This document shows positions 1 to 64,000 of a DNA stretch of 64,000 nucleotides, one piece after another. Source of the stretch: Escherichia coli (GTDB lineage Bacteria; Pseudomonadota; Gammaproteobacteria; Enterobacterales; Enterobacteriaceae). Where the stretch lies: assembly GCF_003334355.1 (NCBI RefSeq), contig NZ_QOWP01000001.1. The stretch is one strand, 5' to 3'. Below the pieces are notes generated by a model. That model searched no databases and was not told where the DNA came from. It saw only the letters and a list, made by a program, of their open reading frames with translations. The position numbers and the translations under genes were made by a program. How positions within the stretch are numbered: the stretch's first letter is position 1; every line of letters begins with the position of its first letter.

Positions 1-475
1 AACGTAAGAATGAGGATTGCTGCTCGAGCTGAATTTGTGTCTCTTCGCGCTCTTTGATTTCAATTTTCAGTTGGCCGAAGGTTTCCTGCAGTTCTGCTTC
101 CGCTTTTTCACGAACGGCAATTTCCTGATTTAGCTGGGCAATATTATCTTTTAACTGAACGTTGAGGCTCAAATCGCGCTCGCGCATCTCCTCCAGTTTT
201 TGCACCAGCCGTGACAGACGTTGTCGTGACTCCTCCAGTTGCTCGACGACCACCGATAGAAAGTAGACCGCCCACGGCGTAATCAGCAAACCAAAGAAGA
301 TAGAACGAATAACATCAATGCTTTCGACCTGACCATGCAGCACCATGGTTACCGCCATTTGTACCACAATGGCAAGAACGACGAGGGCCAGCGCCAGCAA
401 CATTGAGAAGCGCACCAGACCTAACTTCATCATCAGGTCAACATAATACTGCGCCAGCAGACGAATTTGCTTCAT
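1..475 (-). CDS. arcB: Aerobic respiration control sensor kinase ArcB, N-terminal part (gene continues beyond the window start)
   Basis: Reverse-complement translation from the ATG at 475-473 gives MKQIRLLAQYYVDLMMKLGLVRFSMLLALALVVL..., which I recognise as the ArcB N-terminus with its transmembrane segments and leucine-zipper region. No stop is reached before position 1. Confidence 0.93.
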   Translation of the reverse strand, partial: MKQIRLLAQYYVDLMMKLGLVRFSMLLALALVVLAIVVQMAVTMVLHGQVESIDVIRSIFFGLLITPWAVYFLSVVVEQLEESRQRLSRLVQKLEEMRERDLSLNVQLKDNIAQLNQEIAVREKAEAELQETFGQLKIEIKEREETQIQLEQQSSFLR

Positions 476-570
476 TAGGGAATTCCTTCGCGACAACCTC
501 CCCCAATAATACCCAATTCTGACAGTTACGTTATAAATTGTGTGAGAAATGCGGAATTCCCCTCAACGAC

Positions 571-1500
571 CTACTCCGTTGGAGGTAGCCACGGACGTCC
601 CAGCGCCGATCCCTGTACGCCATGTTCATTCAGATAGCGATCCAGCTCGACCATTCCCGTCCATCGATTTTCGCACCACAGCGGAGCAAGCAGCGTCGGG
701 CGACGGGCGCTGGCGGAAATGCGGTGGTAGATCACTTCCGGTGGCGTATGGCGAATCATTTCTCCGGCAGTGAGCGTGTAATCCTCCAGTTCAATACCGT
801 TCAAACGCCCCGCTTCCCAGGCTTTCGCCATAATGCTGCCTTTCACAATATGCAGCGGATGCAGCTTTATGCCGTCCACGCCGGTTTCAACCACTCGCTC
901 CAGCGTTTGCAAACATTCAGCCTGCCCTTCGCCAGGCAGGCCGACAATTAAGTGGGAACACACCTTCAGCCCGCGCTGACGTGCCAGCTGGGTTGTACGC
1001 TGATAACAGGCAAAATCATGGCCGCGGTTGATGCGATGCAGTGTTTTGTCGTGGGCGGTTTGTAGCCCCAGCTCCAGCCACACTTCGTAACCCTGGTCCT
1101 TATATTCGCAAAGCAGATCCAGCACCGCATCCGGCACGCAGTCCGGGCGGGTACCAACACACAAACCGACAATATTGGCCTGGCTCACCGCCTGCTGATA
1201 CATAGAACGCAGCACCTGAACTTCCGCAAAGGTGCTGGTATACGCCTGAAAGTAGGCCAGATAGCGTTTAGCACGGTTAACTAAATTCGCCTGGTGCGCC
1301 AGTTGCTCGGCAATGGAACGATGCTGCTGCGCTTCATCGGCAAACGAGGCCACATTACAGAATGTGCAGCCACCACGCCCGATGGTACCGTCACGGTTAG
1401 GGCAGCTAAAACCGCCGTGCAGCGTCAGCTTATGCACCTTTTGCCCATAACGACGGGTGAGATCACCACCAAACATATTGACTAATTTCTGTAACTGCAT
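571..1500 (-). CDS. yhcC: Radical SAM family protein YhcC
   Basis: The ORF 571..1533 contains a CxxxCxxC-type motif (GGFSCPNRDGTIGRGGCTFCN). I place the start at the internal ATG at 1500-1498 (MQLQKLVNMFGG...), which matches the YhcC N-terminus as I recall it. Confidence 0.85.
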   Translation of the reverse strand: MQLQKLVNMFGGDLTRRYGQKVHKLTLHGGFSCPNRDGTIGRGGCTFCNVASFADEAQQHRSIAEQLAHQANLVNRAKRYLAYFQAYTSTFAEVQVLRSMYQQAVSQANIVGLCVGTRPDCVPDAVLDLLCEYKDQGYEVWLELGLQTAHDKTLHRINRGHDFACYQRTTQLARQRGLKVCSHLIVGLPGEGQAECLQTLERVVETGVDGIKLHPLHIVKGSIMAKAWEAGRLNGIELEDYTLTAGEMIRHTPPEVIYHRISASARRPTLLAPLWCENRWTGMVELDRYLNEHGVQGSALGRPWLPPTE

Positions 1501-2174
1501 AATCTGATAGACCGCGCCTTGAAAAGAGGCCAAAGCCTGCCATTTTTAGCTCAATTCGGCGATGACCTGGATCAATCGTCCCGGCCTGCTTTTATCAACT
1601 GCATAATCAATCAAAATTACCGAAATTTCATGCATAATCACATAAATCACTTTTGCTTATCTTGTGTCAGATTTTTTTATCTCCTTATGGATTTTAGGCA
1701 AAAACAGTAGCATGAAACGTCATTACCAATTAAGGCAGTATAAAATGCTGGTTTTGTCGTCAGTTCAAGGCAGGATAAGGGTTAACACGCCTTTATGACA
1801 GTCAGGAATTGACTGTTTCTCTAACGACTTCCCTTTTAGCCTTAAAGATAAAATCTATTTTAATTTCAGTCAGTTAATAAAGAATTTTGCGCTAAAGCAC
1901 ATTTCTGTACCAATAAGCTTGCTATTTGACCTGTATCAGCTTTCCCGATAAGTTGGAAATCCGCTGGAAGCTTTCTGGATGAGCAGCCTGCTCATCATAT
2001 TTATGCAGTAATTGAGATCCCCTCTTCACCGTATTAACCGATGCGAAAAGGACAACAAGGGGGCGAATGCGAGGCGCGCGTATGACACGCAAACCCCGTC
2101 GCCACGCTCTTTCTGTGCCCGTGCGCAGCGGTTCGGAAGTGGGGTTCCCGCAGAGCCTGGGGGAGGTTCACGAT

Positions 2175-5100
2175 ATGTTGTACGATAAATCCCTTGAGAG
2201 GGATAACTGTGGTTTCGGCCTGATCGCCCACATAGAAGGCGAACCTAGCCACAAGGTAGTGCGTACTGCAATACACGCACTGGCCCGCATGCAGCACCGT
2301 GGCGCGATTCTCGCCGATGGTAAAACCGGTGACGGTTGCGGCTTGCTGTTACAAAAACCGGATCGCTTTTTTCGCATCGTTGCGCAGGAGCGCGGCTGGC
2401 GTTTAGCGAAAAACTACGCCGTCGGGATGCTATTCCTGAATAAAGATCCTGAACTCGCCGCTGCCGCACGCCGCATCGTTGAAGAAGAGCTGCAACGCGA
2501 AACCTTGTCGATTGTGGGCTGGCGTGATGTCCCCACTAACGAAGGCGTGCTGGGTGAAATCGCCCTCTCCTCTCTGCCACGCATTGAGCAAATTTTTGTG
2601 AACGCCCCGGCAGGCTGGCGTCCACGCGATATGGAGCGCCGTCTGTTTATCGCCCGCCGCCGCATTGAAAAGCGTCTCGAAGCCGACAAAGACTTCTACG
2701 TCTGTAGCCTGTCGAATCTGGTGAACATCTATAAAGGTCTGTGTATGCCGGCGGATCTGCCGCGCTTTTATCTGGATCTTGCGGACCTGCGTCTGGAATC
2801 GGCCATTTGCCTGTTCCACCAGCGCTTCTCCACTAACACCGTACCGCGCTGGCCGCTGGCGCAACCGTTCCGCTATCTGGCGCATAACGGTGAAATCAAC
2901 ACCATCACCGGTAACCGCCAATGGGCGCGTGCGCGTACCTATAAATTCCAGACGCCGCTTATCCCTGATCTGCACGACGCCGCACCGTTCGTCAACGAAA
3001 CCGGCTCTGACTCCAGTTCCATGGATAACATGCTGGAACTGCTGCTGGCAGGCGGGATGGATATCATCCGCGCCATGCGTCTATTAGTACCACCCGCCTG
3101 GCAGAACAACCCGGATATGGACCCGGAACTGCGTGCCTTCTTTGACTTTAACTCCATGCATATGGAGCCGTGGGATGGCCCGGCGGGCATCGTGATGTCC
3201 GACGGTCGTTTTGCCGCCTGTAACCTCGACCGTAACGGTCTGCGTCCGGCGCGCTACGTCATCACCAAAGATAAGCTCATCACCTGCGCCTCTGAAGTCG
3301 GTATCTGGGATTACCAGCCTGACGAAGTGGTCGAAAAAGGCCGCGTCGGGCCAGGCGAACTGATGGTTATCGACACCCGCAGTGGGCGTATTCTGCACTC
3401 GGCAGAAACCGATGACGATCTGAAAAGCCGCCATCCATATAAAGAGTGGATGGAGAAAAACGTCCGCCGACTGGTACCGTTTGAAGATCTGCCCGATGAA
3501 GAAGTGGGTAGCCGCGAACTGGACGACGACACGCTTGCCAGCTACCAGAAACAGTTTAACTACAGCGCGGAAGAGCTGGACTCCGTAATTCGCGTACTGG
3601 GCGAAAACGGTCAGGAAGCGGTCGGTTCGATGGGCGATGATACCCCATTCGCCGTGCTCTCCAGTCAGCCGCGCATTATTTACGACTACTTCCGCCAGCA
3701 GTTTGCCCAGGTGACTAACCCGCCAATCGACCCGCTGCGTGAAGCGCATGTTATGTCGCTCGCCACCAGTATCGGTCGTGAAATGAACGTCTTTTGCGAA
3801 GCAGAGGGCCAGGCGCACCGTTTAAGCTTTAAATCGCCGATTCTGCTCTACTCCGATTTCAAACAGCTCACGACGATGAAAGAGGAGCACTACCGCGCAG
3901 ATACGCTGGATATCACCTTTGACGTCACTAAAACCACGCTCGAAGCGACAGTCAAAGAGCTGTGCGACAAAGCCGAAAAAATGGTACGTAGCGGCACCGT
4001 GCTGCTGGTGCTCTCCGACCGGAATATCGCTAAAGATCGCCTGCCGGTTCCAGCCCCGATGGCGGTTGGCGCGATCCAGACCCGTCTGGTCGATCAAAGC
4101 CTGCGTTGCGATGCCAACATCATCGTCGAAACCGCCAGCGCCCGCGATCCGCACCACTTCGCCGTGTTGCTGGGCTTCGGCGCGACGGCTATTTATCCAT
4201 ACCTTGCCTATGAAACGCTGGGCCGCCTGGTAGACACCCATGCGATTGCCAAAGATTATCGTACCGTGATGCTCAACTACCGTAACGGCATCAACAAAGG
4301 CTTGTACAAAATCATGTCCAAAATGGGCATCTCCACCATCGCCTCTTACCGCTGCTCGAAACTGTTTGAAGCGGTCGGTCTACACGATGATGTAGTGGGC
4401 CTGTGCTTCCAGGGGGCGGTCAGCCGCATTGGTGGGGCAAGCTTTGAAGACTTCCAGCAGGATCTGCTGAATCTGTCGAAACGTGCCTGGCTGGCGCGTA
4501 AGCCCATCAGCCAGGGCGGCCTGCTGAAATACGTCCACGGCGGCGAATACCACGCCTACAACCCGGACGTGGTGCGCACGCTGCAACAAGCGGTACAAAG
4601 CGGCGAGTACAGCGACTATCAGGAATACGCGAAGCTGGTTAATGAGCGTCCGGCAACCACGCTGCGCGATCTGCTGGCAATTACGCCGGGTGAAAACGCG
4701 GTCAACATTGCTGATGTTGAACCGGCAAGCGAACTGTTTAAACGCTTTGATACCGCCGCGATGTCTATCGGCGCGTTAAGCCCGGAAGCCCACGAGGCGC
4801 TGGCGGAAGCGATGAACAGCATCGGCGGTAATTCGAACTCCGGTGAAGGCGGCGAAGACCCGGCGCGCTACGGCACCAACAAAGTGTCGCGCATCAAGCA
4901 GGTGGCTTCCGGTCGCTTTGGGGTTACTCCGGCGTATCTGGTCAATGCCGACGTCATTCAGATTAAAGTCGCCCAGGGCGCGAAGCCAGGCGAAGGCGGT
5001 CAGTTGCCGGGTGATAAAGTCACGCCTTACATCGCCAAACTGCGCTATTCGGTGCCCGGAGTGACGCTGATCTCCCCGCCGCCGCACCACGATATCTACT

Positions 5101-6635
5101 CTATCGAGGACTTAGCGCAGCTCATTTTCGACCTCAAGCAGGTTAACCCGAAAGCGATGATCTCCGTGAAGCTGGTTTCCGAACCGGGAGTAGGCACCAT
5201 CGCGACTGGCGTGGCAAAAGCTTATGCGGACTTGATCACCATCGCAGGCTATGACGGCGGCACCGGCGCAAGTCCGCTTTCATCGGTGAAATACGCAGGC
5301 TGTCCGTGGGAGCTGGGGCTTGTTGAAACCCAGCAGGCGCTGGTTGCTAACGGCTTGCGTCACAAGATCCGTTTGCAGGTCGATGGCGGCCTGAAAACGG
5401 GTGTCGATATCATCAAGGCGGCGATTCTCGGCGCAGAAAGCTTCGGCTTCGGCACTGGCCCGATGGTGGCGCTCGGCTGTAAATATCTACGTATTTGCCA
5501 TCTGAACAACTGCGCAACGGGTGTAGCAACTCAGGATGACAAACTGCGTAAGAACCACTATCACGGCCTGCCATTCAAGGTGACGAATTACTTTGAGTTT
5601 ATCGCCCGTGAAACCCGCGAGCTGATGGCACAGCTTGGCGTAACACGTCTGGTGGATCTGATTGGTCGCACCGACCTGCTGAAAGAGCTGGACGGTTTCA
5701 CCGCCAAACAGCAGAAGCTGGCGCTGTCGAAGCTGCTGGAGACTGCCGAACCGCATCCAGGTAAGGCACTCTACTGCACCGAAAACAACCCGCCGTTTGA
5801 TAACGGCCTGCTGAACGCGCAGTTGCTGCAACAGGCGAAACCGTTTGTCGATGAGCGCCAGAGCAAAACCTTCTGGTTCGATATTCGCAACACCGACCGT
5901 TCTGTCGGCGCGTCGCTTTCAGGCTATATCGCCCAGACGCACGGCGATCAGGGGCTGGCAGCCGATCCTATCAAAGCGTACTTCAACGGCACCGCAGGCC
6001 AGAGCTTCGGCGTGTGGAACGCGGGCGGCGTGGAACTGTACCTGACCGGTGATGCCAACGACTATGTCGGTAAAGGCATGGCGGGCGGCTTAATCGCCAT
6101 TCGTCCTCCGGTTGGTTCCGCCTTCCGCAGCCATGAAGCAAGCATTATCGGCAACACCTGCCTGTATGGCGCGACCGGTGGTCGTCTGTATGCCGCAGGC
6201 CGCGCGGGTGAACGTTTCGGCGTGCGTAACTCCGGTGCTATCACCGTGGTAGAAGGCATTGGCGACAACGGTTGTGAATATATGACGGGTGGTATCGTCT
6301 GCATTCTGGGTAAAACCGGCGTTAACTTCGGTGCGGGCATGACCGGCGGTTTCGCTTACGTTCTCGATGAAAGCGGCGATTTCCGCAAACGCGTTAACCC
6401 GGAACTGGTCGAGGTCTTAAGCGTTGACGCTCTGGCGATCCATGAAGAGCATCTGCGTGGTCTTATCACCGAGCATGTGCAGCATACCGGCTCTCAGCGC
6501 GGTGAAGAGATTCTGGCGAACTGGTCAACCTTCGCCACTAAATTTGCGCTGGTTAAACCGAAGTCCAGTGATGTAAAAGCACTGCTGGGTCACCGTAGTC
6601 GTAGCGCAGCTGAGTTGCGCGTGCAGGCGCAGTAA
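2175..6635 (+). CDS. gltB: Glutamate synthase (NADPH) large subunit
   Basis: ORF 2067..6635 (1522 aa). A GGGAGG RBS sits 8 nt upstream of the ATG at 2175, giving [19 protein letters not shown]... with the amidotransferase N-terminal Cys. The FMN-binding and GXGXG regions are visible. An alternative upstream start lies near 2082. Confidence 0.95.
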
Positions 6636-8066
<1,431 letters not shown>

Positions 8067-8249
8067 GCTCTGTCCCAGCGCCGCCTCCTCAGAAAAGAGT
8101 CGGCGCTGAAATTCTCCTTTCTTTCTGGAAAGCGCCTCGCATAATCTGAAGAAAACCAATGTAATACGCTCATCTGGATTGTTACCGGTAGATGCCCGGC
8201 GTATAGCTGATTCCATTATTCAACGCAGCGCCATATAAAGGGACAGATA

Positions 8250-8729
8250 ATGGAATCGCTCTCAGAGAGAACCTCAACAGGCTACCAGCAAATCCATGAC
8301 GGTATTATTCACCTGGTCGATAGCGCCCGGACGGAAACGGTACGTAGCGTTAACGCGCTGATGACCGCGACATACTGGGAAATTGGCCGACGAATTGTCG
8401 AATTTGAACAAGGTGGCGAGGCCAGGGCTGCGTATGGTGCGCAGCTAATCAAGCGACAATCAAAGGATTTAAGTCTAAGGTATAAGCGTGGGTTCTCTGC
8501 AAAAAACTTACGCCAAATGAGGCTTTTTTACCTCTTTTTTCAACATGTTGAAATTCGCCAGACAGTGTCTGGCGAATTAACACCATTGGGAATTCCGCAG
8601 ACACCATCTGCAGAATTCCCATCGGCAAAGATTTGGCAGACGCTGTCTGCCAAATTGAGAGGCTGTTTGATATTTCCACAGCTTTTGTATTGCATCTCCT
8701 ATTTTCGGTTTGTATATTCATGCAAATAA
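8250..8729 (+). pseudogene. yhcG: Truncated YhcG-like (DUF1016 family) gene; N-terminal domain only
   Basis: The first ~100 aa (…YWEIGRRIVEFEQGG…NLRQMRLFYLFF…IRQTVSGEL) resemble the DUF1016/YhcG N-terminal region as I recall it. After that the reading frame runs through a palindrome array and AT-rich sequence with no nuclease-like C-terminal domain. The intact 159-aa ORF could still be translated. Confidence 0.55.
8552..8653. repeat. Three imperfect palindromes with a CAGAC..GTCTG core, centres about 39 bp apart
   Basis: aattcgccagacagtgtctggcgaatt (8552-8578), gggaattccgcagacaccatctgcagaattccc (8588-8620) and ttggcagacgctgtctgccaa (8633-8653), read directly from the sequence. Confidence 0.7.
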
Positions 8730-8745
8730 ACGAAGGAAAGTTGCC

Positions 8746-9051
8746 ATGATTTACATTGAACAGCTTGAATTAATCCATAAAAGTGGTGATGTGTTGTATC
8801 CAGTAAAAATAACCAGAAAATCATCAGGAAAAACTGCCTTCCACCTTGTTCCATTCGGCTTAAATAAGACTCACGACCTTCTAGAGGTGGAAGATGCTTC
8901 AGAAGCAATTCGGCTGGTGATTGATGAACGTCATTCCATTCGCTGCAGTACACTTACAGCAACTATTACGAATAAAAAGGGCAAGCGAATTAAGCGGACA
9001 GGTATATACAGTATCAAGGGTGTTAACATAAAAGAATACAACGTCAGGTAA
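8746..9051 (+). CDS. Hypothetical small protein (~101 aa), orphan, AT-rich
   Basis: ATG at 8746 is preceded by a GAAGGAAAG Shine-Dalgarno-like sequence about 7 nt upstream. The ORF (in frame with the list entry 8710..9051) ends with a basic tail (KKGKRIKRTG). I recognise no motif. A hairpin follows at 9053-9092. Confidence 0.4.
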   Translation: MIYIEQLELIHKSGDVLYPVKITRKSSGKTAFHLVPFGLNKTHDLLEVEDASEAIRLVIDERHSIRCSTLTATITNKKGKRIKRTGIYSIKGVNIKEYNVR

Positions 9052-9126
9052 TGGCACAGAGCGGTCCGTCAGTTCAGGTTTGGCTCTGTGCCAAAGATGG
9101 GTCAGGTCACACCTGATCTAATAAAT

Positions 9127-10459
<1,333 letters not shown>

Positions 10460-10463
<4 letters not shown>

Positions 10464-11149
10464 AGCACCGCCTTTTTCATCGCTGTGTTGTACCACTGAC
10501 AAATGTGTTCAAGACGCGTAATGGCAGAACCGACCGTCACCGCCCACGCGCCGTGGCGCATCGCATCTGCCGCCTGAGCAGGCGTGTTGTAACGCCCTTC
10601 GGCAATCACCCGACATCCGGCTTCGCTCAACGTTTTCACCAGCGCCAGATCCGGCTCTTCTGGCGTTTCAGGCGTGGTATAGCCAGAAAGCGTAGTGCCA
10701 ATAATTTCGGCTCCCAGCTTTTGGCATGCCAGGCCGTCTTCCGGCGTTGAGCAGTCGGTCATCGCCAGTAAACCGTGATGGTGAATACGTGCCAGCAGCG
10801 TTTCAACAGGCACCGGACGCGGGCGGTCGGTGCCGTCAATGGCGATAATGTCCGCGCCCGCCTGCGCCAGCGCATCAACATCTTCAATATAGGCCGTGAT
10901 GCGTACCGGAGAATCCTCCAGATCGCGTTTCACAATCCCGATAATTGGCACGCTCACCACCGCACGCGTGGCTTGCAGATTTGCCACACCTTCAATGCGA
11001 ATGGCAACCGCGCCCGCCTGTTCTGCCGCTAATGCCATGGCGGCGACGATTTCGGGTTTATCGAGCGGGCTGTCCGGAACCGGCTGGCAGGAGACAATCA
11101 GGCCACCGTTAGCAGCGATTTTTTGATCCAGTTGTGCAAGTAACGACAT
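10460..11149 (-). CDS. nanE: N-acetylmannosamine-6-phosphate 2-epimerase
   Basis: Start taken at the ATG 11149-11147 ([23 protein letters not shown]...). The stop overlaps the nanK start by 4 nt. Confidence 0.92.
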
Positions 11150-11196
11150 ACATCTTCCCTTAGCGAAAGGCCCGGTACATAGACCGGGCAACAGGA

Positions 11197-12687
11197 TTAA
11201 CTTTTGGTTTTGACTAAATCGTTTTTGGCGCTGCCAAACGGCACGGCACCGCTGAATGGTTTACCGTCGATAGCGTCATGAGTACGCAACGCTTCCGGGC
11301 GCAACCAACGCTGAACGCGAGAAGGCATATCCAGCCCAATCAGCAGGATCACCACGAACGTCAGACTGAACGAGAGCGATGCCAGCGCAGTACCCAGATC
11401 CAGACGTTGAGCGATCAACGCGCCGATGATTGGGGCCAGTGCACCGCCCAATGCGCCAACGTTGTAGGTAAAGCCCAGGCCCGCTGCACGCTGGTCGGTA
11501 TCGAAATAACCGCCAATCAGTTTTGGTAAGATCCCGGCGATCCCTTGTCCAAGCATTTGCTGGAAGAACAGTAACAGACCGAGCACCCAGACGTTTGCGC
11601 CGCCAATCGCAAATACCGGAATAATCAGCAGCTGCGAGGCCAGCAGGCTACAAACGTACGCTTTGCGGGTTCCCAGCCAGTCACCGAGGAAGCCACCTAC
11701 GCAGCATCCCACCGCCGCGCCAAAGCCACTAAAGAACAGCACATTGGCTACAGTATGCGGGTTATAAGCCAGATCGGTTTTCAGATACGTTGGCAGCAGC
11801 GCCTGAATCGGCCATGAGTAGAGGAAAGCAAACAACACGACCACCATCAGCATTACGCCCGTTGGCCAGCGTTTGCCTGTACTCTGCACCATAAAGCTGA
11901 TAAAGATTGCGGCGCATAACAGCCCAAGAACAGCGACGATCGCGGCATTTTGCAGGTTACCGGCGAAGCAGAACCACAGCGCAGTAGCCGCCGCCAGTGT
12001 CATTACGATATTGGCAATGCGATGTTCACCACGGTAGAGAATATCCACCATTGTGCGTACTGGTGCTTTACCTGCGTGTTTCTCTTTCCAGTCTTCCGCT
12101 TCCGGGATGTTTTTACGCAGCCAGAGAGCAAAGATGATTGGCAAAATGCCGATAAAGAACAGCGCACGCCAGCCCCAGACCGGAACCACCAGGCTATAGA
12201 CCTGAGCGGCAACGACGGCCCCCACAGAGAAGCCTGAAATCAAAAAACCACTGGCTTTGTTACGCAGATTTTTTGGCCAGCTTTCAATGACATAGGTGGC
12301 GCTGGAACCGTATTCACCCGCCATCCCCATGCCGATGACCAGACGAGCGATAAACATGGTGATGTAGCCTGGCGCAAAGCCGCAGGCCAGCGTCCCGGCC
12401 GAGAAGAGAACGATGCTGGTGACCATTGCCAGACGACGCCCGTAGCGGTCACCCATAGCGCCGAGCATCAGGCCGCCGAACCAGCGAGAGATAAAGGCTG
12501 CAGAGATCAGACTTGCCGCCTGCACCGTCGTCAGCCCGAATTCACCTTGTACTTCGGTGAGTACCAGGGCGATTAAAACGAAATCAAAACCGTCAAGCAG
12601 ATATCCCAACCAGGCAGCGGAAAATGCGCGCCATTGTGCACGGTTGAGATGGCGATACCACGGGATATTCTGGGTTGTAGTACTCAT
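11197..12687 (-). CDS. nanT: Sialic acid transporter (MFS)
   Basis: Start taken at the ATG 12687-12685 ([19 protein letters not shown]...). Multi-pass membrane protein of the MFS type. Confidence 0.92.
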
Positions 12688-12795
12688 TGTGAGTCTCCCG
12701 CGGTGGGCGATGCCCACACGCTTTGGTATGAAAATTGTAGGGTACAGATGCGTTTATTTCCCCTCACCCGGTAGGGGCGAGCGAGGGGAAACAAC

Positions 12796-13689
12796 TCACC
12801 CGCGCTCTTGCATCAACTGCTGGGCCAGCGCCTTCAGTTCTGGCAGATATTTTTCATCTACCGGTCCAAACGGTTTGCGGCACAGCGGCACAGAAACGAC
12901 ATCCATATAATGGAGGACAGTTTTCAGGCCGCGGAATACGCCCGTTTTGATCAGTAAATCAATGACTTTATTGCATTCAGTTTGCAGTTTCTGCGCGGTC
13001 TGGATATCGCCTTCTTTCAGCGCCTTAACGATCCCCTGATAGCGCCAGCCCATGATGTTGTAGGTACTGCCGATACCACCATCAGCGCCCGCCAGCAGAC
13101 CAGAGGCGAAGATTTCGTCGTAACCGTTATAGAGCACAAGATCAGGATGTTCACGACGGATCTGCTCCATCTGATAGAGATCGCCAGAGGTCTGTTTCAG
13201 CGCACCTACGCCAGGCAATGTAACAAGTGTGTTGATCTGATCCAGGGTCAGTTTTACCCCACTCAGGGCTGGAATGTTGTACACCACCATCGGCAAACCA
13301 TCCGCCGAATCAATAATTGCCCGATAGTGATCGCAGTGTTCTTCAAAGCTGAAAGGATAGTAGAACGGCGTGACGGCGGAGACGGCATCGAAGCCATAAC
13401 GTTTAGCCGATGCCGCAAGTTGTTGGCTTTCGGCGGTGCTGACGCAACCGACGTGGGCGATGAGTTTAATCTTACCTTTCGCCTCTTCGGCGACGATTTC
13501 CAGTACCTGTTCACGCTCGGAAAGGCTTTGTACAAAGGCCTCGCCGGTCGAACCACCCACGTATAAACCGTCGATGCCCTGCTGAATATTGAACTGAACC
13601 AGGCGACGCAGACTCGCTTTATCCAGTGCTTGTTGTTGGTCAAAAGGAGTCAGGAGTGCAGCCATTACGCCACGTAAATTCGTTGCCAT
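12796..13689 (-). CDS. nanA: N-acetylneuraminate lyase
   Basis: 297-aa ORF beginning [20 protein letters not shown]..., DapA-family aldolase fold, first gene of the nan operon. Confidence 0.95.
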
Positions 13690-13724
13690 AAATACCTCTG
13701 AAGTGATGCTTGTCTGATAAACGA

Positions 13725-26332: not shown

Positions 26333-28300
26333 TTAACTATCGGTCAACGCATGTTGATACTTATGGAGCATCCCCGCCAGCCGATGAACCGGTTCCGTCA
26401 CCTGCGGTGGAGCTTGCCAGATGCGTAGCTTTTCCTGGTAGATTTCCAGTTCTTCCAGCAACTGACCAAAGTACCGACGACGTTTATCATCGCTACGGGC
26501 AGATATCACATGGTCTGCTGTGCGGCGCATTTGTCGGTGAAACGCCGATAAATCCTCGTTAACCGGGATCGGCGCATCACGCAGGCGCTGGTGGGCGATA
26601 ATCATCGTCAGCGCCAGGCGAAATTTCGGCAAATCCCCTGGGAACTTATTCATCAGCAAAAACAGCTGCTGATAAAGTGCCGGGAGGTGGTTCTCTTTAC
26701 GACGTGCCACATTGGTAGTCATCGCGGAAACAGCGGCAGAAACAAACTGATTAAGCAGTACACGTCCAGTCCTGTCGCGCGATTTATCCCGCACCAGCAA
26801 AATAACGGTGAACGCGAGCACACAGCCGACGATTTGCCCTAATGCGCTGTCGAGAAACTGACTGAAATGGAAAGTCATCGGGTTATCCAGCACGATAATA
26901 TTTATGGTGCTGGCCAGTGCCCCCATCGAGCCCAGTCGCCGTTTCTGTACTTCTATACCGAGGAAGAATCCCAGCACTGCCAGGCTAATACACAGCAGCA
27001 ACATGCTCTGTTGGGTATTAGGGATAATCACCAAAAAGTAGAGCAGCCCTAACGGCAGCGCGGCCAGCGTCCCGTAGATAAAGTCGATCGCCACCATGCG
27101 TGGATTCGGCAAACGCATTGCCAGTGACGTCACGACCGCAATCATCACCATTGCACCACTACCGGAAGTCCAGCCCGTCCACAGCCAGAAAAGCGTTCCC
27201 AGAATGCAGGAAAGTGTGGTTCGCCAGAAGTTAACCATTGCATGATGACGTTCGGCTGACTCTACTTTTACTTCCGGTTCGCCTTGCAGGATCTCTTCTT
27301 CGGTGGCGTTGATTTTTGTGTTACTGATAACGCCGCGCTTGAGAAGCTGATAACGCGTTGCCGCCGCGACCCAGCTATAAATGGTGACAGGCGTTTCCCG
27401 TTCCCCGGTCCAGGCGATAACTCTTCGCAGGCGTTTGAGCTGCTTGTGGACGTCCTGCGCGGTTTCTACCGGTGTGTCAAAAAATTCGCGGAAAGTATCA
27501 GTGATCAATTCCGGGCGCGTATTCTGAATAAGATAAGTTTCGCAGGATTGGGTAATCAGCGTCAGCGATAGCGTATTGATCGCTTTTAAACGTCGATTGG
27601 CCCGCGCCCAGCGGGAAGATTCCATATTCAGGTTGCTGCGCATACCTTGTAGCGCCGTGGTGCGTCGAACCAGGTCGCCCCAGGCTTTATCGACAACTTC
27701 ACCATCGCCATGCTTGATACAGAGTTGCATTAATTGATATTGCGCGACCAGCAAACTTTCCAGCTCTCGATCCACTTCTTGTTTGATCGATCGCGGAGAA
27801 AAGAGCAAATCCGCCATAATGGCACACACAATACCGATAACGATCTCGCTACAACGTTCAACGGCAAACTGCGGCGTAAGCAATGGTTCCGGCTGAATGG
27901 TGATCACAATGATCAGCGCGGTATAACCGGCCAGCCCCCACGCATACGAGTTTTCTATTCGTACCAGCGAGGATATCCAGGTACAAAAACCGGCCCAGAT
28001 ACAGCACACCAGAATCATCAATAATGGTGCGCGGATCATCGCAATGATGATCACCAGTCCGGCAATACAGCCAATAAATGTGCCGATGATGCGCAAAAAG
28101 CCACGATAGCGTATCGCGCCAGAGTACGGTTCACCTCCCGCAGCAAAGGCCGGACCGGCAGCAACAATCGCCGCTGTCAGTACCGCCCAGCGTGGCGTTT
28201 CCAGCTGGAAGTGAAAGCCAACAAACAGCGCCAGTACAATGGCGGTCGCCAGTTTTACCGCAAAGCGAATATGTTGATTAGCAATGGAGAAAATACCCAT
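26333..28300 (-). CDS. aaeB: p-Hydroxybenzoic acid efflux pump subunit AaeB
   Basis: 655-aa polytopic membrane protein, co-oriented with aaeA and aaeX. Confidence 0.92.
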
Positions 28301-28305
28301 CGTGA

Positions 28306-29238
28306 TTAACCAAACTCACGCAGGCGATGGGCCATTTTACGGAAGAACGAATCCTGGCTTTCGTCGCGATCTTGTTTGCCAGTGACCACCACTGTAGCAG
28401 TGGTGCCCGCAGGCCAGATGTTCTCTTGCTGGTTGTCGAGACGAATACGAACCGGAACACGTTGCGCCAAACGCACCCATTCAAGGTTAGAGTCGATGGT
28501 CGCCATCCCTTTGTCGTCACGCGTGCTGCTGGCGTTGGTGACCCCTGCGGCAACACTATCAACAGTCCCTTTCAGCACTTTGTTACTGCCAAGCGGCGTG
28601 ATCTCCGCACGATACCCAGGGCGCACCCCTTCCAGCTTAGTTTCTTCCATATAGGCCAGTACATAGAAAGAGTTCTGTTTCACCAGCGCAACCGCCGTTG
28701 ATCCACGAGTAATAAACTCACCGGTATAGACGTTGAGGTTGGTCACCCAGCCATCCGCTGGCGCGCGGATCACCGTGCGTTCAAGATCCAGTTTTGCCAG
28801 ATCGCGGGTCGCCTGCGCTTTCGCTAACTGATGCAGAACCGTTTGTAGTACGTTGTTGGCCTGGTCGATCTCTTCGCGAGACATCGCCTGCACACCGAGA
28901 CGGTTACGACGTCCGGCCTCCTGGCGTTTCTCCTGTGCCAGTACCTGATAATAAGCAACATCGGCTTGCGCTTCCTCAAGCGCCTTTTGATAGCGCGGCT
29001 GGTCGATGGTGAACAGTACCTGTCCTTTTTTCACCAGCTGGTTATCATGAACATTCACCTGGGTAATGAGTCCAGAAACGTCCGGCGCGATCGCAACGAC
29101 GTCAGCGCTAAAGCGCGCGTCACGCGTCCACGGGGATTCGGTGTAATAGACCCAGGCATTAAAAATTGCGATGAAGGCCAGAATGACTAATACGACCGTG
29201 ATGGCCGTACGGGAGAATTTTCTTATTAGTGTTTTCAC
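28306..29238 (-). CDS. aaeA: Efflux pump membrane fusion subunit AaeA
   Basis: 310 aa with an N-terminal transmembrane anchor; HlyD-like membrane fusion protein. Confidence 0.92.
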
Positions 29239-29245
29239 TTCAACC

Positions 29246-29449
29246 TCAAACGAACAGTCGCGATATCAAATAAAACAAGCAGCAATAGAGTGCGGTGTTG
29301 AACAACGCCGGATGCCAGACAAAGTCGTAGATACCTGTTGGCACAAGTACCCGGCGCACCAGCCAGAAAATCGCCAGTGATAAAAGCAATTCGAAAAATA
29401 TCGGTGGGAAGGACAGCCCAAACACCACGATAACGGGAAACAGACTCAT
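29246..29449 (-). CDS. aaeX: Small membrane protein AaeX
   Basis: Start taken at the ATG 29449-29447 ([23 protein letters not shown]...), 67 aa. Confidence 0.85.
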
Positions 29450-29631
29450 GTTGACCTTGGTTGTATAGAGAGAGCAGGCGTTATTATTTTCAGCATCTGT
29501 CGCCGCAGAGAAGGGCATGGAAAGCCGGGCGAGAGCAACATTGCTGTAGATTGATATTTAATATATTAGCGTAACTGTTATGCTGTTATCTATATTATGT
29601 GATCTAAATCACTTTTAAGTCAGAGTGAATA

Positions 29632-30561
29632 ATGGAACGACTAAAACGCATGTCGGTGTTTGCCAAAGTAGTTGAATTTGGCTCTTTTACCGCCGCCGCC
29701 AGACAGCTACAGATGAGCGTTTCGTCCATCAGTCAGACGGTGTCAAAACTGGAAGATGAGTTACAGGTAAAGCTATTAAACCGTAGTACACGCAGCATTG
29801 GTCTGACTGAAGCCGGCAGAATTTACTACCAGGGCTGCCGTCGGATGCTCCATGAAGTGCAGGATGTTCATGAGCAACTGTATGCCTTCAATAACACCCC
29901 CATCGGGACGCTGCGCATTGGCTGTTCTTCAACTATGGCACAAAATGTTCTCGCCGGGCTGACAGCAAAAATGCTGAAAGAATACCCAGGTTTGAGCGTC
30001 AATCTGGTTACCGGAATTCCTGCCCCCGACCTGATTGCCGATGGTCTGGATGTGGTAATCCGCGTCGGCGCGTTGCAGGATTCCAGCCTGTTTTCCCGCC
30101 GTCTGGGCGCGATGCCGATGGTGGTGTGCGCCGCGAAAAGCTATCTCACACAATACGGCATACCGGAAAAACCCGCCGATTTGAGTAGTCATTCATGGCT
30201 TGAATACAGCGTGCGGCCCGACAATGAATTTGAACTGATTGCACCGGAAGGGATCTCGACTCGCCTGATCCCGCAAGGGAGATTTGTGACTAATGATCCG
30301 ATGACGCTGGTGCGCTGGCTAACGGCGGGTGCCGGGATCGCCTATGTGCCGCTGATGTGGGTGATCAACGAGATCAATCGTGGGGAGCTGGAGATCCTGC
30401 TGCCGCGTTATCAGTCAGATCCACGCCCGGTTTATGCGTTATATACCGAAAAAGATAAGCTGCCGCTGAAGGTACAGGTCGTGATCAACTCGCTGACGGA
30501 TTATTTTGTTGAGGTCGGTAAATTGTTTCAGGAGATGCACGGGCGCGGGAAAGAGAAGTAA
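29632..30561 (+). CDS. aaeR: LysR-family transcriptional activator AaeR
   Basis: 309 aa with an N-terminal LysR HTH (MSVFAKVVEFGSFTAAARQLQMSVSSISQTVSKLE), divergent from aaeXAB. Confidence 0.92.
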   Translation: MERLKRMSVFAKVVEFGSFTAAARQLQMSVSSISQTVSKLEDELQVKLLNRSTRSIGLTEAGRIYYQGCRRMLHEVQDVHEQLYAFNNTPIGTLRIGCSSTMAQNVLAGLTAKMLKEYPGLSVNLVTGIPAPDLIADGLDVVIRVGALQDSSLFSRRLGAMPMVVCAAKSYLTQYGIPEKPADLSSHSWLEYSVRPDNEFELIAPEGISTRLIPQGRFVTNDPMTLVRWLTAGAGIAYVPLMWVINEINRGELEILLPRYQSDPRPVYALYTEKDKLPLKVQVVINSLTDYFVEVGKLFQEMHGRGKEK

Positions 30562-30688
30562 TTCATATTGTACTGTTACGTTGTACAAACCTGTGCCAAC
30601 GGGTTCCCCTCACCCTAACCCCAGAGGAGCGAGGGGACCGTTCGTGCACGTAGAAAGATTAATTATCCTTCTGAAAATACTGAAATTA

Positions 30689-32149
<1,461 letters not shown>

Positions 32150-32181
32150 TTAGTTACTGCAGTAGAGGATTTTTTACGGCT

Positions 32182-32400
32182 GCCGGATGCGGCGTGAACG
32201 CCCTATCCAGCCTACGGTTATGTTCCGGTTTGTAGGCCTGATAAGACGCACAGCGTCGCATCAGGCAACGGCTGTCGGATGCGGCGTAAACGCCTTATCC
32301 GACCTACGGTTATGTTCCGTTTGTAGGCCTGATAAGACGCACAGCGTCGCATCAGGCAACGGCTGCCGGATGCGGCGTGAACGCCCTATCCGACCTACGG
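32182..32400. repeat. REP/BIME array (repetitive extragenic palindromes) between tldD and yhdP
   Basis: Repeated units gccggatgcggcgtgaacgccctatcc...cctac and gtaggcctgataagacgcacagcgtcgcatcaggca, arranged in about three tandem ~98-bp units. Confidence 0.9.
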
Positions 32401-32472
32401 TTATGTTCTGGCTCGTTGGCCTTTGGCAACGATTATCCTATGAGATTGGGGCAATTACGCGCCCTCGTCAAA

Positions 32473-35400
32473 TCATTGCGCTTTTTCTTTACGCGGTTGG
32501 CGCAACACTTCGTTGATTTGCGGATCGTCCAGCGGACCCGAAATGTGATAGCGCAAAATGGAGACTTTGCTCCACAGCGGCCCCAGCACTTTACTGGCGG
32601 CAAACACTGCCGCGCCAACAATGGGGTTAACCGCAAAAGCCGCAGCCACGCCCACCGTCGCAGAAATCTCTGGTGCGACAACCGCTTCCATATTCAGGTC
32701 GCGACGTACCAGATTTACCGACCCTTTCATGGCGATATCCGCCTCCAGGCCATCCACCAGCGTGTCGTCGGTGTGCATAACGCCGTCTTTAATCCACGCG
32801 GTGCTGCGAATGGAGTCAAAATAGAACCCTTCGCCAAAAGTGTCTCTGAAATCAAAACGCAGCTTACGCATCAGGGCATCTACGCTCAATAAGCGCAGCA
32901 ATTGCCCGGCATGTCCGGTATTGATTTCGGTAATTTCGCCTTTACCCAGTTGAGTATGAATGATGCCATTCAACGTCGCCTCATCTGGCTGCCACGGTGC
33001 TTTACGCCAGTGTAAATCGTAATCCACATTAAATGACGACTGCCGTATGGGCGTCGTGACACCAAAAAATTCTGCGGCGGCATCAATTTTCTGCCCGCGC
33101 AGTTTTCCTTTCAGCGAGGTACGTTCATTCCCCGGATTATTAACCCATTCACCATCGGCAGTAAGCCGCGAGAAACCAGTATCAATCAGTCCATTGGTCA
33201 GCGTTAATGTATCGCCAGAAATGGTGAGATCACTGTCAATACGACCGAATTTTTGCCCCCAGAACCAGCACTCTGCGCATCGTATTTGTGCGTTCGGCCA
33301 GCCACGGAAGTTAATGCGCTCCGTTGTCGGGAAAGGTGATGACGGCGTTGAATCACCACGAGTTTTCGCCACGCTCGGGTTGTAATAAAGATATTTGATA
33401 TTCGCCAGCCACGGCGCGTTATTACGCATCGCCAGCGTGGCGTTGATTTCACGCCCTTGCGCCTCAACCTGGGTGCCATTTGCCGTCGGTTGCGAAACAA
33501 TACTCAGGTTATTCCATTGCTGATTTCCCAGCGACAACATAGGCGTACGTAACGTTATGTGTTGTGGGAAACTCGCTGCACCACCGACACTCTCCGCCGC
33601 ACCTTTCTGAAACAGGGCCAGCCACTCGGCACCATTCATCGGCGGCATATTGAGTTCAACACCACTTTGTTCCGGCAACGGCGGGAGCGTTTTACTGTCT
33701 GCCGCCCAAATAGCACGGTCGAGCGTCAGCTTTTGACCGAGCAACCAGCGGCTATTGAAATGGTTATCCGCACCAGCCTGTCCGGTTAAATCAAAGCTGT
33801 TGAGATTGCCATCAACCTTAACGTTTACCGGCAGTGGTTCACCCGCAGGTTTGGCTAACGGTGAAGGTAAGTGACTGCTCACATTCTTCAAATCGCCGTT
33901 TAGCTCTACGTTATACGTCGCGCCAGCATGATAAGGCAGAACAATGCCCACTTTACCATCCCACGCCACGCTGCCACTCAATGCTTCGTTCACCGCTGCA
34001 GGCAGAACGCCGGTTTTCGCCGGTTGCCAGTTACCGTTGAGGTTTACCGCTACCTGGTAGGCTTTTGCCCCTTCTTTGGTGGAAAAATCCACGTTCAACG
34101 GCTGATTAAACCAGCTTGCTGTCAGTGGTTCACTTTGCAGATCGCCATTGATAAAGCTGAATTTACCGCTCAAATTTTTCAGGGTGCTGGCGAGTGGTTT
34201 GATAAACAGACTGTTATTACGCAGCGTCACTTCACCTTTCGCGGTTACCAGCTCGCCGTTCAGCGGGATATCAAGATGTAAGCGAGCATTCACATCGCCG
34301 TCGAGCTGGAGTTCTTGCAGGGTCGCACCCAGAGAATCTTTCAGCGGTGTCTCATCAAAGTAAGGGCCAACGGCTTTACCCGGACCTTTAATGTCAGCGT
34401 CAATCAGCAGTTTTTCTTTTGAGTAGTCAGGGATCACTGCGGTAAGATTACTCGCGCGCACGCCGCCCAGATTAACGCCATCGGTTTTCATCCATAAACC
34501 GTCGTTAATAAAGTCCAGTTCAATATCAAGGTTAGTTAATGCAGGCCAGTCCGGCTGGAAGGCAAACTTCGCGTTGCGCAGCGGCACCAGCACTTCAAAC
34601 TGACCTTCGTTGTGTTTATAGGGGAAGAGTTGCGGATTGCCACCATAAACCAGCGTCGCGTTATCCGCTTCACCGCCCTGAATCGCGCCACTTAAGTAAT
34701 CAACCAGGTCTTTACCCATCAAGTTTTCCGGGAAATAGCGCCAGGCTTGTGAACCATCATCGGTACTGATGCCAGCCAGAATACCCAGCCAGGGTTCATC
34801 GTTAGCAGGTTGCAGGTAACGAAAACCGCCGCGCGCATGGACGGCTTTGGCTTTAACGTCAATATTACGCCCATCCAGCTGGAAACCTTTGTTATTGTTC
34901 AGCCAGCTTATAGTTGCCTGGCCGTCGGCGATTTCTAGTGGCGCACGGAATACCGTTTCGTAAGGCATCTTTGCCTGCTTCATCGACGCGGTAAGCAAAC
35001 CATTTTCAACGCTGCCGGAAAGCGTCCCGGAGAAGTGTTCCGCACCCGGTAATAATTTCCATTGCTTCCAGGCCAGATCGCTCCACGATGCCTGAAAACG
35101 GGTCTTGTCTGCCGCCTGAAGCGGGATATCCAGCGCCAGAGTGTTAATCTTGCCGCTCGGTTGTGTGGAGCGCCAAACATCACCCAGTGCAGGTGAAAGT
35201 TTCGCGGCCAGCGGGCGTATGCCCTCCAGGCCTGCCAGCTCCAGATTACTGGCGCGAATCCGGAGTTCGTCACTGCGTTTATTGTCTTTGCCGCCAACGT
35301 CCTGTTCCGGTATCCAGGCCAGCGTCAATGCTCCGCTCGGCCAGGGTTTGCCGTCCATCGTGATCCGTGTATCGGGAATAGAGAACTGCCAGCCCGGATT

Positions 35401-36273
35401 TTCACGCGTAATATGCGCGGTCAGATTATCCACCGACAGCGTATGCGTTTGCTTCTCGCCCAACCAGCTGGCACCGCCCTGTTTCAGCCAGACGTCACCG
35501 CCGGTTACATCGCCTTTGTCGATCGTCATCCAGCCTTCAAGGGAGAACTGTGCCGTTTCCAGCGCAATATTGTCCTGCATCCATTTACCGAGCCACGGCT
35601 TCAGGTCGATGTCATCCGCCTGGAGCCAGACGCGACCATTGCTTAACAACCCCTCATCATCGCGCAAATCCATGCGCACCTGCATCACGCCGTGCTGTCC
35701 GGTAAGGCTGGAGAGGCTTACCAGACCTTCCGCACGGTGTCGACGTGGATCGTTCAGCCAGGTGAGTTGTGGGATCGCCAGCTCGGCGCGCTGACCGGAT
35801 GGCGTCAGGAAACTGACTTCACTGTCGCGGAGATCGAAATGGTCAAATTGACGAAGAAACAGATCGCTGATGTGGCTGGCTTCCAGACTGTCATCGCTAC
35901 CACCGCTGGTGATAGGAGTGTTGGTGCGAAAGCGCAGCTGCCAGAAAGTGAGATCGCGAAACTGCCAGCGCATATGTAACAGGCTCTGCCAGACATCCAG
36001 CGCCAGAGTAACGCGTTTAACCGAAAATTCGCCGCCATCTTTTAGTTCTGCACGGATGTCGTGTGCTTCAAGCGTCGGGCCAAAATTCTGCCAGCTGGCT
36101 GAGAGCTGACTGGCTTCAACCGGCATGCCAGTCGCGGATTCTATTTTGTTGAGGATTTCCGGACGCCAGGCGTCAAGATGCGGTAAAGCAATACGCAGGC
36201 CGCTAACCAGCAGGGCAGCGATCACAACGAGCGCGGCTCCAGTAAGCAGTAAAATCCCCGGCAATCGCCTCAC
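32473..36273 (-). CDS. yhdP: AsmA-like large envelope protein YhdP
   Basis: 1266-aa ORF with an N-terminal transmembrane anchor. Confidence 0.9.
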   Translation of the reverse strand: MRRLPGILLLTGAALVVIAALLVSGLRIALPHLDAWRPEILNKIESATGMPVEASQLSASWQNFGPTLEAHDIRAELKDGGEFSVKRVTLALDVWQSLLHMRWQFRDLTFWQLRFRTNTPITSGGSDDSLEASHISDLFLRQFDHFDLRDSEVSFLTPSGQRAELAIPQLTWLNDPRRHRAEGLVSLSSLTGQHGVMQVRMDLRDDEGLLSNGRVWLQADDIDLKPWLGKWMQDNIALETAQFSLEGWMTIDKGDVTGGDVWLKQGGASWLGEKQTHTLSVDNLTAHITRENPGWQFSIPDTRITMDGKPWPSGALTLAWIPEQDVGGKDNKRSDELRIRASNLELAGLEGIRPLAAKLSPALGDVWRSTQPSGKINTLALDIPLQAADKTRFQASWSDLAWKQWKLLPGAEHFSGTLSGSVENGLLTASMKQAKMPYETVFRAPLEIADGQATISWLNNNKGFQLDGRNIDVKAKAVHARGGFRYLQPANDEPWLGILAGISTDDGSQAWRYFPENLMGKDLVDYLSGAIQGGEADNATLVYGGNPQLFPYKHNEGQFEVLVPLRNAKFAFQPDWPALTNLDIELDFINDGLWMKTDGVNLGGVRASNLTAVIPDYSKEKLLIDADIKGPGKAVGPYFDETPLKDSLGATLQELQLDGDVNARLHLDIPLNGELVTAKGEVTLRNNSLFIKPLASTLKNLSGKFSFINGDLQSEPLTASWFNQPLNVDFSTKEGAKAYQVAVNLNGNWQPAKTGVLPAAVNEALSGSVAWDGKVGIVLPYHAGATYNVELNGDLKNVSSHLPSPLAKPAGEPLPVNVKVDGNLNSFDLTGQAGADNHFNSRWLLGQKLTLDRAIWAADSKTLPPLPEQSGVELNMPPMNGAEWLALFQKGAAESVGGAASFPQHITLRTPMLSLGNQQWNNLSIVSQPTANGTQVEAQGREINATLAMRNNAPWLANIKYLYYNPSVAKTRGDSTPSSPFPTTERINFRGWPNAQIRCAECWFWGQKFGRIDSDLTISGDTLTLTNGLIDTGFSRLTADGEWVNNPGNERTSLKGKLRGQKIDAAAEFFGVTTPIRQSSFNVDYDLHWRKAPWQPDEATLNGIIHTQLGKGEITEINTGHAGQLLRLLSVDALMRKLRFDFRDTFGEGFYFDSIRSTAWIKDGVMHTDDTLVDGLEADIAMKGSVNLVRRDLNMEAVVAPEISATVGVAAAFAVNPIVGAAVFAASKVLGPLWSKVSILRYHISGPLDDPQINEVLRQPRKEKAQ

Positions 36274-36340
36274 CCGTCACTCCTTGTCTGCTAAAAATGT
36301 GACTCAAAAACCCTTTGCCGGATGGCGGCCCAGCATCTGT

Positions 36341-37810
36341 TTACATCATTACGACGTCAAACTGCTCCTGGTTATAGAGCGGTTCAATTTGTACTTTAAC
36401 CTGTTTGCCAACGAAAATTTCCACTTCCGCCAGCGAGTGTGACTCTTCGCCTTTCAAGGCTTCGGCTACTGCCGGAGAAGCATAGACCAGGAAACGGTCG
36501 GAATCGTAAGCATGGTGGACACGAACAATCTCGCGCATGATTTCATAGCATACCGTTTCCACGGTTTTCACCGTTCCGCGACCGTGGCAGGTTGGGCATT
36601 CGTTACACAGTACGTGCTCAATGCTTTCGCGGGTGCGTTTACGCGTCATCTCCACCAGCCCCAGCGCCGAAAAACCATTAACGCTGGTTTTCACCCGGTC
36701 TTTGCTCAACGCCTGCTCCAGCGAGTGCAGCACGCGGCGGCGGTGATCTTCATTATTCATATCGATGAAATCAATAATGATAATCCCGCCCAGATTACGC
36801 AACCGTAACTGGCGAGCGATAGCCTGCGTCGCTTCAATATTGGTATTGAAAATGGTGTCGTCCAGATTGCGATGACCGACAAACGCTCCGGTATTGATGT
36901 CCACGGTGGTCATCGCTTCGGTCTGGTCGATAATCAGATAACCACCGGATTTCAGTTCTACTTTGCGTTCCAGCGCTCGCTGGATTTCGTTTTCGACATC
37001 AAAGAGATCGAAAATCGGCTGGCGTCCGGTGTAATGCTCCAGCTTGCTGGTCATCTCGGGAATGTACTCCGAGGTAAACTCCAGCAATGCTTCGTAAGTC
37101 AGGCGTGAGTCAACGCGAATGCGGTCCAGTTCGGCGTCGGCGAAATCACGCAGAACACGCTGCGCCAGCGCCAGTTCGCCGTACAGCTGATAACGGGTCT
37201 GCGGGCGTTTTTTACGCTCCATAACTTTGGTCCAGACGCGTTTCAGATAAGCGGCATCGGAGGCCAGTTCAGCCTCGCCAACCCCTTCCGCTGCGGTACG
37301 GATGATAAACCCGCCCTGCTCGTCGCAATACTCTGCGACCACTTTTTTCAGGCGTTCACGTTCTGATTCGCTTTCAATACGTTGGGAAACCCCAACGTGA
37401 GAAGCCCCTGGCATAAACACCAGATAGCGAGAAGGCAGCGTGATATCGGTGGTCAGGCGCGCACCTTTAGTGCCAAGCGGATCTTTCACCACCTGCACCA
37501 TCAGATCTTGCCCCTGACGAACCAGTTCCGAGATGTCGCGCACCGTGAATTGCTTTTGTTCTTCACCCGCCACACATTCGGTGTGCGGCATGATGTCAGA
37601 TGCATGAAGAAACGCGGCTTTATCCAGCCCAATATCTACAAAAGCCGCCTGCATACCCGGAAGTACACGACTTACACGACCCTTGTAGATATTGCCTACT
37701 ATTCCGCGTCGCGCCTCACGTTCAATATGAATTTCCTGCAGAATACCGCCATCAATATACGCCACTCGCGTTTCCGAAGGCGTTACGTTTACTAACAATT
37801 CAGCCGTCAT
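36341..37810 (-). CDS. rng: Ribonuclease G
   Basis: Start taken at the ATG 37810-37808 ([22 protein letters not shown]...), S1 domain plus RNase E/G catalytic domain. Confidence 0.93.
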
Positions 37811-38393
37811 GTTTATCCCTTTTCTCACGCAGTGCGTTAAAATTACTTAATAATTCATACGTTTCAACCAGCGGTAAGCCGACTACGGCGTGATAGCTGC
37901 CATTTATCTTCCTGACAAAACAGCCACCCAGCCCCTGAATACCGTATGCACCTGCTTTATCTAACGGTTCACCGCTGGCGACATAGCCCGCGATGTCTTC
38001 GTCTGTTAACGTTCTGAAAGTCACATCGGTGACCACCAGGCAATCGAGAATGTGCTGGCTGTCAGCCAACGCCACTGCCGTCATCACCTGATGGGTCTGA
38101 CCCGATAATTTGCGCAACATCTGCGCCGCATGCTCTGCGTCGCGCGGTTTCTCCAGCACTTCTCCGTTCAGGATAACGATAGTATCCGCACCCAGCACCG
38201 GGAGATCCTGCGCCGTTTGCGCGACACCCGCTTGTGCTTTCTCGCGTGCCAGACGCACAACATACTGCTGCGCGCTCTCCTGCGGCTGACGCTGCTCCTC
38301 AATGCCCGTAACAATACGTTCAAAGGTCACGCCAAGTTGCGCAAGTAACTCCTGACGACGCGGAGAACCGGAAGCTAAATACAGAGAAGTCAT
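37800..38393 (-). CDS. yhdE: Maf-like nucleotide pyrophosphatase (YhdE)
   Basis: 197-aa ORF ([21 protein letters not shown]...). The stop overlaps the rng start. Confidence 0.9.
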
Positions 38394-38401
38394 AGAAACC
38401 T

Positions 38402-39993
<1,592 letters not shown>

Positions 39994-40058
39994 AAGTTAT
40001 GCGTATTCTCGTATCAGACCAGGCAGGGTAAACAGACGCTTCCCCTGCCTGCATCCGA

Positions 40059-41228
<1,170 letters not shown>

Positions 41229-41406
41229 TTACAAATCTCTGCCTGAGTCCAGAAAGGCTTAATGCATCAGCAGCATTCCTCGCCTGTTTGCAACCGCGTA
41301 AGGTCATTCATCTGCATATGTGCTGCAACAATCTGGCGAGCAGACAAGCACACTCCCATGAGACGCAGCGCGCGTTATTCTACGTGAAAACGGATTAAAC
41401 GGCAGG

Positions 41407-43347
41407 TTAAACCGAGTATCTTTGTGAATATTTTTTCACGTTAGTATCAAGTGGCTGTGAGGACGCGAAAAAATCCCCTTGCCCGCCTGTAACACCGCGC
41501 TGAATCAGGGTCTGCCACTCGCTTCGCGAACGCACGCCGGTGGCGTAAACCTGGGTGCTGGTCCCGGAGCAGGCTTCCACCAGACTTTGAACCAGCAGCT
41601 GGTTCTCCGTTCGCTTCTCAATGTTTCTGACCAGCCCCGGATGGAGCTTGAGTAACTCAACATTAAGTTCTTTGATCCAACTGGTACTTACCAGCGTCAA
41701 ACCAGCCTGGTTGACGGCTACCCGTACCCCTAAAGCATTCACTAAACGAATAACAGGTTGTAAACGACTGATATGTTGACCTACATCGGCCTCTGCAAGT
41801 TCAATAATTATGCGTTTTCGTTGTGATTTTTCACATTGCATTAACGTATCGCGCAGCCAACGCTGAAAACGCGGGCGAATCAGCGACTCAACGGTAACCT
41901 GAATCGCCAGATTTTCCTCTGGCCAGTAACGCAATAGTGGAATAAGACGGCTGATTTGCAGACGGTCATACTCTTCCGATAAGCCAAACTGCAAGACCAT
42001 CGGCATATACTCCGCCGAGCTAACCTCTTCATTACCATCGAAGATGCGGCACATGAGTTCGCGATGATGAACCTGACCTTCGCGAGTAACCGCCGGTTTT
42101 TGATAAAGGCGCGGGCCGCCGCGACTGAGCATTTGCTCGATAAGCGTACGCCAGCGAACATTACCGCGTCCTTTTTCAGGCAACGAGTCATCGTAAATAG
42201 CCCAGCTATTGCCGCCCTGCAATCCCGCATTACGCGTGGCAGACTCTGCATGTTCCATTACCTGCTCGGTATCCTGACCACTACGCCAGGCGCAGATACC
42301 AATGTGGATCATATCGTCGCGATCGAGCATTTTATTGTTCGGCAAGGTATCAACGGCTTTGATTAACTGACCGGCGATGCTCTCTGCCTCTTTTAACGTC
42401 CGGTGCGGTAACAGCGCAGCAAAATCACTGCGGTGGTAACGCGCCAGCAGTGCGCCAGGGTAGCGCATCATAAATGTCGACAGCAGATTCGTCAGAGTGA
42501 AGAACTGTTCTTCAACCTGGCTGTGCCCCCAGGTATCGCTCAACATATTGAAATCCGGCAGACGAATCATCATCACGATCCCGTGGGTACCTACTTTCTC
42601 CTGATCTTCCAGTAACGTTGCTAACTGATTATCGAAAAAGAGTCGGTTATTGAGGCCGGTTTTCACGTCCTGGGCGGCATAAGAGCGGATCAGCGTATCA
42701 AGACGGCTGTGTTGTTCGCGTGCGTTCTGAATTTCACGAAGCAGCGTATCCAGCGCACTGCTGGTTCTGGGCGGCCATTCATAGATGGTTCCCAACACAT
42801 TAGAGCCACGCTCACCGTTTAAGATACGAGTAGCCCGGGTTTCCAGCAATTCTTGCCCGGCAAGTTGCCGTTGTAACCAGCGTACCGCCAGGAAGAGCAT
42901 AACAATGATAAAGCCAATCGCCCCCGTGAGCGGCGCGGTGGTCATCAACGAATGGAAATAGTTGCCCATCGGATCCTGATAAACCAGACGCAACGACATC
43001 CCCGGATGCTTTATCAACGGAACGCTCAGTTCGCGAAACAGATCGCTGGAGCCAACTGGACGATAACTACCATTTCTGGCCAGGGTATAAACCTGTTTAT
43101 CACCATGGAGCAGGTCTACACGAACGATATCTGCCGACATCATTAATTCGGTAATTTGTGGCCTTAATACGCTGAAGTCATTCGACACAAGGTGGGTATC
43201 AATCGCCGTCGCCACCGCCTGAACGCGATGACTAAACTTATACTGAATGGCGTTGTAGAAACTTAGCGAACAGCCCAGCAAAGTCACAAAAATTGTTAAC
43301 CCGGTGAGCAGCGTAACAAAGGCCGAAAATTTCGTCGTTAATCTCAT
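41407..43347 (-). CDS. csrD: CsrD, degenerate GGDEF-EAL regulator of CsrB/CsrC decay
   Basis: 646-aa ORF with N-terminal transmembrane segments and GGDEF/EAL-like domains. Confidence 0.9.
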   Translation of the reverse strand: MRLTTKFSAFVTLLTGLTIFVTLLGCSLSFYNAIQYKFSHRVQAVATAIDTHLVSNDFSVLRPQITELMMSADIVRVDLLHGDKQVYTLARNGSYRPVGSSDLFRELSVPLIKHPGMSLRLVYQDPMGNYFHSLMTTAPLTGAIGFIIVMLFLAVRWLQRQLAGQELLETRATRILNGERGSNVLGTIYEWPPRTSSALDTLLREIQNAREQHSRLDTLIRSYAAQDVKTGLNNRLFFDNQLATLLEDQEKVGTHGIVMMIRLPDFNMLSDTWGHSQVEEQFFTLTNLLSTFMMRYPGALLARYHRSDFAALLPHRTLKEAESIAGQLIKAVDTLPNNKMLDRDDMIHIGICAWRSGQDTEQVMEHAESATRNAGLQGGNSWAIYDDSLPEKGRGNVRWRTLIEQMLSRGGPRLYQKPAVTREGQVHHRELMCRIFDGNEEVSSAEYMPMVLQFGLSEEYDRLQISRLIPLLRYWPEENLAIQVTVESLIRPRFQRWLRDTLMQCEKSQRKRIIIELAEADVGQHISRLQPVIRLVNALGVRVAVNQAGLTLVSTSWIKELNVELLKLHPGLVRNIEKRTENQLLVQSLVEACSGTSTQVYATGVRSRSEWQTLIQRGVTGGQGDFFASSQPLDTNVKKYSQRYSV

Positions 43348-43498
43348 CCTTGTGTTAACTCCGATAGTGAGGAAGCGGGCATACTAGCAAATCAGATTTA
43401 TCTCGCAATTTATTGCGCTTCATCGGCTTTGCTTTTCCATTAGCGAGTATAGTCTTCAGAAATTATTTTCCAATCCATCATGCACATGAGGACCACTT

Positions 43499-44473
43499 AT
43501 GCAGGCGTTACTTTTAGAACAGCAGGACGGCAAAACTCTCGCATCAGTACAGACTCTGGACGAAAGTCGCCTGCCGGAGGGCGATGTCACGGTCGATGTT
43601 CACTGGTCGAGCCTGAACTATAAAGATACGCTGGCGATTACCGGTAAGGGAAAAATCATCCGTAATTTTCCGATGATTCCTGGGATCGATTTTGCCGGAA
43701 CTGTACGCACCAGCGAAGATCCGCGTTTTCATGCCGGTCAGGAGGTGTTACTCACTGGCTGGGGCGTTGGTGAAAACCACTGGGGTGGGCTGGCGGAGCA
43801 GGCGCGAGTGAAAGGTGACTGGCTGGTTGCCATGCCGCAAGGGCTGGACGCGCGTAAAGCAATGATTATCGGTACTGCCGGTTTTACCGCCATGCTGTGT
43901 GTGATGGCGCTGGAAGATGCCGGTGTTCGCCCGCAGGACGGGGAGATTGTCGTGACGGGTGCCAGTGGTGGCGTCGGCAGTACCGCCGTGGCGCTGCTGC
44001 ATAAGTTGGGTTATCAGGTCGTTGCCGTTTCCGGTCGCGAAAGTACCCATGAATATCTGAAAAGTTTAGGTGCTAGCCGTGTTCTCCCTCGTGATGAGTT
44101 TGCCGAATCCCGTCCTCTGGAAAAACAAGTCTGGGCTGGGGCAATTGACACCGTTGGCGACAAAGTGCTGGCAAAAGTGCTGGCGCAAATGAATTACGGC
44201 GGCTGCGTGGCGGCCTGTGGTCTGGCGGGTGGTTTTACTCTGCCAACCACGGTCATGCCATTTATTCTGCGTAATGTCCGTTTGCAAGGGGTGGATTCAG
44301 TAATGACGCCACCAGAACGCCGCGCACAAGCCTGGCAGCGACTGGTCGCCGATTTACCGGAATCATTCTATACCCAGGCGGCAAAAGAGATATCTCTGGC
44401 AGAGGCACCGAAGTTTGCCGAGGCCATCATTAATAACCAGATCCAGGGTCGCACGCTGGTGAAGGTTAACTAA
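43499..44473 (+). CDS. acuI: Acrylyl-CoA reductase AcuI (YhdH), MDR-family oxidoreductase
   Basis: 324-aa ORF of the quinone-oxidoreductase-like family. Confidence 0.9.
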   Translation: MQALLLEQQDGKTLASVQTLDESRLPEGDVTVDVHWSSLNYKDTLAITGKGKIIRNFPMIPGIDFAGTVRTSEDPRFHAGQEVLLTGWGVGENHWGGLAEQARVKGDWLVAMPQGLDARKAMIIGTAGFTAMLCVMALEDAGVRPQDGEIVVTGASGGVGSTAVALLHKLGYQVVAVSGRESTHEYLKSLGASRVLPRDEFAESRPLEKQVWAGAIDTVGDKVLAKVLAQMNYGGCVAACGLAGGFTLPTTVMPFILRNVRLQGVDSVMTPPERRAQAWQRLVADLPESFYTQAAKEISLAEAPKFAEAIINNQIQGRTLVKVN

Positions 44474-45151
44474 CCATTTAGCAAGGAATAATAAGAGAGG
44501 GAACTCATTTTGAAATCATTATTCAATCGGTTAACGGGAAAAGCGGTTAGCCGGACAGCTTTCGTCGAACACCTTGGTCAGGAAGTTATACAACATCATC
44601 CAAACTGGAAAGTCATGATTTCGACTGACCACAAATTGATGCGCATTGATACTCCACTAAACAGCTATTATTGATACGCCTCCGTCGCCTGTTAGGTTTA
44701 TGGTGCTTTGCCTGGGCGACGCTACGCTTAGCCCCTTACTTATTTCTGGTACCATGGGGTGAATAATCTGATTTTGTTTGACTACAAATTAATCACTCGA
44801 ACCTATTTAATGCTGAGCATTGTCAATCGGTTAATTTTGCGTGCTTTAGCATTCACATCTATCCAGACGATGCAGTGAAAATTGGGTAATCCCCAGCAAC
44901 CGCTGCGTAATGTCGTCTATCTTGTCGCGATCCTGGCATCCCTACATTATTTGTGGTCTGTGAAGATTATCTCATTGCAGCCCCTCATCTTCGCAGGGCT
45001 GGCTTTTCAGCTTTTCACCTTACGTTATAAGAAGTTCCGTCGATGATGGCGCTAATTTCGTGAATTGTGCGGCTTGTTGCAAATTACACGGTGTTGAAGG
45101 TTATTTACATGTTAGCTGTTGATTATCTTCCCTGATAAGACCAGTATTTAG

Positions 45152-45179
45152 CTGCCAATTGCTACGAAATCGTTATAAT
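45152..45179 (+). promoter_or_regulatory. Putative sigma-70 promoter of accBC
   Basis: -35-like ctgcca (45152-45157), a 16-bp spacer and a consensus -10 TATAAT at 45174-45179. This would give a leader of roughly 265 nt before the accB ATG, in line with the known long accBC 5' UTR. Confidence 0.55.
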
Positions 45180-45450
45180 GTGCGACCTCGTCCTCCCTGA
45201 CGCAGTTTTTGCGCTGCGGAAAAGGTGACATTGGCGCAACGAAGGTATATTTTGTTTTTTGCCGGAGGATAGCAGCAGATCGCTGCACAATGTCCGTCAA
45301 GTCTAACATTGACACTCTGGGGCAAAATAGACCGGCGTCCCGGCCTGCTGGAATTTATCGCTATGCATACAGCTGTCGGGGCATACGCTTTACAGACGGC
45401 GGTGAAACGCCTGTCACAATCACACTAAACAAAGAGTACGGAACCCACTC

Positions 45451-45921
45451 ATGGATATTCGTAAGATTAAAAAACTGATCGAGCTGGTTGAAGAATCAGG
45501 CATCTCCGAACTGGAAATTTCTGAAGGCGAAGAGTCAGTACGCATTAGCCGTGCAGCTCCTGCCGCAAGTTTCCCTGTGATGCAACAAGCTTACGCTGCA
45601 CCAATGATGCAGCAGCCAGCTCAATCTAACGCAGCCGCTCCGGCGACCGTTCCTTCCATGGAAGCGCCAGCAGCAGCGGAAATCAGTGGTCACATCGTAC
45701 GTTCCCCGATGGTTGGTACTTTCTACCGCACCCCAAGCCCGGACGCAAAAGCGTTCATCGAAGTGGGTCAGAAAGTCAACGTGGGCGATACCCTGTGCAT
45801 CGTTGAAGCCATGAAAATGATGAACCAGATCGAAGCGGACAAATCCGGTACCGTGAAAGCAATTCTGGTCGAAAGTGGACAACCGGTAGAATTTGACGAG
45901 CCGCTGGTCGTCATCGAGTAA
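45451..45921 (+). CDS. accB: Biotin carboxyl carrier protein of acetyl-CoA carboxylase
   Basis: 156-aa ORF with the biotinylation motif [10 protein letters not shown] and an Ala/Pro-rich linker. Confidence 0.97.
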
Positions 45922-45931
45922 CGAGGCGAAC

Positions 45932-47281
45932 ATGCTGGATAAAATTGTTATTGCCAACCGCGGCGAGATTGCATTGCGTATTCTTCGTGCCTGTAAAGAA
46001 CTGGGCATCAAGACTGTCGCTGTGCACTCCAGCGCGGATCGCGATCTAAAACACGTATTACTGGCAGATGAAACGGTCTGTATTGGCCCTGCTCCGTCAG
46101 TAAAAAGTTATCTGAACATCCCGGCAATCATCAGCGCCGCTGAAATCACCGGCGCAGTAGCAATCCATCCGGGTTACGGCTTCCTCTCCGAGAACGCCAA
46201 CTTTGCCGAGCAGGTTGAACGCTCCGGCTTTATCTTCATTGGCCCGAAAGCAGAAACCATTCGCCTGATGGGCGACAAAGTATCCGCAATCGCGGCGATG
46301 AAAAAAGCGGGCGTCCCTTGCGTACCGGGTTCTGACGGCCCGCTGGGCGACGATATGGATAAAAACCGTGCCATTGCTAAACGCATTGGTTATCCGGTGA
46401 TTATCAAAGCCTCCGGCGGCGGCGGCGGTCGCGGTATGCGCGTAGTGCGCGGCGACGCTGAACTGGCACAATCCATCTCCATGACCCGTGCGGAAGCGAA
46501 AGCTGCTTTCAGCAACGATATGGTTTACATGGAGAAATACCTGGAAAATCCTCGCCACGTCGAGATTCAGGTACTGGCTGACGGTCAGGGCAACGCTATC
46601 TATCTGGCGGAACGTGACTGCTCCATGCAACGCCGCCACCAGAAAGTGGTCGAAGAAGCGCCAGCACCGGGCATTACCCCGGAACTGCGTCGCTACATCG
46701 GCGAACGTTGCGCTAAAGCGTGTGTTGATATCGGCTATCGCGGTGCAGGTACTTTCGAGTTCCTGTTCGAAAACGGCGAGTTCTATTTCATCGAAATGAA
46801 CACCCGTATTCAGGTAGAACACCCGGTTACCGAAATGATCACCGGCGTTGACCTGATCAAAGAACAGCTGCGTATCGCTGCCGGTCAACCGCTGTCGATC
46901 AAGCAAGAAGAAGTTCACGTTCGCGGCCATGCGGTGGAATGTCGTATCAACGCCGAAGATCCGAACACCTTCCTGCCAAGCCCAGGCAAAATCACCCGTT
47001 TCCACGCACCTGGCGGTTTTGGCGTACGTTGGGAGTCTCATATCTACGCGGGCTACACCGTACCGCCGTACTATGACTCAATGATCGGTAAGCTGATTTG
47101 CTACGGTGAAAACCGTGACGTGGCGATTGCCCGCATGAAGAATGCGCTGCAGGAGCTGATCATCGACGGTATCAAAACCAACGTTGATCTGCAGATCCGC
47201 ATCATGAATGACGAGAACTTCCAGCATGGTGGCACTAACATCCACTATCTGGAGAAAAAACTCGGTCTTCAGGAAAAATAA
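45932..47281 (+). CDS. accC: Biotin carboxylase
   Basis: ATG at 45932 ([33 protein letters not shown]...), 449 aa, ATP-grasp fold. Confidence 0.97.
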
Positions 47282-47296
47282 GACTGCTAAAGCGTC

Positions 47297-47323
47297 AAAA
47301 GGCCGGATTTTCCGGCCTTTTTT
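47297..47323 (+). terminator. Rho-independent terminator downstream of accC
   Basis: aaaaggccggattttccggcctttttt. Confidence 0.8.
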
Positions 47324-47389
47324 ATTACTGGGGATCGACAACCCCCATAAGGTACAATCCCCGCTTTCTTCACCCATCAGGGACAAAAA

Positions 47390-47632
47390 ATGGACACTCG
47401 TTTTGTTCAGGCCCATAAAGAGGCGCGCTGGGCGCTGGGGCTGACCCTTTTGTATCTGGCAGTTTGGTTAGTAGCCGCTTACTTATCTGGCGTTGCCCCC
47501 GGTTTTACCGGCTTTCCGCGCTGGTTTGAGATGGCCTGCATCCTGACGCCGCTGCTGTTTATTGGACTGTGCTGGGCGATGGTGAAATTTATCTATCGCG
47601 ATATCCCACTGGAGGATGACGATGCAGCTTGA
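47390..47632 (+). CDS. yhdT: Small membrane protein YhdT (DUF997)
   Basis: 80-aa ORF with two transmembrane helices. The stop overlaps the panF start. Confidence 0.85.
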   Translation: MDTRFVQAHKEARWALGLTLLYLAVWLVAAYLSGVAPGFTGFPRWFEMACILTPLLFIGLCWAMVKFIYRDIPLEDDDAA

Positions 47633-49073
47633 AGTAATTCTACCGCTGGTCGCCTATCTGGTGGTGGTGTTCGGTATCTCGGTTTATGCGATGCGTAAAC
47701 GGAGCACCGGCACCTTCCTTAATGAGTATTTCCTCGGCAGCCGCTCTATGGGCGGTATTGTGCTGGCGATGACGCTCACCGCGACCTATATCAGTGCCAG
47801 TTCGTTTATCGGCGGGCCAGGAGCTGCTTATAAATACGGGCTGGGCTGGGTATTGCTGGCGATGATTCAGCTTCCTGCAGTCTGGCTTTCACTCGGTATT
47901 CTCGGCAAGAAGTTTGCGATTCTTGCGCGCCGCTACAATGCAGTGACGCTAAACGATATGCTGTTTGCCCGCTACCAGAGTCGTCTTCTAGTGTGGCTGG
48001 CGAGTTTGAGTTTGCTGGTTGCGTTCGTTGGTGCGATGACCGTGCAGTTTATCGGCGGTGCGCGCCTGCTGGAAACCGCGGCGGGTATTCCTTATGAAAC
48101 CGGGCTGCTGATTTTTGGTATCAGCATTGCGTTATATACCGCCTTTGGTGGCTTTCGCGCCAGCGTGCTGAACGACACCATGCAAGGGCTTGTGATGCTG
48201 ATTGGCACCGTTGTGCTGCTTATTGGCGTGGTACATGCCGCTGGCGGCTTAAGCAACGCAGTACAGACCTTGCAAACCATCGATCCTCAACTGGTTACGC
48301 CACAAGGCGCTGACGATATTCTGTCGCCTGCCTTTATGACGTCGTTCTGGGTACTGGTGTGCTTTGGCGTTATAGGCCTGCCGCATACTGCGGTGCGCTG
48401 TATCTCTTATAAAGACAGCAAAGCAGTACACCGGGGGATCATCATCGGTACGATTGTAGTCGCAATCCTGATGTTCGGTATGCACCTGGCCGGAGCGTTA
48501 GGTCGGGCGGTGATCCCCGATCTCACCGTACCGGATCTGGTGATCCCGACGTTAATGGTAAAAGTGCTGCCACCGTTTGCCGCCGGGATCTTCCTGGCTG
48601 CACCGATGGCTGCGATCATGTCGACAATTAACGCCCAACTGCTGCAAAGTTCCGCTACGATCATTAAAGATCTCTATCTGAATATCCGTCCGGATCAAAT
48701 GCAAAACGAGACGCGTCTGAAGCGGATGTCGGCGGTAATTACGTTAGTTCTCGGCGCGTTGCTGCTGCTTGCCGCCTGGAAGCCGCCAGAAATGATCATC
48801 TGGCTGAATTTGCTGGCCTTCGGTGGGCTGGAAGCCGTTTTCCTGTGGCCGCTGGTGCTGGGTCTTTACTGGGAACGCGCCAACGCCAAAGGCGCGCTAA
48901 GTGCGATGATCGTTGGCGGCGTGCTGTATGCCGTACTCGCGACGCTGAATATTCAGTACCTGGGCTTCCACCCTATCGTGCCCTCGTTACTACTAAGTTT
49001 GCTGGCTTTCCTGGTCGGAAACCGTTTCGGTACATCCGTCCCGCAAGCTACCGTTTTGACTACTGATAAATAA
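47622..49073 (+). CDS. panF: Sodium/pantothenate symporter
   Basis: GGAGG RBS before the ATG at 47622 ([22 protein letters not shown]...), SSS-family transporter. Confidence 0.93.
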
Positions 49074-49084
49074 AGAGTTTTGCC

Positions 49085-49966
49085 ATGCCTTGGATCCAAC
49101 TGAAACTGAACACCACCGGCGCGAACGCGGAAGATCTTAGCGATGCGCTGATGGAAGCGGGTGCCGTTTCTATCACTTTTCAGGATACCCACGATACGCC
49201 AGTATTTGAGCCGCTGCCGGGCGAAACGCGCCTGTGGGGCGACACCGATGTGATTGGTCTGTTCGACGCTGAAACCGATATGAACGACGTGGTGGCGATT
49301 CTGGAAAACCATCCGCTGCTCGGCGCAGGCTTCGCGCATAAAATCGAACAACTAGAAGATAAAGACTGGGAGCGCGAATGGATGGATAATTTCCACCCGA
49401 TGCGCTTTGGTGAACGACTGTGGATCTGCCCTAGCTGGCGTGATGTGCCGGACGAAAACGCCGTCAACGTGATGTTAGATCCAGGGCTGGCGTTTGGTAC
49501 GGGTACCCATCCAACCACCTCTCTGTGCCTGCAATGGCTCGACAGCCTCGATTTAACCGGTAAAACAGTCATCGACTTTGGCTGTGGTTCCGGCATTCTG
49601 GCGATCGCGGCGCTGAAACTGGGTGCAGCAAAAGCCATTGGTATTGATATCGATCCGCAGGCGATTCAGGCCAGCCGCGATAACGCCGAACGTAATGGCG
49701 TTTCTGACCGTCTGGAACTCTACTTACCGAAAGATCAGCCAGAAGAAATGAAAGCCGACGTGGTGGTCGCTAACATCCTTGCAGGCCCATTACGTGAACT
49801 GGCACCGTTAATCAGCGTCCTGCCGGTTTCAGGCGGTTTGCTGGGCCTTTCCGGTATTCTGGCAAGCCAGGCAGAGAGCGTTTGTGAAGCTTATGCCGAT
49901 AGCTTCGCACTGGACCCGGTCGTGGAAAAAGAAGAGTGGTGCCGTATTACCGGTCGTAAGAATTAA
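49085..49966 (+). CDS. prmA: Ribosomal protein L11 methyltransferase
   Basis: 293-aa ORF with a SAM-binding [13 protein letters not shown] motif. Confidence 0.95.
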
Positions 49967-50227
49967 CCTTCGCATCGCCGTAGGGTGACGCGGGGCGAAG
50001 TGCGAGCAAGCGCACAAAAGGCACGTAAATTTGCCGATTATTTACGCAAATTTGCGTGCCAAAATTTTCATTCATAAAGAAAAATTGAGAACTTACTCAA
50101 ATTTCTTTGAGTGTAAATTTTAGTCACTATTTTCTAATATGATGATTTTTATGAGTAATTATCGCACCACGCTCATTTTAAATGCAATTCTTTGATCCAT
50201 CTCAGAGGATTGGTCAAAGTTTGGCCT

Positions 50228-50255
50228 TTCATCTCGTGCAAAAAATGCGTAATAT
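50228..50255 (+). promoter_or_regulatory. Putative dusB-fis operon promoter with GC-rich discriminator
   Basis: TTCATC (50228-50233), 16-bp spacer, TAATAT (50250-50255), followed by the GC-rich ACGCCGCC typical of stringently controlled promoters. It lies about 40 nt upstream of dusB. Confidence 0.6.
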
Positions 50256-50294
50256 ACGCCGCCTTGCAGTCACAGTATGGTCATTTCTTAACTC

Positions 50295-51260
50295 ATGCGC
50301 ATCGGACAATATCAGCTCAGAAATCGCCTGATCGCAGCGCCCATGGCTGGCATTACAGACAGACCTTTTCGGACGTTGTGCTACGAGATGGGAGCCGGAT
50401 TGACAGTATCCGAGATGATGTCTTCTAACCCACAGGTTTGGGAAAGCGACAAATCTCGTTTACGGATGGTGCACATTGATGAACCCGGTATTCGCACCGT
50501 GCAAATTGCTGGTAGCGATCCGAAAGAAATGGCAGATGCAGCACGTATTAACGTGGAAAGCGGTGCCCAGATTATTGATATCAATATGGGGTGCCCGGCT
50601 AAAAAAGTGAATCGCAAGCTCGCAGGTTCAGCCCTCTTGCAGTACCCGGATGTCGTTAAATCGATCCTTACCGAGGTCGTCAATGCAGTGGACGTTCCTG
50701 TTACCCTGAAGATTCGCACCGGCTGGGCACCGGAACACCGTAACTGCGAAGAGATTGCCCAACTGGCTGAAGACTGTGGCATTCAGGCTCTGACCATTCA
50801 TGGCCGTACACGCGCCTGTTTGTTCAATGGAGAAGCTGAGTACGACAGTATTCGGGCAGTTAAGCAGAAAGTTTCCATTCCGGTTATCGCGAATGGCGAC
50901 ATTACTGACCCGCTTAAAGCCAGAGCTGTGCTCGATTATACAGGGGCGGATGCCCTGATGATAGGCCGCGCAGCTCAGGGAAGACCCTGGATCTTTCGGG
51001 AAATCCAGCATTATCTGGACACTGGGGAGTTGCTGCCCCCGCTGCCTTTGGCAGAGGTTAAGCGCTTGCTTTGCGCGCACGTTCGGGAACTGCATGACTT
51101 TTATGGTCCGGCAAAAGGGTACCGAATTGCACGTAAACACGTTTCCTGGTATCTCCAGGAACACGCTCCAAATGACCAGTTTCGGCGCACATTCAACGCC
51201 ATTGAGGATGCCAGCGAACAGCTGGAGGCGTTGGAGGCATACTTCGAAAATTTTGCGTAA
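50295..51260 (+). CDS. dusB: tRNA-dihydrouridine synthase B
   Basis: 321-aa ORF ([26 protein letters not shown]...), first gene of the dusB-fis operon. Confidence 0.95.
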
Positions 51261-51285
51261 ACAGAAATAAAGAGCTGACAGAACT

Positions 51286-51582
51286 ATGTTCGAACAACGC
51301 GTAAATTCTGACGTACTGACCGTTTCTACCGTTAACTCTCAGGATCAGGTAACCCAAAAACCCCTGCGTGACTCGGTTAAACAGGCACTGAAGAACTATT
51401 TTGCTCAACTGAATGGTCAGGATGTGAATGACCTCTATGAGCTGGTACTGGCTGAAGTAGAACAGCCCCTGTTGGACATGGTGATGCAATACACCCGTGG
51501 TAACCAGACCCGTGCTGCGCTGATGATGGGCATCAACCGTGGTACGCTGCGTAAAAAATTGAAAAAATACGGCATGAACTAA
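51286..51582 (+). CDS. fis: Nucleoid-associated protein Fis
   Basis: 98-aa [101 protein letters not shown]. Confidence 0.98.
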
Positions 51583-51608
51583 TTCAGGTTAGCTAAATGC
51601 TTGATTAA

Positions 51609-51646
51609 AAAGGCGCTACTCGGCATGGGGAAGCGCCTTTTTTATA
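51609..51646 (+). terminator. Terminator downstream of fis
   Basis: aaaaaggcgct...agcgcctttttt hairpin followed by a T-run. Confidence 0.65.
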
Positions 51647-51661
51647 GGTGTCACAAAGGGA

Positions 51662-52552
51662 GTGACCATGAGAACAGGATGTGAACCGACCCGGTTTGGT
51701 AATGAAGCTAAGACCATTATTCACGGTGATGCCCTTGCCGAACTTAAAAAGCTACCTACTGAAAGCGTCGATCTGATCTTTGCCGACCCACCGTATAACA
51801 TCGGTAAAAATTTTGATGGTCTGATCGAAGCCTGGAAAGAAGATCTGTTTATCGACTGGCTGTTTGAAGTGATTGCAGAGTGCCACCGCGTTCTGAAAAA
51901 GCAGGGCAGCATGTACATTATGAACAGTACGGAAAACATGCCCTTTATCGATCTCCAGTGCCGCAAGCTTTTTACCATCAAAAGTCGCATCGTCTGGTCA
52001 TATGACAGTTCTGGAGTACAGGCGAAAAAACACTACGGCTCCATGTACGAACCCATCCTGATGATGGTGAAAGACGCAAAGAACTACACATTCAACGGTG
52101 ATGCTATTCTGGTAGAAGCCAAAACCGGATCGCAGCGCGCGTTGATCGATTATCGCAAAAATCCTCCACAGCCATACAATCATCAAAAAGTACCGGGTAA
52201 CGTCTGGGATTTTCCGCGCGTGCGTTATTTAATGGATGAATATGAGAACCACCCGACGCAAAAACCGGAAGCCTTACTGAAACGCATTATTCTCGCCTCT
52301 TCCAACCCAGGCGATATCGTTCTCGACCCGTTTGCCGGTAGCTTTACTACCGGTGCCGTAGCCATCGCCAGCGGACGAAAATTCATTGGTATTGAGATCA
52401 ACAGCGAGTACATCAAAATGGGGCTTCGACGGCTGGATGTCGCGTCGCATTACTCCGCGGAAGAACTGGCGAAAGTGAAAAAAAGAAAGACGGGCAACCG
52501 GTCAAAACGATGCCGGGTTAGCGAAGTTGATCCCGATCTCATTGCAAAGTAA
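51662..52552 (+). CDS. yhdJ: DNA adenine methyltransferase YhdJ (N6-methyltransferase family)
   Basis: N6-adenine methyltransferase DPPY motif (IFADPPYNIG) is present. The start is either 51662 or 51668. Confidence 0.9.
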   Translation: MTMRTGCEPTRFGNEAKTIIHGDALAELKKLPTESVDLIFADPPYNIGKNFDGLIEAWKEDLFIDWLFEVIAECHRVLKKQGSMYIMNSTENMPFIDLQCRKLFTIKSRIVWSYDSSGVQAKKHYGSMYEPILMMVKDAKNYTFNGDAILVEAKTGSQRALIDYRKNPPQPYNHQKVPGNVWDFPRVRYLMDEYENHPTQKPEALLKRIILASSNPGDIVLDPFAGSFTTGAVAIASGRKFIGIEINSEYIKMGLRRLDVASHYSAEELAKVKKRKTGNRSKRCRVSEVDPDLIAK

Positions 52553-52635
52553 AGGAAGTGTAAGCCTGGTTTTCAGATTATTCATTTCGTGCATATTTCC
52601 TGCCAGACTTGGTTAAACATGCACAGGCTCAGGTA

Positions 52636-52815
52636 ATGATTCGCAAGTATTGGTGGCTCGTCGTTTTCGCTGTCTTCGTTTTTCTGTTTGATACTTTACT
52701 GATGCAGTGGATTGAACTGCTGGCAACAGAAACAGACAAATGCCGTAATATGAACTCAGTTAATCCACTAAAACTGGTTAACTGTGACGAACTGAATTTT
52801 CAGGACAGAATGTGA
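52636..52815 (+). CDS. yhdU: Small membrane protein YhdU
   Basis: MIRKYWWLVVFAVFVFLFDTLLMQWIELLATETDKC... (about 59 aa). The listed ORF begins 9 codons further upstream. Confidence 0.7.
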   Translation: MIRKYWWLVVFAVFVFLFDTLLMQWIELLATETDKCRNMNSVNPLKLVNCDELNFQDRM

Positions 52816-52817
52816 AT

Positions 52818-53480
52818 TTACATGACACTTAATTCATTCGTTTGATGAATTAATTTCGTTATGTTTTCATCTGGCATGAACATTCTTAATACGTTATCGA
52901 CCAGCGCGGGTGCTTGTTTATAAAGATCATAACCCGCCATATTCATTAACCAGTTTTGAACAATTCCGCTGAAGGCACCATCAATAATAATCATCACAAC
53001 ATCTAAATCGAGGTTATTTGCTACACAACCTTGTTGCTGACACGCCTGCAATACTTCGCGGAGAGTCTGCGGATTAAAGCCCATCTTTTCGCGTATCACT
53101 CCCTCGGCCAGCATCTCATCATTAAATTCACATTTGTGATATAAGATTTTCAGCAACGCCTGCTGGCGGGGAATTTTGGCAATATATTGCAAGCCGACAA
53201 TCAATTTTTCACGCAATTGTTGAAACGGGTCATGCTCTAATCCAGCCGTCAAGTGTTCCTGGATTAACTCCCGCAATGAAGGCTGTTGCAACCACATCTC
53301 ATTAAACAGTTGGGTCTTGTTCTCGAAGTGCCAGTAGATAGCGCCACGCGTAACGTTAGCGGCATCGGCAATGTCGTTGAGCGTCGTCTTGCTTACGCCA
53401 TGTTGCGCAAACTGGGCGATGGCAGTTTCAATCAGTTCTTGCCGGGTCTTCAGAGCTTCGGCTTTGGTTCTTTTTGCCAT
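52818..53480 (-). CDS. acrS: TetR-family repressor AcrS (EnvR)
   Basis: 220-aa ORF with a TetR HTH (TKTTLNDIADAANVTRGAIYWHFENK), divergent from acrEF. Confidence 0.93.
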   Translation of the reverse strand: MAKRTKAEALKTRQELIETAIAQFAQHGVSKTTLNDIADAANVTRGAIYWHFENKTQLFNEMWLQQPSLRELIQEHLTAGLEHDPFQQLREKLIVGLQYIAKIPRQQALLKILYHKCEFNDEMLAEGVIREKMGFNPQTLREVLQACQQQGCVANNLDLDVVMIIIDGAFSGIVQNWLMNMAGYDLYKQAPALVDNVLRMFMPDENITKLIHQTNELSVM

Positions 53481-53878
53481 GATTAATTATTCAGGAAATA
53501 AATATATTCGACACAGGGTGAGAAAATAGCGAAGGTTAATCTATCATCTAATGTGTATTTATACGAGAGGGTAACATTGAGTTTCTATAAATCGTCAAAT
53601 AAATAATATATATTATTTACCTAAAATACATTCGCCACATGAATATATATTTCAATTTACGAGGTTTTAATTCTGCCTCTTTCAACCCGCGTCAAAATAA
53701 AACAGTAGAATATTAATCTTTTTTTGTGTTTATGTGCCTTGAGACGCCAGTATTCATAACTATTCCTTACATCGACGAATGATAATTTGTAGGATAGCAA
53801 ACTGTATTTTTCTTTCTGCGAGTTAACGCGTTGCCTTTCTGGGTAAATAACGCGCTTTTGGTTTTTTGAGGAATAGTA

Positions 53879-55036
53879 ATGACGAAACATGCCAGGTTTT
53901 TCCTCCTGCCCTCCTTTATTCTGATCTCCGCGGCTTTAATCGCCGGTTGTAACGATAAGGGAGAAGAGAAAGCTCACGTCGGTGAACCGCAGGTTACCGT
54001 TCATATTGTGAAAACGGCCCCGTTAGAAGTTAAGACTGAATTACCAGGTCGCACCAATGCTTACCGTATAGCCGAAGTTCGCCCACAGGTTAGCGGGATC
54101 GTACTGAATCGTAATTTCACTGAAGGCAGCGATGTACAAGCAGGCCAGTCCCTGTACCAGATCGATCCCGCGACCTATCAGGCAAATTATGACAGCGCGA
54201 AAGGCGAACTGGCGAAAAGTGAAGCCGCCGCCGCCATCGCGCATTTGACGGTAAAACGTTACGTTCCGCTCGTGGGTACGAAATACATCAGCCAGCAGGA
54301 GTACGACCAGGCCATTGCTGATGCTCGCCAGGCCGATGCCGCCGTGATTGCCGCAAAAGCCACAGTCGAAAGCGCTCGCATCAATCTCGCTTATACCAAA
54401 GTGACTGCGCCAATTAGCGGACGTATCGGCAAATCGACCGTGACCGAAGGCGCTCTTGTCACTAATGGGCAAACGACTGAACTGGCGACTGTCCAGCAGC
54501 TCGATCCTATCTACGTTGATGTGACCCAATCCAGCAACGATTTTATGAGGCTGAAGCAATCCGTAGAGCAAGGAAATTTGCATAAGGAAAACGCCACCAG
54601 CAACGTAGAGTTGGTCATGGAAAACGGTCAAACCTATCCCCTGAAAGGTACGCTGCAATTCTCTGATGTGACCGTTGATGAAAGCACCGGCTCCATAACC
54701 CTACGTGCTGTCTTCCCTAACCCGCAACATACGCTTTTGCCGGGTATGTTTGTGCGTGCACGGATTGATGAAGGCGTCCAACCTGACGCCATTCTTATCC
54801 CGCAACAAGGCGTTAGCCGCACACCGCGTGGTGATGCAACCGTGCTGATTGTTAACGATAAAAGTCAGGTGGAAGCGCGCCCTGTCGTTGCCAGTCAGGC
54901 GATTGGCGATAAATGGTTGATTAGCGAAGGTCTGAAATCTGGCGATCAAGTCATTGTCAGCGGCCTGCAAAAAGCGCGTCCGGGAGAGCAGGTTAAAGCC
55001 ACTACCGATACCCCCGCAGATACTGCATCGAAGTAA
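53879..55036 (+). CDS. acrE: Multidrug efflux membrane fusion lipoprotein AcrE
   Basis: 385-aa ORF with a lipobox (LIAGCND); RND periplasmic adaptor. Confidence 0.95.
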   Translation: MTKHARFFLLPSFILISAALIAGCNDKGEEKAHVGEPQVTVHIVKTAPLEVKTELPGRTNAYRIAEVRPQVSGIVLNRNFTEGSDVQAGQSLYQIDPATYQANYDSAKGELAKSEAAAAIAHLTVKRYVPLVGTKYISQQEYDQAIADARQADAAVIAAKATVESARINLAYTKVTAPISGRIGKSTVTEGALVTNGQTTELATVQQLDPIYVDVTQSSNDFMRLKQSVEQGNLHKENATSNVELVMENGQTYPLKGTLQFSDVTVDESTGSITLRAVFPNPQHTLLPGMFVRARIDEGVQPDAILIPQQGVSRTPRGDATVLIVNDKSQVEARPVVASQAIGDKWLISEGLKSGDQVIVSGLQKARPGEQVKATTDTPADTASK

Positions 55037-55047
55037 GGTAATCTGAC

Positions 55048-58000
55048 ATGGCAAACTTTTTTATTCGACGACCGATATTTGCATGGGTGCTGGCCATTAT
55101 TCTGATGATGGCGGGCGCACTGGCGATCCTACAATTGCCCGTCGCTCAGTATCCAACCATTGCACCGCCTGCGGTTTCTGTTTCGGCAAACTATCCAGGT
55201 GCTGATGCGCAGACCGTGCAGGATACGGTGACGCAGGTTATCGAACAGAATATGAATGGTATCGATAACCTGATGTATATGTCCTCCACCAGCGATTCCG
55301 CCGGTAGCGTGACAATTACCCTTACCTTCCAGTCCGGGACCGATCCTGATATCGCGCAAGTGCAGGTGCAGAACAAACTCCAGCTCGCCACGCCGTTGCT
55401 GCCGCAGGAGGTTCAGCAGCAGGGGATCAGTGTTGAAAAGTCCAGTAGCAGCTATTTGATGGTGGCGGGCTTTGTCTCTGATAACCCAGACACCACACAG
55501 GACGATATCTCGGACTATGTGGCCTCTAACGTTAAAGATACGCTTAGCCGTCTGAATGGCGTCGGTGACGTACAGCTTTTCGGCGCACAGTATGCGATGC
55601 GTATCTGGCTGGACGCCGATCTGCTAAACAAATATAAACTGACACCGGTTGATGTGATTAACCAGTTGAAGGTACAGAACGATCAGATCGCTGCCGGACA
55701 GTTGGGCGGAACGCCAGCGTTACCAGGGCAACAGTTGAATGCCTCGATTATTGCTCAAACGCGGTTAAAAAATCCGGAAGAATTCGGCAAAGTGACCCTG
55801 CGCGTAAACAGTGACGGCTCGGTGGTACGCCTGAAAGATGTCGCACGGGTTGAACTTGGCGGTGAAAACTATAACGTTATCGCTCGTATCAACGGAAAAC
55901 CGGCGGCGGGCCTGGGGATTAAGCTGGCAACCGGCGCGAATGCTCTCGATACCGCGAAAGCCATTAAGGCAAAACTGGCGGAATTACAGCCATTCTTCCC
56001 GCAGGGAATGAAGGTTCTCTACCCTTATGACACCACGCCATTCGTCCAGCTTTCTATTCACGAAGTGGTAAAAACGCTGTTCGAAGCCATTATGCTGGTG
56101 TTCCTGGTGATGTATCTGTTCTTGCAGAATATGCGAGCAACGCTGATCCCCACCATTGCGGTACCCGTGGTGTTGTTAGGGACGTTTGCCATCCTCGCCG
56201 CTTTTGGTTACTCCATCAACACACTAACGATGTTCGGGATGGTGCTTGCCATCGGGCTGCTCGTCGATGATGCGATAGTGGTGGTGGAGAACGTCGAGCG
56301 CGTGATGATGGAGGATAAGCTCCCGCCAAAAGAAGCGACGGAAAAATCAATGTCGCAAATCCAGGGCGCACTGGTGGGTATCGCGATGGTGCTGTCAGCG
56401 GTATTTATTCCGATGGCATTCTTCGGCGGTTCTACTGGGGCAATTTATCGCCAGTTCTCTATCACCATCGTTTCGGCAATGGCGCTTTCTGTTCTGGTGG
56501 CATTGATTCTTACCCCTGCGTTATGTGCAACGCTGCTTAAACCCGTCTCTGCTGAGCATCACGAAAATAAGGGCGGTTTCTTCGGCTGGTTTAATACTAC
56601 CTTCGATCATAGCGTTAACCACTACACCAACAGCGTCGGCAAAATCCTCGGTTCCACAGGACGATATTTACTGATCTATGCGCTGATTGTTGCAGGAATG
56701 GTGGTGTTGTTTTTACGTCTTCCGTCTTCCTTCTTACCTGAAGAGGATCAGGGTGTCTTTCTGACCATGATTCAGTTACCCGCTGGCGCGACGCAAGAGC
56801 GGACGCAAAAAGTGTTGGATCAAGTGACGGATTACTATCTGAAGAACGAGAAAGCGAACGTTGAAAGTGTCTTTACGGTTAACGGCTTTAGCTTCAGCGG
56901 CCAGGCACAAAACGCCGGTATGGCCTTCGTCAGTCTGAAACCGTGGGAAGAGCGTAGTGGTGACGAAAACAGTGCGGAAGCGGTAATCCATCGTGCCAAA
57001 ATGGAATTGGGCAAGATCCGCGACGGTTTTGTCATTCCATTCAACATGCCAGCCATTGTTGAACTGGGCACGGCAACGGGTTTCGACTTTGAGTTAATTG
57101 ATCAGGCTGGGCTGGGTCACGATGCCCTAACCCAGGCCCGTAACCAGTTGCTTGGTATGGCGGCGCAACATCCTGCCAGCTTAGTCAGCGTGCGCCCTAA
57201 TGGCCTGGAAGACACCGCGCAGTTTAAACTGGAAGTTGACCAGGAAAAGGCGCAGGCATTAGGTGTTTCACTTTCTGACATCAATCAGACCATTTCAACG
57301 GCGCTGGGTGGGACTTACGTTAACGACTTCATCGACCGTGGTCGCGTGAAAAAGGTGTATGTTCAGGCGGATGCCAAATTCCGTATGCTGCCAGAAGATG
57401 TCGATAAACTTTATGTCCGCAGCGCCAACGGCGAAATGGTGCCATTCTCGGCCTTTACCACTTCACATTGGGTGTATGGCTCTCCGCGACTGGAACGCTA
57501 CAACGGTCTGCCGTCAATGGAGATTCAGGGGGAAGCCGCGCCAGGAACCAGTTCCGGCGATGCCATGGCGTTGATGGAAAACCTTGCGTCAAAATTACCT
57601 GCGGGCATTGGTTATGACTGGACGGGTATGTCGTATCAGGAACGCTTATCGGGAAACCAGGCTCCCGCTCTGGTAGCAATTTCCTTTGTGGTTGTTTTCC
57701 TGTGCCTTGCTGCACTCTATGAAAGCTGGTCAATTCCTGTCTCGGTTATGTTGGTAGTGCCGTTAGGGATTGTCGGCGTGCTACTGGCGGCAACACTCTT
57801 TAATCAAAAAAATGACGTCTACTTTATGGTGGGCTTGCTAACGACAATTGGCTTGTCGGCCAAAAACGCTATTTTGATTGTTGAGTTCGCTAAAGATCTC
57901 ATGGAGAAAGAGGGTAAAGGTGTTGTTGAAGCGACACTAATGGCAGTACGTATGCGTCTGCGTCCTATCCTGATGACCTCTCTCGCCTTTATTCTCGGCG

Positions 58001-58152
58001 TATTACCGCTAGCTATCAGTAACGGTGCCGGCAGTGGCGCGCAGAACGCAGTGGGTATCGGGGTAATGGGCGGAATGGTCTCTGCAACGTTGCTGGCAAT
58101 CTTCTTCGTACCGGTGTTCTTTGTGGTGATCCGCCGTTGCTTTAAAGGATAA
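55048..58152 (+). CDS. acrF: RND multidrug efflux permease AcrF
   Basis: 1034-aa ORF beginning [36 protein letters not shown]... Confidence 0.96.
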
Positions 58153-58404
58153 ATCTGAAACATAAAGGCGCTTTCGGGTGCCTTTATTATTTTCAGTGAA
58201 ACCCATAAAAATTAATAAGATATTCTTTTGCTCACTCTTTAAAAGCTTTCTATAGTTCCCGCTCCCTTCACTATTTTTACAATTCACATAATTTGTCATT
58301 ATTCATTCCGCAAGATTTATAACCTCCGGTGATAAAATGGCATTCAGCTCGTTAATAAGAGAGTTAACTTATTAAGCGTTAGCGTTTATTACTGAGGTAA
58401 CACC

Positions 58405-58626
58405 ATGAAAAGATTAATTCCTGTGGCATTGCTCACCGCATTGCTGGCGGGCTGTGCTCACGATTCGCCCTGCGTTCCGGTTTATGACGATCAGGGGCGT
58501 CTGGTTCACACCAATACCTGTATGAAAGGCACAACTCAGGATAACTGGGAAACGGCTGGGGCTATTGCTGGCGGAGCAGCAGCTGTTGCTGGCCTGACGA
58601 TGGGGATCATCGCTCTGTCGAAATAA
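58405..58626 (+). CDS. yhdV: Small lipoprotein YhdV
   Basis: 73-aa ORF with a lipobox (LLAGCAHD) and a Gly/Ala-rich C-terminus. Confidence 0.85.
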   Translation: MKRLIPVALLTALLAGCAHDSPCVPVYDDQGRLVHTNTCMKGTTQDNWETAGAIAGGAAAVAGLTMGIIALSK

Positions 58627-59056
58627 CTGAACAGGGCGCGGAGTTTCGCGCTCTGTTTAACGATACAGTATCTTTACATAAGATAAAATATTGCTATATT
58701 CTGCTGGCTAATTCTCTGCTGACTTAGCATGTTATATCGCGTTATTTCGCTGCTTTCGAAATAACGCATCAATTTAACTTTCGCACTTCCCACCAGAAAT
58801 ATACTCACGCTAACAATCATTATTCTGCTTAGTAAAACACGCGTAAATATTTTGCGCCAAAATGTGGCGCATGTTTCATTTTCGCACCATTGCGGGGCGC
58901 TGTTTTTATTATTTCCTGTCTACACTCAGCTTATTGCGACGCGAAATCGTGCGCAAAAGCTGGCACTACTTTTGCTTATAAGAGGATGGCCACAGACAGG
59001 TAAAAGACGTTTCCCAAACGTCCTATAACGATAATTTTCGCCTCACAGGAAGCATT

Positions 59057-60082
59057 ATGAAAAAGATGATGATAGCCACACTGGCTGCCGCCAGCGTGCT
59101 GCTTGCCGTTGCAAATCAGGCGCATGCTGGCGCGACGCTTGATGCCGTACAGAAAAAAGGTTTTGTGCAATGCGGGATCAGTGATGGATTACCTGGGTTC
59201 TCTTATGCCGATGCTGACGGTAAATTTTCAGGTATTGATGTTGATATTTGTCGTGGTGTTGCCGCTGCTGTATTTGGTGACGACACGAAAGTGAAATATA
59301 CCCCGCTCACTGCAAAAGAACGCTTCACCGCTTTACAGTCAGGGGAGGTGGATTTGCTCTCCCGTAATACGACCTGGACTTCATCTCGCGATGCCGGGAT
59401 GGGAATGGCATTTACTGGCGTCACTTATTACGACGGCATTGGCTTCCTGACGCACGATAAAGCGGGGCTAAAAAGCGCGAAAGAACTGGATGGCGCTACC
59501 GTCTGTATTCAGGCGGGTACTGATACCGAACTCAACGTCGCCGACTATTTCAAGGCAAACAATATGAAGTACACACCAGTGACTTTCGATCGCTCTGACG
59601 AATCAGCGAAGGCACTGGAATCTGGTCGCTGCGATACGCTGGCTTCGGATCAATCCCAACTGTATGCCCTGCGCATCAAATTAAGCAACCCGGCTGAATG
59701 GATTGTCTTACCGGAGGTTATCTCTAAAGAACCGCTTGGGCCGGTAGTTCGTCGTGGCGATGATGAATGGTTCTCGATTGTACGCTGGACGCTTTTCGCC
59801 ATGCTAAATGCTGAAGAGATGGGCATCAATTCCCAGAACGTCGATGAAAAAGCGGCTAATCCAGCAACGCCTGATATGGCACATCTGCTGGGTAAAGAAG
59901 GCGATTACGGCAAGGATCTGAAGTTGGATAATAAATGGGCCTATAACATCATCAAACAGGTGGGTAACTACTCGGAAATTTTTGAGCGTAACGTAGGTTC
60001 AGAAAGCCCGCTGAAAATTAAACGTGGGCAAAATAATCTCTGGAATAACGGCGGTATTCAGTACGCACCGCCCGTGCGTTAA
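59057..60082 (+). CDS. yhdW: Amino acid ABC transporter periplasmic binding protein YhdW
   Basis: 341-aa ORF with a signal peptide (MKKMMIATLAAASVLLAVANQAHA); family 3 solute-binding protein. Confidence 0.92.
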   Translation: MKKMMIATLAAASVLLAVANQAHAGATLDAVQKKGFVQCGISDGLPGFSYADADGKFSGIDVDICRGVAAAVFGDDTKVKYTPLTAKERFTALQSGEVDLLSRNTTWTSSRDAGMGMAFTGVTYYDGIGFLTHDKAGLKSAKELDGATVCIQAGTDTELNVADYFKANNMKYTPVTFDRSDESAKALESGRCDTLASDQSQLYALRIKLSNPAEWIVLPEVISKEPLGPVVRRGDDEWFSIVRWTLFAMLNAEEMGINSQNVDEKAANPATPDMAHLLGKEGDYGKDLKLDNKWAYNIIKQVGNYSEIFERNVGSESPLKIKRGQNNLWNNGGIQYAPPVR

Positions 60083-60149
60083 GTCGGTGTGAGGTAACGA
60101 GCGTCGCTACGGCGGCGCTCTCTTCAGCGTTATGCTTTCCGAGGTTTCT

Positions 60150-61331
60150 ATGTCTCATCGCCGCTCAACCGTTAAAGGCTCACTCTCTTTTGCCAACCCT
60201 ACGGTTCGCGCCTGGTTATTCCAGATCCTTGCCGTTGTTGCTGTTGTCGGCATTGTTGGTTGGTTATTTCACAACACTGTAACGAATCTCAATAATCGTG
60301 GCATTACTTCAGGTTTTGCCTTTCTGGATCGCGGCGCTGGCTTCGGTATTGTCCAGCATTTGATCGATTACCAGCAGGGCGACACCTACGGACGCGTTTT
60401 TATTGTCGGCTTACTCAATACGCTACTGGTTTCTGCATTGTGTATTGTGTTCGCTTCTGTTTTGGGCTTCTTTATCGGTCTGGCGAGACTTTCGGATAAC
60501 TGGCTGCTACGAAAGCTTTCCACAATTTATATTGAGATCTTCCGTAATATTCCCCCGCTGCTGCAAATCTTCTTCTGGTACTTTGCCGTGTTGCGCAATT
60601 TGCCCGGACCACGCCAGGCTGTGAGCGCGTTTGATCTGGCCTTTTTGAGCAATCGTGGGCTTTATATTCCGTCACCGCAGCTGGGAGACGGATTTATTGC
60701 GTTTATCCTGGCTGTTGTTATGGCTATAGTCCTTTCTGTTGGGCTATTCCGCTTTAATAAAACATACCAGATAAAGACCGGACAACTGCGCCGCACCTGG
60801 CCGATCGCCGCAGTGTTGATCATTGGTTTGCCTTTACTGGCGCAATGGCTTTTTGGCGCAGCACTACACTGGGATGTCCCAGCCCTACGAGGCTTTAACT
60901 TCCGCGGCGGGATGGTTTTAATTCCTGAACTGGCAGCCTTAACGCTGGCACTTTCGGTTTATACATCTGCATTTATCGCCGAGATTATCCGCGCTGGGAT
61001 CCAGGCAGTGCCTTATGGTCAACATGAAGCGGCTCGGTCACTGGGATTACCCAACCCGGTTACGCTACGCCAGGTCATTATTCCCCAGGCATTGCGGGTG
61101 ATTATTCCACCGTTAACCAGCCAGTATCTCAACATCGTCAAAAACTCCTCTCTTGCCGCCGCTATTGGCTATCCCGATATGGTTTCGCTGTTTGCCGGCA
61201 CCGTGCTGAATCAGACGGGGCAAGCCATCGAGACGATAGCCATGACCATGTCGGTCTATCTGATTATCAGCCTGACTATCTCGCTGCTGATGAATATCTA
61301 TAACCGCCGCATCGCGATCGTTGAACGCTAA
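60150..61331 (+). CDS. yhdX: Amino acid ABC transporter permease YhdX
   Basis: GAGG RBS before the ATG at 60150 (MSHRRSTVKGSLSFANP...). Confidence 0.9.
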   Translation: MSHRRSTVKGSLSFANPTVRAWLFQILAVVAVVGIVGWLFHNTVTNLNNRGITSGFAFLDRGAGFGIVQHLIDYQQGDTYGRVFIVGLLNTLLVSALCIVFASVLGFFIGLARLSDNWLLRKLSTIYIEIFRNIPPLLQIFFWYFAVLRNLPGPRQAVSAFDLAFLSNRGLYIPSPQLGDGFIAFILAVVMAIVLSVGLFRFNKTYQIKTGQLRRTWPIAAVLIIGLPLLAQWLFGAALHWDVPALRGFNFRGGMVLIPELAALTLALSVYTSAFIAEIIRAGIQAVPYGQHEAARSLGLPNPVTLRQVIIPQALRVIIPPLTSQYLNIVKNSSLAAAIGYPDMVSLFAGTVLNQTGQAIETIAMTMSVYLIISLTISLLMNIYNRRIAIVER

Positions 61332-61340
61332 GGAGTCATG

Positions 61341-62444
61341 ATGACAAAAGTATTGCTGTCTCATCCCCCGCGCCCGGCGAGCCATAACTCAAGCCGCGCG
61401 ATGGTGTGGGTGCGAAAAAATCTGTTCTCCAGCTGGAGCAATAGCCTGCTGACTATTGGCTGCATATGGTTGATGTGGGAACTGATCCCACCGTTGCTGA
61501 ACTGGGCATTTTTGCAGGCTAACTGGGTTGGCTCAACGCGTGCCGACTGCACAAAAGCCGGTGCCTGTTGGGTCTTCATCCACGAACGATTTGGTCAGTT
61601 TATGTATGGGCTTTACCCACACGACCAACGCTGGCGAATTAACCTCGCATTACTGATTGGGCTTGTGTCGATCGCACCAATGTTCTGGAAAATACTCCCG
61701 CATCGCGGTCGCTATATTGCGGCCTGGGCGGTGATTTACCCACTGATTGTCTGGTGGCTGATGTATGGCGGTTTTTTTGCTCTTGAGCGGGTTGAAACCC
61801 GGCAATGGGGCGGGCTGACGCTAACTTTAATTATTGCATCAGTTGGGATTGCGGGGGCGCTACCGTGGGGGATCTTACTGGCGTTAGGTCGCCGCTCCCA
61901 TATGCCGATTGTGCGTATCTTATCGGTCATTTTTATCGAATTCTGGCGCGGCGTGCCGCTGATTACCGTTCTGTTTATGTCTTCGGTCATGCTGCCGTTG
62001 TTTATGGCAGAAGGCACCAGTATCGACAAATTGATCCGCGCGCTGGTTGGCGTGATCCTGTTTCAGTCAGCATATGTTGCGGAAGTCGTGCGAGGTGGAT
62101 TACAGGCGCTGCCTAAAGGGCAATATGAAGCGGCAGAGTCGCTGGCGTTGGGTTACTGGAAAACTCAGGGGCTGGTTATTCTGCCACAGGCGTTGAAGCT
62201 GGTAATTCCTGGGCTGGTAAATACCATCATCGCACTCTTCAAAGATACCAGCCTGGTGATCATTATCGGGTTGTTCGATCTTTTCAGTAGCGTTCAGCAG
62301 GCAACCGTTGATCCCGCCTGGTTGGGTATGTCGACGGAAGGGTATGTTTTCGCCGCGCTGATCTACTGGATCTTCTGTTTCAGCATGTCGCGCTATAGCC
62401 AGTATCTGGAAAAACGTTTTAACACCGGGCGTACACCGCATTGA
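61341..62444 (+). CDS. yhdY: Amino acid ABC transporter permease YhdY
   Basis: AGGAG RBS about 5 nt before the ATG at 61341 ([18 protein letters not shown]...). Confidence 0.9.
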
Positions 62445-62451
62445 GGACACT

Positions 62452-63210
62452 ATGAGCCAAATTTTACTGCAACCTGCTAACGCGATGATTACGCTGGAAA
62501 ACGTCAATAAATGGTATGGACAATTCCATGTTTTGAAAAATATAAATTTAACCGTGCAACCGGGAGAACGGATCGTTCTGTGTGGCCCTTCAGGTTCCGG
62601 TAAATCGACAACCATTCGTTGTATTAATCATCTGGAAGAACATCAACAGGGACGGATCGTGGTAGATGGCATCGAACTTAATGAAGATATCCGCAATATT
62701 GAGCGCGTCAGGCAGGAAGTGGGAATGGTCTTTCAGCATTTCAATCTCTTCCCTCATCTGACCGTTTTACAGAACTGTACCCTGGCACCGATTTGGGTAC
62801 GCAAGATGCCTAAGAAAGAGGCTGAAGATCTGGCGGTGCATTACCTAGAGCGGGTGAGAATTGCCGAACATGCGCATAAGTTTCCCGGACAGATTTCAGG
62901 TGGTCAGCAGCAACGCGTTGCCATTGCGCGTTCGCTGTGTATGAAGCCGAAAATTATGTTGTTTGATGAGCCAACGTCGGCGCTCGATCCTGAGATGGTG
63001 AAAGAGGTGCTGGATACGATGATTGGGCTGGCGCAGTCGGGTATGACAATGTTGTGTGTAACACATGAGATGGGGTTTGCACGAACCGTCGCTGACCGGG
63101 TAATTTTTATGGATCGTGGGGAAATAGTGGAGCAAGCTGCACCTGATGAATTTTTTGCGCATCCTAAATCAGAGCGTACGAGGGCATTTTTATCGCAGGT
63201 AATCCATTAA
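62452..63210 (+). CDS. yhdZ: Amino acid ABC transporter ATP-binding protein YhdZ
   Basis: 252-aa ORF with Walker A (GPSGSGKST), ABC signature (SGGQQQR) and Walker B ([10 protein letters not shown]). Confidence 0.95.
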
Positions 63211-63231
63211 TTGAATGTTAGTTCGAAAAGC

Positions 63232-63259
63232 AAAAAGGCCATCCTTTCGGATGGCCTTT
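63232..63259 (-). terminator. rRNA operon terminator T2 (minus strand); may also terminate yhdZ
   Basis: aaaaaggccatcctttcggatggccttt is the reverse complement of an rrn T2-type hairpin. Confidence 0.8.
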
Positions 63260-63398
63260 CGCTTGATTTGATGTCTGGCAGTTTATGGCGGGCGTCCTGC
63301 CCGCCACCCTCCGGGCCGTTGCTTCGCAACGTTCAAATCCGCTCCCGGCGGATTTGTCCTACTCAGGAGAGCGTTCACCGACAAACAACAGATAAAAC

Positions 63399-63432
63399 AA
63401 AAGGCCCAGTCTTTCGACTGAGCCTTTTGTTT
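63399..63432 (-). terminator. rRNA operon terminator T1 (minus strand)
   Basis: aaaaggcccagtctttcgactgagcctttt is the reverse complement of the classic rrn T1 hairpin (aaaggctcagtcgaaagactgggccttt). Confidence 0.85.
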
Positions 63433-63438
63433 TATTTG

Positions 63439-63558
63439 ATGCCTGGCAGTTCCCTACTCTCGCATGGGGAGACCCCACACTACCATCGGCGCTACGGCGT
63501 TTCACTTCTGAGTTCGGCATGGGGTCAGGTGGGACCACCGCGCTACTGCCGCCAGACA
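63439..63558 (-). rRNA. rrfF: 5S ribosomal RNA, distal copy (rrfF-like)
   Basis: The reverse complement matches E. coli 5S rRNA (UGCCUGGCGGCAGUAGCGCGGUGGUCCCACCUGACCCCAUGCCGAACUCAG...GGAACUGCCAGGCAU). Confidence 0.95.
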
Positions 63559-63595
63559 AATTCTTTTCTAATCTGCCGAACTTTAACCTAAAAAG

Positions 63596-63671
63596 TGGTG
63601 CTGATACCCAGAGTCGAACTGGGGACCTCACCCTTACCAAGGGTGCGCTCTACCAACTGAGCCATATCAGC
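63596..63671 (-). tRNA. thrV: tRNA-Thr (anticodon GGU)
   Basis: The reverse complement reads GCTGATATGGCTCAGTTGGTAGAGCGCACCCTTGGTAAGGGTGAGGTCCCCAGTTCGACTCTGGGTATCAGCACCA, a cloverleaf with a GGT anticodon and encoded CCA. Confidence 0.95.
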
Positions 63672-63683
63672 ACGCTAAATTTG

Positions 63684-63803
63684 ATGCCTGGCAGTTCCCT
63701 ACTCTCGCATGGGGAGACCCCACACTACCATCGGCGCTACGGCGTTTCACTTCTGAGTTCGGCATGGGGTCAGGTGGGACCACCGCGCTACTGCCGCCAG
63801 ACA
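63684..63803 (-). rRNA. rrfD: 5S ribosomal RNA, second copy
   Basis: Identical in sequence to the copy at 63439-63558. Confidence 0.95.
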
Positions 63804-63840
63804 AATTCTTTTCTAATCTGCCGAACTTTAACCTAAAAAG

Positions 63841-63916
63841 TGGTGCTGATACCCAGAGTCGAACTGGGGACCTCACCCTTACCAAGGGTGCGCTCTACCA
63901 ACTGAGCCATATCAGC
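63841..63916 (-). tRNA. thrV: tRNA-Thr (anticodon GGU), second copy
   Basis: Identical to the tRNA at 63596-63671; part of an exact 245-bp tandem unit. Confidence 0.9.
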
Positions 63917-63928
63917 ACGCTAAATTTG

Positions 63929-64000
63929 ATGCCTGGCAGTTCCCTACTCTCGCATGGGGAGACCCCACACTACCATCGGCGCTACGGCGTTTCACTTCTG
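63929..64000 (-). rRNA. 5S ribosomal RNA, third copy (3' portion; truncated by the window end)
   Basis: Same sequence as the 3' part of the other 5S copies; the gene continues beyond position 64000. Confidence 0.9.

What the first reader, a model, noticed from the sequence alone, without database searches (positions are those of the whole stretch)
8067..9126. The gltD-to-nan interval is a compact ~1 kb replacement segment, not the gltF plus fimbrial cluster of the K-12 layout
From the gltD stop (8066) to the yhcH stop (9127) there is only about 1 kb. It holds a yhcG-like N-terminal fragment, a palindrome array and an AT-rich orphan ORF. As I recall the K-12 map, this interval there contains gltF, the yhcA/yhcD/yhcE/yhcF chaperone-usher cluster (interrupted by IS5) and full-length yhcG, about 8 kb in total. 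Everything else in the window is colinear with K-12, so this is the one clear strain-variable point. Either it is the ancestral 'empty' site, or it is a deletion scar with a short acquired insert. Variable points of this kind are where novel accessory functions tend to reside.
Basis: partly seen in the sequence, partly recalled or inferred. Interest (0 to 1): 0.6.

Follow-up and report, generated by a model that had tools for sequence, protein, structure and literature searches.

The report
Truncated yhcG with phage gene insert
Between gltD and the sialic-acid genes this E. coli carries a common allele (13% of complete genomes, including E. coli B) in which the candidate defence nuclease gene yhcG was cut at one of its internal DNA palindromes and its back two-thirds replaced by a small prophage-type gene; the allele is ordinary, but those palindromes turn out to be conserved inside yhcG genes across many bacterial phyla, which I did not find described.

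Summary
The 1,060 bp between gltD and nanQ/yhcH hold the first 406 nt of yhcG, three palindromes, and an AT-rich 101-codon ORF.

The site is not ancestral and empty. gltD-yhcG-nanQ is the old layout, found in several Enterobacteriaceae genera and in about 47% of E. coli. This allele (720 of 5,426 genomes, including REL606, HS and ATCC 8739) is derived. About 780 bp of yhcG, including the nuclease domain, were replaced by 470 bp of foreign DNA. The left junction lies inside the right arm of the third palindrome. The right junction lies in a CTAA microhomology next to the nanQ stop.

The insert is a prophage accessory ("moron") cassette. Its gene is under purifying selection (dN/dS about 0.15), sits beside the N gene in lambdoid prophages, and is wrongly named "transposase". 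Its confident predicted fold resembles an accessory domain of HNH and McrB-type restriction enzymes.

Unexpectedly, the palindromes (ATT-NNN-CAGAC-NNN-GTCTG-NNN-AAT) are conserved inside the YhcG/DUF1016 linker across phyla, with heavy compensatory covariation. Their function is unknown, and I found no description of them.

The parts
8067..8249 (+). gltD-yhcG intergenic region. It contains a hairpin after gltD (CAGCGCCG 8076-8083 / CGGCGCTG 8101-8108) and the conserved yhcG upstream region.
   Evidence: Identical to the same region in genomes with intact yhcG. An equivalent hairpin and upstream motifs are present in Citrobacter, Kluyvera, Superficieibacter and Pseudocitrobacter.
8250..8655 (+). 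yhcG' : the 5' 406 nt of the yhcG gene (DUF1016 N-terminal domain plus linker). The PD-(D/E)XK nuclease domain is lost. The open frame runs on into foreign DNA and stops at 8727-8729 (159 aa chimera).
   Evidence: 99.6% identical to L002 2834-3089. RefSeq annotates it as a pseudogene, 'DUF1016 N-terminal domain-containing protein, missing C-terminus'. Intact YhcG matches PADLOC PDC-S02 at E = 4e-136.
8552..8578 (.). Palindrome 1, AATTCGCCAGACA-G-TGTCTGGCGAATT (13-bp perfect arms); encodes IRQTVSGEL.
   Evidence: A 28-nt identical copy forms the junction of the empty allele.
8588..8620 (.). Palindrome 2, GGGAATTCCGCAGAC-ACC-ATCTGCAGAATTCCC (two mismatched pairs in this strain; the core is perfect in K-12); encodes IPQTPSAEF.
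8631..8655 (.). Palindrome 3, truncated: ATTTGGCAGAC-GCT-GTCTGCCAAAT. The intact gene has 15-bp arms. The left junction of the replacement lies after 8655, inside the right arm.
   Evidence: An independent IS1-associated junction lies in the left arm of the same palindrome in another strain.
8656..9125 (+). 470-bp AT-rich foreign segment that replaces about 780 bp of yhcG (nt 407 to the end, plus the downstream palindrome). The right junction falls in a CTAA microhomology between about 9117 and 9126.
   Evidence: No homology to the intact alleles. About 720 genomes carry it, at >=99% identity in 722, and none on plasmids. GC 0.39. No terminal inverted repeats at its edges.
8660..8745 (+). Conserved upstream leader of the cassette gene, with ribosome-binding site AAGGAAAG at 8733-8740. 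A promoter is possible but not shown.
   Evidence: Co-conserved with the ORF in the Yersinia and Enterobacter copies; the shared block is 8660/8661-9055/9064 at about 85% identity. The consensus promoter scan found none.
8746..9051 (+). 101-aa gene (WP_000639208.1; ECB_03080 in REL606), annotated 'transposase'. It is a prophage accessory protein of an uncharacterised family of roughly 100-aa proteins.
   Evidence: dN/dS 0.14-0.22 with third-position bias. Length conserved across 37 clusters. 40 representatives in the profile search. Prophage contexts. AlphaFold model pLDDT 93. Fold matches domains fused to HNH and McrB-like proteins. No Pfam, NCBIfam, PHROG, PADLOC or PDB match.
9043..9123 (.). 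Double-hairpin element (hairpin A 9052-9093, hairpin B 9098-9120) that also occurs at the ends of other accessory-gene units in prophages.
   Evidence: Folds at -37.6 kcal/mol, z = -5.3. 77-79% matches between convergent genes in an ST131 lambdoid prophage and an APEC O78 P2-like prophage, and in roughly 620 genomes overall. No Rfam match. No T-tract terminator by scan.
9127..9591 (-). nanQ (yhcH), the right-hand conserved flank. Homology to all other alleles resumes at or just before its stop codon.

Best explanation
This interval is a derived, partly decayed allele of an old accessory-gene slot between the convergent gltBD and nan operons. The ancestral content of the slot is yhcG, a DUF1016 / PD-(D/E)XK nuclease that PADLOC lists as the candidate anti-phage gene PDC-S02.

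Shown: in one E. coli lineage a single event removed yhcG from nt 407 to just before the nanQ stop (about 780 bp, including the whole nuclease domain). It put in 470 bp of AT-rich DNA of prophage type. That DNA consists of a conserved leader, a 101-codon gene and a double-hairpin element. The allele was then inherited vertically. It is now in 13% of complete genomes, including E. coli B, HS and ATCC 8739, and homologues are annotated in Shigella.

Inferred: the event was illegitimate recombination with phage DNA. The left junction is inside the right arm of a 33-nt perfect palindrome, a hairpin- or cruciform-prone and therefore fragile site. The right junction is in a 4-5 nt microhomology. There are no transposon ends and no recombinase.

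Inferred: the inserted gene now starts 17 nt after the stop of the chimeric yhcG' frame, so it can be transcribed from the yhcG promoter. It encodes a small beta-barrel-plus-helix protein. Its homologues sit on the opposite strand right next to the N antiterminator gene of lambdoid prophages. Its fold resembles an accessory domain fused to HNH and McrB-type (modification-dependent) restriction nucleases. I therefore infer a prophage-borne helper of defence or counter-defence that acts on or near DNA. That function is not shown.
For: - Allele structure and breakpoints.
- Census: 720 genomes with this allele, 947 empty, 3,671 with the yhcG 3' part, 1,120 with the K-12-type gltD-gltF junction.
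- Single origin: the insert is >=99% identical in 722 genomes and is always chromosomal.
- Ancestral state: yhcG lies between gltD and nanQ in Pseudocitrobacter, Citrobacter amalonaticus, C. koseri, Superficieibacter and E. whittamii, and directly after gltD in Kluyvera, C. gillenii and S. arizonae.
- YhcG = PDC-S02, E = 4e-136.
- Repeated independent decay of yhcG by IS1 and by IS629 plus a group II intron.
- The ORF is a real gene: dN/dS 0.14-0.22; length conserved at 101-102 aa.
- Prophage origin: it is 13-15 nt from the N gene on the opposite strand in lambdoid prophages, at a prophage edge in Enterobacter, and next to an integrase at icd in Yersinia.
- The shared DNA block starts at 8660/8661, within 5 nt of the junction.
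- The 3' hairpin element recurs in prophage variable regions.
- Fold: pLDDT 93; Foldseek probability 1.0 with TM 0.57-0.8 to domains in HNH endonucleases, McrB-like AAA+ proteins and a protein annotated as carrying a ScoMcrA-like head domain.
- A distant member overlaps the end of an HsdR-like gene and precedes a MADS-type methyltransferase.
- REL606 carries the allele.
Against: - No donor phage carrying the whole 470-bp segment contiguously was found. The ORF block and the hairpin element are shared with different sources, so the insert may have been assembled in more than one step.
- The causal role of the palindrome in the break rests on position only. Two independent junctions fall in a 33-nt target within a 1,128-nt gene.
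- The consensus scans found no promoter or terminator in the insert.
- Expression of the gene was not examined.
Confidence: 0.8

Rival explanations
1. The interval is the ancestral, never-occupied state of the site, and K-12 and other strains gained genes there later.
For: The interval is short. K-12's fimbrial island is indeed an addition found in only about 21% of genomes.
Against: The yhcG fragment is 99.6% identical to the intact gene and stops in the middle of a conserved palindrome and of the protein. Outgroup genera have full-length yhcG at this site. The real empty allele is a different 67-bp sequence.
Confidence: 0.02
2. The insert is the remnant of an insertion sequence, and the 101-aa ORF is a transposase or transposase fragment, as RefSeq names it.
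For: RefSeq and UniRef call it 'transposase'. A Shigella copy is named 'putative IS1 encoded protein'. A truncated copy lies 130 bp downstream of an IS110-family transposase gene on Klebsiella plasmids.
Against: It matches no transposase family in Pfam or NCBIfam. The insert has no terminal inverted repeats or target duplication at its edges. There is one copy per genome and none on plasmids in E. coli. The predicted fold is a small beta-barrel plus helix, not a DDE, HUH, serine or tyrosine recombinase fold. Its usual home is a fixed slot in prophages. The name looks like annotation carried over from neighbouring IS elements.
Confidence: 0.03
3. The palindromes are sites of a dedicated, site-specific process (hairpin-targeted insertion or excision, in the manner of integron attC sites or IS200/IS605-type hairpin recognition), and the cassette was placed at the foot of palindrome 3 by that process rather than by accident.
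For: All rearrangement junctions at this locus touch a palindrome. This allele reads ...GTCTGCCAAAT|. In the empty allele, identity switches from K-12-left-like to downstream-flank-like right after ...GTCTGGCGAAT|. K-12's 8.3-kb island is bracketed by two palindrome copies. An IS1 junction lies in the left arm of palindrome 3. The cassette has the same left edge in three genera.
Against: No recombinase or HUH-type gene is present at the locus. The Yersinia and Enterobacter copies of the cassette have no such palindrome at their edges. The palindromes lack attC features. The right junction shows only microhomology. The family is confined to this locus in E. coli.
Confidence: 0.1
4. The palindromes are merely a by-product of a repeated peptide motif (I-x-Q-T-x-S-A/G-x) in the YhcG linker and have no significance at the nucleic-acid level. 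The breakpoint position is a coincidence.
For: The motif is in frame in 127 of 128 cases. T and S are invariant, so some protein-level constraint is likely. Mismatches show no RNA-type wobble bias.
Against: With the same proteins and each gene's own codon usage, the longest arm has a median of 5 nt, against 12 observed. 56 of 77 genes exceed all 50 of their resamples. Three stem positions vary freely yet stay Watson-Crick paired, with 46-54 double-sided changes each, and 0 of 500 shuffles reach the observed covariation. The amino acids at positions 2 and 7-8 change together exactly as base-pairing dictates. Non-coding copies after the yhcG stop and after gltD keep the same form.
Confidence: 0.1

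Closest known systems
Strain-variable accessory-gene hotspots between conserved core genes in E. coli, with pseudogenisation of defence genes
   Same: The flanks are fixed (gltD, nanQ) and the content alternates (empty, yhcG, yhcG plus a chaperone-usher fimbrial island, truncated yhcG plus insert). yhcG has been hit repeatedly by IS elements. The resident gene is a candidate defence nuclease (PDC-S02).
   Different: The slot is tiny and old. yhcG is at this site in several genera, so it behaves more like a decaying resident gene than a recently arrived island. No integrase or tRNA is involved.
Phage 'morons': independently transcribed accessory genes inserted between conserved prophage genes (the concept is from my own knowledge of lambdoid phage genomics)
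   Same: The gene is small and AT-rich and sits on the strand opposite to the surrounding operon. It lies in a fixed slot right next to gene N in lambdoid prophages. It is followed here by a hairpin element that also ends other accessory units in prophages.
   Different: Here the unit is not in a prophage at all. It sits alone in a chromosomal gene, fused behind a truncated host ORF. Its promoter and terminator were not detected by consensus scans.
Accessory / 'head' domains of modification-dependent (type IV) restriction enzymes such as ScoMcrA and McrB-family proteins
   Same: The predicted fold of the 101-aa protein aligns with probability 1.0 and TM 0.57-0.8 to a domain present in HNH endonucleases, McrB-like AAA+ ATPases and a protein annotated as carrying a ScoMcrA-like N-terminal head domain.
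REP / BIME extragenic palindromes and Rickettsia palindromic elements (in-frame palindromic insertions)
   Same: They are short palindromes in tandem arrays with conserved cores and covarying arms. As with Rickettsia elements, they lie in frame inside a protein-coding gene.
   Different: They are not dispersed, with at most about 5 copies, all at this one locus in E. coli. They are tied to one gene family and one position in it across phyla. The sequence is unrelated to the REP consensus quoted in PMC7967276. No associated RAYT-type transposase is present.

Membership tests
YhcG / DUF1016 PD-(D/E)XK nuclease (PADLOC PDC-S02) | N-terminal DUF1016_N domain and linker | tested here: met
   8250-8655 is 99.6% identical to nt 1-406 of intact yhcG. 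RefSeq names it a DUF1016 N-terminal domain protein.
YhcG / DUF1016 PD-(D/E)XK nuclease (PADLOC PDC-S02) | C-terminal PD-(D/E)XK nuclease domain | tested here: not met
   Everything after nt 406 is replaced by unrelated DNA. It is a gene fragment, not a functional member.
Insertion sequence / transposase (the RefSeq name of the ORF) | Recognisable transposase catalytic domain | tested here: not met
   No Pfam or NCBIfam match for the protein or for any of 29 family members. The predicted fold is a small beta-barrel plus helix.
Insertion sequence / transposase (the RefSeq name of the ORF) | Terminal inverted repeats and target-site duplication at the element's ends; multiple copies | tested here: not met
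   No inverted repeats at 8656/9125. One copy per genome, and none on plasmids in E. coli.
Prophage accessory gene ('moron') | Homologues occupy a variable slot between conserved prophage genes | tested here: met
   13-15 nt from the N antiterminator gene, on the opposite strand, in lambdoid prophages. At a prophage edge in Enterobacter.
Prophage accessory gene ('moron') | Own promoter and terminator | tested here: inconclusive
   The consensus scans found neither. A conserved leader and a strongly folding double hairpin are present. Transcription data were not examined.
Prophage accessory gene ('moron') | Base composition different from the surroundings | tested here: met
   GC 0.39 against 0.50-0.60.
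Accessory (head-like) domain of type IV restriction enzymes (ScoMcrA, McrB-type, HNH fusions) | Structural similarity to the domain | tested here: met
   Foldseek against AFDB50: probability 1.0, TM 0.57-0.8 to the fused domains. The model has pLDDT 93. All of these are predicted structures.
Accessory (head-like) domain of type IV restriction enzymes (ScoMcrA, McrB-type, HNH fusions) | Sequence-profile membership, or a match to a solved structure | tested here: not met
REP / BIME extragenic palindromes | Extragenic location, many dispersed copies, REP consensus | tested here: not met
   The palindromes are mostly intragenic. There are at most 6 matching places per genome, and a palindrome can match on both strands. 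The sequence is different.
Intrinsic (rho-independent) terminator, for the palindromes | G+C-rich stem followed by a T-tract | tested here: inconclusive
   The simple scan finds none at 8000-9200 or at the empty-allele palindrome. The empty-allele copy is a 15-bp stem (-23 kcal/mol, z = -5.3) whose base is made of A/T runs, lying between two convergent operons.
Integron attC / gene cassette | Integrase nearby; attC architecture at the cassette end | tested here: not met
   No integrase is present in the locus annotation or ORF list. The palindromes are 25-33 nt perfect hairpins. Comparison with attC architecture is from my own knowledge and was not computed.

The most novel reading that the evidence does not exclude
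The palindromes are a functional nucleic-acid element built into YhcG/DUF1016 genes. They form an array of 1-5 hairpins (ATT-NNN-CAGAC-NNN-GTCTG-NNN-AAT, with an invariant GAC-N3-GTC core) that sits in frame in the interdomain linker. The array is conserved from Enterobacteriaceae to Acidobacteria, Cyanobacteria, Planctomycetes and Bacteroidetes, and its base-pairing overrides amino-acid choice. It could be a regulatory hairpin in the mRNA, a structured DNA site recognised by the nuclease itself or by a partner, or a recombination site that lets the N-terminal and nuclease modules be exchanged. As a side effect it would make the gene break there, which would explain this allele, the empty allele and the IS1 junction.
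Probability: 0.4. Interest if true: 0.75.

Novelty: new member of a known kind. Interest (0 to 1): 0.45.

Why it matters
The allele itself matters little. It is a common, vertically inherited variant that is already present, with a misleading annotation, in E. coli B, HS and ATCC 8739. Two by-products are worth more.

First, the ORF labelled 'transposase' is a real, selected prophage gene. It founds an unnamed family of roughly 100-aa proteins whose fold recurs in modification-dependent restriction enzymes. Because REL606 and BL21 carry it, it can be tested directly for a role in phage defence or anti-restriction.

Second, YhcG/DUF1016 is a widespread candidate defence nuclease with no known mechanism. 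A phylum-spanning, covarying hairpin array inside its coding sequence is an unusual and concrete handle on how the gene is regulated, recognised or rearranged.

Tried and rejected
- **Shallow structure model.** A first AlphaFold run on a shallow alignment gave pLDDT 44 and was discarded. Only the deeper alignment worked.
- **Family libraries for the ORF.** Pfam, NCBIfam, PHROGs, PADLOC and PDB sequence searches all returned nothing useful.
- **Fusion proteins.** The two sequence-detectable fusion proteins (P0049, P0058) have no recognisable partner domain.
- **RNA families.** Rfam found nothing in 7900-9300.
- **Promoters and terminators.** The scans found nothing in the interval or at the empty-allele palindrome.
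- **Strand test.** Looking for a G·U wobble bias to tell RNA from DNA structure gave 7 against 6 mismatches, which is uninformative.
- **Viral contigs.** The scan for YhcG relatives gave one locus only.
- **Internal similarity.** A weak direct similarity between palindrome 3 and the 3' hairpin element (79-85% over 13-14 nt) was judged to be chance.
- **Literature.** Searches for DUF1016, yhcG plus palindrome, PDC-S02 and ECB_03080 found no description of the palindromes or of the ORF. The library lacks most subscription journals, so this is not proof that they are new.
- **Rejected ideas.** The ancestral-empty-site idea and the transposase idea were considered and rejected (see the rival explanations).
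Full report
**1. The observation**

The window is E. coli. gltD ends at 8066, and nanQ (yhcH), on the minus strand, ends at 9127-9129. The interval is therefore 1,060 bp. It holds three things:

- An ORF at 8250-8729 whose first 406 nt are yhcG.
- Three palindromes at 8552-8578, 8588-8620 and 8631-8655, 39 nt apart.
- An ORF at 8746-9051 in a stretch of GC 0.39, against 0.50-0.60 on either side.

The palindrome array folds far better than shuffled sequence: z = -9.6 as DNA for this window, and z = -9.3 as RNA for the intact-gene array.

**2. The locus in the species**

Allele-specific probes against 5,426 complete genomes gave the following counts:

| Allele | Genomes | Share |
|---|---|---|
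| This allele | 720 | 13% |
| Empty (67 bp, a single palindrome; e.g. Nissle 1917, ATCC 25922) | 947 | 17% |
| 3' part of yhcG present | 3,671 | 68% |
| ...of which K-12-type gltD-gltF junction | 1,120 | 21% |
| ...leaving plain gltD-yhcG-nanQ (e.g. O157:H7), by subtraction | about 2,550 | about 47% |

Rarer forms have yhcG broken by IS1 or by IS629 plus a group II intron. A divergent yhcG allele has a different palindrome set.

This allele is in E. coli HS, ATCC 8739 and E. coli B REL606. In REL606 the ORF carries the old locus tag ECB_03080, a gene that PMC11101190 lists between yhcG and yhcH. Homologues of the ORF are also annotated in Shigella.

**3. Polarity**

yhcG lies between gltD and nanQ in Pseudocitrobacter, Citrobacter amalonaticus, C. 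koseri, Superficieibacter and Escherichia whittamii. It lies directly after gltD in Kluyvera, C. gillenii and Salmonella arizonae. These genera also share an upstream region. gltD-yhcG-nanQ is therefore the old state, and this allele, the empty allele and the K-12 island are all derived.

**4. Anatomy of the replacement**

Homology to intact yhcG runs to 8655 and resumes at about 9117-9126, next to the nanQ stop. About 780 bp of yhcG are gone, including the PD-(D/E)XK domain and a fourth palindrome that follows the stop codon. In their place are 470 bp of unrelated DNA.

- **Left junction.** In the intact gene the third palindrome is AAAGATTTGGCAGAC-GCT-GTCTGCCAAATCTTT, with 15-bp arms. Here it reads ...GTCTGCCAAAT|TGAG, so the left junction is inside the right arm.
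- **Right junction.** It falls in a CTAA shared by the insert and the old flank.
- **Insert edges.** The insert has no terminal inverted repeats.
- **Origin.** It is >=99% identical in 722 genomes, always chromosomal and single-copy. This points to one event followed by vertical descent.

I infer illegitimate recombination with foreign DNA at a hairpin-prone site. The inference rests on position, not on experiment.

**5. The insert**

DNA from 8660/8661 to 9055/9064 (leader plus ORF) is about 85% identical to loci in Yersinia canariae and Enterobacter cloacae. The left edge of that shared block is within 5 nt of the junction.

Evidence that the ORF is a real gene:

- Differences between genera fall mainly at third codon positions, and dN/dS is 0.14-0.22.
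- Its length is held at 101-102 aa in 37 clusters.
- A profile search of 1.84 billion representatives found 40 relatives. Nearly all are stand-alone proteins of about 100 aa.

Evidence for prophage origin:

- A 59%-identical form sits 15 nt from the lambdoid N antiterminator gene, on the opposite strand, in four metagenomic contigs.
- A Yersinia form, indexed in 160 blocks of the assembly collection, sits 13 nt from N in three of the four places shown. In all four it lies beside the cI/cII immunity region. Its neighbours include BstA/KilA-N, Lar and DUF4411 genes.
- In Enterobacter it is at the edge of a lambdoid prophage. In Yersinia it is beside an integrase at icd.
- From memory, the slot next to N is where lambda and P22 carry sieB. 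I did not test that comparison.

The last roughly 80 bp of the insert (9043-9123) fold into two strong hairpins (z = -5.3). At 77-79% identity they recur between convergent genes in prophage variable regions. Examples are the region next to the tail-fibre assembly gene of a P2-like prophage and a site in an ST131 lambdoid prophage. About 620 genomes carry such a copy.

The insert is therefore a mosaic of prophage accessory modules. No single donor with all 470 bp was found.

**6. What the 101-aa protein may be**

RefSeq calls it 'transposase'. Nothing supports that name:

- No Pfam, NCBIfam, PHROG or PADLOC family matches it or its relatives.
- It has no IS ends.
- A Shigella entry named 'putative IS1 encoded protein' suggests the name spread from neighbouring IS elements.

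In AFDB50 the fold matches, with probability 1.0 and TM 0.57-0.8, a domain inside three kinds of protein: HNH endonucleases, McrB-like AAA+ ATPases, and a protein annotated as carrying a ScoMcrA-like N-terminal head domain. The authors of the ScoMcrA structure describe that head domain as small, flexibly attached and of unknown function (PMC6224610).

One distant family member overlaps the end of an HsdR-like gene and precedes a MADS-type methyltransferase.

I infer a small accessory protein working with, or against, DNA-modification-dependent restriction. My confidence in that specific function is about 0.35.

In this window the gene starts 17 nt after the stop of the chimeric yhcG' frame and has a good ribosome-binding site. 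It could therefore be transcribed from the yhcG promoter. This was not tested.

**7. The palindromes: the unexpected part**

In E. coli the family is confined to this locus. There are three copies in the yhcG linker, one after the yhcG stop, and, in K-12-type and empty alleles, one right after gltD.

The empty allele is the K-12 left flank joined to the flank downstream of yhcG through one palindrome. K-12's 8.3-kb island is bracketed by two copies. In another strain an IS1 end abuts the left arm of palindrome 3. Every rearrangement junction seen at this locus except one IS629 insertion touches a palindrome.

I then fetched 80 YhcG loci, one per species, at 55-98% protein identity. They come from Gamma-, Beta- and Deltaproteobacteria, Acidobacteria, Cyanobacteria, Planctomycetes, Nitrospirae and Bacteroidetes. 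The results:

- **Position.** Of 115 perfect palindromes (arms >= 9) in 442 kb, 70 lie 200-400 nt into the gene. Other 100-nt bins hold 0-6, typically 1-2, summed over all loci. 66 of 80 genes have at least one, and some have up to four.
- **Form.** The form is constant: (A)ATT-NNN-CAGAC-NNN-GTCTG-NNN-AAT(T). The GAC-N3-GTC core is about 14-fold enriched in the linker and is in one reading frame in 127 of 128 cases.
- **Covariation.** The NNN triplets differ widely (CGC, GTG, CTC, TGG, TCG, TGC, TTC, CCG and others) but are always matched by their complement. Even changes in the core are compensated (GAGAC...GTCTC, TCGAC...GTCGA).
- **Formal count.** On 114 distinct instances anchored only on the core, 85% of cells pair, against 73% in shuffles (0 of 500) and 22-46% when partners are slid. 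Three stem positions show 46-54 double-sided changes each.
- **Codon null.** Keeping each protein and resampling synonymous codons gives a median longest arm of 5 nt against 12 observed. 56 of 77 genes exceed all 50 of their resamples.
- **Peptide.** The encoded peptide I-x-Q-T-x-S-[AG]-[EKQ] has residue 2 and residues 7-8 changing together exactly as base-pairing requires.
- **Distant relative.** A 39%-identical viral-contig homologue still has TCCAGAC-GCT-GTCTGGA.

The constraint is therefore on the nucleic acid. Stem mismatches show no wobble bias (7 G·T-type against 6 C·A-type), so RNA and DNA cannot be told apart.

I found no description of this in the searchable literature. That literature knows DUF1016 only as a predicted PD-(D/E)XK nuclease on mobile elements and in RM/BREX neighbourhoods, and PDC-S02 only as a survey category. 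The library is incomplete, so novelty is probable, not certain. An alternative without function is hairpin-templated self-correction in a tolerant linker, and I cannot exclude it.

**8. Verdict**

But the allele is common, old within its lineage, and already present in reference strains, so on its own it is ordinary.

Its value lies in two leads:

- A mis-annotated, selected prophage gene family with a restriction-enzyme-like accessory fold, testable at once in E. coli B.
- A phylum-wide covarying hairpin array inside a candidate defence nuclease gene. It also marks where this locus breaks.

Overall interest is 0.45. The palindrome reading, if functional, would deserve about 0.75.

Noticed in passing
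L021-L100 (80 YhcG loci), nt 200-400 of each gene; window 8552-8655: Conserved, covarying palindromes of the form ATT-NNN-CAGAC-NNN-GTCTG-NNN-AAT lie in frame in the interdomain linker of YhcG/DUF1016 genes across many phyla. The pairing goes far beyond what the peptide sequence would give. I found no description of them in the searchable literature.
   Followed up: yes
window 9043-9123; L006 4001-4081; L007 4001-4081: An element of about 80 bp with two hairpins recurs (77-79% identity, roughly 620 E. coli genomes) at the ends of different accessory-gene units in lambdoid and P2-like prophages, always between convergent genes. It has no Rfam match and is not a classical T-tract terminator.
   Followed up: partly
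L020 13440-13540: In strain PigCaeca_1 an IS1 end abuts the left arm of yhcG palindrome 3, and the DNA from just after gltD to that point is deleted. This is a second independent junction in the same 33-nt palindrome.
   Followed up: yes
L004 2499-2565; L003 3934-3962 and 12272-12297: The 'empty' gltD-nanQ allele (947 genomes) is one palindrome joining the K-12 left flank to the flank downstream of yhcG. K-12's gltF-yhcG island is bracketed by two palindrome copies. This suggests the empty allele arose by loss of the island between the palindromes.
   Followed up: partly
L025 3596-3691: Citrobacter gillenii has a second copy of the last 32 codons of gltD downstream of yhcG, so there yhcG is flanked by a direct repeat of the gltD 3' end.
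   Followed up: no
L101 1-2519; L102: A distant member of the 101-aa family (P0044) overlaps the stop of an HsdR-like helicase/endonuclease gene and precedes a MADS-type DNA methyltransferase, so it sits inside a restriction/defence operon.
   Followed up: partly
L021 2501-2629; L087 2501-2875; L029: yhcG carries premature stops or frameshifts in an E. coli-like GTDB species representative, in Salmonella arizonae and apparently in Kluyvera genomosp. 3. This fits frequent decay of the gene.
   Followed up: no
L005 6001-6253: A 5'-truncated, frameshifted copy of the 101-aa gene lies about 130 bp downstream of an IS110-family transposase gene on two Klebsiella plasmids. This may have contributed to the 'transposase' name.
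   Followed up: partly
window 8067-8249 (by homology to the K-12 yhcG upstream region): According to PMC7967276, in K-12 an antisense RNA (G0-10703) is transcribed divergently from yhcG and overlaps its 5' UTR by 128 bp. Whether it exists in this allele was not checked.
   Followed up: no
window 32235-32395 and 63441-63916: Rfam gathering-threshold hits elsewhere in the window: two adjacent naRNA4 (REP-derived) copies, and a tandem 5S rRNA-tRNA-5S rRNA-tRNA arrangement at the window's end. Both look like ordinary E. coli features.
   Followed up: no

Follow-up and report, generated by a model that had tools for sequence, protein, structure and literature searches.

What do three short palindromes do, or record, in a coding sequence that breaks off at the edge of the last of them? 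The question is raised by a truncated copy of yhcG in a 64,000-nucleotide stretch of Escherichia coli DNA (the window), where the palindromes follow each other with a period of 39 bp. A sequence-only reading had taken them either for a slippage or recombination scar marking the truncation point, or for an array of binding sites for a dimeric protein. The most likely reading of this putative element, as judged from the sequence comparisons outlined below, is a DNA hairpin or cruciform, and we consider it on balance probable that such an element resides in the coding sequence of the DUF1016/YhcG family and marks break points in E. coli.

All three inverted repeats were recovered where they had been reported, together with the peptides quoted for them, and they are in exact register as a three-copy direct-repeat family (spacing 39 and 39 bp; Table 1). 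The position of the third palindrome (P3) was likewise right, but its length had been underestimated, as the arms reach 15 nt in intact yhcG alleles (AAAGATTTGGCAGAC gct GTCTGCCAAATCTTT). The internal mismatch of the second palindrome (P2) reads C·A on the plus strand and G·T on the minus strand. Upon single-strand folding, P1, P2 and P3 yield -13.1, -12.9 and -11.1 kcal/mol, with z values of -8.1, -7.7 and -5.8 versus dinucleotide shuffles, and the whole 116-nt array (z = -11.4) is matched by no such shuffle. With a minimum arm length of 10 nt and a maximum loop of 5 nt, the window contains no more than eight perfect palindromes; two of these belong to the array, and the other six have an A run at the start and a T run at the end. 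The core CAGACNNNGTCTG, allowing one mismatch, matches three times in the 64 kb, always in the array. This count is not significant by itself (18 of 100 shuffles reach three), and the excess over chance is one of clustering and extended arms rather than of core number.

Table 1. Features of the truncated yhcG locus, in window coordinates
Feature	Position	Strand	Description
53-bp stretch 3' of the gltD stop	8068..8120	no strand	without counterpart in K-12-type strains (blastn versus the DH10B locus)
yhcG 5' fragment (DUF1016 N-terminal domain)	8250..8655	+	nuclease-coding 3' two-thirds absent
Palindrome 1 (P1), unit 1	8552..8578	no strand	AATTCGCCAGACA g TGTCTGGCGAATT; 13+1+13, arms perfect over 13 nt; encodes (E)IRQTVSGE(L)
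Palindrome 2 (P2), unit 2	8588..8620	no strand	GGGAATTCCGCAGACACCATCTGCAGAATTCCC, i.e., GGGAATTCCGCAGA caccA TCTGCaGAATTCCC; imperfect, 14 pairs, one internal mismatch, loop of 5 nt; encodes GIPQTPSAEFP
Palindrome 3 (P3), unit 3	8631..8655	no strand	ATTTGGCAGAC gct GTCTGCCAAAT; 11+3+11, arms perfect over 11 nt; encodes (K)IWQTLSAK
Left break point of truncation/replacement	8655..8656	no strand	outer edge of P3, 4 nt inside the intact 15-nt right arm
Replacing segment, 470 bp	8656..9125	+	supplants the yhcG 3' part, the solitary palindrome 3' of yhcG and the next 28 bp
101-aa ORF in the replacing segment	8746-9051		termed "transposase / IS600 orf-like" in source databases

The window is 99.6% identical to the full-length yhcG of strain ERP001 from 8200 to 8655, and the comparison with the intact gene, which had been suggested as a check, places the divergence exactly at 8655, the last paired base of P3. 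The fragment belongs to the DUF1016_N domain family (PF17761). A full-length YhcG homologue comprises PF17761 (residues 19-184, E = 3.5e-42) and PF06250, and a six-frame profile search of positions 8600-9200 detected no C-terminal YhcG_C PD-(D/E)XK nuclease domain past the last unit. RefSeq names the identical stretch [quoted passage not shown], and by its sequence the copy in the window is a truncated pseudogene. At the junction, GCCAAAT is followed by TGAGAGG in the window and by CTTTCCCC in intact genes; the 8655/8656 junction is identical in 720 complete E. coli genomes, and homology to intact strains picks up again at 9126 (TTTAAGCC). The small ORF of the replacing segment has no match in Pfam, NCBIfam, PHROGs or PADLOC. 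That the segment is a diverged yhcG remnant was rejected, since a DUF1016 profile search revealed no similarity. In the place of the 53-bp stretch downstream of gltD, K-12-type strains carry a solitary palindrome and a 7.08-kb gltF-yhcADEF island.

The full-length, 375-aa yhcG harbours the same three units as an ordinary part of its coding sequence, and the notion of a scar had to be given up; what remains of it is that homology to intact yhcG does stop at the last palindrome, at a break which the units predate. Arrays spaced by 39 bp are present in many other taxa, and therefore, the array is not a local degenerate duplication. Nor do the data support, in this form, the idea that the first copy is the genuine one and the next two its degenerate duplicates. 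By position, the family-wide unit is the last, beside the (L)(S/P)W(S)HY motif, and in the AlphaFold model of intact YhcG unit 3 is predicted to form helix 127-136, just before the WSTY helix, with units 1 and 2 in low-confidence coil (pLDDT <50, residues 106-125).

The stretch spanning units 2 and 3 occurs in 3,658 of 5,426 complete E. coli genomes. Alleles with one, two and three units, formed through several different junctions, exist in E. coli and its relatives: the K-12 type and the window have three units, a 370-aa allele has two, and O157 (349 aa) has one, with a 78-bp deletion at the palindromes. The head-to-tail, in-frame units with a copy number polymorphic among strains are those of a coding-region VNTR. 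Other rearrangements concern the same elements. An 80-bp deletion in strain OkiPb01713, judged by gene spacing, has the left edges of P1 and P3 as its two ends. An IS1 junction is situated within the P3 left arm, and a 160-bp patch at 43-75% identity, in genes otherwise 90-100% identical, ends at the last palindrome.

Solitary palindromes are found in E. coli after gltD and after yhcG. In DH10B the former (ATTCGCCAGAC tgt GTCTGGCGAAT) is located 16 bp past the gltD stop, and in K-12 the palindrome alone matches there, with no yhcG remnant beside it. The gltD-nanQ interval adopts at least four arrangements among the 5,426 complete genomes: an empty site with one palindrome, yhcG alone, the gltF-yhcADEF island plus yhcG, and the truncated yhcG with the 470-bp segment as in the window. 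At the empty site (947 genomes), homology stops at the edges of the single palindrome, a 27-mer identical to P1 and the sole family sequence left. An empty site features one palindrome, and occupied sites feature one per end and one to three inside the gene. A 42-nt query for solitary copies matched E. coli genomes at a median of three and a maximum of six places; for each genome the best of these was listed, and all inspected hits were at the gltD-nanQ locus. Around homologues in other genera no palindromes related to the internal units were observed, and solitary copies outside DUF1016 genes are thus, among the genomes compared, an Escherichia feature. Solitary copies of the palindrome pattern were also seen at about 13 loci in viral contigs; by our rough estimate, chance CAGAC-containing hairpins or terminators would yield about this number, and these copies were discarded as evidence.

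In the E. coli sequences compared, deletions, insertions and replacements hence end at palindrome edges, among them the one at 8655/8656, where the break is 4 nt within the ancestral 15-nt arm and not strictly at the hairpin base. A single junction at a palindrome could be a coincidence, and the argument relies on several junctions at one locus. Since further rearrangements in E. coli stop at palindrome edges, too, P1-P3 are, by this comparison, pre-existing break points older than the truncation and not scars.

Units that are in frame and variable in copy number, the last of which is modelled as a helix, could in principle constitute a protein-level QTxS repeat, the palindromy of which results from codon choice, or copies born at the truncation. 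The codons indicate otherwise. Among “Q[TAS]xS” units from 78 homologous loci in many phyla, 107 of 127 read CAG AC[AG] nnG TCT G. Serine is encoded by TCT in 98% of the units versus 16% in the remainder of these genes (11-16% where the invariant serines of PWS and LLS are encoded), glutamine by CAG in 99% versus 59%, and threonine in the units never by ACC or ACT, which together account for 53% elsewhere. The pattern CAG AC(A/G) nnG TCT G is kept regardless of a third-position G+C content that ranges from 0.34 to 0.87 in the unit-bearing genes. Palindrome scores of at least 11/13 were obtained at 84 of 11,409 linker positions, yet at only 4 of the 79,771 positions in the rest of these genes, and 135 of the 141 linker palindromes picked (score of at least 9/13) are centred on codon position 1. 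Synonymous sites are near-invariant within the units and random elsewhere, pairing is kept while the peptides change, the palindrome is also read in another frame, and the units are present in intact genes. These data contradict a protein-level repeat as well as copies born at the truncation, a possibility to which we assign next to no weight. What had been regarded as a conserved DUF1016 “QTxS” protein motif therefore seems to be a conserved DNA palindrome in translation, and not the reverse.

The pairing itself is conserved through compensatory change. The triplets flanking the core covary (ATTnnnCAGAC-nnn-GTCTGn'n'n'AAT), and over 112 distinct units 87% of the cells are paired, versus 24-48% with the partner slid by one to three columns, the former value being inflated by the choice of units by palindrome score. 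Changes on both sides affect 228 cells compared to 91 +/- 10 in shuffles (none of 500 reaches 228), and compensatory cells number 53 in columns 8/26, 49 in columns 9/25 and 52 in columns 10/24; the relatedness of the sequences inflates these counts. Compensatory changes thus maintain pairing across homologues, as in a structure-conserved hairpin. Even the core undergoes compensated changes: GAGAC..GTCTC gives the peptide ISETxSRK, TCGAC..GTCGA and TCAAC..GTTGA give ILSTxSK or ILSTPLK, and CGGAC..GTCCG as well as CGCGAC..GTCGCG are also found. In one homologue (L017) the palindrome is broken exactly where a TAA stop would otherwise arise. Across homologues the unit number ranges from one to five, with 39 bp as the commonest spacing; the period is 13 codons here and 12-16 codons in relatives.

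A more distant, unbiased sample comprised 61 distinct DUF1016 genes with 33-60% protein identity, which were found via peptide patterns of the C-terminal domain. A palindrome scoring 9/11 or more closely precedes the Trp codon in 72% of these genes, compared to 2.2% of control windows, and for scores of 10/11 or more the values are 51% and 0.6%; in 34 of the 61 the palindrome centre is exactly 18 nt upstream of this codon. The stems occupy the same place and are mutually unrelated, five of the genes read the palindrome in other frames (e.g., EFARQCLTNLSWSN), and most family members possess a single copy. These comparisons show that the three palindromes of the window are tandem copies, 13 codons apart, of an element native to DUF1016/YhcG coding sequence, that this element closely precedes the codons of the conserved (L)(S/P)W(S)HY helix, and that the units are older than the truncation. 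They also show that evolution has kept the complementarity of one arm to the other, and neither the peptide nor the stem sequence.

An array of dyad-symmetric duplex sites for a dimeric DNA-binding protein, acting as operator or roadblock, would agree with the conservation of the core CAGAC-RSY-GTCTG and the outer ATT/AAT in the YhcG subfamily, and perhaps with the weak model matches to the ParB/Spo0J DNA-binding domain. However, in 42 of 54 pairs of units from the same gene the variable triplet differs, although the triplets covary inside each unit, and one protein could not read all of them; duplex positions that are not contacted need no symmetry. Moreover, stems are unrelated family-wide, no host factor is common to the phyla carrying the gene, and 39 bp amounts by our arithmetic to 3.7 helical turns, which leaves the faces unaligned. 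The array does not combine one half-site throughout with helical phasing, and this part of the sequence-only reading is very improbable, with a small residual chance for the conserved core of the YhcG subfamily.

A hairpin in the yhcG transcript, which would regulate translation, the pausing of ribosomes at a domain boundary or the stability of the mRNA and thereby, for instance, limit a toxic nuclease, deserves somewhat more credit and is still distinctly unlikely. The predicted stems are stable in the transcribed strand, they always reside within the ORF at the boundary between structural elements, and tight control of a candidate defence nuclease is plausible. Yet, mismatches do not display the wobble tolerance of RNA: G·T and A·C occur 18 and 16 times, respectively, in the YhcG-unit alignment and 8 and 18 times in the distant genes (26 versus 34 in total), small numbers in a coding context that limits which mismatches can occur. 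That both are similarly rare points to pairing of DNA rather than of sense-strand RNA. Furthermore, the stems often reach a 1-nt or 3-nt centre, which is poor for RNA loops, and solitary copies are retained outside coding DNA, where convergent genes flank them. Scans for terminators in 8000-9300 on both strands revealed no G+C-rich hairpin with a T/U tract, a promoter and terminator scan predicted no sites, and Rfam 15 gave no match in 8000-9700 up to an E-value of 1.

The main rival of a DNA hairpin or cruciform element is template switching alone, i.e., a mutational attractor without function, which we consider rather unlikely. One ancestral DUF1016 palindrome would be kept perfect by the copying of a change in one arm to the other, with the peptide drifting along and with unit gain or loss and breaks at the edges as side effects. 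Ripley, in 1982, and Lovett are the names reportedly linked to such correction of quasi-palindromes by template switching, and perfect arms without wobble are compatible with a hot spot of this kind. The arms are exact Watson-Crick complements with G·T no commoner than A·C, their length is variable (up to 17 nt) and ends only where coding forbids, and the non-coding solitary copies of E. coli stay perfect, too. Lavi et al. (2018, PMC5941160) found perfect inverted repeats in proteobacteria to be conserved beyond expectation and ascribed this to template switching, their conservation analysis covering non-coding repeats of 20 proteobacterial strains. Perfect arms and the lack of a G·T preference therefore do not prove selection, because template switching alone is argued to conserve inverted repeats (PMC5941160). 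The yhcG palindrome resembles such repeats in being short, perfect and conserved, with arms evolving in concert at a hairpin-prone rearrangement hot spot, and it differs from them in that it lies in coding sequence, occupies the same position across phyla, runs through synonymous sites and has a core conserved within one subfamily. The fixed position 18 nt before the Trp codon and the retention in about 72% of genes at 33-60% identity speak against a mere attractor, as does the rarity of such palindromes in control windows of the same genes (0.6-2.2%), which implies that coding palindromes are not generally long-lived or common. In addition, copying from arm to arm leaves unexplained why the CAGAC/GTCTG core of the YhcG subfamily is conserved even in another frame.

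The element shares features with several known systems. PARCEL (2010, PMC2996958) designates tandem, variable-number, in-frame coding repeats with dyad-symmetric DNA, which are horizontally transferred among distant microbes and form long tracts of 25-residue units in mostly membrane or surface proteins of unknown function. The yhcG units are likewise in-frame, dyad-symmetric tandem repeats that spread horizontally, but they comprise 12-13 residues, number one to five and occupy one set position in a family of nucleases; judged by the period (13 codons here, 12-16 in relatives), they do not represent the 25-residue amphipathic repeat. In contrast to PARCEL, the constant feature of DUF1016 is the palindrome and not the repeat, as most members are single-copy. 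A coding minisatellite shares the in-frame tandem units and the strain-polymorphic copy number (one, two or three), yet the units within a gene vary, each of them remaining self-complementary, and the single-copy state prevailing in the family is not explained by a minisatellite.

Integron attC sites conserve a palindromic organisation while their sequence varies, act as folded single strands and bound exchangeable segments. They span 57-141 bp, contain R and L boxes (R''/L''-L'/R') and extrahelical bases, reside at cassette 3' ends outside ORFs and require the IntI integrase. The likeness lies in palindromy kept over sequence, in the proposed folding as single strands and in segment boundaries, whereas the yhcG elements measure 25-33 bp and are inside an ORF; the records retrieved list no integrase from gltB to dcuC. 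REP/BIME elements are extragenic, are present hundreds of times in a genome and follow a consensus of their own. Like these, the yhcG palindromes are short hairpin palindromes, sometimes in tandem clusters, at rearrangement end points, but they are intragenic, and the inspected hits all fall between gltD and nanQ, at no more than six places per genome. A dispersal of the REP/BIME type was not observed with the best place per genome listed, a procedure that dispersed weak copies could escape. Finally, the core GAC-RNY-GTC presumably resembles matS (GTGACRNYGTCAC) and the Tth111I site (GACNNNGTC); both were dismissed as explanations, since the family as a whole does not conserve the stem sequence.

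The proposed element would act as DNA, folding into a hairpin where the strands are single or into a cruciform under supercoiling, and would function neither as a protein motif nor as a helix of sense-strand RNA. Selection and template-switch correction together probably maintain its perfect arms, and its ability to form structures may render it a hot spot for slippage, with gain or loss of units, and for illegitimate recombination, as in the truncation. The only gene that travels with the element across phyla is yhcG, and therefore, the YhcG protein itself is a candidate reader of the hairpin, a tentative proposal that draws on structural modelling. YhcG would join a helical, DNA-binding-like N-terminal domain, weakly similar to ParB/Spo0J, to a PD-(D/E)XK nuclease. 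The model shows a weak structural match to the ParB/Spo0J DNA-binding domain, which we assign to the helical N-terminal half; a sequence search of the PDB with YhcG retrieved no solved relative, and PADLOC places YhcG in PDC-S02, a candidate defence system (E = 4e-136).

In the literature on DUF1016/YhcG and on intragenic palindromes we found no description of this element. The “QTxS” case calls for caution in motif-based annotation and provides a natural example of a structure-level constraint threaded through synonymous sites, as well as a test case in coding DNA for selection on DNA structure versus concerted evolution of inverted-repeat arms by template switching. For E. coli, the palindromes would explain the gltD-nanQ interval as a structural hot spot, and for the family they offer a handle on an uncharacterised, very widely transferred group of nucleases with a candidate role in phage defence (PDC-S02). 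DUF1016/YhcG genes may even carry the hairpin or cruciform target of their own protein, a conceivable though by no means favoured scenario, in which the palindrome would serve as a cis site for self-control or recombination and, in E. coli, as the junction for insertion, deletion or exchange of the yhcG segment and of its neighbours; the palindrome numbers of empty and occupied sites are the pattern that supports it. If true, gene and site would together form a self-referential module, of a kind previously undescribed, in a candidate defence nuclease that is widely transferred.

The window is a stretch of E. coli chromosome with the gene order gltB, gltD, yhcG fragment, a 470-bp segment unrelated to yhcG, nanQ (yhcH), nanK, nanE and nanT, an arrangement found in 720 of 5,426 complete E. 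coli genomes. The three inverted repeats that the sequence-only reading described in the fragment are all present at the places it named, and in register they form a three-copy direct repeat with spacings of 39 and 39 nt. As single strands they fold much more stably than shuffled sequence, with z = -8.1 (P1), -7.7 (P2) and -5.8 (P3); the array taken as one piece reaches z = -11.4. Perfect palindromes whose arms measure 10 nt or more number eight in the 64 kb; two lie at the array, and the remaining six have an A run at the start and a T run at the end. An antisense 90-aa open reading frame (8449-8721, minus strand) encodes the mirror peptides IWQTASAK, ILQMVSAEF and IRQTLSGEF because the palindromes lie in frame, and was rejected as evidence for a gene.

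Features of the gltD-nanT region (P1-P3, palindromic units 1-3)
Feature	Position	Remarks
gltD	6648-8066	
yhcG fragment	8250-8655	
P1	8552-8578	13-nt perfect arms, one-base centre
P2	8588-8620	imperfect palindrome
P3	8631-8655	11-nt perfect arms, three-base centre
Replacing segment	8656-9125	470 bp, A+T-rich, between yhcG fragment and nanQ; stands in place of the yhcG 3' part
ORF in replacing segment	8746-9051	101 aa
nanQ (yhcH), nanK, nanE, nanT		minus strand

The sequence-only reading had considered the repeats a possible scar of slippage or recombination at the truncation point. This explanation falls by the refuting outcome which that reading itself had named, since an intact yhcG carries all three units: in strain ERP001 (375 aa) homology to the window spans them and ends at 8655. 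The stretch of units 2 and 3 occurs in 3,658 of the complete E. coli genomes. Copy number varies: in the O157:H7 gene (349 aa) a loss of exactly 78 bp leaves unit 1 alone, a 370-aa E. coli allele contains two units at a spacing of 36 bp, and protein clusters contain further one-unit forms with differing unit 1/unit 3 junctions as well as three-unit forms in Pseudocitrobacter. The element was amplified to three copies in the window's yhcG lineage and is older than the truncation.

The first clue to conservation of the palindrome came from unit 1 of the 370-aa allele, AATTGTGCAGACA c TGTCTGCACAATT, which differs from its window counterpart, AATTCGCCAGACA g TGTCTGGCGAATT, by three changes per arm, every one compensatory. 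Homologues were then represented by 80 loci, one genome per species, with 55-97% protein identity, from Enterobacteriaceae, Beta- and Gammaproteobacteria, Acidobacteria, Cyanobacteria, Planctomycetes, Nitrospirae and Deltaproteobacteria. Nearly all contain one to five 'IxQTxS[AG]x' units between an FYxxW/F helix and FPLPWS[AH]YV, and 107 of 127 units use the codons CAG AC[AG] nnG TCT G. TCT encodes the serine in 98% of units; its share is 16% in the remainder of these genes and 11-16% at a nearby pair of invariant serines; glutamine is CAG in 99% against 59%, and the threonine codons ACC/ACT, 53% elsewhere, never occur in units. Among these genes, G+C at third codon positions spans 0.34 to 0.87. 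Retention of 55-68% protein identity across Betaproteobacteria, Acidobacteria, Cyanobacteria, Planctomycetes and Nitrospirae (loci L009-L088) points to frequent horizontal transfer of yhcG.

The unit consensus is ATTnnnCAGAC-RSY-GTCTGn'n'n'AAT. Palindrome scores of at least 11/13 are reached at 84 of 11,409 linker positions versus 4 of 79,771 elsewhere in the same genes, and 135 of 141 palindromes picked in linkers (score at least 9/13) are centred on codon position 1. By our reasoning from geometry, this phase leaves second codon positions unconstrained, puts the burden of pairing on third positions, and has only first positions pairing with one another. In an alignment of 112 distinct units (A3), 87% of cells are paired versus 24-48% with the partner column slid, and both sides change in 228 cells versus 91 +/- 10 in shuffles, none of the 500 shuffles attaining 228; the paired percentage and the shuffle test are inflated, the units having been picked by palindrome score from related sequences, while slid controls and codon statistics are free of this bias. 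The three variable positions contain 53, 49 and 52 compensatory cells, seventeen versions of the triplet are seen with perfect complements, and the triplet differs in 42 of 54 within-gene unit pairs. Even the core varies in step: GAGAC..GTCTC (peptide ISETxSRK), TCGAC..GTCGA and TCAAC..GTTGA (ILSTLSK, ILSTPLK) are compensated in the other arm, and the arms also change together in CGGAC..GTCCG and CGCGAC..GTCGCG, the encoded peptide altering along with them. In one gene the palindrome ends exactly where a TAA stop would form. To judge from these comparisons, it is the palindrome, not the peptide, that is the conserved entity.

When viral contigs were scanned for the pattern, the palindrome also turned up within DUF1016 genes that share just 30-50% identity with YhcG. 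For an unbiased sample, viral contigs were searched with C-terminal-domain peptide patterns, yielding 61 distinct genes, from which control windows were also drawn. The best palindrome directly upstream of a conserved Trp codon scores at least 9/11 in 72% of these genes versus 2.2% of controls, and at least 10/11 in 51% versus 0.6%; in 34 of the 61 its centre lies exactly 18 nt before that codon. The stems are mutually unrelated (CGTATCACTGATACG, GCTACGCACTGCGTAGC, GTGAGACGCTGTCTCAC, GTGCAACAACTTGTTGCAC), and the peptides that they encode vary with them (VSLIRE, YALRSE, ETLSHL, QQLVAQ). Position and self-complementarity are therefore conserved family-wide: DUF1016 genes contain a position-fixed, self-complementary DNA element, whose CAGAC core is confined to the YhcG subfamily. 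The main rival explanation, for which Lavi et al. 2018 (PMC5941160) provides the basis, holds that the palindrome lacks function and persists through template switching alone. Yet the position is fixed across deep divergence, other parts of these genes rarely contain palindromes, and the core stays conserved even where one viral-contig group reads the same DNA in another frame (EFARQCLTNLSWSN).

Two further palindromic sites were noted. Viral contig IMGVR_UViG_3300029449_000247 (L090 9938-9985) has two adjacent perfect palindromes that fit the pattern, ATTCATCAGACactGTCTGATGAAT and ATTGGGCAGACgttGTCTGCCCAAT, 23 bp apart with AAT/ATT ends in common, outside any detectable DUF1016 gene. Burkholderia diffusa (L065 3982-4014) has a 15+3+15 perfect palindrome, CTTAATTCTCTCCGC ggt GCGGAGAGAATTAAG, 1.36 kb downstream of its yhcG homologue, which might belong to a second DUF1016 gene.

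For a helix selected in mRNA, G·U should be much better tolerated than A·C. Among non-Watson-Crick stem cells G·T and A·C are equally rare, with 18 versus 16 cases in YhcG units and 8 versus 18 in the 61 distant genes; a terminator scan of the locus found no U tract, and Rfam gave no match for the element. These small numbers therefore suggest a DNA-level element, a hairpin on either single strand or a cruciform. The centre comprises three bases (R-S-Y), across which no covariation is seen. On the tests run, terminator, Rfam RNA and REP identities were rejected, and the proposed array of dyad-symmetric binding sites was not borne out.

Intact YhcG matches Pfam DUF1016_N and YhcG_C, the N-terminal match extending 166 residues over 136 profile positions. 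In its AlphaFold model (mean pLDDT 72), residues 97-126, which include units 1-2, are coil (pLDDT below 50 at 106-125), and unit 3 forms helix 127-136, followed by the WSTY helix. PADLOC assigns YhcG to candidate defence family PDC-S02. Published work ties DUF1016 genes to type I restriction-modification loci and conjugative elements, and is silent on palindromes.

In E. coli the element coincides with rearrangement end points. The window's truncation (8655/8656) falls at P3's outer edge, which in the intact allele is 4 nt within a 15-nt arm; a derivative of the truncated allele has lost the 80 bp between the left edges of P1 and P3. K-12-type strains carry a solitary palindrome, ATTCGCCAGAC tgt GTCTGGCGAAT, 16 bp past the gltD stop, which lies at the left edge of the 7.08-kb fimbrial island gltF-yhcADEF (L089 5735-12814). 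The island is missing from the window, which diverges from K-12-type sequence two bases past the gltD stop codon and has 53 unrelated bp (8068-8120) instead. An ETEC strain has an IS1 that abuts the left arm of P3 on one side and a solitary palindrome after gltD on the other. Strains with intact yhcG have a further solitary copy 15 bp past its stop, which in one allele family (ATTCTCCAGAC tat GTCTGGAGAAT) matches unit 2 of the same gene. Between E. coli allele families, yhcG is 90-100% identical save for a 160-bp patch at 43-75% that ends at the last palindrome.

yhcG is wholly absent from 947 of the 5,426 genomes, leaving a 67-bp gltD-nanQ spacer. This spacer (L208 1584-1654 in E. coli E41-1) contains a single perfect 13+1+13 palindrome identical to P1, its left flank that of the K-12 gltD-side copy and its right flank resembling the yhcG-side copy's; homology to K-12-type strains stops at the palindrome edge. 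The empty site may be ancestral (insertion at a palindrome) or derived (deletion between palindromes). No related copies were found in the flanks of homologues in genera outside Escherichia. In E. coli GYB01 (L005 2550-3309) yhcG was independently truncated at nt 237, where an IS3 fragment and a group II intron reverse transcriptase gene with a frameshift now adjoin it; this break lies upstream of the palindromes, so not all breaks at the locus fall at a palindrome.

The 101-aa product of the replacing segment belongs to a 328-member cluster restricted to E. coli and Shigella, and databases label it 'transposase' or 'IS600 orf-like'; as searches of Pfam, NCBIfam, PHROG and PADLOC gave no match, the name looks unsupported. 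The last ~80 bp (9041-9123) contain an inverted repeat, GGCACAGAGC...GCTCTGTGCC, and resemble, with 76-84% similarity, unannotated sequence at other places in ~600 other E. coli genomes (534 at 60-80%, 85 at 80-90%). A copy that was inspected is flanked by an IS3 transposase fragment and a phage tail fibre assembly gene; this stretch could represent a small repeated element or the end of a prophage.

The nearest described class, PARCEL (PMC2996958), likewise consists of palindromic coding repeats but differs in its 25-residue units, long tracts and surface proteins. Integron attC sites would offer a functional resemblance only, with structure conserved and sequence free at segment boundaries. 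We propose that the DUF1016 element works as a DNA hairpin or cruciform, the arms of which would be kept by selection, aided by template-switch correction. Its folding would promote slippage and illegitimate joining, and could so have produced the truncated yhcG of the window. More speculatively, the YhcG protein, a candidate nuclease, might itself read the element.

What the first reader, a model, noticed from the sequence alone, without database searches (positions are those of the whole stretch)
8746..9051. AT-rich orphan ORF (~101 aa) with a proper RBS and no recognisable family
MIYIEQLELIHKSGDVLYPVKITRKSSGKTAFHLVPFGLNKTHDLLEVEDASEAIRLVIDERHSIRCSTLTATITNKKGKRIKRTGIYSIKGVNIKEYNVR. The ATG at 8746 is preceded by GAAGGAAAG about 7 nt upstream. 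The ORF is followed by a 10-bp-stem hairpin (ggcacagagc...gctctgtgcc, 9053-9092). By eye, not computed, the region is noticeably more A+T-rich than the flanking genes, which suggests horizontal origin. I see no catalytic motif, signal peptide or transmembrane segment. The basic tail (KKGKRIKRTG) could indicate nucleic-acid binding. Small orphan genes at variable junctions are sometimes toxins, immunity proteins or phage-defence accessories, but that is speculation here.
Basis: seen in the sequence. Interest (0 to 1): 0.55.

Follow-up and report, generated by a model that had tools for sequence, protein, structure and literature searches.

The report
Phage-derived restriction-linked small gene in yhcG
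The 101-codon ORF is a real, conserved, phage-borne gene that replaced the nuclease half of E. coli yhcG; RefSeq's name "transposase" is unsupported, and it belongs to an uncharacterised family of small basic proteins that elsewhere sit inside restriction-modification operons or are fused to DNA-targeting defence enzymes.

Summary
The ATG is at 8746, the stop at 9049-9051, the RBS GAAGGAAAG at 8732-8740 and the 10-bp-stem hairpin at 9053-9092. GC is 38.6% against 51.5% for the window.

It is not an orphan. It lies in a 470-bp foreign segment (8656-9125) that replaces about 780 bp of yhcG in 719 of 5426 complete E. coli genomes. Homologues at 59-88% identity occur in Enterobacter and Yersinia prophages and islands, and beside gene N of lambdoid phages. 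dN/dS is 0.14-0.23.

RefSeq's name "transposase" most likely derives from an adjacent IS600 in Shigella. No Pfam, NCBIfam, PHROG or PADLOC model matches.

Best reading: a free-standing DNA-reader or accessory module of restriction systems, carried as a phage moron. The biochemical role is inferred, not shown.

The hairpin belongs to a separate module homologous to the "left inverted repeat" of the phage P2 Z/TO hot-spot.

The parts
8250..8655 (+). 5' remnant of yhcG (DUF1016 N-terminal part). Homology to intact yhcG ends at 8655. The open frame runs on to a stop at 8727-8729 inside the foreign DNA.
   Evidence: RefSeq annotates it as a pseudogene 'missing C-terminus'. The first mismatch to intact yhcG (L002) is at 8656.
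8656..9125 (.). Foreign AT-rich segment (470 bp, about 40% GC) that replaces about 780 bp of yhcG (its 3' two-thirds plus the yhcG-nanQ spacer).
   Evidence: Present in full in 719 of 5426 complete E. coli genomes at 99% identity or more, always on the chromosome.
8690..8718 (+). Promoter-like element TTGCAT (8690-8695), 17-nt spacer, TATATT (8713-8718). It falls below the strict scan threshold, but its key bases are invariant in all five contexts aligned.
   Evidence: invariant TTG...TTTGTAnATTCA columns across E. coli, Yersinia, Enterobacter and two phages; no hit at the strict threshold. Function is inferred.
8732..8740 (+). Ribosome-binding site GAAGGAAAG.
   Evidence: An AGGA/GGAG core is kept in the homologous loci.
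8746..9051 (+). 101-aa gene (RefSeq WP_000639208.1, labelled 'transposase'). A small, basic, beta-rich domain protein of an uncharacterised restriction-linked family.
9053..9092 (.). 10-bp-stem hairpin (20-nt loop) with no T-run. It is part of the tail repeat module.
9041..9123 (.). Tail module homologous (76-84% identity) to the 'left inverted repeat' that bounds the Z/TO moron hot-spot after gene G of P2-like phages. It is also found at other prophage junctions, always abutting the stop of a minus-strand gene (here nanQ, stop at 9127).

Best explanation
The ORF is a real, translated-type gene of phage origin, a 'moron' with its own promoter-like leader and RBS. It arrived on a 470-bp AT-rich fragment and replaced the PD-(D/E)XK nuclease half of yhcG in a subset of E. 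coli. Its product is a single ~95-residue basic domain: six to eight beta-strands packed around one helix, with no significant solved-structure neighbour. The family uses this domain in three ways. It appears as a module within predicted HNH endonucleases and McrB-type AAA+ proteins (type IV-like restriction enzymes). In one sequence-level homologue it forms the C-terminal module of a UDG-superfamily DNA glycosylase. It also occurs as a separate small gene, tightly packed between hsdR and hsdM of type I restriction-modification operons. The most likely mechanism (inferred) is that the protein binds DNA, possibly a modified or otherwise marked form, and acts as a target-recognition or accessory subunit that modulates restriction-type defence. 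In prophages and at the E. coli yhcG locus it would be expressed on its own from its own promoter and act in trans, in inter-phage conflict or restriction control. Shown: that it is a gene, that it is foreign, the family, the fold model, the genomic associations, and the fusion partner's fold. Inferred: DNA binding, any modification specificity, and the direction of the effect (defence versus restriction alleviation).
Confidence: 0.5

Rival explanations
1. Restriction-alleviation or anti-restriction factor. The protein binds a restriction-enzyme subunit (for example HsdR or HsdM) rather than DNA, and tunes or blocks restriction. In type I operons it would be a built-in governor; on phages it would be a counter-defence, functionally like lambda Ral, which lies next to N.
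For: It is tightly coupled between hsdR and hsdM. In lambdoid phages it sits directly beside N, the neighbourhood where lambda carries ral (for the position; ral's location is from my own knowledge). It is carried by phages and islands without any nuclease partner.
Against: In the phages it is on the strand opposite to N and pL, which is typical of lysogen-expressed morons rather than early anti-restriction genes. It has no similarity to the Ral, Lar, ArdA or Ocr families (Pfam none). It is basic (pI 9.7), unlike DNA-mimic anti-restriction proteins. Its occurrence as a module in nucleases and glycosylases fits a targeting domain better than an inhibitor.
Confidence: 0.2
2. A selectively neutral hitch-hiker in E. 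coli. The gene works in its phage or R-M contexts, but at the yhcG locus it is just a relic of an aborted phage-DNA insertion and has no role in the cell.
For: The E. coli copies are 99% or more identical (722 of 724 full-length matches). This suggests a single recent event, and within-species conservation therefore says nothing about selection. There is no partner gene, no consensus promoter, and the host gene it disrupts is a pseudogene.
Against: The ORF is intact in essentially all 719 carriers, with its conserved leader and RBS. Between-species dN/dS of 0.14-0.23 shows the gene is under constraint in standalone form.
Confidence: 0.2
3. It is a transposase or IS-encoded protein, as RefSeq names it.
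For: RefSeq/PGAP product name 'transposase'; UniRef name 'IS600 orf-like protein'.
Against: No transposase domain appears in Pfam or NCBIfam for any of 26 family members. At 101 aa, with a beta-rich single-domain fold, it is far too small for a DDE or HUH enzyme. There are no terminal inverted repeats or multiple copies, only one locus per genome. The label is explained by Shigella ORF calls in which the last 25 residues of an IS3-family (IS600-type) transposase are read through into this ORF (P0002; NF033516 positions 346-369).
Confidence: 0.02
4. Small toxin, antitoxin or immunity protein of a two-gene conflict module.
Against: No conserved partner gene exists across contexts. There is no PADLOC or Pfam TA match. 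The conserved neighbours are hsdR and hsdM, not a cognate small gene.
Confidence: 0.05

Closest known systems
Variable accessory or 'reader' domains of type IV restriction enzymes (McrB N-terminal domains; the ScoMcrA 'head' domain, PDB 5ZMM)
   Same: A ~100-residue module with similar predicted fold (TMq 0.58-0.78) occurs in proteins annotated HNH endonuclease, McrB-like AAA_5 ATPase and ScoMcrA-like head domain. The family is basic, and its partners are DNA enzymes.
Accessory genes embedded in type I R-M operons (the 'R-MS' arrangement with inserted genes, for example DUF1016/YhcG, RhuM, PrrC-type genes)
   Same: Distant family members sit between hsdR and hsdM with overlapping or near-abutting reading frames. 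[quoted passage not shown]
   Different: I found no description of this particular small family. The E. coli copy is not in an R-M operon.
Phage morons at diversity hot-spots (the P2 Z/fun TO region; the lambdoid N-proximal region)
   Same: It is AT-rich, with its own promoter-like leader, and in lambdoid phages it is oriented against the flanking phage operon. In E. coli it is followed by a repeat homologous to the P2 Z-region 'left inverted repeat', in the same layout as in P2 (ORF, repeat, stop of a minus-strand gene). P2 variable loci are known to hold anti-phage genes (PMC9122126).
   Different: The gene was not found in any deposited P2-like or other phage genome. In E. coli it lies in the chromosome between gltD and nanQ, not in a prophage.
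Lambda Ral / Rac Lar restriction-alleviation proteins
   Same: A small phage protein, next to N in lambdoid phages, and linked to type I R-M by genomic context.
   Different: No sequence or profile similarity, opposite strand to N, and a different predicted fold class. Functional similarity is untested.

Membership tests
Transposase (IS3/IS600 family; the RefSeq product name) | DDE/rve catalytic domain matching the transposase profile | tested here: not met
   No Pfam or NCBIfam hit for the 101-aa protein or for any of 26 relatives. Only the read-through Shigella ORF P0002 matches NF033516, and only in its non-homologous N-terminal 25 residues.
Transposase (IS3/IS600 family; the RefSeq product name) | Element structure: terminal inverted repeats and multiple genomic copies | tested here: not met
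   There is one full-length locus per genome, always at yhcG. Only the 3' tail repeat recurs elsewhere.
ScoMcrA-like N-terminal head domain | Sequence match to the family profile | tested here: not met
   Pfam-A scans of the query and of all alignment members gave no hit at E<=0.1. A PDB sequence-profile search found nothing at E<=10.
ScoMcrA-like N-terminal head domain | Same three-dimensional fold | tested here: inconclusive
Type IV restriction enzyme reader module (HNH or McrB fusions) | Domain physically fused to an HNH nuclease or McrB AAA+ GTPase | tested here: inconclusive
   Structure-only matches to about 20 such AFDB proteins, TMq 0.65-0.78. Target coordinates are not given, and no sequence-level hit was retrieved. 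A fusion to a UDG-fold glycosylase is shown at sequence plus structure level.
Type IV restriction enzyme reader module (HNH or McrB fusions) | Binds modified DNA | not testable with these tools
   This needs EMSA or a structure with DNA. The only supporting property is a basic pI across the family.
Type I R-M operon-embedded accessory gene | Located between, or translationally coupled to, hsd genes | tested here: not met
   This is met for distant homologues (L022-L024, L029, L030, L036, L037). It is not met for the window's gene, which lies between a yhcG remnant and nanQ.
Phage moron | Autonomous unit (own promoter, deviant GC) inserted between phage genes, often on the opposite strand | tested here: met
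   GC is 38.6% against 51.5%. The conserved leader has a promoter-like TTGCAT-17-TATATT. The gene is convergent with N in lambdoid phages and lies in a prophage cargo region in E. cloacae. Promoter activity itself was not tested.
P2 Z/TO-region 'left inverted repeat' (tail module 9041-9123) | Sequence homology to the annotated repeat and the same position after the stop of the flanking gene | tested here: met
   76-80% identity over 74-83 bp to AJ512683/AJ512682 (annotated 'left inverted repeat'), to P2 and to other Peduovirus genomes. It abuts the stop of a minus-strand gene in every case examined.
Ral/Lar or ArdA/Ocr anti-restriction proteins | Profile match; an acidic DNA-mimic character for ArdA/Ocr | tested here: not met
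   No Pfam match; pI 9.7.

The most novel reading that the evidence does not exclude
The family is a previously undescribed, free-standing DNA-reader subunit of restriction systems. Encoded between hsdR and hsdM, it would give type I enzymes an extra layer of target discrimination, for example recognising a phage DNA modification. The same module is reused in type IV-like nucleases and in UDG-type antiviral glycosylases. Phages have captured it as a moron, either to exclude rivals or to blunt host restriction.
Probability: 0.25. Interest if true: 0.7.

Novelty: new variant of a known kind. Interest (0 to 1): 0.5.

Why it matters
There are three reasons it matters.

First, it corrects an annotation that has propagated to hundreds of RefSeq and UniRef entries ("transposase", "IS600 orf-like protein").

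Second, it defines a small domain family with no Pfam model. A confident predicted fold has no solved relative. The family links three classes of DNA-targeting immunity: type I R-M operons, type IV-like HNH/McrB enzymes and UDG-fold glycosylases. That makes it a cheap, testable candidate for a new DNA, or DNA-modification, recognition module.

Third, it documents a chromosomal locus where one R-M-associated accessory gene (yhcG/DUF1016) was half-replaced by another. The replacement is bounded by a repeat otherwise known from the P2 moron hot-spot. This bears on how phage hot-spot cassettes move into chromosomes.

Tried and rejected
- Curated libraries: Pfam, NCBIfam, PHROGs, PADLOC and PDB sequence searches on the protein and on a 26-member profile found nothing.
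- Rfam over 8400-9300: only chance-level hits.
- tblastn against 50,697 phage genomes: none. Against plasmids: only a mis-filed chromosome and two partial, unannotated Klebsiella copies next to IS110.
- Profile search in the word-indexed 5.8-billion protein set: did not reach the HNH or McrB fusions.
The narrower one found two more loci, both in R-M operons.
- hhalign between the family and the alternative C-terminal domains of the other UDG-like fusions: 29.7% probability, inconclusive.
- Search for a P2 'right inverted repeat' counterpart at the left junction: the best match falls on the junction but is not above shuffles.
- The strict promoter and terminator scan found nothing.
- The remnant-of-yhcG idea is rejected.
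- The transposase idea is rejected.
- My own recollection that the ScoMcrA head domain mediates dimerisation was wrong. The paper says its function is unknown.
- Nilsson et al. 2004, the source of the P2 repeat annotation, is not held.

Full report
**1. Observation**

The window is the E. coli gltB-gltD / nan junction. The ORF is exactly as described. The ATG is at 8746 and the TAA at 9049-9051, giving 101 aa. GAAGGAAAG lies at 8732-8740. A 10-bp-stem hairpin runs from 9053 to 9092. As RNA the hairpin region folds at -36.4 kcal/mol, z = -6.05. The AT-richness is real: ORF GC 38.6% (GC3 36.3%), against 55.9% for gltD, 48.0% for nanQ and 51.5% for the window. No curated library recognises the protein: Pfam, NCBIfam, PHROGs, PADLOC.

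**2. Local anatomy**

Complete E. coli genomes fall into two classes. Most carry an intact 375-aa yhcG (PD-(D/E)XK, DUF1016) between gltD and nanQ. In 719 of 5426 genomes, homology to yhcG stops at window 8655. A 470-bp segment (8656-9125) then runs up to two bases before the nanQ stop codon, replacing about 780 bp. RefSeq annotates the left part as a yhcG pseudogene and the ORF as WP_000639208.1 'transposase'.

The foreign segment is itself composite. A unit of about 400 bp, 8660 to about 9060, holds an 86-bp leader plus the ORF. It is 85% identical to loci in Yersinia canariae and Enterobacter cloacae and 71-79% identical to phage contigs. A separate tail, about 9041-9123, recurs without the ORF at prophage junctions.

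**3. It is a gene, not a remnant**

The DNA after 8655 is unrelated to yhcG. The same 101/102-aa reading frame with the same start occurs in unrelated contexts. Pairwise dN/dS is 0.14-0.23, and differences concentrate at third codon positions. The leader keeps TTGCAT-17 nt-TATATT (8690-8718) and the RBS across all five contexts aligned. This element fails the strict consensus scan, and there is no intrinsic terminator.

**4. The 'transposase' label**

The exact protein is also named 'IS600 orf-like protein'. In Shigella, ORF calls such as P0002 begin with the last ~25 residues of an IS3-family transposase (NF033516 positions 346-369) and read through into this ORF. No family member has a transposase domain. 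I conclude that the name most likely derives from this neighbouring IS.

**5. Where the gene travels**

- Yersinia-type lambdoid phage contigs carry a 59%-identical copy 15 bp from the end of gene N, on the opposite strand. Four IMG/VR contigs have the same layout.
- In E. cloacae it lies in a cargo block inside a lambdoid prophage.
- In Y. canariae it lies beside an integrase at icd.
- It is absent from deposited phage genomes.

**6. The family and its fold**

A full HMMER pass over 1.84 billion representatives found 34 proteins. They range down to about 30% identity and include fusions. The 26-member alignment shows motifs H-x-SGD-x-LYPV, TGK-x-AFR, VR-x-x-TL and R-x-GLY...RSI. The family is basic, with pI above 9 in 20 of 26 members.

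**7. Fusion partner**

**8. Type I R-M operons**

- P0067 sits between hsdR (HSDR_N/ResIII/EcoEI_R_C) and hsdM-hsdS, with gaps of 3 and 9 nt.
- P0061 sits after hsdR and overlaps hsdM by 4 bp.
- P0044 overlaps the hsdR stop on two contigs.
- A genome scan added Aquitalea pelogenes, with the full hsdR-X-hsdM-hsdS layout, and a Burkholderiaceae MAG showing X-hsdM-hsdS before the contig ends.
- P0058 is in a defence island with Mrr, a helicase and EcoRII-C.
- P0041 and P0072 show no such neighbours.

Four of the operon cases belong to one subfamily, so I count about two independent lineages. [quoted passage not shown] I found no description of this family. DUF1016/YhcG, the gene truncated here, is itself reported inside type I loci and enriched near phase-variable R-M genes (PMC9881135).

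**9. The hairpin and tail**

The tail, hairpin included, is 76-80% identical to the sequence just after tail-fibre gene G of P2 and its relatives. In AJ512682 and AJ512683 that sequence is annotated as the 'left inverted repeat' of the Z region, which brackets a foreign 'lysogenic' ORF. The layout in the window is the same as in P2: an AT-rich ORF on the + strand, then the repeat, then the stop of a minus-strand gene. It also holds at other prophage junctions. P2 variable loci are known reservoirs of anti-phage genes (PMC9122126). No significant 'right repeat' counterpart was found at the left junction. The hairpin is therefore part of a hot-spot boundary repeat, not the ORF's own terminator.

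**10. Interpretation**

Three things are firmly shown. The ORF is a real gene. It is of foreign, phage-associated origin. It belongs to an uncharacterised, restriction-linked domain family. The mechanism is inferred: a DNA-binding or reader accessory module acting in trans. The main rivals are a protein-binding restriction modulator (Ral-like) and a neutral relic at this particular locus. The transposase and yhcG-remnant readings are rejected.

**11. Novelty and score**

The gene is already annotated, but the annotation is unsupported. The family, its fold and its R-M operon placement appear undescribed. I rate it a new variant of a known kind (accessory or reader modules of restriction systems, and phage morons), with interest 0.5.

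Noticed in passing
window 8552-8574, 8592-8622, 8633-8653; L002 4292-4320: yhcG contains three palindromes of the form CAGAC-N3/5-GTCTG, each encoding a 'QTxS(A/G)' peptide repeat in the YhcG linker. In strains with intact yhcG a fourth copy lies after the stop codon, and the third and fourth are both followed by AATCTTT. The foreign segment begins 2-3 nt after the third palindrome.
   Followed up: partly
window 9041-9123; L013 2501-2583; L014 2501-2572; L015 2501-2556; L039 2501-2583; L038 3-115: A repeat of about 60-85 bp (core GTCAGATTAGGTTTGGCTCTGTGCCATAGATGTGTCAGCTCACACCTGAGCTAATA) is present in about 620 other E. coli genomes and 65 phage records (P2-like, Stx-converting, Yersinia and Klebsiella phages). 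It always directly abuts the stop of a gene and borders variable cargo. It is annotated only once, as the 'left inverted repeat' of the P2 Z-region.
   Followed up: partly
window 8651-8671: The best local match between the left junction and the reverse complement of the P2-EC58 'right inverted repeat' falls exactly across the junction (CAAAT-TGAGAGGCTG-TTTGA against CAAATCTGACAGTCTGCTTTGA). Its score is within the range of shuffled controls.
   Followed up: yes
window 8066-8250: This strain has yhcG directly after gltD. By my recollection, not checked here, K-12 has gltF and the yhcADEF fimbrial-type genes in this interval. If so, the gltD-nanQ interval is a variable junction beyond the yhcG replacement.
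   Followed up: no
P0079-P0197; P0062 model: A large uncharacterised family of ~243-aa UDG-superfamily-fold proteins has no Pfam match. It has invariant Cys, His and HPSG-N-GHF motifs, and occurs alone or fused to at least three different ~100-aa C-terminal domains. These are candidate antiviral or repair glycosylases with swappable reader domains.
   Followed up: partly
L024 1933-3480; L036 920-2482: In two genomes an RtcR-like sigma-54 activator gene lies immediately upstream of the hsdR-X-hsdM-hsdS operon. This hints at stress-regulated expression of that type I system.
   Followed up: no
P0056: A 1655-aa protein matches residues 47-92 of the query in seven separate stretches (E 1.2e-5) and has only weak adhesin-repeat hits. 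It may be a repeated sub-domain or a compositional artefact.
   Followed up: no
L031 6001-6210 (Klebsiella oxytoca plasmid CP056420; also NZ_CP029143): An unannotated, partial copy of the gene (73% identity, residues 23-93) lies next to an IS110 transposase on non-mobilizable Klebsiella plasmids.
   Followed up: partly

Follow-up and report, generated by a model that had tools for sequence, protein, structure and literature searches.

A probable decayed BoxC repeat forms a conserved hairpin in the nanA-nanT spacer of Escherichia coli

REP sequences reportedly act as mRNA stabilisers inside operons, malE-malF being the example attributed to Newbury et al. 1987. Repeats of the BoxC/PIT/TMECO family have been known for 30 years without, to our knowledge, an assigned function; PIT is said to stand for potential intrastrand triplex element, and the family literature reportedly comprises Bergler/Bachellier in the 1990s and Hoyne et al. 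2000. A summary of how REP elements stabilise the mRNA upstream of them is given in PMC12306157. BoxC is counted among the known E. coli repeat families (PMC2267715). It was found again under the names PIT element and TMECO, has the consensus CCCTCNCCC-N3-6-GGGNGAGGG-N3-GGGNGAGGG and is listed with 23 copies in MG1655 (Holder et al. 2015, PMC4666352). According to the same source, PIT/BoxC elements have no known function and no orientation or gene-class bias, full TMECO/BoxC elements form triplexes in vitro and show raised local variability, and TMECO loci vary more than control spacers do. In the account of Hoyne and Maher that PMC4666352 relays, PIT/BoxC has no promoter or terminator activity and leaves RNA polymerase unaffected.

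The DNA analysed here, a 64-kb stretch of E. coli sequence that we call the window, carries the GC-rich palindrome tttcccctcacccggtaggggcgagcgaggggaaa at 12757-12791 (35 nt, as read from the sequence) in the nanA-nanT spacer. An earlier note on this DNA had given the element as 12757-12790 (34 nt); the sequence that it quoted is present, but the true span is 12757-12791. Its placement between the nanA stop and the nanT start was right. The nanA CDS (N-acetylneuraminate lyase) occupies 12796-13689 on the minus strand, with its TGA at 12798-12796 (ORF list and RefSeq annotation of identical sequence), and the nanT CDS (sialic acid transporter) occupies 11197-12687 on the same strand, with its ATG at 12687 (ORF list, annotation and translation). 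The ORFs and the RefSeq annotation thus agree on a minus-strand nan operon, a point on which the note was silent. The palindrome starts 1-6 nt past the nanA stop and ~70 nt ahead of the nanT start. Many RefSeq E. coli genomes match the 701 bp around the site at 100% identity and annotate the genes on either side as nanA and nanT; the hairpin lies at about 3372644-3372678 in NC_000913.3.

RNA folding of the nanA-nanT junction confirmed a hairpin, and a stronger one on the mRNA strand than had been described. The note's 9-bp stem exists on the plus strand, although its loop is 17 nt rather than 16 nt, and the plus-strand transcript folds less well (z = -1.85) than the minus-strand transcript, in which 13 contiguous bp, including two G.U pairs, close a 7-nt loop at -22.8 kcal/mol (z = -4.99; 0 of 200 shuffles fold equally well). 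This core hairpin of the nan mRNA spans 12758-12790 on the minus strand, as defined by the fold and by pairing in Escherichia, and is predicted to comprise a 5' arm UUCCCCUCGCUCG (12790-12778), the loop CCCCUAC (12777-12771) and a 3' arm CGGGUGAGGGGAA (12770-12758), so that the transcript reads UGA-GUUGU-UUCCCCUCGCUCG-CCCCUAC-CGGGUGAGGGGAA-AUAAACG. When flanks are included, an 81-nt fold extends the stem to 17 bp (12754-12794, minus strand; about -29 kcal/mol, z -4.02), and a 136-nt fold returns the same extended hairpin. The extended stem begins 1 nt, and the core stem 6 nt, after the UGA of nanA. Downstream, the A/U-rich linker AUAAACGCAUCUGUACCCUACAAUUUUCAUACCAAA (12722-12757, minus strand) separates this hairpin from a second one described below; it is predicted to be single-stranded and is unpaired in the 136-nt fold. 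The nanT Shine-Dalgarno sequence GGGAG was read at 12695-12699 on the minus strand.

In being a GC-rich stem-loop located at a gene's 3' end, the nan hairpin resembles Rho-independent terminators, from which it differs in that a U-tract is absent on both strands and the downstream operon genes need read-through. The stem is followed by AAAUAAACGC on the mRNA strand and by AACAACUCAC on the other, neither of which is a U-tract, and a terminator scan of both strands gave no site at the hairpin. Since it lacks a U-tract, the hairpin is not an intrinsic terminator, and we rejected an intrinsic terminator or attenuator identity on this ground together with the absence of a T-rich tail (at least 5 T in the 8-nt tail) in all 79 orthologs surveyed below (0/79). 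A promoter consensus scan found no promoter-like site on the minus strand in 11000-14800. Nothing at 12600-12900 reached the Rfam gathering threshold, and permissive E-values yielded only noise of at most 16 bits.

The arms of the element closely resemble the outer blocks of BoxC, CCCTCNCCC ... GGGTGAGGG(G). Block 1 of the nan copy is CCCTCGCTC, one mismatch away from the first BoxC block CCCTCNCCC, and the corresponding block in E. albertii, CCCTCACCC, matches the BoxC block exactly. The last G-rich block, GGGTGAGGG, is retained: where the family has a third block GGGNGAGGG behind a 3-nt loop (TTA or CCG), the nan copy has GGGTGAGGGG behind ACC/CCG (12758-12770, minus strand). Missing is the middle block GGGNGAGGG, which in the family forms a Watson-Crick hairpin with block 1; in the nan copy, GCCCCUACC comes after block 1 in place of a G block. 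A two-G-block pattern had no match in the window even with 2 mismatches allowed, the full TMECO pattern had none there either, and the nan copy is not among the 23 MG1655 copies in the published list. Because the three blocks required for a triplex are not all present, the nan copy should, by its sequence, be unable to form one; it differs from the family in being a plain two-arm hairpin, and a triplex reading of it is largely refuted.

Further resemblances lie in genomic context. BoxC is GC-rich, strictly intergenic and present in about 19-23 copies per E. coli genome, and both copies in the window are intergenic, in keeping with a multicopy, dispersed family. A BoxC 45-mer occurred at a median of 19 places per genome across all 5,426 E. 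coli genomes (22 in MG1655), against a median of 1 for the nan 45-mer; on this count, a new subfamily of two-arm hairpins was left unsupported. The nan variant also departs from its family in being single-copy and nearly invariant, whereas TMECO loci are variable, both as reported and here. The suggestion of the earlier note that the motif belongs to a small dispersed repeat family distinct from REP proved correct, except that the family is not new but the known BoxC (PIT/TMECO). These matches give good support to the view that the nan element is an enterobacterial BoxC repeat that has decayed and collapsed, so that its two remaining blocks would pair as a simple hairpin.

The homologous spacers of related genera bear on this origin. 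We collected 80 NanA loci, one per species, and found exact matches to the full TMECO pattern between nanA and nanT in Pseudocitrobacter faecalis (one), P. vendiensis (five) and Enterobacter sp. kpr-6 (two), corresponding to loci L007, L010 and L047; P. faecalis has an extra inverted BoxC copy just short of the exact pattern, and the Kluyvera spacer contains a partial BoxC copy. E. coli and these spacers have flanks in common, namely GTT.TT after the stop and AAACGCATC...TTCATACCAAAGCG downstream. Full BoxC elements within shared flanks in the homologous spacers of relatives indicate that the Escherichia hairpin is a collapsed BoxC. It may derive from a collapsed inverted BoxC pair or from a single BoxC that lost its middle block, two candidate origins between which a MAFFT alignment cannot discriminate. 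The P. vendiensis spacer (L010:3394-3797) has grown to 403 nt by its five full BoxC/TMECO copies, four of which form a tandem array of ~73-nt units with the conserved spacer CCGCACCCACATAACCGCTGGCGCGGTCGG; this arrangement suggests a larger composite repeat unit.

A second BoxC-derived element in the window offers a view of how such copies decay. The pattern CCCCTCACCC-N(2-30)-GAGGGG matched exactly twice in the 64-kb window against 0.00 expected from shuffles. The other match is TTCCCCTCACCCTAACCCCAGAGGAGCGAGGGGA at 30604-30637, in the convergent aaeR-tldD spacer, where the earlier note had reported a near-identical motif at 30603-30639; the arms TTCCCCTCACCC ... GCGAGGGGA are indeed shared, but the interior differs. 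This copy carries CCCTCGCTC when read on its G strand, and GGGTGAGGGGA occurs exactly at both copies. In MG1655 the same site is the complete TMECO no. 14 (3,390,494-3,390,529, within the spacer 3,390,450-3,390,582 of NC_000913.3) and matches the full TMECO pattern, of which the window holds a 6-nt-deleted allele. Across the spacer (window 30563-30695; loci L001 and L085-L088) the allelic series comprises the full element (MG1655), the -6 nt form (window), a 1-nt variant and a -12 nt form in strains 1002W03 and AR_451. The full, -6 nt and -12 nt alleles are direct evidence of BoxC decay by internal deletion to simpler hairpins, and the series is consistent with the reported instability of TMECO. 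An IS4-like ISEc13 is inserted in the aaeR-tldD BoxC element of an EPEC1 construct. Overall the spacer is polymorphic, with lengths of 125-139 bp and only 366 of 5,422 E. coli genomes at least 99% identical to the window allele.

Within E. coli the nan spacer is close to invariant. It is present in 5,409 of 5,426 genomes, of which 5,280 share a 171-bp segment at 99% identity or more. Over the 61 nt around the hairpin, 4,419 of the 5,409 agree fully and the other 990 carry one change; in the variants examined, this change falls in the T-run 5' of the core stem, outside the core. To place the hairpin on a longer time scale, we compared seven species-level lineages of Escherichia (E. coli clusters, E. 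albertii, E. whittamii and two Escherichia species). Variable columns make up 5 of 34 in the hairpin against 230 of 395 four-fold sites (58%) of nanA plus nanT (p = 9e-7), with none among the 13 of the 3' arm or the 7 of the loop. The core 13 bp are 100% paired in nine Escherichia sequences. All four variable stem positions lie in the 5' arm and are transitions, three C-G<->U.G and one G.U<->A-U; every substitution is one-sided and keeps the pair in the sense RNA while producing a mismatch in the antisense RNA. Given the ts/tv ratio from the four-fold sites, all four changes would preserve pairing by chance with a probability of ~0.017, a figure that depends on the assumed ancestor. Double compensatory changes were absent from the core stem in Escherichia, where only wobble-compatible single changes occurred. 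The BoxC remnant was already fixed in this spacer when the Escherichia species separated.

Conservation is not confined to the hairpin. Among the seven lineages, the linker is variable at 5 of 36 columns and the segment from the Shine-Dalgarno sequence to the ATG at 0 of 15. The spacer as a whole (12688-12798) is far more conserved among the Escherichia lineages than the flanking four-fold sites.

Hairpins after nanA recur in other genera, where REP, BoxC or unrelated palindromes make them up. In a survey of 79 enterobacterial species, 63 had a single hairpin that begins at most 15 nt past the nanA stop and folds at -14 kcal/mol or below, and by motif the 79 orthologous spacers divided into 51 REP-like, 11 BoxC-like and 17 other. 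REP elements occupy the nanA-nanT spacer in Salmonella, Citrobacter, Enterobacter and Lelliottia; the REP consensus core GCCGGATG...CATCCGGC is absent from 12700-12800 of the window, and REP-like cores are absent from the Escherichia spacers. The 60 nt after nanA fold more stably than the last 60 nt of nanA (median -21.8 vs -14.4 kcal/mol, p = 5e-9) and modestly more so than the 60 nt after nanT (-21.8 vs -19 kcal/mol, p = 0.001). The nanT-nanE spacer failed as an unstructured control, being itself fairly structured, and since the 60 nt after nanT are also structured, the cross-species signal of a hairpin after nanA is only moderately specific. Trabulsiella (L044, L046) is among the few species without any stem-loop after nanA; its nanA frame is 15 nt longer and its spacer, of 32-33 nt, has no hairpin. 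The assembly of Chryseobacterium sp. 18061 (L051) contains an enterobacterial nanA-nanT locus nearly identical to that of Citrobacter sp. 18056 (L049) from the same study, and is likely contaminated or mislabelled.

A second hairpin, GCG-U-GUGGGC-AUC-GCCCAC-CGC, lies at 12700-12721 on the minus strand, directly 5' of the nanT Shine-Dalgarno sequence, with its inner helix at 12703-12717. The 6 bp of the inner helix are 99.1% paired across 19 sequences from about 10 genera, and compensatory double changes occur at four of the six pairs (22 such cells; shuffles gave 6.4 +/- 3.3, and none of 500 reached 22). Structural evidence for this nanT-leader hairpin is stronger than that for the BoxC hairpin. 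It is kept in Escherichia, Kluyvera, Pseudocitrobacter, Raoultella, Leclercia, Phytobacter, Siccibacter and Buttiauxella, is absent from the leader of the Salmonella/Citrobacter type, and has no Rfam match. Its presence fits a processed intercistronic region.

The closest functional parallel to the nan hairpin is the REP/BIME (PU) element, which it resembles in being a stable hairpin without a U-tract, a few nt past the stop of the upstream cistron and inside an operon, and from which it differs in belonging to an unrelated sequence family without the GCCGGATG/CATCCGGC core. We know of no link between this BoxC-type element and the TnpA-REP transposase. By analogy, the likeliest role of the hairpin would be that of a REP-like barrier to mRNA decay or a cistron boundary. 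The polycistronic nanATEK mRNA would carry a very stable stem-loop of 13-17 bp located 1-6 nt past the nanA stop, which RNA polymerase would read through, a U-tract being absent. Endonucleolytic cleavage may then occur in the A/U-rich linker downstream, the candidate entry region, after which the hairpin would block 3'->5' exonucleases, stabilising the nanA segment relative to nanT-nanE-nanK and marking the cistron boundary. The conserved hairpin ahead of the nanT ribosome-binding site could in turn cap the 5' end of the downstream fragment. An RNase-protective structure giving differential nanA and nanT expression, one of the options raised in the earlier note, is the one that we also favour, on the indirect basis of conservation, pair-preserving changes on the sense strand and analogous hairpins in other genera. 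Taken together, BoxC-derived identity and a REP-like barrier role make the best joint explanation available, one on which our confidence is evenly balanced.

Against the barrier role, the loop is free of substitutions, which a pure barrier does not require, conservation covers the whole spacer rather than the hairpin alone, the core stem shows no double compensatory changes, the cross-species signal is only moderately specific, and PIT/BoxC elements have no demonstrated function. Spacers such as this one may also do no more than tolerate REP and BoxC elements. A literature search on a nanA-nanT stem-loop or on processing of the transcript returned nothing relevant. The Term-seq tables of Adams et al. 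2021 list no 3' end at the hairpin, which is weak evidence because the nan operon was uninduced in those experiments. The same tables contain one strong 3' end in nanA, at NC_000913.3 position 3373531 (window ~13644, minus strand), 45 nt inside the ORF, a position suggesting that transcripts may end early or be processed near the start of the operon.

Several other readings compete with a decay barrier. The hairpin may be a dead BoxC fragment at a tolerated site, folding without effect and owing its conservation to other constraints in the spacer, such as nanT translation initiation. We consider this rather unlikely, although the conservation of the whole spacer, and not just of the hairpin, keeps it in contention, as do stem changes that are one-sided only and the lack of a known function, orientation bias or gene-class bias in BoxC/PIT (PMC4666352). 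Repeats of several families also pile up in the nanA-nanT spacer of other genera, as they would at a permissive site. A relic of this kind is harder to reconcile with a 3' arm and loop that are invariant next to four-fold sites variable at 58%, with the retention of sense-RNA pairing in all four stem changes (p ~0.017), and with the essentially fixed state of the nan copy when the aaeR-tldD BoxC is highly polymorphic in E. coli and published TMECO loci exceed control spacers in variability (PMC4666352). A different effect on expression would follow if the hairpin stalled ribosomes terminating at the nanA stop, leading to mRNA cleavage, tmRNA tagging and less NanA. No data on NanA tagging were found, and proximity to the stop is weak evidence because short spacers put any hairpin near it. 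Even so, the stem begins 1 nt past the UGA in its extended form and 6 nt past it as the core, 63 of the 79 species have a strong hairpin that begins no more than 15 nt beyond the stop of nanA, and, in the account of Liang, Rudd and Deutscher 2015 given in PMC12306157, REP located at most 15 nt from a stop codon modulates translation; that rule was, however, set up for REP sequences and not for BoxC-type hairpins. With the base of the stem inside the footprint of a terminating ribosome, such a translation-coupled brake is a live rival that may coexist with the barrier, but we judge it distinctly unlikely.

Transcriptional attenuation or partial termination between nanA and nanT, through hairpin-dependent pausing or Rho, appears very improbable, and of the options in the earlier note the attenuator is the least supported. 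A strong GC hairpin inside an operon would suit it, and REP/BIME can accompany transcription attenuation according to Espeli et al. 2001 as relayed in PMC12306157. Set against this are the missing U-tract, the empty terminator scan on both strands, the lack of a T-rich tail in any of the 79 orthologous hairpins, the report, via PMC4666352, that PIT/BoxC has neither terminator activity nor an effect on RNA polymerase, and the need of nanT, nanE and nanK for read-through when no promoter-like site was seen on the minus strand in 11000-14800. Finally, action at the DNA level, as an intrastrand triplex or H-DNA-like structure or as a recombination hot spot of the kind proposed for full TMECO/BoxC, is hardly credible. 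Descent from a family with reported in vitro triplex formation and elevated local variability (PMC4666352) speaks for it, yet the missing middle G block should preclude a three-block triplex and the full pattern is absent from the window. The nan locus is moreover among the least variable rather than the most, and its pairing is kept by G.U wobble, which is relevant to RNA but would give mispaired bases if the opposite DNA strand folded into a hairpin.

Returning to the decay barrier, a bolder version would join both hairpins. The BoxC remnant may have been exapted into a conserved bipartite intercistronic RNA module, consisting of a 3' cap hairpin for nanA, a cleavage site in the A/U-rich linker and a covarying 5' hairpin at the nanT Shine-Dalgarno sequence, which would set segmental decay and the NanA:NanT ratio, with REP (Salmonella, Citrobacter) or unrelated palindromes elsewhere as convergent solutions. 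We offer this tentatively and lean against it; if true, it would give a BoxC-derived sequence an assigned function for the first time. A barrier at this position would help to explain different levels of enzyme and transporter from one nan transcript. The nan element is mostly ordinary and classifiable within a known repeat family, its conservation inside an operon being what is unusual: a decayed BoxC copy appears fixed and under purifying selection in an operon where sister genera keep REP or other hairpins, which makes it a concrete, testable case of repeat domestication as an mRNA boundary element. Should the hairpin prove inert, two GC-rich motifs would still have been assigned to a known family and a route of BoxC decay documented.

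Several other features of the window were recorded alongside. The nan region is identical to that of K-12, and the aaeR-tldD allele is non-K-12. At nine sampled positions of the K-12 yhcD-yhcF fimbrial region (L001 12900-15000, including the IS5 in yhcE), no exact 30-mer matched the window, a comparison that concerns the window upstream of about 7400; the unmatched fimbrial 30-mers and the aaeR-tldD allele together indicate that the window is not K-12. Between tldD and yhdP, Rfam returned two matches to naRNA4 (CssrE, REP325-derived) on the minus strand, at 32235-32304 and 32326-32395, which are the REP units of the earlier note and belong to a repeat family different from that of the nan/BoxC element. 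The tail of an rrn operon lies at the end of the window (63441-63916, minus strand), with a duplicated 5S, each 5S rRNA gene being followed by a tRNA.

Follow-up and report, generated by a model that had tools for sequence, protein, structure and literature searches.

A strong hairpin lies between the convergent genes aaeR and tldD of Escherichia coli, and its position poses the question of whether it is a functional structure serving the ends of both transcripts or one more copy of a dispersed repeat. We have examined this in a single stretch of 64,000 nucleotides (hereafter the window), in which aaeR (29632-30561, plus strand) and tldD (30689-32134, minus strand), whose identities agree with the RefSeq annotation of identical DNA, converge on the element across a gap of 127 nt, measured from the end of aaeR at 30561 to the tldD stop codon, which starts at 30689. 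Both the gap and the convergent arrangement had been described from the sequence alone and are as described. The hairpin, gttcccctcaccctaaccccagaggagcgaggggacc, spans 30603-30639 in plus-strand coordinates, with the aaeR stop codon 41 nt before its core and the core 49 nt past the stop codon of tldD, which places it in the tldD 3′ untranslated region. The predicted folding energies of the region are −29.8 kcal/mol (z = −3.35) on the plus strand and −32.6 kcal/mol (z = −2.68) on the minus strand. The answer at which we arrive is that the element is very probably a decayed copy of the BoxC repeat, at the site of an intact and already catalogued copy in strain K-12, and most likely a near-neutral relic.

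The sequence-only reading had recognized this hairpin as the second copy of a motif at 12757-12790, and the sharing of both arms is exact and confined to these two sites in the window: the left-arm 12-mer TTCCCCTCACCC occurs at 30604-30615 and 12758-12769, and the right-arm 11-mer GAGCGAGGGGA at 30627-30637 and 12779-12789. When near matches are included neither arm is enriched relative to shuffled sequence (the observed count is equalled or exceeded in 17 of 100 shuffles for each arm); what chance is unlikely to produce is the exact occurrence of both arms at two sites with their order and spacing preserved. The right-arm identity is owed partly to one G-to-A change that the window and BL21 alleles share, other E. 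coli alleles having GGGGCGAGGGGA where these two have GAGCGAGGGGA.

The family to which the hairpin belongs is BoxC, also known as the PIT element or 'TMECO', a short GC-rich interspersed repeat of E. coli (Holder et al. 2015, PMC4666352); where that paper traces the names, it credits its references 46-47 for BoxC and its reference 22 ('Maher et al. 2000') for PIT. The published core consensus, CCCTCNCCC N3-6 GGGNGAGGG N3 GGGNGAGGG, consists of three blocks, K-12 contains 23 copies, and a TTA second loop defines the 'type A' elements (PMC4666352). We constructed an nhmmer profile from ten K-12 BoxC copies, leaving out the orthologous copy between aaeR and tldD, and it matches the window at 30649-30602 on the minus strand with 38.9 bits and E = 2.7e-11, across model positions 3-56 with a single 6-nt gap. 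The suggestion that this is a structured repeat rather than a coincidence is thereby upheld. The strict three-block pattern, to which the K-12 and O157:H7 EDL933 alleles of the locus conform, has no match anywhere in the 64 kb, the window copy being degenerate, and the profile search finds one clear BoxC copy, which is intergenic, and one marginal one in these 64 kb of the strain. Rfam searches return nothing at the gathering threshold for either hairpin, and relaxing E to 10 gives only chance-level matches.

The K-12 allele at this locus (L001/L004), CCCTCGCCCCTTTGGGGTGAGGGTTAGGGTGAGGGG, is letter-for-letter TMECO no. 14 of Table 1 of PMC4666352, located at K-12 3,390,494-3,390,529 in antisense orientation, and Supplementary Table S2 of the same paper gives its neighbours as aaeR, at 44 nt, and tldD, at 53 nt. 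The window copy shares these flanking genes and the junctions with K-12 and is thus orthologous to the catalogued copy, from which it is distinguished by two substitutions and the loss of 6 nt from the middle block. The likeness to TMECO no. 14 covers the site, the intergenic position, the 5′ flank, block 1, the TTA loop, block 3 and the 3′ flank, and in showing degeneration from strain to strain the copy also resembles the published TMECO loci. Unlike an intact BoxC it is missing 6 nt of the middle block and has a C-to-T change in block 1, and it has the potential for a hairpin only and not for a triplex. Judged by its sequence, it derives by degeneration from a catalogued family member and is not a canonical BoxC. 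The repeat and the site are therefore both already catalogued and degenerate alleles of this kind have already been described, so the finding is a known one; our literature searches found no functional study of BoxC/TMECO after Holder et al. 2015.

Read on the minus strand, which is the sense strand of tldD, the element is GTGCACGAACGGT-CCCCTCGCTCC-TCT-GGGG-TTA-GGGTGAGGGG-AACCCGTTGGCAC, and its parts can be assigned by comparison with the intact order of 5′ flank, C-block CCCCTCGCCCC, loop, G-block GGGGAGAGGG, TTA, G-block GGGTGAGGGG and 3′ flank. From the profile match and the orthology with K-12, the whole 6-nt-deletion allele of BoxC with its flanking inverted repeats extends over 30593-30649 (minus strand, as are all of its parts). 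The 5′ flank GTGCACGAACGGT (30637-30649) corresponds to a consensus, GnGCnCGnnCGGTC, that lies outside the published core, is conserved in eleven K-12 copies including the orthologous one, and has as its last C the first base of block 1; the window version, GTGCACGAACGGTC, agrees with this family flank. Block 1, the C-rich arm CCCCTCGCTCC (30626-30636), is the 'right arm' of the sequence-only reading and carries the C-to-T change relative to CCCCTCGCCCC. The GGGG at 30619-30622 is the stump of the middle G-block, as indicated by the allele alignments, the hexamer organization described below and the gap in the profile alignment, and it is followed by the TTA second loop (30616-30618), which by the published type definitions is the type A signature. 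Block 3, GGGTGAGGGG (30606-30615), the former 'left arm', pairs with block 1 in folds of the window allele, and the 3′ flank AACCCGTTGGCAC (30593-30605) pairs with the 5′ flank, lengthening the stem.

The structure is consequently not one of conserved arms around a variable loop, as had been proposed, but that of a three-block element whose 'loop' is what remains of block 2 after a 6-nt deletion. In the family alignment 96% of cells agree with the pairing of block 1 to block 3, which has one G.T wobble, against 89% for its pairing to block 2, which has a G.A mismatch; because block 1 pairs better with block 3, loss of block 2 leaves the best stem intact. With the first hexamer lost, the three-block layout needed for the intrastrand triplex seen in vitro would be gone, and the block 1–block 3 and flank–flank pairings would still give a hairpin of about −30 kcal/mol; a full triplex would not be expected with the middle strand reduced to GGGG. 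The comparison of stems for compensatory changes, which had been put forward as a check, yields none: among the ten K-12 copies no pair is altered on both sides in either of the two possible stems, the family being too uniform to inform on this point.

We aligned nine alleles at the aaeR-tldD locus, and the series shows how the element has decayed. The G-rich half of the intact element can be read as four tandem hexamers, GGGAGA GGGTTA GGGTGA GGGGAA, and is complete in K-12 and EDL933. The same 6 nt, hexamer 1, are missing from the window, BL21, Nissle 1917 and strain A3, such that the GGGAGA/GGGTGA hexamer of EDL933 and K-12 is absent from the window middle block; WP4 has the window's deletion together with one further substitution, E300010 is missing a different 6 nt (hexamer 3, in the third block) and has further substitutions, and Ecol_276 is missing 12 nt, corresponding to two hexamers. 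In isolate 538 (L003, NZ_OW967795.1) the IS4-like element ISEc13 has inserted within BoxC (116-1489 of that locus, with the junction near 1500), in the TAA loop that separates block 3 from the stump of the middle block. The match to E. coli O127:H6 (H140) is likewise split at this locus.

Among 5,422 complete E. coli genomes, and with the percentages approximate because the census uses bands of BLAST identity and rows sampled at even spacing rather than allele calls for each genome, about 2,039 (~38%) are of the full-length class (167-nt query span), about 2,819 (~52%) of a 161-nt class that is 6 nt shorter, and about 555-564 (~10%) of a 155-nt class that is 12 nt shorter; at most 366 (at least 99% identity) have the window's own allele. 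The match of the intact form to the family consensus makes it the ancestral state and the deletions derived, and since these remove whole hexamer units they fit replication slippage within a cryptic hexamer tandem repeat. The pattern of hexamer units suggests that slippage is most likely how the window strain would have lost its first hexamer, while replication stalled at a hairpin or triplex, or else repair, would produce similar deletions. Neither the degeneracy nor this explanation is wholly new, in that 'TMECO mutated' alleles and raised variability at TMECO loci are already published and Holder et al. named slippage among the possible causes (PMC4666352).

The relationship of the second hairpin to the first is less clear. 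It is located at 12757-12790 on the minus strand (TTTCCCCTCGCTCGCCCCTACCGGGTGAGGGGAAA), 5 nt past the nanA stop codon in the nanA-nanT spacer of the nanATEK operon, and although it is BoxC-like there is nearly an even chance that the two window copies are unrelated by descent, with the nan hairpin having arisen independently and sharing a CCCTC/GAGGG-type stem with BoxC by coincidence. It has neither the BoxC 5′ flank (CGGTC) nor the middle block, its similarity to the BoxC profile is confined to the last 22 nt (9.9 bits, E = 0.03), which comprise block 3 and the 3′ flank, and part of the 11-mer identity stems from the substitution specific to the window and BL21 alleles. The nan hairpin is moreover nearly invariant in E. 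coli, its region being at least 99% identical in 5,369 of 5,410 genomes, and in E. albertii it is a plain stem with perfect Watson-Crick pairing (CCCTCACCC/GGGTGAGGG), relative to which all three E. coli stem differences are wobble-compatible on the nan-sense RNA only. These differences hint weakly at constraint at the RNA level, as such a pattern would be expected by chance roughly 1 time in 8. Set against independent origin, the nan copy, with its exact 12-mer and GGGTGAGGGGAA..CGCA 3′ flank, is the second-best profile match in 128 kb, and in Kluyvera intermedia the corresponding slot, which precedes a homologous spacer module, contains a clear BoxC-type element; REP pairs fill this slot in Citrobacter and Salmonella. 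The kinship proposed in the sequence-only reading therefore stands as regards the exact arms and is in doubt as regards descent, and a BoxC relic and an independent hairpin are about evenly balanced as accounts of the nan copy. We also note a second hairpin, GTGGGCATCGCCCAC, within 12690-12756 (minus strand), just before the nanT ribosome-binding site; conservation of this hairpin extends to Kluyvera intermedia. A Rho termination region at K-12 3,372,577, at the nanT start codon and 67 nt downstream of the nanA-nanT hairpin, has coverage falling from 164 to 58 without bicyclomycin (BCM) and from 205 to 152 with it (PMC7815308), which suggests attenuation between nanA and nanT.

Returning to the aaeR-tldD element and its reading as a near-neutral BoxC relic, we consider whether it instead acts as a 3′-UTR hairpin common to aaeR and tldD, either as a bidirectional terminator or as a protector of mRNA 3′ ends; this strikes us as unlikely overall, with termination faring the worse of the two. 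A GC-rich stem-loop between two convergent stop codons is certainly what an intrinsic bidirectional terminator looks like, and the sequence-only reading had suggested such a role. The element differs from these terminators, however, in that its GC-rich stem is not directly succeeded by a T/U-run on either strand, the letters that come next being AACCCGUUGG in the tldD sense and ACCGUUCGUG in the aaeR sense, and a scan for terminator and promoter consensus sequences finds nothing at the element, with no terminator-like site on either strand. PIT elements are also reported, in PMC4666352 as it cites its reference 41, to have neither promoter nor terminator activity in reporter tests.

Published K-12 transcript data point in the same direction. 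Supplementary file 2 of Adams et al. 2021 (PMC7815308) puts a region of Rho-dependent termination at minus-strand position 3,390,148, antisense to aaeR and about 345 nt beyond the element, where DirectRNA-seq coverage, in 800-nt windows with low coverage and for the intact allele only, drops from 148 to 26 without BCM and goes from 231 to 243 with it, the fall being abolished by the inhibitor. This Rho-dependent drop past the element indicates that K-12 tldD transcription passes through the intact element and is ended by Rho, and there are no curated Term-seq 3′ ends at 3,390,3xx-3,390,6xx in K-12. A role as an intrinsic terminator is thus not supported, and the coarse K-12 data argue against an efficient one.

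Protection of transcripts fares somewhat better. The element would be transcribed into the tldD 3′ UTR and possibly into that of aaeR, where by analogy with REP elements its hairpin could at most block 3′-to-5′ exonucleases. BoxC resembles the REP and BIME (PU) sequences as a short GC-rich palindrome of intergenic gaps, often following convergent genes, but unlike REP it has no GCCGGATG/CATCCGGC core, and its asymmetric layout of C-block, G-block and G-block is specific to BoxC. We know of no RAYT-type transposase associated with BoxC. REPs, for their part, protect mRNA 3′ ends and act as partial Rho-dependent attenuators, and in positions comparable to this one they stabilize upstream mRNA and attenuate readthrough (bioRxiv 10.64898/2026.03.23.713779). 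The E. coli deletion alleles all retain stems whose energy is about −30 to −36 kcal/mol on either strand: in the tldD sense the values are −35.9 kcal/mol for the intact form, −32.6 with 6 nt deleted and −34.9 with 12 nt deleted, and in the aaeR sense −32.2, −29.8 and −36.4 kcal/mol in the same order.

The comparison with other species bears on the same point. A scan anchored on DegS recovered 80 Enterobacteriaceae loci, 55 of which contain the ends of both aaeR and tldD, and in each of these 55 the gap contains a GC-rich hairpin, whether REP, BoxC or a simple stem, some with a T-run. REP elements are found in Citrobacter, Salmonella and a lineage labelled as E. coli; the Enterobacter cloacae complex has BoxC, either as four-block palindromes or as inverted pairs of type A and type B and thus unlike that of E. 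coli; and the other species examined have simple stems. The BoxC copy at aaeR-tldD is specific to E. coli proper, and those of Enterobacter were most likely acquired independently. Because every allele and every related species retains some strong hairpin in the gap, a transcript-stabilizing role is plausible, and unrelated elements (REP, BoxC in either orientation, simple stems) recur both after tldD and after nanA across the Enterobacteriaceae. One or two G-arm hexamers are gone from around 60% of the complete E. coli genomes, yet every allele retains a stem of −30 to −36 kcal/mol. The hairpins kept in all 55 related species and the strong stems of the E. coli deletion alleles fit selection for a hairpin, such that 'near-neutral' may understate the role of the element, and we regard it as possible, though doubtful, that the conserved feature is an RNA/DNA hairpin rather than a triplex-capable three-block repeat.

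Several other observations concern this junction and its surroundings. The lineage with the REP-type gap (SCPM-O-B-8794, labelled E. coli; L020) has a TldD that is 100% identical and a 58-nt gap (18539-18596) with one REP and no BoxC; we considered whether this could be a common alternative allele, but it is carried by none of 5,426 complete E. coli genomes. The aaeR-tldD junction is also a recurrent insertion point, with extra genes in several genera and in E. albertii. In E. albertii (L021, 19228-21355) a putative sigma-54-type activator gene encoding 618 aa is present there, a small membrane-protein gene follows aaeR in several Enterobacter, Lelliottia and Kluyvera (L037, L050, L058, L066, L091), and one Pluralibacter (L057) has an 816-nt insert. 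Approximately 3.4 kb upstream of degS, a further intergenic gap in Enterobacter and Pluralibacter loci contains full BoxC copies or else a tandem array of two or three CCCTCTCCC..GGGAGAGGG hairpins (L037, L041 and L048 at ~6517-6651; L061 at 6643-6675; L069 and L070 near 6626-6939). Within the window, the gap between tldD and an open reading frame of 1266 aa at 32473-36273 contains two Rfam naRNA4 (CssrE) matches at 32235-32304 and 32326-32395 (minus strand; 77 and 71 bits). These are not REP325, which the paper describing it puts between yjdM and yjdN, but related REP-type hairpins. Two 5S rRNA genes at 63441-63916 (minus strand), each followed by an identical tRNA, mark the ordinary end of an rRNA operon in which the 5S-tRNA unit is duplicated.

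A final alternative, in which the element acts as DNA by forming the intrastrand triplex of the PIT/TMECO model, stalling replication and so promoting local genome instability, is very improbable here, for although in vitro a stable triplex does form from isolated oligonucleotides carrying the G-strand of the intact element, and variation between strains is greater at TMECO loci than at control loci (PMC4666352), and although this locus is itself highly variable (366 genomes at the 99% level, against the near-invariance of the nanA-nanT hairpin) and has an IS element within BoxC in one isolate, the triplex was detected neither in duplex DNA nor by in vivo DMS footprinting (PMC4666352), the window allele is without most of the middle block and departs from the three-block consensus that a full triplex needs, and plain tandem-repeat slippage suffices for deletions in whole hexamer units.

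We therefore return to the decayed BoxC copy as the preferred reading of the aaeR-tldD hairpin. Of the original interpretation, the assignment to a repeat family is retained, and the logic of arms and loop and the suggestion of a terminator are not. For annotation, the appropriate label is that of a degenerate BoxC/PIT repeat, the orthologue of K-12 TMECO no. 14, and neither that of a new structured RNA nor that of a terminator; beyond this its significance is small. The allele series across some 5,400 genomes, in which the G-arm is lost in whole hexamers and the hairpin is kept, nonetheless offers in tandem-repeat slippage a simpler and testable alternative to the published triplex-driven instability. 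Should the hairpin prove to be the conserved feature, BoxC relics would have been recruited as interchangeable 3′-UTR hairpins, and what has been called 'instability' at TMECO loci would amount to ordinary slippage of a hexamer repeat and not damage induced by a triplex.

Follow-up and report, generated by a model that had tools for sequence, protein, structure and literature searches.

The stretch of DNA between tldD and yhdP in Escherichia coli raises the questions of what kind of repeat fills it, how far the number of repeats varies among strains, and whether the repeats serve the two genes or the chromosome. REP and BIME elements have been known since the 1980s. The locus itself has also been described already, as a BIME-2 in which gyrase cleaves at many sites, and its identity is nothing new. 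We examined it in a 64,000-nt stretch of E. coli DNA (the window), for which a preliminary description had reported a tandem REP/BIME array between the two genes. That report was borne out by TRF, by the NCBIfam assignments of the flanking genes and by the Rfam family RF02564. The feature is a BIME-2 made of head-to-tail units of 91-92 nt, each with one Y REP and one inverted Z2 REP, separated by short linkers within the yhdP-tldD spacer. Taken as a whole, the locus is very probably best explained by this BIME-2 anatomy together with unit turnover, a gyrase site and an expected role of the transcribed RNA.

Both neighbouring genes were present in the open reading frame list and matched their NCBIfam models over the full length. 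The upstream gene yhdP (32473-36273, minus strand, 1266 aa) matched NF008148 YhdP with 2171 bits, and the downstream gene tldD (30689-32134, minus strand, 481 aa) matched NF008006 TldD with 1061 bits. The spacer from the yhdP stop codon to the tldD start codon is 338 nt, and the array fills most of it. As both genes lie on the minus strand, the order on a transcript is the yhdP stop codon, 74 nt, five hairpins, 47 nt and the tldD start codon. TRF placed a tandem array at 32176-32422 (score 424), in which a 91-nt period is repeated 2.7 times with 91% matches. A repeat search gave 90-nt copies at spacings of 92 and 91 nt, the two full copies being 97% identical, which sets the unit length at 91-92 nt. 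The limits proposed in the preliminary description, 32182-32400, bracket the five REPs almost exactly, but its unit of about 98 bp and its three Y+Z pairs did not hold, as there are three Y REPs and only two Z2 REPs. The order is Y-Z2-Y-Z2-Y on alternating strands, and with three Y but two Z2, the last Y is therefore unpaired. Two plus-strand open reading frames that overlap the array (32187-32516 and 32377-32892) were treated as chance frames running through repeat DNA. The five REPs of the array were the only ones detected in the 64-kb window within six edits of the Y and Z2 consensus sequences.

Read from the tldD side, the left edge of the repeat unit is ACGGCT (32176-32181), which adjoins the single REP in all one-REP alleles as well. 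It is followed by the first Y REP (32182-32215, minus strand; hairpin of -19.2 kcal/mol, z -3.6), which on the transcript precedes the tldD start codon by 47 nt and is identical to the sole REP of the single-REP allele found, for example, in EDL933. A 16-nt tail-to-tail linker, GGTTATGTTCCGGTTT (32216-32231), leads to the first Z2 REP (32232-32266, plus strand), recognized by its sequence, its RNA hairpin and its alignment to RF02564. The 7-nt head-to-head linker AACGGCT (32267-32273) then joins this Z2 to the second Y REP (32274-32307, minus strand; -18.8 kcal/mol, z -5.1), which carries the variant GTCGGATGCGGCGTAAACGCCTTATCCGACCTAC on the plus strand. The second tail-to-tail linker, GGTTATGTTCCGTTT, has 15 nt (32308-32322). 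The second Z2 REP (32323-32357, plus strand), which reads GTAGGCCTGATAAGACGC... on that strand and aligns to the Z2 half of RF02564, folds at -20.2 kcal/mol with a z-score of -5.9. Another AACGGCT (32358-32364) connects it to the third Y REP (32365-32398, minus strand, reading GTAGG... on that strand; -18.7 kcal/mol, z -4.0), which lacks a Z2 on the side facing yhdP. The distal edge, which extends over 32399-32422 to the end of the TRF array, consists of a partial copy of the tail-to-tail linker, GGTTATGTTC, and then unique flanking sequence. Thus, the tails of Y and Z2 (CCTAC and GTAGG) face each other across the 16-nt and 15-nt linkers, and the heads are joined through AACGGCT.

These elements have the features of REPs. 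All five are imperfect palindromes of about 35 nt with an internal stem mismatch. As RNA, each forms a hairpin interrupted by an internal loop, with energies from -18.7 to -20.2 kcal/mol and z-scores from -3.6 to -5.9, well beyond chance. The GTAG foot is found in each, as CCTAC at 32211, 32303 and 32394 in the Y REPs (GTAGG on the minus strand) and as GTAGGCC at 32232 and 32323 in the Z2 REPs. The array lies wholly inside the 338-nt spacer and is thus extragenic. It also belongs to a dispersed family: at megablast stringency, queries containing the array had a median of 7-8 matches in each E. coli genome, and the query made of the flanks had one; the full number of REPs per genome is several hundred (PMC3333891). 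According to Ton-Hoang et al. (PMC3333891), a BIME-2 is a tandem series of y and z2 REPs, joined by short linkers and differing in number among strains, and a BIME-1 is one y-L-z1 unit that contains an IHF site. In the window, Y and Z2 alternate in inverse orientation, Z2 being identified by its alignment with the corresponding half of the REP325 model. The linkers are short (15-16 nt and 7 nt), and the 2.7 tandem copies of the window compare with one to five Y among E. coli genomes. Taking into account the tandem organization, the short linkers and the lack of an IHF consensus, the array is not a BIME-1. The preliminary description had also listed IHF among the proteins that bind the array. 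This was not supported: a search of the whole spacer for the IHF consensus WATCAANNNNTTR, allowing up to two mismatches, gave no match, only short linkers are present, and IHF binds BIME-1 elements, which are single-copy, at their long L linker (PMC3333891).

The number of units had been proposed to vary among strains. We compared strains with a query consisting of the two 300-nt flanks, whose span in each genome reports the length of the array. Among 60 genomes taken evenly down the ranking, the span was 664 nt in 40 (662 nt in one of them), corresponding to one Y, and 938 nt in 19, corresponding to four Y; in the remaining genome the flanks were split. In a second sample, 38 genomes had a single Y, two had three and 19 had at least four, and a third, 12-row sample contained seven with one Y and four with four. 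When extended to 5,426 complete E. coli genomes, an estimated 3,676 carry one to three Y. The single-Y allele accounts for about 3,570 genomes (~66%) and alleles with four or more Y for about 1,745 (~32%), mostly four as in MG1655. The three-Y allele was estimated at 107 genomes, a figure that probably includes a few two-Y alleles, so that about 100 (~2%) share the three Y of the window. These genome-wide counts are estimates that depend on our reading of how BLAST pieces are joined, and they agree with the three independent 60-row or 12-row samples. The two-Y allele was present in at least 11 genomes and the five-Y allele in at least 19. With a long-array query, no allele with six or seven Y was found at the top of the ranking, where such alleles would be expected. 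Exact counts at 80% or higher query coverage with synthetic one-REP (5,420 genomes) and 12-unit (591 genomes) queries were set aside as uninterpretable, overlapping or repeated BLAST pieces having been joined.

Annotated records provided spacer lengths of 155, 247, 338, 429 and 520 nt for one, two, three, four and five Y, respectively. The variability proposed earlier is thus real, and the situation in which all strains would have exactly three units clearly does not apply. E. coli alleles differ only by whole internal units: the two-Y allele has the unit map u1-u3, the three-Y allele u1-u2-u3, the four-Y allele u1-u2-u5-u3 and the five-Y allele u1-u2-u5-u5-u3.

Differences in number were also found among laboratory strains. 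Among K-12 derivatives, two Y were present in OV2, three in the early stocks EMG2 and WG1 and in MC1061 and GM4792, four in MG1655, W3110 and BW25113, and five in XL1-Blue, TOP10, Stbl4 and Origami2. Among B strains, BL21(RP) has three Y, and BL21(DE3) and Rosetta2 have five. GM4792 is 100% identical to the window over 701 nt, which raised the possibility that the window comes from K-12. This was rejected, as positions 1-25000 of the window found their best match in strain PSS-12 (NZ_AP027697.1, 100.0% identical) and other phylogroup-A-like strains. The PSS-12 array has four Y in a 429-nt spacer and differs from that of the window by one further change, a G-to-A substitution in the second Y REP. 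PSS-12 is nearly identical to the window and yet has one more unit, which indicates that the array changed between near-identical strains or that one of the two assemblies is wrong. The spread among K-12 and B strains likewise reflects turnover of units within laboratory timescales or errors of assembly, and some of the differences among laboratory-strain assemblies could be of the latter kind.

The distribution of the locus outside E. coli points to its origin. In a scan of one genome per species, the tail-plus-linker motif of the unit was confined to Escherichia, apart from one contig labelled Bacillus coahuilensis. This 96-nt contig (NZ_ABFU01000129.1, strain m4-4) is identical to an internal u5-type unit of the E. 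coli array and is almost certainly E. coli contamination of a draft assembly. At precisely this site, E. albertii, E. whittamii and two further members of the genus have one Y REP each, with ACGGCT on its left and GGTTATGTTCCGGCTC on its right. As four other species have the single Y, one Y REP is the ancestral state in the genus. The first 13 nt of the right flank of the single REP are the start of the tail-to-tail linker GGTTATGTTCCGGTTT of the array; the recurrence of the flank in the linker indicates that the array grew from the resident Y by addition of Z2-Y units that copied the local flanks. Turnover of units probably proceeds through slippage during replication or through unequal exchange, in either case between the 91-nt direct repeats. 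The RAYT protein TnpA-REP, which is cognate to the Y and Z2 REPs of E. coli, may contribute to this turnover, as it cleaves and recombines BIMEs in vitro (PMC3333891).

Several individual sequences add to this picture. A divergent lineage labelled E. coli SCPM-O-B-8794 (NZ_JAATUR010000001.1, 891-1134) has its own array of three Y and two Z2 at the same site. Its linkers, GGTTATATTCCAGCTT and AATGGCT, differ from those of the window, and two of its Y REPs have a compensatory change from GGCG...CGCC to GGTG...CACC (G-C to A-T) that keeps the stem. The units are more alike within an array than between the lineages, which suggests concerted evolution or independent amplification. In E. coli BH100 substr. 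MG2014 (NZ_CP024650.2, 4300-5850), the loop of the single Y REP of the locus, the counterpart of 32182-32215 in the window, is interrupted by IS1397, an IS3-family element with a transposase annotated as frameshifted. The insertion is bordered on each side by a duplicated GTGA (…GCGGCGTGA|TGAACTG…CAGTTCA|GTGAACGCC…). The published specificity of IS1397 is for the loops of palindromic units, and the insertion fits it. The two flanks were split in the same manner in about five of the 5,426 genomes. A 23.9-kb plasmid of E. coli Z135-5 (NZ_CP161804.1, 13684-13760) contains 76 nt that are 88.5% identical to a Z2-Y segment of the array, indicating that REP doublets occasionally occur on plasmids; only seven matches among about 35,000 places were on plasmids.

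At the level of DNA, the preliminary description had listed gyrase among the proteins targeting the array, and this interaction is documented at the same locus. Topo-seq on the K-12 allele revealed multiple gyrase cleavage sites in the BIME-2 between tldD and yhdP (PMC6379681, Sutormin et al. 2019). The table of that study gives the tldD-yhdP element a length of 307 bp and 35, 13, 3 and 10 cleavage sites in four conditions, compared with 6, 4, 0 and 5 for the sucB-sucC element in the same conditions (PMC6379681). The length of 307 bp corresponds to four Y and three Z2, the K-12 allele. Cleavage at BIME-2 elements rises when transcription is blocked (PMC6379681). In this published work on the K-12 allele of the locus, the array DNA is a strong, transcription-independent site of gyrase binding and cleavage, cut mainly in the Y REPs, and the number of gyrase sites is probably determined by how many Y REPs are present. 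The element is probably REP245a-g of EcoCyc, an assignment made from its position and the seven-REP suffix; a-g denotes seven REPs, and 'rep245' sits 35 kb downstream of rrnD P1 (PMC5110994). REP245a-g is listed with seven other REP regions as shielded from exonuclease during stress and predicted by RAREFAN to be RAYT-associated (mobilome preprint).

We then considered whether the array acts mainly as RNA, as a 3'UTR or intercistronic element that stabilizes yhdP mRNA and partly terminates transcription before tldD, with gyrase cleavage being incidental. By analogy with REP325 and other BIMEs, a minus-strand transcript would carry five hairpins between the two coding regions, and these would be expected both to shield the yhdP mRNA against 3' exonucleases and to reduce the transcription that continues into tldD. 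For REP325, partial Rho-dependent termination and mRNA stabilization have been reported (bioRxiv 10.64898/2026.03.23.713779). The two genes are on the same strand and 338 nt apart, and a simple scan for a sigma-70-like promoter found none in the spacer. The minus-strand RNA of the whole spacer is highly structured, folding at z = -7.1 with none of 100 shuffled sequences folding as well. However, a search for an intrinsic terminator, in which a U tract follows a GC-rich hairpin, was also negative on both strands of 32135-32472. Judged from sequence, the lack of both a promoter-like site and such a terminator is consistent with, but no proof of, co-transcription of yhdP and tldD. In addition, a distance of 74 nt separates the yhdP stop codon from the first REP, beyond the 15-nt range of the translation-coupled mechanism, a single REP suffices in two thirds of E. 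coli genomes and in four sister species, and blocking transcription increases gyrase cleavage at BIME-2 elements. We therefore lean against RNA as the main level of action while regarding it as possible. A different role for the RNA, that of naRNA4-like nucleoid-associated RNAs that condense the chromosome together with HU, seems very improbable. Such a role was proposed for REP325 RNAs by Qian et al. (2015), and both Y-Z2 pairs of the window matched RF02564 (naRNA4) over the full model length on the transcribed minus strand, with 77.3 bits at 32235-32304 and 71.1 bits at 32326-32395 (E = 3.5e-14 and 8.5e-13), above the gathering score of 59.5. On the other hand, RF02564 in effect models a Y-linker-Z2 unit, so that a match indicates membership in the repeat family and is silent on function. 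The nucleoid-condensing model is also disputed for REP325 itself, as a 2026 preprint from groups including the original authors reports that REP325 and naRNA4 do not compact the nucleoid to a measurable extent and that REP-REP contacts are absent (bioRxiv 10.64898/2026.03.23.713779).

It is also conceivable that the array has no selected function at this site, and is a selfish or neutral REPIN cluster amplified by RAYT or slippage whose effects on gyrase and RNA are side effects. Copy number drifts between one and five, even within laboratory lineages, and the single-REP allele is both ancestral and the majority. The doublets of the array are Y/Z2, REP types that reportedly flank yafM, the RAYT gene of E. 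coli (PMC2817692), and the cleavage and recombination of BIMEs by TnpA-REP mentioned above point in the same direction. No RAYT gene adjoins the array, whose neighbours are tldD and yhdP. Against a purely neutral element, five or more Escherichia species have kept a single Y at the exact site, suggesting that the basal REP is under some constraint, and the compensatory G-C to A-T change in the divergent E. coli lineage preserves the hairpin. We judge this explanation plausible, if somewhat short of an even chance. At the other extreme, the array might be a fast minisatellite on laboratory timescales, with the number of Y tuning local gyrase loading, the yhdP:tldD ratio or both, and thus a heritable and reversible dial rather than neutral variation. 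We consider this unlikely; if true, Y number could quantitatively tune gyrase loading and/or the ratio of yhdP to tldD expression. The reading that we prefer for the locus as a whole remains a BIME-2 with unit turnover, a gyrase site and an expected RNA role.

As a discovery, this carries little weight; the variability among strains has been confirmed and now has numbers attached, and the practical points are modest. The array can serve as a length-polymorphic marker with spacers of 155, 247, 338, 429 or 520 nt. As it can differ even between very close relatives and between laboratory-strain assemblies, assemblies and strain identities can disagree at this position. The alleles with one to five Y REPs also constitute a natural series in which REP number can be tested against gyrase binding and operon polarity.

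Among known systems, BIME-1 elements (RIP/RIB) resemble the array in having REPs in inverted orientation within an intergenic region, but they are single-copy, with a long L linker containing an IHF site and a Z1 REP, whereas the array is tandem with short linkers and Z2. Another related system is REP325, the BIME-2 between yjdM and yjdN, one Y-linker-Z2 unit of which is represented by the RF02564 model. In both, Y and Z2 hairpins share their relative order, are repeated in tandem and lie between co-oriented genes. The Y and Z2 of the window are nearly identical to the model, but the head-to-head linker is 6 nt shorter than the 'l' linker of REP325 and the Z2 loop 1 nt shorter. The tail-to-tail spacer is locus-specific, and REP325 lies within 15 nt of the upstream stop codon (mobilome preprint), compared with 74 nt for the array. 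The tldD-yhdP BIME-2 of K-12 W3110 and MG1655 occupies the same locus between the same flanks, and its u1, u2 and terminal unit are identical to those of the window. In NC_000913.3 the spacer is 429 nt with the units u1-u2-u5-u3; the allele of the window has one internal unit (u5) fewer, leaving three Y and two Z2 in a spacer of 338 nt.

Follow-up and report, generated by a model that had tools for sequence, protein, structure and literature searches.

The five short stop/start overlaps in this 64,000-nucleotide stretch of Escherichia coli DNA, hereafter the window, are very probably ordinary junctions between neighbouring genes of an operon, from which we infer a contribution of translational coupling. 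Judged from the sequence, such coupling is plausible for all five gene pairs, nanE/nanK, nanK/nanQ, maf/rng, mreC/mreD and yhdT/panF. Short overlaps of this kind are a textbook feature of bacterial operons and as such already known, and the original prediction was right to call them normal.

To annotate the window, the RefSeq features of E. coli strains 720632 and PSS-12 were transferred by sequence. Along the window lie, in its first part, yhcC, gltBD, a yhcG fragment, nanQ-K-E-T-A, nanR, dcuC, sspAB, rpsI-rplM, zapE and zapG; in its middle, degQS, mdh, argR, the aae genes, tldD, yhdP, rng, yhdE, mreDCB, csrD and yhdH; and towards its end accBC, yhdT, panF, prmA, dusB-fis, acrS, acrEF and yhdV-Z. 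The 4-kb stretch around the maf/rng junction has a match in all 5,426 complete E. coli genomes (95-100% identity) and carries the annotated genes yhdP, rng, yhdE, mreD and mreC. Exactly five of the 39 tabulated co-directional neighbour pairs overlap (yhdJ was left unmapped), and gaps of at most 15 nt were counted for 16 of the 39. Read directly on the relevant strand, the coordinates of all five junctions coincide with RefSeq gene ends (Table 1).

Table 1. Genes and sequence features at the five junctions (positions in the window; energies are those of the anti-Shine-Dalgarno duplex).
Feature	Position	Strand	Remarks
nanQ (yhcH) CDS, 154 aa	9127..9591	-	ATGA overlap with nanK 9591-9588; -8.2 kcal/mol
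nanK CDS, 291 aa	9588..10463	-	ATGA overlap with nanE 10463-10460; -8.4 kcal/mol
nanE CDS, 229 aa	10460..11149	-	ORF list, RefSeq; -5.3 kcal/mol
rng (RNase G) CDS, 489 aa	36341..37810	-	ATG 37810-37808; RefSeq, ATG in 80 of 80 Enterobacterales loci, N-terminal peptide
maf/rng overlap, 11 nt, ATGACGGCTGA	37800..37810	-	maf TGA spans rng codons 3-4 (GCT GAA)
yhdE (maf) CDS, 197 aa	37800..38393	-	stop TGA 37802-37800; ORF list, RefSeq, published N-terminal peptide
Shine-Dalgarno-like AAAGGGA of rng, within maf 3' end	37816..37822	-	-5.1 kcal/mol; purine-rich block conserved here
Rejected rng start GTG, 6 codons upstream	37826..37828	-	would add MRKGIN; no Shine-Dalgarno (-0.1 kcal/mol)
mreD CDS, 162 aa	38402..38890	-	GTG start 38890-38888; base 38890 shared with mreC stop (TAGTG)
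mreC CDS, 367 aa	38890..39993	-	stop TAG 38892-38890; ORF list, RefSeq
GGGAGGG Shine-Dalgarno of mreD, within mreC 3' end	38896..38902	-	-10.8 kcal/mol; G+C-rich, strongly folded context
yhdT (DUF997) CDS, 80 aa	47390..47632	+	stop TGA 47630-47632
GGAGG Shine-Dalgarno of panF	47611..47615	+	6 nt before ATG 47622, 0 nt before rejected ATG 47616
panF CDS, 483 aa	47622..49073	+	ATG 47622-47624; 11-nt overlap with yhdT 47622-47632

The overlaps predicted between maf and rng (37800-37810) and between yhdT and panF (47622-47632) were each found to be 11 nt long, with sequence and RefSeq in agreement, and those predicted for nanE/nanK (10460-10463) and yhcH/nanK (9588-9591) are both ATGA overlaps of 4 nt. 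For mreC and mreD, which had been said to abut at 38890, the position is correct, but the genes overlap by one nucleotide (TAGTG), base 38890 lying in both. In three of the pairs, nanE/nanK, nanK/nanQ and mreC/mreD, the start codon has bases in common with the upstream stop codon, which places them in the -4 (NTGA) or -1 (TRRTG) class. The two 11-nt overlaps are built differently: their pattern is ATGnnnnnTGA, with the ATG ending 5 nt ahead of the stop codon and no base shared, and they belong to a looser class of short co-directional overlaps. The maf/rng junction reads ...AAAGGGATAAAC ATG ACG GCT GAA... in the rng frame, while the yhdE frame ends ...GGC TGA; the panF junction reads CTGGAGGATGACG ATG CAG CTT GAA, with the panF ATG at 47622.

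The starts that define these overlaps had been chosen within longer listed ORFs. We computed the anti-Shine-Dalgarno duplex energy for every in-frame candidate start, and the annotated start was favoured over the longer form in every case: rng ATG, -5.1 versus -0.1 kcal/mol for GTG 37828; panF ATG 47622, -9.3 versus -2.4 kcal/mol for ATG 47616; nanK ATG 10463, -8.4 versus +0.4 kcal/mol for TTG 10502; nanE, -5.3 versus -0.4 kcal/mol for the TTG at 11191; nanT, -7.4 versus -0.1 kcal/mol; and mreB, -4.1 versus -0.4 kcal/mol. The mreD GTG (-10.8 kcal/mol) and the nanQ start (-8.2 kcal/mol) have no longer alternative; nanQ begins with three tandem in-frame ATGs (9591, 9588, 9585).

Conservation pointed the same way. 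A scan of species-representative genomes with Rng gave 80 Enterobacterales loci, from Escherichia to Yersinia, Pectobacterium, Serratia and Sodalis, and the rng ATG was conserved in every one of them. The upstream GTG of rng is part of the maf codons CGT-GAG; at its position 26 of the 80 species have no start codon, a synonymous CGT>CGC change in maf being one cause, and 18 of the 26 lack an upstream start anywhere in the rng frame. In Yersinia and Klebsiella a stop codon closes the rng frame 3-5 codons upstream of the ATG. Upstream of nanK, the TTG is missing in Salmonella and Pseudocitrobacter and a GTG is missing in Salmonella, and the upstream ATG 47616 of panF was found solely in E. coli and Salmonella among six genera. 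Published N-terminomics of E. coli supplied direct evidence for rng: in the portion of Table S1 of the TRAINSPOTTER study available to us (PMC13245402), the Rng (b3247) peptide comprises residues 2-15 of the 489-aa form, beginning at Thr2, its entry is classed as a database start with Ribo-RET and INRI-seq support, no extended Rng proteoform is among the matches listed, and an N-terminal peptide is also given for yhdE. That portion has no entry for panF, nanK, nanE, nanQ or mreD, an absence that carries no weight, as some of these genes are not expressed or code for membrane proteins. N-terminal proteomics had been proposed as a check on the chosen starts, and for rng it upheld the choice.

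Were the longer ORFs the true genes, with rng starting at GTG 37828, panF at ATG 47616 and nanK at TTG 10502, the overlaps would grow to 29, 17 and 43 nt, respectively. An 'extended form of RNase G' has indeed been over-expressed and used in experiments, according to the literature. The longer frames are also present in the ORF-finder list, but their upstream starts are neither preceded by a Shine-Dalgarno sequence nor conserved, and RefSeq takes the shorter starts. The extended RNase G is presumably an artificial construct bearing six residues from the upstream GTG and not the native protein; Briant et al. (2003) reportedly found that, of two potential start sites, translation of RNase G uses the second. 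Taken with the Rng peptide, Shine-Dalgarno energies, conservation and RefSeq lead us to reject the longer ORFs, which we regard as extremely improbable. All the internal starts preferred originally (rng ATG 37810, panF ATG 47622, nanK ATG 10463) are those of RefSeq.

The argument by which these starts had been defended, namely that the overlaps support them, fared less well than the starts themselves. RefSeq, Shine-Dalgarno strength and conservation all favour the chosen codons, but the overlap as an argument is near-circular, because an overlap is defined by the start already chosen. Start triplets at a spacing of -1, -4, -8 or -11 occur in 20 cases on the 51 annotated stop codons of the window, and 14 of the 20 open ORFs of merely 1-37 aa. 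Since start triplets fall at these spacings by chance so often, the overlap motif alone cannot validate a start codon; on its own it is weak evidence, and conservation is the stronger argument. What does rise above chance is that each of the five triplets begins a long, conserved gene preceded by a Shine-Dalgarno sequence and that the juxtaposition is kept across genera. As a caution for annotation, the overlap of a start triplet with a stop codon is unfit as the sole basis for picking starts, and the deciding evidence lies in Shine-Dalgarno strength, cross-species conservation and N-terminal proteomics. These checks bear out the calls of all five junctions and of the shorter starts, so later work can rely on the gene models concerned; beyond annotation quality the importance of the overlaps is small.

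At each of the five junctions the ribosome-binding site of the downstream gene lies within the 3' end of the upstream gene, whose stop codon ends 1-11 nt beyond the downstream start. In translational coupling, a ribosome finishing the upstream gene would promote initiation on the downstream one. It could do so by re-initiation after termination, with short lateral or backward scanning to the Shine-Dalgarno sequence and start codon, or by melting local mRNA structure while translating the upstream gene, and the two routes may combine. Coupling of this kind would keep the outputs of a gene pair linked; trpE-trpD and trpB-trpA are examples of coupled pairs with stop/start overlaps. A conserved short stop-to-start spacing together with a Shine-Dalgarno sequence inside the upstream gene was found for all five pairs of the window.

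The competing explanation regards the overlaps as neutral consequences of genome compaction, left behind as stop or start codons shift to whichever usable one comes next. Each downstream gene would then initiate independently and de novo at its own Shine-Dalgarno sequence, with no regulatory role for the overlap. Such a sequence does precede every downstream gene. We nevertheless consider neutrality unlikely as an account of the five junctions, with the evidence differing from one junction to the next.

At maf/rng, the 11-nt overlap was present in 70 of the 80 species. In nine of the remaining ten the maf stop precedes the rng ATG by 2-13 nt, with gaps of 2 nt (Klebsiella, Raoultella and Enterobacter sp. 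10-1), 4 nt (Siccibacter), 7 nt (a locus of 'Enterobacter pulveris'), 8 nt (Atlantibacter and a locus labelled Citrobacter freundii) and 13 nt (Sodalis); the tenth, Leclercia adecarboxylata NCTC13032, has a 1-nt deletion that brings maf in frame with rng, giving a fusion that may be real or a homopolymer error. The overlap was thus lost in ten of the 80 species with both maf and rng retained, and the switching between -11 and +2 to +13 in nine lineages is what neutral drift would lead one to expect. Against neutrality, the spacing keeps to a narrow band of at most 13 nt across three families while flanking synonymous sites vary freely. Codon 3 of rng is GCT in 80 of 80 species, codon 2 uses all four ACN codons, and among the 149 four-fold sites of rng whose first two bases are conserved in the 80 species only two are invariant, one of them being the T with which the maf TGA begins; this invariance also speaks against neutrality. 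Since the ten species that lack the overlap retain this T as well, a constraint other than the maf stop may act on it.

Initiation at rng is not obligatorily coupled to maf. The INRI-seq templates comprise just 30 nt upstream of each start, hence 30 nt of maf for rng, and in this purified in-vitro system the rng start was detected; de novo initiation of rng is therefore possible without translation of maf, a point that fits the neutral explanation. In the INRI-seq supplements, solely alternative internal start sites are given for rng and mreD. We further predicted local folding and opening energies for every start in the window (51 genes). The rng initiation region, at 5.1 kcal/mol, was among the lowest of the 51, an openness that likewise agrees with independent initiation.

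The mreD initiation region lay at the other extreme, its opening energy of 15.2 kcal/mol being the second highest of the 51 genes. Across species the median opening energies were 14.8 kcal/mol for mreD, 6.5 kcal/mol for rng and 6.8 kcal/mol for maf, and mreD exceeded rng in 72 of 75 species. In a control with composition-matched shuffled flanks, the median z was 0.07 for mreD, -0.53 for rng and -0.88 for maf, the initiation regions of rng and especially maf being more open than the shuffles. We rejected a conserved hairpin sequestering the Shine-Dalgarno sequence before mreD, as the opening energy equals that of composition-matched shuffles. Structure beyond base composition, as expected for coupling by RNA unfolding, was not seen at mreD against shuffled flanks (median z 0.07); since base composition explains the high opening energy, there is no specific evolved hairpin at this start. 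According to these folding predictions, mreD would be exempt from the selection that normally keeps starts open, in line with a dependence on mreC translation, and a Shine-Dalgarno context that needs about 15 kcal/mol to open would disfavour the unaided initiation that neutrality requires.

The mreC/mreD motif was TAGTG in 56 of 75 species, ATGA in 11 (Yersinia, Pectobacterium, Brenneria, Serratia, Sodalis) and TAAGTG or TGAGTG in six, with two outliers. Through these changes the spacing stayed within -4 to 0 in 73 of the 75 species, and a GGGAGG-type Shine-Dalgarno sequence always preceded mreD. The nanE/nanK junction was ATGA in five of five species; at nanK/nanQ three species have a spacing of -4, whereas Citrobacter koseri has -1 and Pseudocitrobacter -7, so that the nan pairs overall range from -7 to -1. 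That the motifs of nanK/nanQ and mreC/mreD change as well is in keeping with drift.

Experiments on other gene pairs help to weigh the two explanations. Among five native overlapping E. coli pairs, all different from the five in the window, three were strictly coupled, one was coupled to about 60% and bioBF was uncoupled (Huber et al. 2019, PMC6728339). The bioBF pair is thus a precedent for an overlapping yet uncoupled junction, as neutrality would have it, whereas the coupling of four of the five tested pairs tells against it. According to reviews and experiments, enrichment is seen at spacings of -4, -1 and -8, and coupling is most efficient from -4 to +3 and declines as the overlap grows.

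The nan and mreC/mreD junctions resemble the coupled -4/-1 pairs hyfHI, astDB and ydbH/ynbE (PMC6728339) in their motifs, ATGA at nanE/nanK and nanK/nanQ and TAGTG (-1) at mreC/mreD, and in being co-directional, with the Shine-Dalgarno sequence inside the upstream gene and the spacing conserved. They differ from them in that their coupling is predicted, that mreD uses GTG and that its motif is ATGA or TAAGTG in other lineages. The mreD region also resembles cases of coupling by RNA unfolding (PMC12548453) in requiring about 15 kcal/mol to open across 75 species and lying inside the translated mreC; it departs from them in having no specific conserved hairpin beyond what shuffles show, and the initiation regions of rng and maf are open. 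The closest counterparts of the maf/rng and yhdT/panF junctions are somewhat longer overlaps in the -8/-11 frame, at which the terminating ribosome would scan backward and re-initiate (a model reviewed by Brown and Wade 2025, PMC12548453): the first base of the stop comes 8 nt after the start, a Shine-Dalgarno sequence precedes the start, and the frame relation is that of the -8 class. Unlike that class, their spacing of -11 is not among the enriched ones (-4, -1, -8); coupling falls with growing overlap, and the rng start works in vitro without upstream translation.

Coupling, our preferred explanation, is accordingly graded. It is most likely from mreC to mreD, given the -1 spacing, the strong Shine-Dalgarno sequence, the very structured initiation region and a spacing of -4 to 0 in 73 of 75 species. 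It is likely along nanE, nanK and nanQ, with -4 spacings and good Shine-Dalgarno sequences. From maf to rng and from yhdT to panF (-11), where each downstream gene has a Shine-Dalgarno sequence of its own, it is probably partial at most.

The literature treats mreBCD-yhdE-rng as a single operon. A consensus scan of the junctions revealed no promoter-like or terminator-like site, and hence no internal promoter for rng within maf or for panF within yhdT, which is weak evidence either way; the same scan placed a strong terminator upstream of yhdT (47297-47321) and a terminator-like site after rng (36335-36316).

The conserved yhdT-panF module is the sole lead of some biological interest in the window. 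We compared E. coli with contigs of YhdT homologues from Salmonella, Klebsiella, Yersinia ruckeri, Serratia and Affinibrenneria. The gene order accBC-yhdT-panF-prmA, the 11-nt overlap and the panF ATG were conserved in six of six genera, as was the Shine-Dalgarno sequence CTGGAGGA, which encodes a conserved Leu-Glu-Asp of YhdT. PanF codon 3 is CTT, ACT or ATT (L, T or I), and the T of the yhdT TGA is kept throughout the six genera although the PanF residue changes, a further argument against neutral drift. More distant DUF997 proteins (36-49% identity) are encoded in unrelated genomic surroundings, next to metJ or a P-type ATPase, and their genes directly precede a PanF homologue (46-62% identity). 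The two genes overlap by 8 nt in one case and by 4 nt in another, and 43 nt separate them in the third.

These observations bear on another explanation for the yhdT/panF overlap, in which it exists because the two proteins form a unit, YhdT being a small membrane protein that partners the pantothenate symporter, with co-translation from the overlapping frames providing matched and co-localised synthesis. We hold this to be possible but doubtful. A genome-wide genetic interaction screen scored yhdT and panF as synthetic lethal with every pantothenate biosynthesis gene, and no other genes behaved in this way apart from recA and recC (a conjugation artefact). That deletion of yhdT acts like deletion of panF would suit a two-protein unit, as would the conserved order and overlap in six genera and the adjacency to a PanF homologue that distant DUF997 genes retain in unrelated contexts; overlapping pairs are reported often to encode subunits of a complex (PMC10666635). 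However, the authors of the screen ascribe the yhdT effect to disruption of panF through the overlap of the two genes, we found no interaction or transport data in the literature, and conserved adjacency is no proof of physical interaction. NCBIfam, moreover, names the family 'hypothetical protein' alone and gives no function.

A related proposal, put forward only tentatively, is that YhdT may be an obligate partner of PanF: the protein could serve as a small membrane subunit, or yhdT could be a leader gene that must be translated for panF to be expressed. If true, a dependence on YhdT would explain why deletion of yhdT phenocopies deletion of panF in pantothenate auxotrophs. It would also explain why the two genes are kept as a module in distant lineages with unrelated flanking genes, a module whose junction is tight, at -11, -8 or -4, in most of the lineages examined, with a 43-nt gap at one distant locus.

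The spacing between maf (yhdE) and rng, the gene for RNase G, was altered in Leclercia adecarboxylata NCTC13032 (LR590464.1; positions 630-670 of locus L043), where the GGG run directly 5' of the rng ATG carries a 1-nt deletion. As a result, maf is placed in frame with rng and no stop codon intervenes (...SNFNSLREEGII-MTAELLV...), so that a Maf-RNase G fusion ORF is predicted. This ORF could be either a genuine fusion or the product of a homopolymer sequencing error. Within rng itself, the only four-fold degenerate sites that were invariant across 80 species (the Enterobacterales loci L004-L083) were those of codon 3 and codon 375 (ACC).

Upstream in the adjoining genes, the mreD initiation region was unusually hard to open in almost every one of the Enterobacterales loci examined (75 among L004-L083), at a predicted cost of ≈15 kcal/mol. 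This is due to the 3' end of mreC, the G+C-rich part that codes for the variable C-terminal tail of the protein; the opening cost is a compositional effect and not a specific conserved hairpin.

Features of the window discussed in this section
Feature	Position	Strand	Description
gltD-nanQ interval	8250-9051		
nanQ (yhcH) start	9585-9591	minus	three tandem in-frame ATGs (ATGATGATG)
tldD-yhdP intergenic gap	32135-32472		338 nt
mreD initiation region	38850-38960	minus	
Intrinsic-terminator-like hairpin	47297-47321	plus	strong; 11 pairs, then T run
yhdT + panF	47390-49073		compared with loci L084-L088 and L093-L096

The start of nanQ can be placed at any of three ATGs, which would give spacings to the nanK stop of -4, -1 or +2 (negative values denote overlap in nt). 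Judged from the sequence, the spacing to the Shine-Dalgarno site favours the first; public gene calls for NanQ in E. coli also include proteins 152-155 aa long. According to RefSeq annotation of a near-identical strain, the only features between gltD and nanQ are a DUF1016 (yhcG-like) pseudogene, itself truncated, and a transposase ORF of 101 aa. In K-12 this site is occupied by gltF and the yhcA-yhcF genes, and the window strain therefore appears to have undergone a deletion or rearrangement between gltD and nanQ. The tldD-yhdP gap differs in length from that of strains 720632 and PSS-12 (429 nt), and the 91-nt indel may represent a repetitive extragenic element.

Finally, panF is paired with yhdT, which encodes a small membrane protein (DUF997), in a two-gene module that is kept in distant lineages despite differing flanking genes, with junction spacings of -11, -8, -4 or +43 across the window and the compared loci. 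In a published screen, deletion of yhdT, like that of panF, was synthetic lethal with every gene of pantothenate biosynthesis (PMC5120140). The terminator-like hairpin lies directly 3' of accC and 69 nt 5' of yhdT; this suggests that yhdT-panF-prmA largely constitutes a transcription unit of its own, apart from accBC.

Follow-up and report, generated by a model that had tools for sequence, protein, structure and literature searches.

Three decayed genes and the accBC promoter and leader probably account for the gene-free kilobase upstream of accB in Escherichia coli

We propose that the 977-bp gap between the end of acuI (44473) and the start of accB (45451) consists of the remnants of three older genes together with the known accBC promoter and leader, a reading to which we assign a probability of roughly 85%. 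The gap (44474-45450) lies in a window of 64,000 nucleotides from one E. coli contig, in which accB occupies 45451-45921 according to both the ORF and the annotation (features are on the plus strand unless stated otherwise). The original prediction that about 1 kb at this place holds no intact gene was correct. Each of the 5426 complete E. coli genomes has the same gap, with 90-100% sequence identity, and the copy in this strain is 99.8% identical to that of K-12. Most E. coli RefSeq records carry no annotation in it; K-12 has yrdF and yrdE. Should our reading hold, a "gene-free" kilobase in the best-studied bacterium would be fully explained by gene decay, with no new element needed.

The enterobacterial ancestor would have carried the order acuI - msrP - msrQ - aroQ - accB - accC; the order csrD/acuI/msrP/msrQ/accB is seen in about 45 Enterobacterales. 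In the Escherichia lineage, acuI presumably acquired an inserted DUF1444-like gene as its downstream neighbour, msrP would have been deleted along with the 5' portion of msrQ, and aroQ would have collapsed to about 140 nt. A further deletion, carried by about 88% of E. coli including this strain, probably joined the DUF1444-like gene at its codon 48 to msrQ at approximately codon 66, its products being yrdF' and yrdE', which would be neutral and do nothing detectable. The live part of the gap would then be 45047-45450, comprising a sigma-70 promoter, a FadR-like box just upstream of it and a start at about 45187. Once aroQ had decayed, its 5' UTR and start codon would have persisted together with its final 48 nt, as the 264-nt untranslated leader of accB. 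What this analysis shows directly is what each piece is, how the genes are ordered across species, where transcription starts, and that neutral stretches and constrained ones evolve differently.

The upstream half begins with a spacer after acuI (44474-44509), within which GAGAGGGA is the ribosome-binding site for the DUF1444-like gene; E. albertii and strain CFSAN004176 have the same spacer ahead of the intact gene (276 aa). It is followed by the pseudogene yrdF' (44510-44652), the first 48 codons of the DUF1444-like gene with a TTG start, onto which K-12 yrdF (b4697, 3404495-3404637) maps. Residues 1-48 of the intact protein are matched at 94% (tblastn), after which the reading frame is cut off by a deletion whose junction is visible in the alignment with the intact gene. 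That intact gene is present in 669 of the 5426 E. coli genomes (12%) and in E. albertii. Family searches with its protein gave weak DUF1444/PRK13668 matches, no PADLOC match and no PDB relative.

The remainder of the upstream half is yrdE' (44653-45046), the 3' two-thirds of msrQ (approximately codons 66-199), to which K-12 yrdE (b4646, 3404638-3405031) corresponds. Its translated pieces match the NCBIfam MsrQ model NF003831 at positions 68-99 (E 1.7e-7) and 142-193 (E 2.4e-10), residues 101-193 of Citrobacter MsrQ are recovered at 59% (tblastn), and the DNA is 75.5% identical to K-12 msrQ. About 65 N-terminal codons are absent, the frame changes near 44755 and in-frame stops are present; in other strains PGAP calls a 'YedZ' pseudogene here, described as 'frameshifted; internal stop; missing N-terminus'. 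Polymorphisms fall on codon positions 1, 2 and 3 in the numbers 6, 13 and 12. Similarity to MsrQ, a broken and truncated frame and no purifying selection on the coding frame are thus found together, as in an msrQ pseudogene. MsrQ (YedZ) is the haem-binding membrane subunit of the MsrPQ methionine sulfoxide reductase. The remnant keeps its HYLWSVK motif and occupies the place of msrQ in other Enterobacterales, about 45 of which have intact msrP-msrQ at this position, but it lacks the N-terminal third and the partner msrP. Given this truncation, the frameshift and the stops, no MsrQ product is possible from it; the working msrPQ of E. coli has another location, adjoining hiuH. Both yrdF and yrdE have been listed among pseudogenes (PMC7648144), and the K-12 elements agree with those described here in position and boundaries, with no essential difference. 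What we add are the parent genes of the two remnants and their neutral evolution.

Sequence diversity, calculated from samples of 13-25 E. coli, divides the gap in two. Nucleotide diversity (pi) is 0.027 in yrdF' and 0.040 in yrdE', compared with 0.021-0.044 at third codon positions, and since the remnants are about as diverse as synonymous sites they appear to evolve neutrally. In the region 45047-45450, on the other hand, 5 of 404 nt segregate (0.012 per site), whereas the third codon positions of accB and accC have 0.08-0.13 segregating sites per site. The promoter and leader therefore carry 6- to 10-fold fewer polymorphisms than synonymous sites, and this deficit argues that they are functional. 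Divergence from E. albertii follows the same division, with 0.16-0.20 in the remnants, 0.018 in the promoter and about 0.02 in the late leader. The accB synonymous sites are also unusually similar to those of E. albertii (7/156 vs 75/450 in accC), so that the low divergence of the leader could reflect recombination or a locally shallow genealogy instead of constraint. We considered a function for the 3' part of the msrQ remnant, where polymorphism is lower, and rejected it; its divergence from E. albertii is neutral (0.164).

The constrained part starts with the former msrQ-aroQ intergenic spacer (45047-45129, by alignment), now upstream of the promoter, in which a TGTGC...GCA motif is all that aligns with the spacer after msrQ in other genera; of its 83 nt, 1 segregates among 25 E. 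coli and 8 differ from E. albertii. The accBC sigma-70 promoter itself (45152-45179) consists of a -35 CTGCCA, a 16-nt spacer and a -10 TATAAT. Of all sigma-70-like matches in our consensus scan this is the best, with 10 of 12 consensus positions. It has zero polymorphisms in 25 E. coli, and the promoter block is invariant across genera from Escherichia to Yersinia. The TATAAT at 45174-45179 had already been pointed out in the original prediction, together with a leader of about 265 nt, and both stand: published SMRT-Cappable-seq data place the accBC start at NC_000913.3 3405172 in two conditions, which is 45187 here, 8 nt after the -10, and gives a leader of 264 nt. Hexamers, spacing and a mapped start within the expected 6-9 nt after the -10 are those of a sigma-70 promoter. 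The SMRT-Cappable-seq transcript from 45187 covers b3255 and b3256 and ends at a terminator after accC. Two other published start-site tables hold no entry for the accBC locus. The known accBC promoter is far upstream of accB and followed by a long leader, as is the case here. Ancestrally, it is the promoter of aroQ-accBC.

Just upstream of the promoter is a palindrome, CTGATAAGACCAG (45132-45144), with its centre some 49 nt before the start site. The whole 64-kb window contains no other match to CTGRTNNGAYCAG, of which chance would give 0.06, and in genera as far apart as Escherichia, Yersinia and Photorhabdus the palindrome is unchanged or almost so. It resembles FadR operators, matching 11 of 13 positions of the fadB core CTGGTACGACCAG. 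The accBC promoter and AccB autoregulation were reportedly described by Li and Cronan in 1993 and by James and Cronan in 2004, and activation of the acc genes by FadR is said to have been reported by My and colleagues in 2015. FadR may bind the predicted box. PMC11602165 states, in the manner of a review, that the acc operons are acted on by FadR, and AccB autoregulation and the role of FadR are summarised in PMC3896788 and PMC11602165.

The leader is the part of the gap for which we offer an origin. Its first portion (45187-45289) aligns to the aroQ 5' UTRs of other genera and is the ancestral aroQ 5' UTR, in which the GGTGACA and GAAGGTATATTTTGTTTTTT blocks are conserved and a hairpin is variable. 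It leads to the former aroQ start codon, ATG 45290-45292, whose context GCACAATG aligns with the aroQ start in species where the gene is intact. We had also considered an aroQ start mutated to ATC at 45279, which was rejected as the alignment puts the orthologous ATG at 45290. From this codon to 45380 the sequence is unrecognisable and would be the site of the collapse; an nhmmer search with the aroQ profile found no aroQ signal in 45293-45380, which we putatively call collapsed aroQ by position only, between the orthologous start codon and 3' end. Of 78 nt compared in the segment 45290-45380, 2 segregate within E. coli and 2 differ from E. albertii. Recognisable sequence resumes with the last 48 nt of aroQ (45381-45428), encoding 15 residues and the TAA stop. 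This block matches positions 406-453 of 453 of an aroQ nhmmer profile built from 23 species (E 3.5e-13), and in its translation 14 of 15 residues are identical to residues 136-150 of E. cloacae AroQ (tblastn). It has zero polymorphisms within the E. coli sample and is also retained in Citrobacter, Superficieibacter and Phytobacter, all of which have likewise lost aroQ. The final 22 nt (45429-45450) are the aroQ-accB spacer and accB translation initiation region, nearly invariant in Enterobacterales and with zero polymorphisms.

The aroQ remnant was thus recognised by similarity, at the 3' end only, and by its orthologous position between msrQ and accB, behind the same promoter; at 69 of 80 loci an intact aroQ immediately precedes accB. 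This arrangement is that of the gamma-proteobacterial aroQ-accB-accC cluster, where aroQ encodes the type II 3-dehydroquinate dehydratase. Order and spacing are shared with the E. coli locus, as are the promoter, 5' UTR, aroQ start codon, aroQ 3' end, 22-nt spacer and accB. Compared with an intact aroQ, about 310 of 453 nt are gone or unrecognisable, so that no enzyme can be made, and the rest is untranslated leader. The accBC leader is long because it contains a collapsed aroQ gene, a cause that the original prediction had missed. K-12 annotation has no aroQ remnant in the accBC leader, and among papers that mention aroQ with accB and accC we found nothing on the E. coli leader. That the accBC leader is the remnant of a lost aroQ is the sole fresh point made here; the rest is mostly known biology. 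For the control of the first committed step of fatty-acid synthesis, the locus can now be dissected with a map consisting of a conserved promoter with a FadR-like box, an ancestral 5' UTR, Escherichia-specific filler and a retained 70-nt block before accB.

The last ~70 nt are retained wherever aroQ was lost, and we infer that the constrained leader, these nucleotides above all, is needed for accB translation and/or AccB autoregulation. In intact aroQ genes, third-position variability is 0.275 in the last 16 codons vs 0.488 elsewhere. One could go further and regard the accBC leader as a co-opted aroQ remnant whose constrained 3' ~160 nt, with the final 48 nt of aroQ that all lineages lacking the gene have preserved nearly intact, would form a cis-acting RNA element for AccB autoregulation or accB translation, a tentative view that we consider rather unlikely. 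If it were true, the regulatory element would be older than the loss of aroQ and would overlap the aroQ coding sequence in most Enterobacterales. Folding of the whole leader is not more stable than that of shuffled sequences (z = -1.1). For a hairpin at 45395-45415, pairing holds in 91% of cells, but many cells are unpaired; one of its pairs is changed on both sides in 6 sequences and another is unpaired in 11. Near it, Term-seq records a minor RNA 3' end of low read count inside the leader (45388, K-12 3405373), 63 nt before accB. This end does not depend on Rho (score 0.93), and as an intrinsic terminator it scores 2.1, short of the cut-off of 3.

Less likely still, and in our opinion doubtful, is that the early leader (45187 to about 45260) acts as a transcription attenuator or as the source of a short stable RNA, like the Yersinia small RNA Ysr190. 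An Rfam scan at a permissive threshold returned Ysr190 (RF02764, Yersinia sRNA 190) as its sole match, at 45154-45253, with 25.3 bits (E 0.68) against a gathering score of 66, which leaves the E. coli sequence outside the family. In Yersinia and Serratia, Ysr190 is located just upstream of aroQ and scores 77-131 bits; the model covers the -10 box and the first ~70 nt of the transcript, and our sequence is the orthologous stretch, from which no short RNA is known in E. coli. The model describes a long hairpin followed by a U-run. As an attenuator, a 5' stem-loop closing before the U-rich UAUAUUUUGUUUUUU would end some transcripts and might be a site of AccB autoregulation, a version we find no less doubtful. 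In its favour, the early leader of E. coli keeps the invariant GAAGGTATATTTTGTTTTTT block, the stem of its hairpin differs in sequence between genera while complementarity is kept, and, according to a passage in PMC11602165, AccB reportedly autoregulates accBC transcription without a DNA-binding motif. Single-sequence folds place a stem of variable sequence recurrently at the same position, but their z-scores are weak (mean -0.7), and RNAalifold on a sequence-only alignment of the early leader gave no consensus structure, probably since the variable hairpin is out of register in such an alignment. Against such a mechanism, the terminator scan detected nothing in the early leader, Term-seq has no 3' end at K-12 3405200-3405299, and the full-length transcripts from 45187 run on to the accC terminator. 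Moreover, since the Rfam model takes in the -10 box, its boundaries are not those of a real RNA.

Another reading is that some short ORF in the gap encodes a functional small protein, which we regard as very unlikely. The statement that 45209-45478 is the only ORF here is true for ORFs of at least 60 aa; two 54-aa ORFs and several shorter ones exist besides. The 54-aa ORFs, at 44510-44674 (derived from yrdF') and 44882-45046 (C-terminal part of msrQ), are readable pieces of the pseudogenes and improbable as genes, as is a third candidate, the 62-codon ORF that runs from the old aroQ ATG (45290) as far as 45478 and by which translation might be coupled to accB. The yrdF' ORF retains a Shine-Dalgarno sequence, but polymorphisms in both yrdF' and yrdE' are distributed evenly among codon positions with no third-position excess, and in E. 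albertii the msrQ-tail ORF has many non-conservative changes. The 62-codon ORF is open in E. albertii despite two mutually cancelling 1-nt indels; nevertheless, the frame-shifted block makes the 62-aa product differ between the two species, the Citrobacter equivalent has 9 codons only, and E. coli has AGCAG, a mutated form, where species with intact aroQ have an AGGAG-like sequence before the aroQ ATG. The short ORFs have no family matches, and a published small-ORF ribosome-profiling table holds no entry near these coordinates. The 89-aa ORF 45209-45478, with its TTG start and out-of-frame overlap with the start of accB, had been suspected to be spurious and is indeed not conserved as a gene. 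It contains ATG 45290, the old aroQ start codon.

Finally, that a small RNA missing from the annotation, or else a cis-regulatory region, lies in 44474-45150 (~570-680 bp), as the original prediction had entertained, is the least credible reading of all, despite the missing intact gene, the short dyads, 4 promoter-like matches in 44300-45600 (1.9 +/- 1.1 expected) and a somewhat lower within-species diversity towards the 3' end of the msrQ remnant (0.057 segregating sites per site in 44888-45046): pseudogene remains explain the sequence fully, 12% of E. coli have a different arrangement at this place, and 44474-45150 yielded neither the promoter and terminator, nor the conservation, nor the Rfam match of a small regulatory RNA. 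Promoter-like sites in it are not above chance and the terminator scan returned no terminator-like site where shuffled sequence averages 1.5, in agreement with the earlier remark that no clear promoter-plus-terminator pair could be seen. Conservation above the neutral level, by which an upstream element was to be recognised, is not found in 44510-45046, where diversity equals that of synonymous sites and the divergence of the remnants from E. albertii is likewise neutral; nor do the SMRT-Cappable-seq and Term-seq tables, which are incomplete for small RNAs, list starts or 3' ends in this interval. The dyad cagcccctcatcttcgcagggctg at 44978-45001 (no strand assigned), noticed earlier and present as described, has no T-run and was not called by the terminator scan; it lies inside the msrQ remnant and corresponds to the codons for ...PQPLIYAGLA... 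of intact msrQ.

The 977 bp between acuI (43499-44473) and accB (45451-45921) have a counterpart in every one of 5426 complete E. coli genomes (identity 90-100%; 100% in strain 720632). They can be fully accounted for by two pseudogene remnants (yrdF' and yrdE'), the former msrQ-aroQ spacer and a mapped promoter, all of which are already established, and by a long accBC leader that appears, from comparison of accB loci, to be a collapsed aroQ gene. In most of 80 accB loci sampled from other species, the sequence just 5' of accB is coding, namely aroQ, the gene for type II 3-dehydroquinate dehydratase (for example in E. cloacae, 6527-6979 of fetched locus L082, NCBIfam 253 bits). Of these loci, 69 carry an intact aroQ immediately 5' of accB, and they span Enterobacterales, Vibrionales, Aeromonadales, Pasteurellales and others. 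A profile built from the nucleotide sequences of 23 aroQ genes aligns to 45381-45428 at its positions 406-453 of 453, stop codon included (E 3.5e-13), and 14 of the 15 residues encoded by this tail are the same as E. cloacae AroQ 136-150. When aligned with species holding an intact aroQ, E. coli retains the GGTGACA and GAAGGTATATTTTGTTTTTT blocks of the aroQ 5' UTR together with the GCACAATG start context, and the ATG at 45290 is the old aroQ start codon. The same profile found no aroQ similarity in 45293-45380; the gene has lost about 310 nt to deletion or scrambling. Rfam family Ysr190 reaches 77-131 bits just 5' of aroQ in Yersinia and Serratia; its match in the window is weak (25 bits, 45154-45253), and this stretch is the orthologue of the Yersinia/Serratia site. 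Since the Ysr190 model takes in the -10 box, it does not mark where a real RNA begins and ends. The aroQ remnant is not annotated in the K-12 reference record, and our literature search found no mention of an aroQ origin for the leader, which is a modest comparative observation and not a new kind of element. Gilliamella (L060, L061) and Schmidhempelia (L066), both Orbales, are also without aroQ upstream of accB, as is a second AccB-like locus of Candidatus Pantoea persica (L078), so the aroQ-accB linkage has been lost several times.

E. coli, Citrobacter, Superficieibacter and Phytobacter have all kept the final 48-66 nt of aroQ, together with a 22-nt spacer, in almost identical form. From the -10 box to accB there are 274 nt in Citrobacter versus 277 nt in E. 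coli, and leaders of such near-equal length may go back to the same collapse event; Superficieibacter and Phytobacter represent separate states of aroQ decay. In intact aroQ (23-species alignment), third-position variability is 0.275 in the last 16 codons against 0.488 elsewhere, which ranks third-lowest of 135 sliding windows. Retention of the aroQ end after loss of the gene, and its low third-position variability where the gene is intact, suggest that sequence required to express accB extends about 70 nt 5' of the accB start, into the end of aroQ. At the edge of this region sits a weak Term-seq 3' end, at K-12 3405373 (window 45388), which is not Rho-dependent and falls under the intrinsic-terminator cut-off (PMC7815308). 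Codons 61-80 of intact aroQ form a second stretch of low third-position variability in the 23 species (about 0.30 versus about 0.5 elsewhere).

The promoter and leader length of the original prediction hold up well. Our promoter scan ranks TATAAT at 45174-45179, which has CTGCCA 16 nt upstream of it, first among sigma-70-like matches, and SMRT-Cappable-seq in two conditions records a transcript from NC_000913.3 3405172 to 3407308/3407310, spanning b3255 and b3256 (PMC6131387, supplementary file 3). This start corresponds to window 45187, 8 nt past the -10 box, and gives a leader of 264 nt where about 265 nt had been estimated. The block TCTTCCCTGATAAGACCAGTATTTAGCTGCCAATTGCTACGAAATCGTTATAAT shows little or no change between Escherichia and Yersinia, Serratia, Photorhabdus, Erwinia or Brenneria. 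The 64-kb window matches CTGRTNNGAYCAG just once (0.06 expected), at CTGATAAGACCAG inside this block (45132-45144), and we take this box to resemble FadR operators (fadB core CTGGTACGACCAG). According to the summary in a 2024 paper, the acc operons have been proposed as direct targets of FadR (PMC11602165), and AccB autoregulates accBC though it is without a DNA-binding motif (PMC11602165; also PMC3896788).

An attenuator in the early leader is possible but not supported. Single-sequence folds place a stem at the same position with a sequence that varies by genus (e.g. CGCAG/CUGCG, CAGGGG/CCUCUG, CAGACC/GGUCUG); against this reading stand their weak z-scores (mean -0.7), a whole-leader fold no more stable than shuffles (z = -1.1), the lack of an RNAalifold consensus structure in the early leader, and the lack of a 3' end at the leader's U-rich tract in the published Term-seq table. 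Further downstream, 91% of cells are paired in a hairpin at 45395-45415; one of its pairs differs on both sides in 6 sequences, and two others are often unpaired. The predicted 89-aa TTG-start ORF (45209-45478) is present and runs out of frame across the accB start, yet it had been called the only ORF in the interval, which is inaccurate, as two 54-aa ORFs lie at 44510-44674 and 44882-45046, and these proved informative. A 62-codon ORF (45290-45478) leads from the old aroQ ATG into accB and stops 27 nt beyond the accB start. The frame remains open in E. albertii (6840-7028 of locus L007), where a 1-nt deletion is cancelled by a 1-nt insertion at a distance of 24 nt and the product differs over the frame-shifted block; the Citrobacter equivalent has 9 codons. 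The small ORFs of the gap gave no family matches, and a published table of small ORFs from ribosome profiling lists nothing near their coordinates.

The K-12 MG1655 reference annotation places pseudogenes yrdF (b4697) at 3404495-3404637 and yrdE (b4646) at 3404638-3405031, that is, at 44510-44652 and 44653-45046 in the window (accB as anchor, K-12 coordinate minus 3359985). Both are given as pseudogenes in a 2020 paper (PMC7648144), while RefSeq E. coli records mostly have no annotation in the gap, and in some of them a pseudogene is called as 'YedZ' or 'cytochrome b family'. yrdE' is an msrQ remnant: the NCBIfam MsrQ model matches two translated pieces (profile positions 68-99 and 142-193 of 212), and the DNA is alignable to msrQ from about codon 66 through the end, broken by a single frameshift near 44755 and by in-frame stops. 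The dyad reported at 44978-45001 is indeed there and, in the DNA alignment, consists of leftover msrQ codons for ...PQPLIYAGLA.... yrdF' is the first 48 codons of a 276-aa DUF1444-like gene. Among 13 E. coli, SNPs fall on codon positions 1/2/3 as 6/13/12 in the msrQ remnant and 4/4/3 in yrdF'; neither has any sign of coding constraint. Just 3' of the msrQ stop, 45068-45085 (TGTGCGGCTTGTTGCAAA) carries a TGTGC...GCA motif, the sole cross-genus conserved feature of the msrQ-aroQ spacer (compared with L008-L082), which might form a weak hairpin or bind a protein.

The remnants evolve neutrally, whereas the promoter and leader do not. In the 13 E. coli, pi is 0.027 in yrdF' and 0.040 in yrdE', and 0.031, 0.021 and 0.044 at third codon positions of acuI, accB and accC. 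Across 25 E. coli, 45047-45450 has 5 segregating sites in 404 nt (0.012 per site), with zero in the promoter (45130-45186) and in the last 83 nt of the leader; third codon positions of accB and accC have 0.077 and 0.127 per site. Divergence from E. albertii is 16-20% in the msrQ remnant, 1.8% in the promoter block, 11.5% in the early leader and about 2% in the late leader, a last value to which recombination or a shallow local genealogy may contribute, because accB synonymous sites are also unusually similar (7/156 third positions differ from E. albertii, against 75/450 in accC). No differences at all from E. albertii occur in 45759-45958. Strong selection at the codon or mRNA level, or past recombination, could explain the accB similarity; the within-species polymorphism contrast is independent of it. 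The suggestion of a small RNA or regulatory region upstream of the promoter fails on the very observations that the original prediction had set against it: conservation is not above neutral, and the published SMRT-Cappable-seq and Term-seq tables, which leave room for small RNAs, list no start or end sites there. The Rfam scan found no family in this part, promoter-like sites do not exceed chance (4 versus 1.9 +/- 1.1 expected), and the terminator scan found no terminator-like site in the gap.

The DUF1444-like gene is a presence/absence polymorphism. The portion absent from the window is found in 669 of 5426 E. coli genomes, in which the gene is intact with its own terminator, as it is in E. 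albertii; no other sampled genus has a copy. The intact 276-aa gene directly follows acuI, for example in CFSAN004176 (L003 2537-3367) and in E. albertii (L007 5308-6123), and its resemblance to DUF1444 is weak (Pfam i-E 0.006; NCBIfam PRK13668 23 bits). Between E. coli and E. albertii, codon positions 1+2 differ by 3.3% and third positions by 15.2%, so where intact it is a real gene under purifying selection. Neither form can have arisen from the other by one deletion: more of msrQ survives in the common form (from about codon 66), whereas the rarer form has the whole DUF1444-like gene but msrQ only from about codon 97. In strain 23AR0998 (L004 3198-3895), an IS1A has inserted into the terminator hairpin that follows the gene.

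Nearly all Enterobacterales among the 80 loci, including Citrobacter, Enterobacter, Erwinia, Pantoea, Serratia, Yersinia, Hafnia, Edwardsiella and Budvicia, have the order csrD (opposite strand), acuI, msrP, msrQ, accB. Only in Escherichia, among the Enterobacterales sampled, is msrP missing, msrQ truncated and the DUF1444-like gene present. The msrQ remnant (44653-45046) has 75.5% DNA identity to K-12 msrQ at the hiuH-msrPQ locus (L096 1084-1719) and 68.9% to the syntenic Citrobacter msrQ. This greater closeness to the working E. coli msrQ suggests that the Escherichia lineage duplicated or relocated its msrPQ, after which the original copy decayed. On the other side of accB, accC is followed in some E. 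coli (L001 5400-5977, L002, L098, L102) by genes for an aldose 1-epimerase family protein (DUF4432) and a PfkB kinase on the opposite strand, and in K-12 and the window directly by yhdT-panF.
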